From: Saccostrea cucullata
Lineage: Eukaryota
Direction: 5' to 3'
NCBI RefSeq assembly: GCF_032062105.1
Contig: NW_026931985.1
Span: 310,001 to 374,000, forward strand
DNA: 64,000 nucleotides
Below the pieces are notes generated by a model that saw only the letters and a program-made list of their open reading frames with translations, searched no databases and was not told the DNA's origin. The translations under genes were made by a program, and so were the position numbers. Of this stretch, positions 1 through 64,000 are shown piece by piece (the stretch's first letter is position 1; each line of letters opens with the position of its first letter).

Positions 1-37330: not shown

Positions 37331-37768
37331 TTAGGTATTTCTCTGTAAACTCCAGCATGTAGGGCACGCCAGAGGAAGAGCGATTTTGTCCAGGTAAATT
37401 CTCACAAGGTGATTCTCAATGTCTGGACACATGGAGTTGGGGTATACCTGTAACACCGGGGGACATGAAAGCAGGGGCCCATAAGCTTTGGTGTCAGATG
37501 TCTTGATATAGAAGTTATTGCTGACTTTATTATTTTGTTTGGTGATATTTTTGTCCTTCATAATGTTGTTGCTCGCTGCAGCGGAGTTGACCTCTTGGCA
37601 GACGGTGGAAGGGAGGCTTGTCAGTTTCAGTTCCGCTTCCGTTACACGTCCGAGGCGATTGCCGTGTCCATAACGTCTCTTCTGAAATTCTATAATAGAT
37701 CTGGTTTTACTTCTGCTCAGCATAGAATGGCTCTCCTGAAGGAATACTGTGTTGACTTTCGCATTCAT
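37331..37768 (-). CDS. uncharacterised 145-aa protein, single coding exon
   Basis: GC-richer uninterrupted ORF within AT-rich flanks. Acceptor CTTCTTTTTCAG lies 13 nt upstream of AAAAATG, and a candidate 5'UTR exon donor (ATAG|GTAAGC) is at ~40903. No family recognised. Confidence 0.55.
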   Translation of the reverse strand: MNAKVNTVFLQESHSMLSRSKTRSIIEFQKRRYGHGNRLGRVTEAELKLTSLPSTVCQEVNSAAASNNIMKDKNITKQNNKVSNNFYIKTSDTKAYGPLLSCPPVLQVYPNSMCPDIENHLVRIYLDKIALPLACPTCWSLQRNT

Positions 37769-38185
37769 TTTTAGGGCTTGACTGAAAAAGAAGCATTGTG
37801 TTTGATAATATTTGAACCCTGAACATATCCTAATTTAAAGTGCCAAGGAAATTAAGATCTTTTTTTGTATTCTAGAGTAAAATACAATTATAAATTTTGA
37901 TAAAATAACTTTATTTTATTAAAGTTAGGGTTTATTTCCATCATGTTAGCTAAAGATACGCACACACACACATTGCATCAAGGGATGTTTTGGCAATTTT
38001 TTAGAGGTGTGACAATAATTTTGGCGGAATGTTTATTTTGCGAAGAAGGGTTTATTTCCAAAAAATGTTAGTTTAGGAAGAATTTAAATCCGATTTCTGT
38101 AAACTTTAGAATATCTATTTACGCATATTTTGACCAAAAACCAAAATAACAACAGGTTAATCCAAGATATTTTTTCTTGTACCTA

Positions 38186-40575
38186 CAAGATAAGATAAGA
38201 TAATTTTATTTCCAATTTTGGGCCCAGAAGGCATAAAGGTTTTTACAATGACAAGATAGGTTCTAAAAGAAAGGTTATGTAAACATATACAAACATAAAC
38301 ACACATACACACACATGTATATATCTGATATAATATTACAAGTAACTTGAATGCAGCAGTATGGGGTTATCAAATTGTTAATTAACATGCAATCAAAATC
38401 AATATTATCAATATACATATATACCAGTTTACAAATAAATATGTGTCTATAACATTATTTATGAAAACTCATGGCATTATGCCTTATTTTGAAGGCTTTG
38501 ACAAGATATTCACTTAGCTTTGTAACAATTAGATTATCTTCATTAGACATTAACCAGAGAAATTTGTCTCCTTTTGATAATAATATGAAATTTTTTTTTA
38601 ATGAGATACCTGAAAAAGTTGATCTCTCAGCCAGTATATAATGGGCATTCAGTAAGAAAATGATATTCATCTTCTATATTGTTTTGGTTACACGTTAAAC
38701 ATATTCTTTTGTTTCTATCTAAGGGGATTCTTTGACCAGCATTATTTTTTACAGATCCATATCTGCCTTTTTCAATTCTTAGGTCATGAGCACTTATTCT
38801 AAATCTGCAAATGGATTTTCTTATTTCATGAGATTTAATGTACATATATTTTTCAATTATAAAATTTTCTTTAAACATAAAATAAGTAGTAAGGGGGGCT
38901 GATTCCAGCCCTCTTTACGTTTCATTTTCCAATATATAGTGTTTTTTCAAATGTTTCTTAACTTGTTTTTTAAAAATGTGTTTTTGTATGTTTTACATTC
39001 TGGTAATGAGAGATTAATTTTCTTACTATAATAAATTACATTTTTGTACCAGCAGTTAATATTGCCTTGATTAAGGTTAATATTTTCTGTATATGCTTTA
39101 TGTAACAGGGAAGGGGGGGGGGGGATTGCAACCTATGCCAGTATAATAAGATGTTTTGAATAAGGATTGGGTATCTTCCCAGTTCAGAAATTATTGCAAT
39201 ATTAAACCTTCTGCTTCCAATATGATAATTACAAAATTTGATATTTAAGCTTTCTTGTTCCACTCTTTAAAAATATCGTATAAATGTTTGTTTTTAAAAA
39301 TCCCATACATTGTGGAAAGCATGTATCAAAACAATTTTTAAGAAATAGCTTTTAGGTCTTTGTATAATTTGAAAGAAGCTTTAAGCGCTTTATATATAGA
39401 TGAGATCTTGCTTCTTTGAAGGATCCACATTAGGTTAAAAAATTAAGTATTTATATTTGTTTACACATTCTAAGGGAAAAGTGTGAACTTTTCATTAATA
39501 AAATGACTACTTTTATTAAAGAAGTACTTTGGTTTTACTTGTATTAATTTCTAAGCACCATTACAGTATTTGTAAAGTAGGTCTAATTTGTTTTGCAGTC
39601 CTTTTTGGCTACAAATACAACAAGATCATCAGCATATAAGAGTAGGAAATTTTCTTTCAGAAAGAGAAACATGTCCAGTACATCAAGTAATTTGGAAAAA
39701 TCATTGAGAAATATTTTTAAAATATTTGGGCCTAGTCTCCCCGAACTCCTATTTCTGGTCTATATGGGGGAGTTCCAATTTGTTACCTATTTTTATATGA
39801 TTATGGCTATGTCTGTACATGTTGCACAAAATGTTAAAAAACAGCCCGTTTATATTTAATTGTAATAGTTTTAATTTTATGCCTTCATGAATAACTGTGT
39901 CGAAAGCTTTGCGAAAATCTACAAAACAAGCATATAGCCTTTTATTGCCAGTGTTGATATATTTGTCAATTAGACATTTTACTGGAATAAACTGTGTTCT
40001 GGATTCCATCATAAACCTTTTGAGTTTCATGTATTATTTTATGAGAGAGCCTGTTATTTAAAATGATATTAAAAAGTTTTGCTATGCTATTGTTTATTGT
40101 TATACCTCTATAGTTTTGGGGTAATTTAGGATTATCTGATTTAAAGATTGGTGTTGTATAACCCTCTAGCCATTTCAAAGATATATTCCAGATGTTAATA
40201 CAAGATTAAATAATTTCAGAATACAGGAGTTTATGTAAATTTATGCTTTTATCATTTCATTTGAGATGTTGACAGGCCAGGGCTTTTCCCAGACTTTAAG
40301 GAGTTGATGGCTTTTTGGATTTCAGGTGCAGATATCCTGAAATCCAGTTTATTAAAAAAGGTAGCCGCCTTATTGTTTAATAATTCATTAATTTTAGTTT
40401 CAATTGTGTTGATTCTTCCTTTGTACTTTTCTGGTAGTTTGGATAAAGTAGTAAAGTAGTTAAACCATGTACTTTCATCAACTGACTTTTCTAAATTTTC
40501 TTTTGTGTTTTACAAAATTTCTTAAAGATTTAACCAGTTTCCAATATTCTTTAGGATTGGTTTCATTAAGTTGAT
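38186..40575 (-). mobile_element. degenerate 5'-truncated LINE (CR1/L2 group) ORF2
   Basis: Frameshifted RT fragments NYRGIT..SIAKLFNIILNNRL, CFVDFRKAFDTV, RFRISAHDLRIEKGRY and C..CN..IEDEYHFL.ECPLY; 3' AATAAA followed by a (TCTTA)n tail at ~38186-38212. Confidence 0.9.
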
Positions 40576-40899
40576 ACATGTATACCGAAGGGTAAAAATG
40601 CAGCGATTAATATTTTAGCTGGCTACTACAAAACCGCTAAAATAAACCAAAATTTAAATTAGCACCCTGCTAAAATAATTTGATACATTTAACGTAAAAG
40701 GTTTTTGGGGGGGGGGGGGGCGGGGTGCCAGATTTCTGAAAAGGATTGAAAAACTGGAACCAAGACAACCCTAAACCTTCTGCATAATTTGATAATTAAA
40801 AATTATACTATTTACTCCATGTTTCCCACATCGTAATAGAATTTCAAAAACGTCTATACATTTAGCATGTATTATGAAAACAATAAGAAATGTTGTAGC

Positions 40900-41260
40900 T
40901 TACCTATTCATTGTCGCACCGTTACGTTTGAAGTGAAAAATTACGTTCTGTGACGTCACAATCTAAATGCATCATATTAAGTGCCCCGATGACTTATGCA
41001 AAGTAATGCAAAATCACATCTTAGCTAGAATCCTTTGAATAGATTTTATTCACAAAGTCAATTCAGTCCACGTACATGTAGTATTTTTTTAAGCGCCCAG
41101 ACCCCAATAATAACCCACCCAATTCCAAAACGTCATTTTTCGGACTTTTGAAAGCAAAAAAGAAAACTTTCCAAAACGAAAAAAGGGAAGTTGACGCAAC
41201 TGAGTCAGGTTCTTTTCCGCTTTAGAAAGTTTGTCCCCTAAGTTGGAAAAACTACGGTTT
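40900..41260. promoter_or_regulatory. candidate divergent promoter between the 145-aa gene and the cGLR gene
   Basis: CpG-richer patch with palindromic CRE TGTGACGTCACA (40949-40960), kB-like GAAAACTTTCC (41162-41172), TTGACGCAA (41191-41199) and AP-1 TGAGTCA (41201-41207). Confidence 0.4.
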
Positions 41261-42486
41261 GGGATTGGTATTATATCGTGTTAAGAGAGTGGGAGAGAGA
41301 CTGTGGTTGAAGATTGTATTTATTTAATTTATAAATACCACTTGAAATCATCTTTTGTTTACTATTAAAGAGCTATGATTTAACGTATTAGTATACTTTG
41401 GGGTTAATATCAAAAGGATGTTGAAAATCCTTACTGAAAACATTTATGAAAAAAAAGGTCTCCCGACAATCTGTTATTTTGGAATATCGATGGGCATTAT
41501 TTGTGCTCCTAATAATCCGATCTATTTTTATATTCTTTTGATAAAGACCAGTTTACGAATACACTGTCTCACAAATGAGATCAGCTTTTACACTGTCAAG
41601 TCCATTCCCATTGTTAATATTTCTGTTGTTATATTCCACTTTTACCTGCATATGATGTTTATGTTTCCCATTACGTATTCGGTACTCAAGAAATGCCTTG
41701 AGTATATACAAACAATTTTTAAACCAAGGAAGTCTACTGACAAATAGTTCGATGTTATATGGATTTCAAGTCTGTATTCCATAAATTCTACGATTGCGTT
41801 TTAATGACCTTGTTAGCAATTACACCCTATATAATTGGGTCGTATATATTTTGACCAACAAATTATATATACATTATACCAATATGCTTAGTCCTTTTTT
41901 AACATTAAATTTAACTACTAATTATTCCATCTTCACTGCATTAATCATTAATTTTCTTTTGACTGGAGAGGACAGTTCAAGTTGGAAAAACGAATGATTT
42001 TCTTTTGATCATGTATTAATAATACATACTCTTTGCATAAAAGTTGAATACACGCAGATCGGTGAACTTCAAGACGTTCTGCATGACTGATTACTTAATT
42101 AATCGTTTCATAATACATGTGTACCACATTCCCCTCATATGTATTTTCAAATTCATATGCACAAAAATATATTAAGAAATGTTTTATAAAAAGTTAAAGA
42201 AGAAAAATAATTAAAAAAAACATTTTCAGAGAAGTTGTCAGCTATGTTAATTATGCACGTATTTATTTCAATTTTAATAGCAATATTCAGAAAAATAGAA
42301 GACCGTATTTCTCTTCACAGATTCGTGTATCCCACTCTTTTTGATTGCATGTTATAAACACGGTATTTAAAACCTTTTAGATTATATTTACCAGTAACAA
42401 TTTATTTCAAGCAACCATAAAATATTGACAAAAGCTTTTTTATAACCAGTGAACTGCAAAGTGTATTTAAATCAATACAGACAGCA

Positions 42487-44757
42487 ATGGCTCAACATGA
42501 CGAGGATCGCGAAATGGAGTTGATTTTGACAGCGTTGGGATTCGAAGAGCCTGTTTCTAAAATGAAACAAGCTGAGGTTCTTGCATCCGAGAGAATTAAA
42601 AACGCCACGTTGGTTCCCAAATTCTCAACAGTGTACACTGGAAGTTCAGCGGAAGGGTTTAGTGGCGACTATGTGTTGAAAACATCCAAAGCCGATTTCG
42701 ACATTACAATTTCTTTCGATCGAATACTATATATAGTAGACCAAGGGGAGGATGTAAAAGACTTGGATACCAAAATTCCTTTTATTGTTCAGATTTGTCA
42801 TGAGAATGTGCCACCGGGTTACACGAAATTGGAGGCAATGATTGACGAAAAACTGGCTCTAACATCGAAATTGGTTGTGAAAGTTGAAAATCGCCTATTC
42901 TTATCGAGTTCGAAAGCTCTGTCCACTCTTGGGCCATCACATCGAAAAATTGTAGGAGAAATTGAGGACAAAAATGAAAAATATGTGTCATTTGAAAGAC
43001 ACGGCCCAGCAAGTACTGTAGTGTTTAACTGTTCAAATGTTGGCTTTGCAAAAAGAGATTTAGTTTGTGGATTCCCTTGTCGATTCTGGCCAAAATATGC
43101 TCAGAACTGGACAACGAGAAAAAGAATATGGCCTACCAAAGAACTCGTAATTATAATAACGAACGAAGGTTGCCATTTAGTCCCCACTGGATTTCCGGGG
43201 AGCGAGTCAGAACATATCGAATGGCGATACTCTTTTGTAAAATCAGAACGAAGGCTGATGTGGCTGCTTAATGATTGTCAACGCAAATGCTTCGCGTTAT
43301 TGAAATTTCTTAATAAAGAAATGGTAGCTAAATATTTTGAAAAAGAGACTCTGACGTCATATCATCTGAAGACTACCATGTTATGGGTTCTTGAAGAAAC
43401 GAAACCAACGGATTGGTCAACAGAAAACATCTTGCAATGTGTACAATTTTGCTTTACAAAATTATTGAAGTTTGTGAACAACAGACATTGTCCACATTAT
43501 TTTATGGAAAGTCTTAATTTATTGGATAGAGAGGTCTTTACAGAGGATACGTGTCAAAAGTTAAGTGACGTCATAACATCGATTCTAGGTGACCCCCTCT
43601 CAGCTTTACAAAAGTGTCCCACCATTCACCGACTTCATACTTGCTTGGACTCTTTAGATCTGGAATATCTTCATCGTTGTCACATGAGCTTCCAATGGTT
43701 CATGTGTTGTTCTAGACAATTTGACGAGCTGGTTTCTATGTCGGGGGTGAAATTCTGGAGAACAGTGTTGGGACATTACAACGTCAACAAATCAATGGGT
43801 TTCAACATGAGCCTCATGGAATACCTACAGGTTATGAATGATGATCCTTTTCAGAGTTTGTATGCTAGACCATTTGTAAGACTGAACCATTCTCTTATAG
43901 GAATCCTTCATCATACAGAAATATCCAAAATGACCCCAGTGGACGAGGAAGACTTTGAAATTCAAAATCTGTATGTAGAGGATGCAAGAGATAATTTTGT
44001 TAAAGGCTTTCAAGGTCATTCCATCACCCCAAAACTCAGGCTTGCGATTTTTGAGTTGATGATGAAAGAGCTAGATCGTGCCGATGAGATTTTAAAACAA
44101 ATTGATCATGAAAATGCTGTTTTTCTAGACAAAGAAATTAAAGCGAAAATGTCAGCGTTGGAGGAAGAATTCTTAGTCTTCATTTCTGATGAACTGGAAA
44201 AACGATCATTAAAGCCAGTCGAAATTGAAAGGCGGAAAAAGTTCGTAGAATGTACGTACAGGATTTTGCAAGGGATATTTGAAAGCAAAGATGTAGATCA
44301 TATGGAATATCTGCTCGAACTAGACCACAAATTCATAGAATTTCGACCGCTATCTTGGTTGTCAGCAGACGTCATATTTTTGCCGGAAGAAATCAGCTGT
44401 GTTCCTTTCCCTTTTCAGGTAGAACTGGCAGCTATCAAAGCTTATTCTTTACCCTGTGATGGCATCAAATACCATCCAAAAACTCTGACTCTTGCTCTCA
44501 AGTGTTTGGTCAGCGTTGCGCAAAACGACAGAGAGTCTGCAAAGTTCTTTTGCCGCCAAATTTTGACTTCTCTAGAAAGTATCGGGGAGGAATATGATCG
44601 TGTTCTTATCTTGAACTTAGTAGGTGGCTTGTTGCTTAAACTGAATGATTTTAATGATGCATGGGAAACAGTTATTAAGGCAGTTAGATTATCTAGGTCA
44701 AACATGTCTTCTTTTTGGTTACTTGGTTTACTTTTATCCAAGAAATTTCGTGATTGA
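42487..44757 (+). CDS. Mab-21-domain nucleotidyltransferase, cGAS-like receptor (cGLR), 756 aa, intronless CDS with a helical/TPR-like C-terminal extension
   Basis: TGSSAEG (G52-S53), D70-F-D72, RD191LV..FPC..WP, GCHLVPTG, EWRYSFVKSERRL, SYHLKTTMLW and CPHYFM are Mab-21/cGLR signatures. Confidence 0.93.
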   Translation: MAQHDEDREMELILTALGFEEPVSKMKQAEVLASERIKNATLVPKFSTVYTGSSAEGFSGDYVLKTSKADFDITISFDRILYIVDQGEDVKDLDTKIPFIVQICHENVPPGYTKLEAMIDEKLALTSKLVVKVENRLFLSSSKALSTLGPSHRKIVGEIEDKNEKYVSFERHGPASTVVFNCSNVGFAKRDLVCGFPCRFWPKYAQNWTTRKRIWPTKELVIIITNEGCHLVPTGFPGSESEHIEWRYSFVKSERRLMWLLNDCQRKCFALLKFLNKEMVAKYFEKETLTSYHLKTTMLWVLEETKPTDWSTENILQCVQFCFTKLLKFVNNRHCPHYFMESLNLLDREVFTEDTCQKLSDVITSILGDPLSALQKCPTIHRLHTCLDSLDLEYLHRCHMSFQWFMCCSRQFDELVSMSGVKFWRTVLGHYNVNKSMGFNMSLMEYLQVMNDDPFQSLYARPFVRLNHSLIGILHHTEISKMTPVDEEDFEIQNLYVEDARDNFVKGFQGHSITPKLRLAIFELMMKELDRADEILKQIDHENAVFLDKEIKAKMSALEEEFLVFISDELEKRSLKPVEIERRKKFVECTYRILQGIFESKDVDHMEYLLELDHKFIEFRPLSWLSADVIFLPEEISCVPFPFQVELAAIKAYSLPCDGIKYHPKTLTLALKCLVSVAQNDRESAKFFCRQILTSLESIGEEYDRVLILNLVGGLLLKLNDFNDAWETVIKAVRLSRSNMSSFWLLGLLLSKKFRD

Positions 44758-45435
44758 AATGAATTAACGAATCTTACATTAAACCGGCTGTTTACACTTT
44801 TATAAAACAATCATTAGAATTGAGAAATAAAAGGTCCACTTCTGTGTAACATTTAGGGAATAAATTTCTTTATGTCTGTTGTATATATAATTCATTGTTC
44901 TCTTTTATTTTTTTTTTTTTTTGAGGGATTGTATTGCATGACCCATACGGATGTATTATGTAATAAAAGAGTTATTAAAGCAATGAATCATAATTTTGGA
45001 TAGATATAGTCTTAAGAAAAATTGTTTGCATTCACTGTTGCAGTTTTAAGACTGTATCTTTAAAAAAAATAATGATTCATTGCTTATATCTACATTTTTA
45101 ACTCATATTGCCTTTCATTGCAAAAATGATTGTAATTTTTAAAATAAAATTTTGAAAGTTTCTTTTCCTGTGTTATTTTTGCGAGCTCTTTGAGTAGCAA
45201 AGTAATTCATTAAAATCAATTAATACACGTGTAAAATACTGGTCTTTCACTATTTATAAGCAATGAAAATTAAAACACTTGGAAGATTTAAAAACAAATG
45301 CAGTAAGTACTGAAATTGTCTTGATAAATAACAAAATAGACAAATTCATTAATTAATATACAGTACTGAAATTTATCACCAAGAAAATTGCCATTCAAAG
45401 ACAAAAAAGCACTGAAGTCCTAGTTGCTCACCTAA

Positions 45436-46199
45436 TTTAATTTAAACAATATTTTATTATGATAAACATAATTGGATTGGACAGCAGGCACTGCCTATAT
45501 AAGTCCTTTCCACAATACAAGGTCAAAATCATACATGTACAAGTAAATATTAATATAACATTGAAAAATATAAATAAATACATGCATATATTCAGTAGAA
45601 ATGTATATGACAAGGCAAATTAAGGAGAACAAAAAAAAAGAGAAATATATGAGCTGATAATATAATTTAAATTCATATTTTAACATATATGACTGGCAAT
45701 TATATTAATAATTGTATAAATTAAAAAAAAAAAATGAATAAGAAAACATAAATAGGTTTTGGTTTTGTGATTTGACAATTGAAAAACAAAAGCAGATAGA
45801 ATATCATGCAAATCGCTTTGTAGTTGCAATAAATTCTTGAACAAGTTCAAATATTGCAATATTTTGGTTGTATGTAAGATTATTGTCTCCATTTAGAATA
45901 AGTTGTAAACATAAAGGCATTGGTAATTGCAAAGTATTAAACTTTTGTATTAGGTTCTGTCTTTGCATACAGTATTTTGGACAATTCATAAAATAGTGAT
46001 ATGATGTTTCTGAATTAAACCCGCACATGTCACAACTTTTATCTTCCTTTAAAAAATGATTAAATAAGTCAGCATTTAAATTACTAGCATTATTTCGCAA
46101 CTGACAATGCAATATATTCATTTTACGACTTCCATAATTGTAATATTTCTTAGGTTTTATGCAGTATATATTCTTTATGGCAGTTTTGAATGATGTAAG
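45436..46199 (-). mobile_element. 5'-truncated CR1-group LINE with an 11-bp target-site duplication
   Basis: ORF2 C-terminus (HCQLRNNASNLN..C..CG..ETSYHYFMNCPKY, 45804-46121), AATAAA with a (TTAAA)n-like tail, and TSD TGCTCACCTAA at 45425-45435 and 46200-46210. Confidence 0.88.
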
Positions 46200-46799
46200 T
46201 GCTCACCTAAACATGCACTACTAAATTGAGAAAATACATGCAAATTATTTTTTGTTTTTTGCCTTATAAAGAAATTTAAGTTCTTGTTGTAAACTATATA
46301 TTGGATTATATGCAAATACAATAAGATCAATTATATATACATATATACATCTGACAATATCGGCATAAAGAGGGTTAATTAGTAAAAATGATCCGTGGTG
46401 TCTTGCGGAAAAGGATGATTTTGAAGAAATTATACATTAATGTTTCTAAATTCAATAACATTTTGCGAGTATTTTCAGAACCTGTTAGAAAGAGTGGTTG
46501 CCTACATACCTACAATGTACATGTAGGCCTAGTACAAGTAAGTGGTAAGTAAGTGATGTTTTATCTGTACCATTAATATCAAGTTTATCAGCAAAAAATA
46601 ATGCAAAAAGAATGGATTTTATAAGTAAAAAGTAATAAATATTACATAAACCCGATTTATGGCAAAACACCAAAGAGATTTGTAAAATAAATGAAAACAA
46701 AAATTTTAATATACATCGGGATCGTTAATCAAAGAATTCTTTGCTACGTGGCGAACAAGTGCGCATGCCAACGTGTAACTTCCTTTCAATTTATCCAAG

Positions 46800-49700
46800 A
46801 TGGGTACCAACAACATGTTGGCATTTGCCCTTTTCTCTGTTTTTTCACTGACATCAGGGCTATATTTTCATATCGGCGAAACTGAAAAGAAATGTTTCAT
46901 TGAGGAAATCCCAGATGAAACTATGGTTGTCGGTACGTTTTACATTTTTACTGAAAAATAATGCTCAATTCGGTATAAAATATGGTCATCTCTTGGTTAT
47001 TTTCAGATTGATTTGAAAGTATGGTATAATTTCTCGCCGGTTTAGTTTGCATTTGATAAACCATTGCAATACACATCTTGTTAAGCTAATACATTGCGTG
47101 AAATTCTCTTGATGAACACGATCAGGATATATTTTGTAACAGATCTTCTAGTATATCTTTGTAGGCAGGCAGGGATACATTTGTAGGAGGTATTATATTT
47201 TGAGTATAAGAGGCCTCTATAAGGATGATACAAAGCATCTGCTTCACAGTTATAGATTCTAGTCTGAAAAAAATATATTAAAATTCAGTGAAATGTGTTT
47301 ATATTTTGCAAAATTAAACCTACTTCACCTTTTTTTCAACATTTTGCTGTGTGTTACAGGCCATTACAAAGTAGAAATGTTTGACAGAAATGTCAATGAT
47401 TATGTACCAACTGTCTACGGACTTGGTATGCACGTGGAAGTTACAGACCCAGAAGATAAAACTGTCATGTCACGGGTAAGGTCAAGTGCAGAAACAAACT
47501 TAAACACAGCAAGGGCAACACGAATGCATGTTATCACATTTTAGCACATGGCAACATTTATTTCAAAATCAGATTTAAGCGCAAATTTAACAACTAATCA
47601 GTAATCATGAACATTTTATTGTCTCTATAATCATGGAAAAGATGAATTTAGGAAAAGCAGATCCGTCTGTGTCATTGAAAATTTTACCAAATATTTTACA
47701 ATTTGTGTTGATAAACTTGTATTGAGTTTGATCTGAAATCTTGCCATGTCTAAGCAGCAAATTTTTCAAAACTGCTGACATATAATGGCACTTTAATAGC
47801 ATTATTATGAAACTTTCTGAAAATCATATTAGAAAAAAGTTTTTAAAATGGAAAGGATGCTAAACTGCCATTATAAAAATCATTAATGTCTCCTGCTTTC
47901 TTCATTTTTTTAGAAAAAGCGGTTTGCAGTGATTTGCAGCAGAATAAAGTTGTCAAACCAGACTAGTTGCATGCATTGTTTTTAAAAAAGAGAAATGATT
48001 ATTCAATTTAATTGGCCCCTTTTTTCCAGGCGCATACAAAGTGCAGGCCTATGACTATTCTATTAAGGACTATTTGCCCTCTGCCCCAGGGGTGGGGATG
48101 TTGGTTGAGGTCAAGGACCCAGAGGAAAAAGTTATCCTGTCCCGGGTGAGTGTCAGCAGTTAGAGAAGGCGGCTTAGTTTCTCTGACCAGTACTTTCCAC
48201 CTTAAGATGACATGTGCTTTAGCTGAAGTGAATTACCACGGCAAAATTCACATCTAAATCCCACATAATCTGACTTCTACATTTACTGGACACTGGATTA
48301 TATCTCTAGAGTGGTTTTTTAGCACAGTTTTTAACAAAAAATTAATGAATATATTAACTCTTGTGTATATCTTTTGAATTATTATTTTTTTACTGCTTTT
48401 CACCTCATGTAAATGGTTGAATCACAAGATTGACATTTCAATCAATGCACTATTTCTAGTAACTAACTAGATGTTAGTTTATGCAAATGAGTCTTTCAAT
48501 AGCTGTCAGAAAAAAAGTCATACTCTTATACAATATTTATATTTTTTGCAAAACTGTGTAAATAAAGTGAAATAACATATTAAGTTAGCAATATCTTTGT
48601 CAATATTACATCAATTTTTGAGTTCAATAATTAGACAATAAAAAGCGGCAAACTTGGTTGTAGATTTTATAGACATTTATTGTAGATATATTTTTCTGTT
48701 CCTTTTCTTGTCTTGATAGAATGGTACAAACTTGGGAGCTGGTGCTGCATTTTAAAAAACTCCAATGATTTACTTTATTTTTCCCCCACAATTTTGTTCC
48801 TTTTTTACAGACTTCTATCACAAACTCTCTGGGGAGGAAAAACCCTTTTCAGCATACTTCATAGGAAACTGCGGCAGTTTGTTTTGCATGATAATGTTTT
48901 TTTCTTATATATATTTTGTTTACATGCATGCTTTTTTAATATATGTGCAGATTGGTAAATCATTACGATACATACATTAGAAATGATAAAGTATTAAGTT
49001 TGTCTATTTTATCATTTTATTATGCAGAAAATGATAACCATTCTCTTCCATGTAAATAATCTGAATTTTATAATAATTTTCATTTACCAATTAACTGTTA
49101 CGCATTTAAAAGATTTAAAAGATTCTTTGTTGATTCACATATGAAAATTTCTGTTAAGATGTAAAACTTTTCTGACACAAAATTTAATGAAATTATTTTC
49201 ATTCTTCAGACATATGCAGCAGATGGAAGATTCACTTTCACGTCCCATAATGCTGGGGAACATGTGATCTGTCTTCACTCCAATTCTACAGCTTGGTTTT
49301 CCAGTGGTCAGTTGGTAAGTTGACCATTCGGACATAAATGACCAGTATAAGATATGGTATAATGACAAGGGTCATGAAACTTGAACTGTATTTGATAAAA
49401 GTTTTCTCTGAATTGTTTTTGAAGCATTCCAGCAGTCTAAATATAAAGAGTACCTGAATTTTATTCAATTAAATATCTACCTTCAGTGATAACCAGGACC
49501 TTGTTTTCATTCTTGGTTAAAGCAGCGAAAGAGTTTGTAATGTGCATGTATCTATGGTGAAGCTACCAAATTATTGGGATAGCATAAGAGAGGGCTTTTA
49601 TATAGGAAATGCCTGCAGCCCAGTTCATTTATAATTAGATAAATGTTCAAATCAGCAGAAGAAGATTGAATTTAGATATGCCTCATTCAGAAAATTCATT

Positions 49701-62282: not shown

Positions 62283-63159
62283 GTTTAATTTCTATATACC
62301 AAGTAACCAAACAAAAATACTCGGTTCTCTACTATATTAAATCTTACTGTACCTAACAGAGTGCACACAGAACTCTGTACCTGGTATCTGAACCAAGTAA
62401 CAGAACTGCGTTCACGAGAACCCGGTGACAGAACACAGTTCACCCCGTTAAATAAACTTACATCAACAGATTCTAATAATTAAATGTACCCTATATCCCA
62501 CCGCTGCCACCAAAATGTAACGGGTAACCAAATTTAGGGTCCGTTTTCAGGAGATACAGGGTCCAATATATATAAACTTTTCCTCTGGCTCTATCTGAGC
62601 CTATAATTAATATGGGGAATCAATATTATATACAAAAATAATTGTTATTCGTCATTTATAGGGGATGCTTGTCCTTTTTTTAATTTAAACAGCGGGATAC
62701 GATTAGAGGTCCTTTGTAACCGGGTACTATGACTGGGCTCCTTGCACCTGGTTCCGTAACCAAGTTCCTATTAAACTGAGCACTCGGTGCCTCACCCTTA
62801 CTCAGGATTACTACACCTTGTGCTTCAATTCAATTCCTTGGCTAAATACAGACCGGTGCTCTGTACCCTAGCCTTACTTATCCTTCTTTTACCCTTTAAA
62901 TACTTCTTGATTTTATTACTACCTATAATCTTCTATTCAGCTTCTTGCTTCTTCTGTGGGTTTCCGAGAGAGAGATCGAGCGAGACTGCCTCTGCAGTCG
63001 TTTATATAGCCAAGGGCTATACCATTCAAACAGGGGTGAACAGGCTCCTGGACTGTTCCATTTGTCCAGATCACACAAGCGTTTGAATGGTATAGGCCCA
63101 TTGCCTTATTCATTACTCATTACAGTACTGACAGGAAAAATCAGCAGTATCATATATTA

Positions 63160-63821
63160 TTTTATCCTCCGCATGAAAAGCGGGAGGGTATATAGTGGTT
63201 AGGGTATCCATCTGTTATCCGCAACTCCTCTTATATATAAAAAGATGTATTTGTAAAACAGCTATGCCCTTGTCCGGCAATATAGCGAAGATTAAACCTT
63301 TCTTAAAGGCAATTTAAATACAATGGAACCAAAAGTAGGGTCTTCTCACAAGAAGTACAATTGCAAAATAGGAAAGCCCTATCACTACTTGTTCAAAATT
63401 AATGGCTAAGGATAAGTGTTTGAAAGGTTGATCAAACTCAAAGGTCAAAGGTTCAAAGTTGATGGTTTCTTAAGAAAGGTTTAATGTAACAAGGATTACA
63501 TTTGTGAAGTATAAGAGTACTGGTATCTACCATCTAAAAGTTATAGCCAAAGTAAATTAATTAAAAATTTGGCATTTTTGTGTAAAATGGCACAAACTCC
63601 AAGGTAAAGGTCAAAAGGTCAAATTTGGTGGTACCCAAAGTAAGGTCTTGTCACAAGGAATGTACACATATTAAATATGAAAGACATAGCTACAATAAAT
63701 GAAAAGTTATGGTAAAGGTTAAAGATTTTGCGGAGAAACAGACCGCCAGATAGACAGACATACAGACGGACACAATAAAACTATATATACCCCCGAATCT
63801 TCGATTACAGGGACATAAAAA
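63160..63821. mobile_element. HINE-like fragments
   Basis: Hairpin CTCCGC-ATGAAAA-GCGGGAG at ~63166, GGTCAAAGG repeats, CAGA microsatellite and an end hairpin at ~63790-63815. Confidence 0.6.
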
Positions 63822-64000
63822 GAAATGGTCTTCAATTTTCATATTATGATGCAGTATAAAGAAGAGGTTACAAAAATGAAAATGTTTGTTCTGATCTCTG
63901 AAAAATATACTCAGAACTGGGTAAAATCGTGGAGTAAAACAAGAATTAAGAAATGTAATGAATACTGTGTGCTAAATCAAAAGGTTATGTGTACATGTAT

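Follow-up and report, generated by a model that had tools for sequence, protein, structure and literature searches.

Two alternative copies of coding exon 2 in a p24-alpha gene of the oyster Saccostrea cucullata

A p24-alpha gene of the oyster Saccostrea cucullata carries two homologous copies of its second coding exon, A and B, and we have little doubt that these are spliced in an either-or pattern. The complete reading, in which this is an ancient either-or exon that yields two isoforms with distinct luminal binding, is likely, with the binding being the inferred part. The pair is real and ancient and is apparently undescribed in papers, and its kind is well known (PMC5740500, PMC9741552, PMC7434440). 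The gene lies in a 64,000-nt stretch of contig NW_026931985.1 (positions 310,001 to 374,000, assembly GCF_032062105.1), hereafter the window, and coordinates without a contig label refer to this window.

The gene and its two second exons

The gene belongs to the p24-alpha subfamily (TMED4/9/11, eclair). Its exons matched PF01105 in a domain search, and the encoded protein combines this domain with two GOLD cysteines, a single transmembrane (TM) helix and a tail with FF and KKxx; its closest solved relative is TMED9. Both A and B matched residues 63-100 of human TMED9 in a PDB search (9CJK, 21GL). RefSeq XP_062572244.1 (S. cucullata, isoform X1) holds exons 1, A, 3, 4 and 5 exactly. The features of the gene are as follows.

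46800..46932, + strand: coding exon 1; signal peptide, GOLD strands beta1 and beta2, start of beta3; ends in phase 1, with RNA joints at 46932; weak PF01105 match
47360..47475, + strand: alternative exon 2A (A), 116 nt; second half of beta3, hairpin, beta4, start of beta5; probably the major form
47476..48029, + strand: intron A-B, 554 nt; UGCAUG at +50 and -62 and two local hairpins, candidate regulatory elements
48030..48145, + strand: alternative exon 2B (B), 116 nt; same structural segment as A; probably the minor form
48068..48145, + strand: 3' part of B, reached via an internal AG (48066-48067); following A, it produces the in-frame 242-aa form of RefSeq
48146..49209, + strand: intron between B and exon 3, 1064 nt; two UGCAUG (-325, -285), kept in Saccostrea echinata
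49210..49314, + strand: coding exon 3; remaining GOLD domain, second cysteine
49738..49884, + strand: coding exon 4; last GOLD strand, linker, coiled coil
50171..50320, + strand: coding exon 5; end of the coiled coil, TM helix, FF and KKxx tail, stop

The 3' untranslated region beyond exon 5 reached ~51270 in the RNA contigs. Searches of the assembly with A, B, exon 4 and exon 5, whose counts are lower bounds, found no second p24-alpha locus, leaving this gene as the only one found. Three intronless 224-aa ORFs of the p24 family are present elsewhere in the genome (G000:C4631, C1774 and C12830); because they are only ~38% identical to exon 5, they belong to another p24 subfamily. Just upstream of the p24-alpha gene, a single 756-aa ORF with Mab-21/cGAS-like domains occupies 42487-44757 (+). 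At 60087-62282 (-), an LTR retrotransposon-like stretch in pieces consists of ORFs that encode zinc knuckle and aspartyl protease domains.

A and B are each 116 nt long, enter in phase 1 and leave in phase 0, follow AG acceptors and have open frames. Their donors are GTAAGG and GTGAGT, respectively, and all donors of the gene are U2-type. The coordinates, lengths, equal phases, splice sites, open frames and peptides given in the initial annotation were all exact, and its estimate that about half of the residues are common to A and B agrees with our count of 19 out of 38 (70 out of 116 nt). By codon position, identity was 24/38 at first, 28/38 at second and 16/38 at third positions. This pattern, with the third position least alike, indicates two old coding copies. 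The introns flanking A showed no similarity to those flanking B, which argues against both a recent duplication and an assembly artefact; there is no N in the region of the gene. These two explanations were ruled out by the unrelated flanks together with near-saturated synonymous sites and the presence of both copies in other genomes.

Transcripts with A only or B only each encode 216 aa. As had been predicted, inclusion of both exons or of neither shifts the frame: the A+B transcript terminates after aa 140, its stop lying 194 nt before the last junction, and the transcript with neither exon stops after aa 57.

To follow splicing in RNA, contigs from public runs were aligned to the gene, of which three runs, without tissue label, were informative (X1, X3 and X6). 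The RNA was ~92-98% alike to the window; its source is a related oyster or strain and another individual. Exon 1 was joined to A in X1 and X6 and to B in X1, while A was joined to exon 3 in all three runs and B to exon 3 in X1 and X3. One contig of X6 covered exons 1, A, 3, 4 and 5, and one of the three runs contained only A. Neither A-to-B nor exon 1-to-exon 3 joints were present in the RNA contigs, which is a weak negative because contigs drop rare variants. Contig depth, a poor measure of expression, was 70-130 for A and 34 for B in X1, and ~2050 and 170 in X3; these depths fit A as probably the main form and B as the minor one. The four RNA variants listed within B were all synonymous. Low-depth contigs from two runs extended from B into the following intron (48116-48458) and represent a retained intron, pre-mRNA or DNA.

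The four joints support the mutually exclusive use of A and B proposed from the sequence. The stricter statement, that productive mRNAs carry exactly one of the two, is not absolute in view of a 242-aa form that RefSeq annotates for S. cucullata, S. echinata, C. virginica, O. edulis and C. angulata, five oysters in all. This form contains all of A followed by the last 26 codons of B, with the frame restored through the AG inside B (47475 joined to 48068, cut at 48067|48068). One database protein (P0271) contains the A of the window and then the 26-aa piece of B, exactly. The AlphaFold model of the 242-aa form was poor (pLDDT 64, with residues 45-72 mostly below 50), and the alignment was shallow for the insert. 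The 47475-to-48068 joint was absent from the RNA contigs, where the B contigs of X1 and X3 ran unbroken across the internal AG. The 242-aa form could be an infrequent by-product, or else an artefact of annotation. If it is real, the donor of A can reach into B, and the products would be kept clean by the reading frame and nonsense-mediated decay (NMD), without a hard lock.

Conservation and age of the pair

Database proteins contained 24 isoform pairs that differ only inside exon 2, from 21 mollusc taxa and from Owenia, Lineus and Tubulanus. The molluscs comprise oysters, scallops, a mussel, clams, a freshwater mussel, abalones, a limpet, several snails, Octopus, Sepia and the chiton Liolophura. 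The check across Mollusca that the initial annotation proposed thus found both copies kept. The order A then B was the same in the genomic loci of S. echinata, two other bivalve-like contigs and Octopus. Among molluscs, mean identity was 0.70 within A, 0.67 within B and 0.52 between A and B. Near-fixed A/B differences occupy positions 5-7, 9, 12, 15 and 17-19, for example E/Q5, F/Y7, N/K12, V/LM15, T/S17, V/A18 and Y/P19.

Substitution rates were determined for each exon, as had also been proposed. Compared with S. echinata, A had a dN of 0 and a dS of 0.31, and B a dN of 0.114 and a dS of 0.306; the resulting dN/dS of B was 0.37, against 0-0.08 for the other exons. Compared with distant bivalves, both exons had a dN of 0.12-0.23 with dS near or at saturation. 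In comparisons of B with B among distant bivalves, dN was far below dS (e.g., 0.12-0.16, with a dS of 1.9 or saturated). By these sequence comparisons, both exons are under purifying selection, with B less constrained. The observation that would have spoken against the pair, one exon never included and free of purifying selection, was not made, as both exons are joined in RNA.

The lower constraint on B raises the question of whether B is a decaying copy in Saccostrea that is still spliced at a low level. The two Saccostrea species differ by seven residues in B and by none in A, a B-only Saccostrea protein was absent among the cluster members examined, and one of the three informative runs had only A. 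Against this, the frame, the length and both splice sites of B are intact, its dN/dS of 0.37 is below 1, and its RNA variants are synonymous. Moreover, the B of the window lies on a short tree branch, most of the change being on the S. echinata side. We consider decay of B very improbable.

Some taxa departed from the simple pair. The venerid clams Mercenaria and Ruditapes (isoform X3; P0251 and P0324) have a second alternative terminal exon 5, encoding the TM helix and tail, with 16 differences in aa 169-213; the oyster window contains no such copy. Two Candidula proteins (P0182 and P0215) differ throughout, one with an A-type and the other with a B-type exon, and are possibly gene duplicates that split the exons. 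In a Mytilus-like contig covered 1x (L029:6110-6210), the 3' end of B and its donor recur in two additional short tandem copies, which are either a real micro-duplication or a long-read error.

Outside the molluscs, two copies of exon 2 were found in Lineus (116 and 110 nt), in Lamellibrachia (116 and 116 nt) and in a contig resembling the bryozoan Watersipora (116 and 119 nt), and three in Owenia (116, 113 and 113 nt; L032:2611-5282). All of these copies have AG/GT ends and a length of 2 modulo 3. The middle copy of Owenia (L032:3290-3402) was absent from the two annotated proteins found. In Macrostomum, a single copy is present and is fused to the exons that follow it; one copy was also found in rotifer-, arthropod- and cnidarian-like contigs. 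The second copies of two nemertean species have a common two-residue deletion.

In a tree of the 38 columns of exon 2, mollusc B was set apart from the rest (96/86) and mollusc A fell together with first copies from other spiralians (98/93); second copies from outside the molluscs had long branches. Topology tests weakly rejected a clade uniting mollusc A with mollusc B (p-AU 0.034) and did not reject one uniting every second copy (0.07), both within the limits set by 38 columns and long branches. The loop motif P-S-x-P, present in cnidarians, arthropods and deuterostomes, is retained in B. The pair is therefore at least as old as the chiton-conchiferan split; mollusc evolution covers over 500 million years. 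A single lophotrochozoan origin, with the second copies orthologous to B, is possible from these sequences.

Two further observations were made in the annelid loci. Lamellibrachia has a tandem duplicate of the 147-nt coiled-coil exon 4 (L034:9115-9261 and 9611-9757), annotated with both copies included (264 aa); as its length is divisible by three, this is possibly another alternative pair. In both Owenia and Lamellibrachia (L032:1-1197 and L034:1-2689), CCDC149 (PF09789) is located head-to-head with the p24-alpha gene.

The exchanged part of the GOLD domain

The GOLD domain of a clam A-type isoform, as modelled by AlphaFold (pLDDT 85), matched p24 GOLD crystal structures. In this model, exon 2 covers strands E22-34 (second half), E39-42, E49-54 and E60-64. 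The encoded segment thus begins midway along the long third strand; a turn and a short strand then fold back onto that strand as a protruding hairpin, and a loop leads on to strand four and the beginning of strand five. Since exon 2 carries core beta-strands, it should not be skippable. Most A/B differences are in the hairpin and loop, and the core pattern is invariant. The differences cluster in the first half of the exon, which bears out the earlier remark that A and B differ most in their N-terminal half.

The only mapped cargo contact of TMED9 is strand beta2 with E52 (PMC11414720). The oyster counterpart of this edge is encoded by the constitutive exon 1, outside the swap; the exchange of A for B therefore leaves the beta2 edge alone and alters a different surface. 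The initial annotation had proposed two receptors with different luminal surfaces. The hairpin and loop do differ between A and B, and the functional part of the proposal is inferred, with the mapped cargo edge outside the swapped segment. GOLD domains also bind Tango1 (PMC10932740) and possibly other p24s (PMC7045115), which would be natural candidate partners of the swapped surface. The same hairpin also distinguishes vertebrate TMED9-type from TMED4 sequences, as does position 24 (H vs F), where mollusc B has L, F or Y in place of H in 12 out of 19 sequences. This difference may be read as a parallel to A and B and is not proof.

We also considered that the two proteins are functionally equivalent, and that the pair is kept to set the amount of p24-alpha, with A+B or intron-retained transcripts going to NMD, or by subfunctionalisation of expression. 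The premature stops of the both and neither forms and the contigs running from B into the next intron are compatible with this explanation, as are the known cargo edge, coiled coil and tail common to both isoforms. If the copies were equivalent, however, separate sets of near-fixed residues would not be expected to persist in them from chiton to cephalopod, and the tree separates mollusc B from A. Functional equivalence is thus improbable.

A broader version of the preferred reading, in which the isoforms differ in luminal binding, treats the beta3-beta4 hairpin as a module that sets specificity, be it for a class of cargo, for Tango1 or for a different p24. Its switching by splicing would predate the divergence of molluscs, annelids, nemerteans and bryozoans, and B would have kept the loop of ancestral type; other lineages would have duplicated the coiled-coil exon or the TM/tail exon, and p24-alpha diversity would arise from exon modules within one gene. 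We put this forward tentatively, as an idea with less than an even chance.

Exon choice and comparison with known systems

Neither a U12 donor nor a donor-branch distance below 50 nt was found at A/B. The U2-type donors and the 554-nt intron A-B rule out a U12 lock and a short-intron steric lock. A branch-like TTAAT is located at -22 of B. The effective donor-branch distance, estimated at ~60-80 nt, exceeds the limit of 50 nt applied in PMC5740500. No snoRNA or other Rfam element scored above threshold in the introns.

Four UGCAUG motifs were found at matching places in both Saccostrea species: after A (+50/+30), before B (-62/-58) and two in the intron between B and exon 3. The background of this motif in the window is 0.375 per kb. 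According to RBFOX position rules, UGCAUG at such places would favour A and repress B. The motif was absent from these places in the Mytilus-like locus, and neither the sites nor the intron hairpins were positionally conserved beyond Saccostrea; no regulatory element common across mollusc classes was found.

Exclusion could also act before NMD, through competing RNA pairings of the docking/selector (Dscam) type or through a structure that places the donor of A too near the branch point of B. Two hairpins of intron A-B (~47541-47755 and 47780-47877) can form in both S. cucullata and S. echinata, with energies of -18.4/-12.1 and -14.5/-17.6 kcal/mol. Compared with shuffled sequences, the A-B intron was more stably folded in four loci (z -1.8 to -3.4; -0.97 for the window in a separate run), and a perfect 20-nt pair around B in the Mytilus-like locus would loop out B. 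Use of the AG 38 nt inside B would suit a blocked normal acceptor. In contrast, the long-range pairings of the window that would hide the acceptor of A or loop out B were rejected as being at chance level (-14.8 vs a null median of -13.5, and -12.9 vs -11.6), and they weaken in S. echinata. Only one compensatory pair in 99 was found in the intron comparison, which had two alignable species, no element is common across classes, and the effective donor-branch distance exceeds the limit. An upstream lock of this kind is hence rather unlikely, with about one chance in four.

In the mechanism that we favour, coding exon 2 of the single p24-alpha gene (TMED4/9/eclair) would have undergone an ancient tandem duplication. 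Transcripts with both copies or neither would be removed by NMD owing to their premature stops, so that the frame, at the least, would guarantee exclusion, and the core beta-strands carried by exon 2 would make it unskippable. The choice would be regulated, with A probably common, possibly through RBFOX-type UGCAUG or the intron hairpins. Because the beta1/beta2 edge, coiled coil, TM helix and COPI tail are common to both isoforms and the hairpin differs, both would most likely enter the same p24 complexes and differ in luminal partner or cargo preference. The vertebrate paralogues TMED4 and TMED9 may differ in the same way.

The pair resembles described cases of tandem duplicated exon substitution, or mutually exclusive exons (PMC9741552, PMC5740500), in having adjacent homologous exons of the same phase, one per mRNA, and also in age, in lengths not divisible by three and in encoding the same structural segment. 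The main texts of these two papers contain no TMED, and the vertebrate-type p24-alpha sequences found here have a single exon with a different 3' boundary. Likewise, coq-2 exons 6a/6e (PMC7434440) and the alternative exons of NALCN (PMC3557258, cited in PMC9741552) are invertebrate-restricted exclusive pairs in molluscs and annelids, like that of p24-alpha, and coq-2 (and mrp-1) pose the same question of single or repeated origin. The coq-2 and NALCN pairs exchange an active site and an ion filter, respectively, with demonstrated function, whereas the oyster pair exchanges a surface hairpin of a cargo receptor, with a proposed function.

Human TMED9 (PDB 9CJK, 21GL), TMED4 and Drosophila eclair and p24-2 (PMC7045115, PMC11414720) have the same signal peptide, GOLD domain, coiled coil, TM helix and FF/KKxx tail as the oyster protein. 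Vertebrates and Drosophila diversify p24-alpha by gene duplication, in contrast to the one gene with two exons of this oyster. A full-text literature search, with most subscription papers outside its reach, found no description of alternative p24-alpha exons. The arrangement is therefore apparently undescribed in papers, as the initial annotation supposed, although both isoforms are already in databases for many molluscs.

What p24 GOLD domains recognise is still argued, with cargo, other p24s and Tango1 all proposed (PMC7045115, PMC10932740, PMC11414720). The natural swap of 38 residues in an otherwise identical protein points to a hairpin outside the known beta2 cargo edge, and the A and B isoforms are ready-made chimeras for probing this recognition. 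The pair also adds a housekeeping trafficking gene to the mutually exclusive exons of invertebrates.
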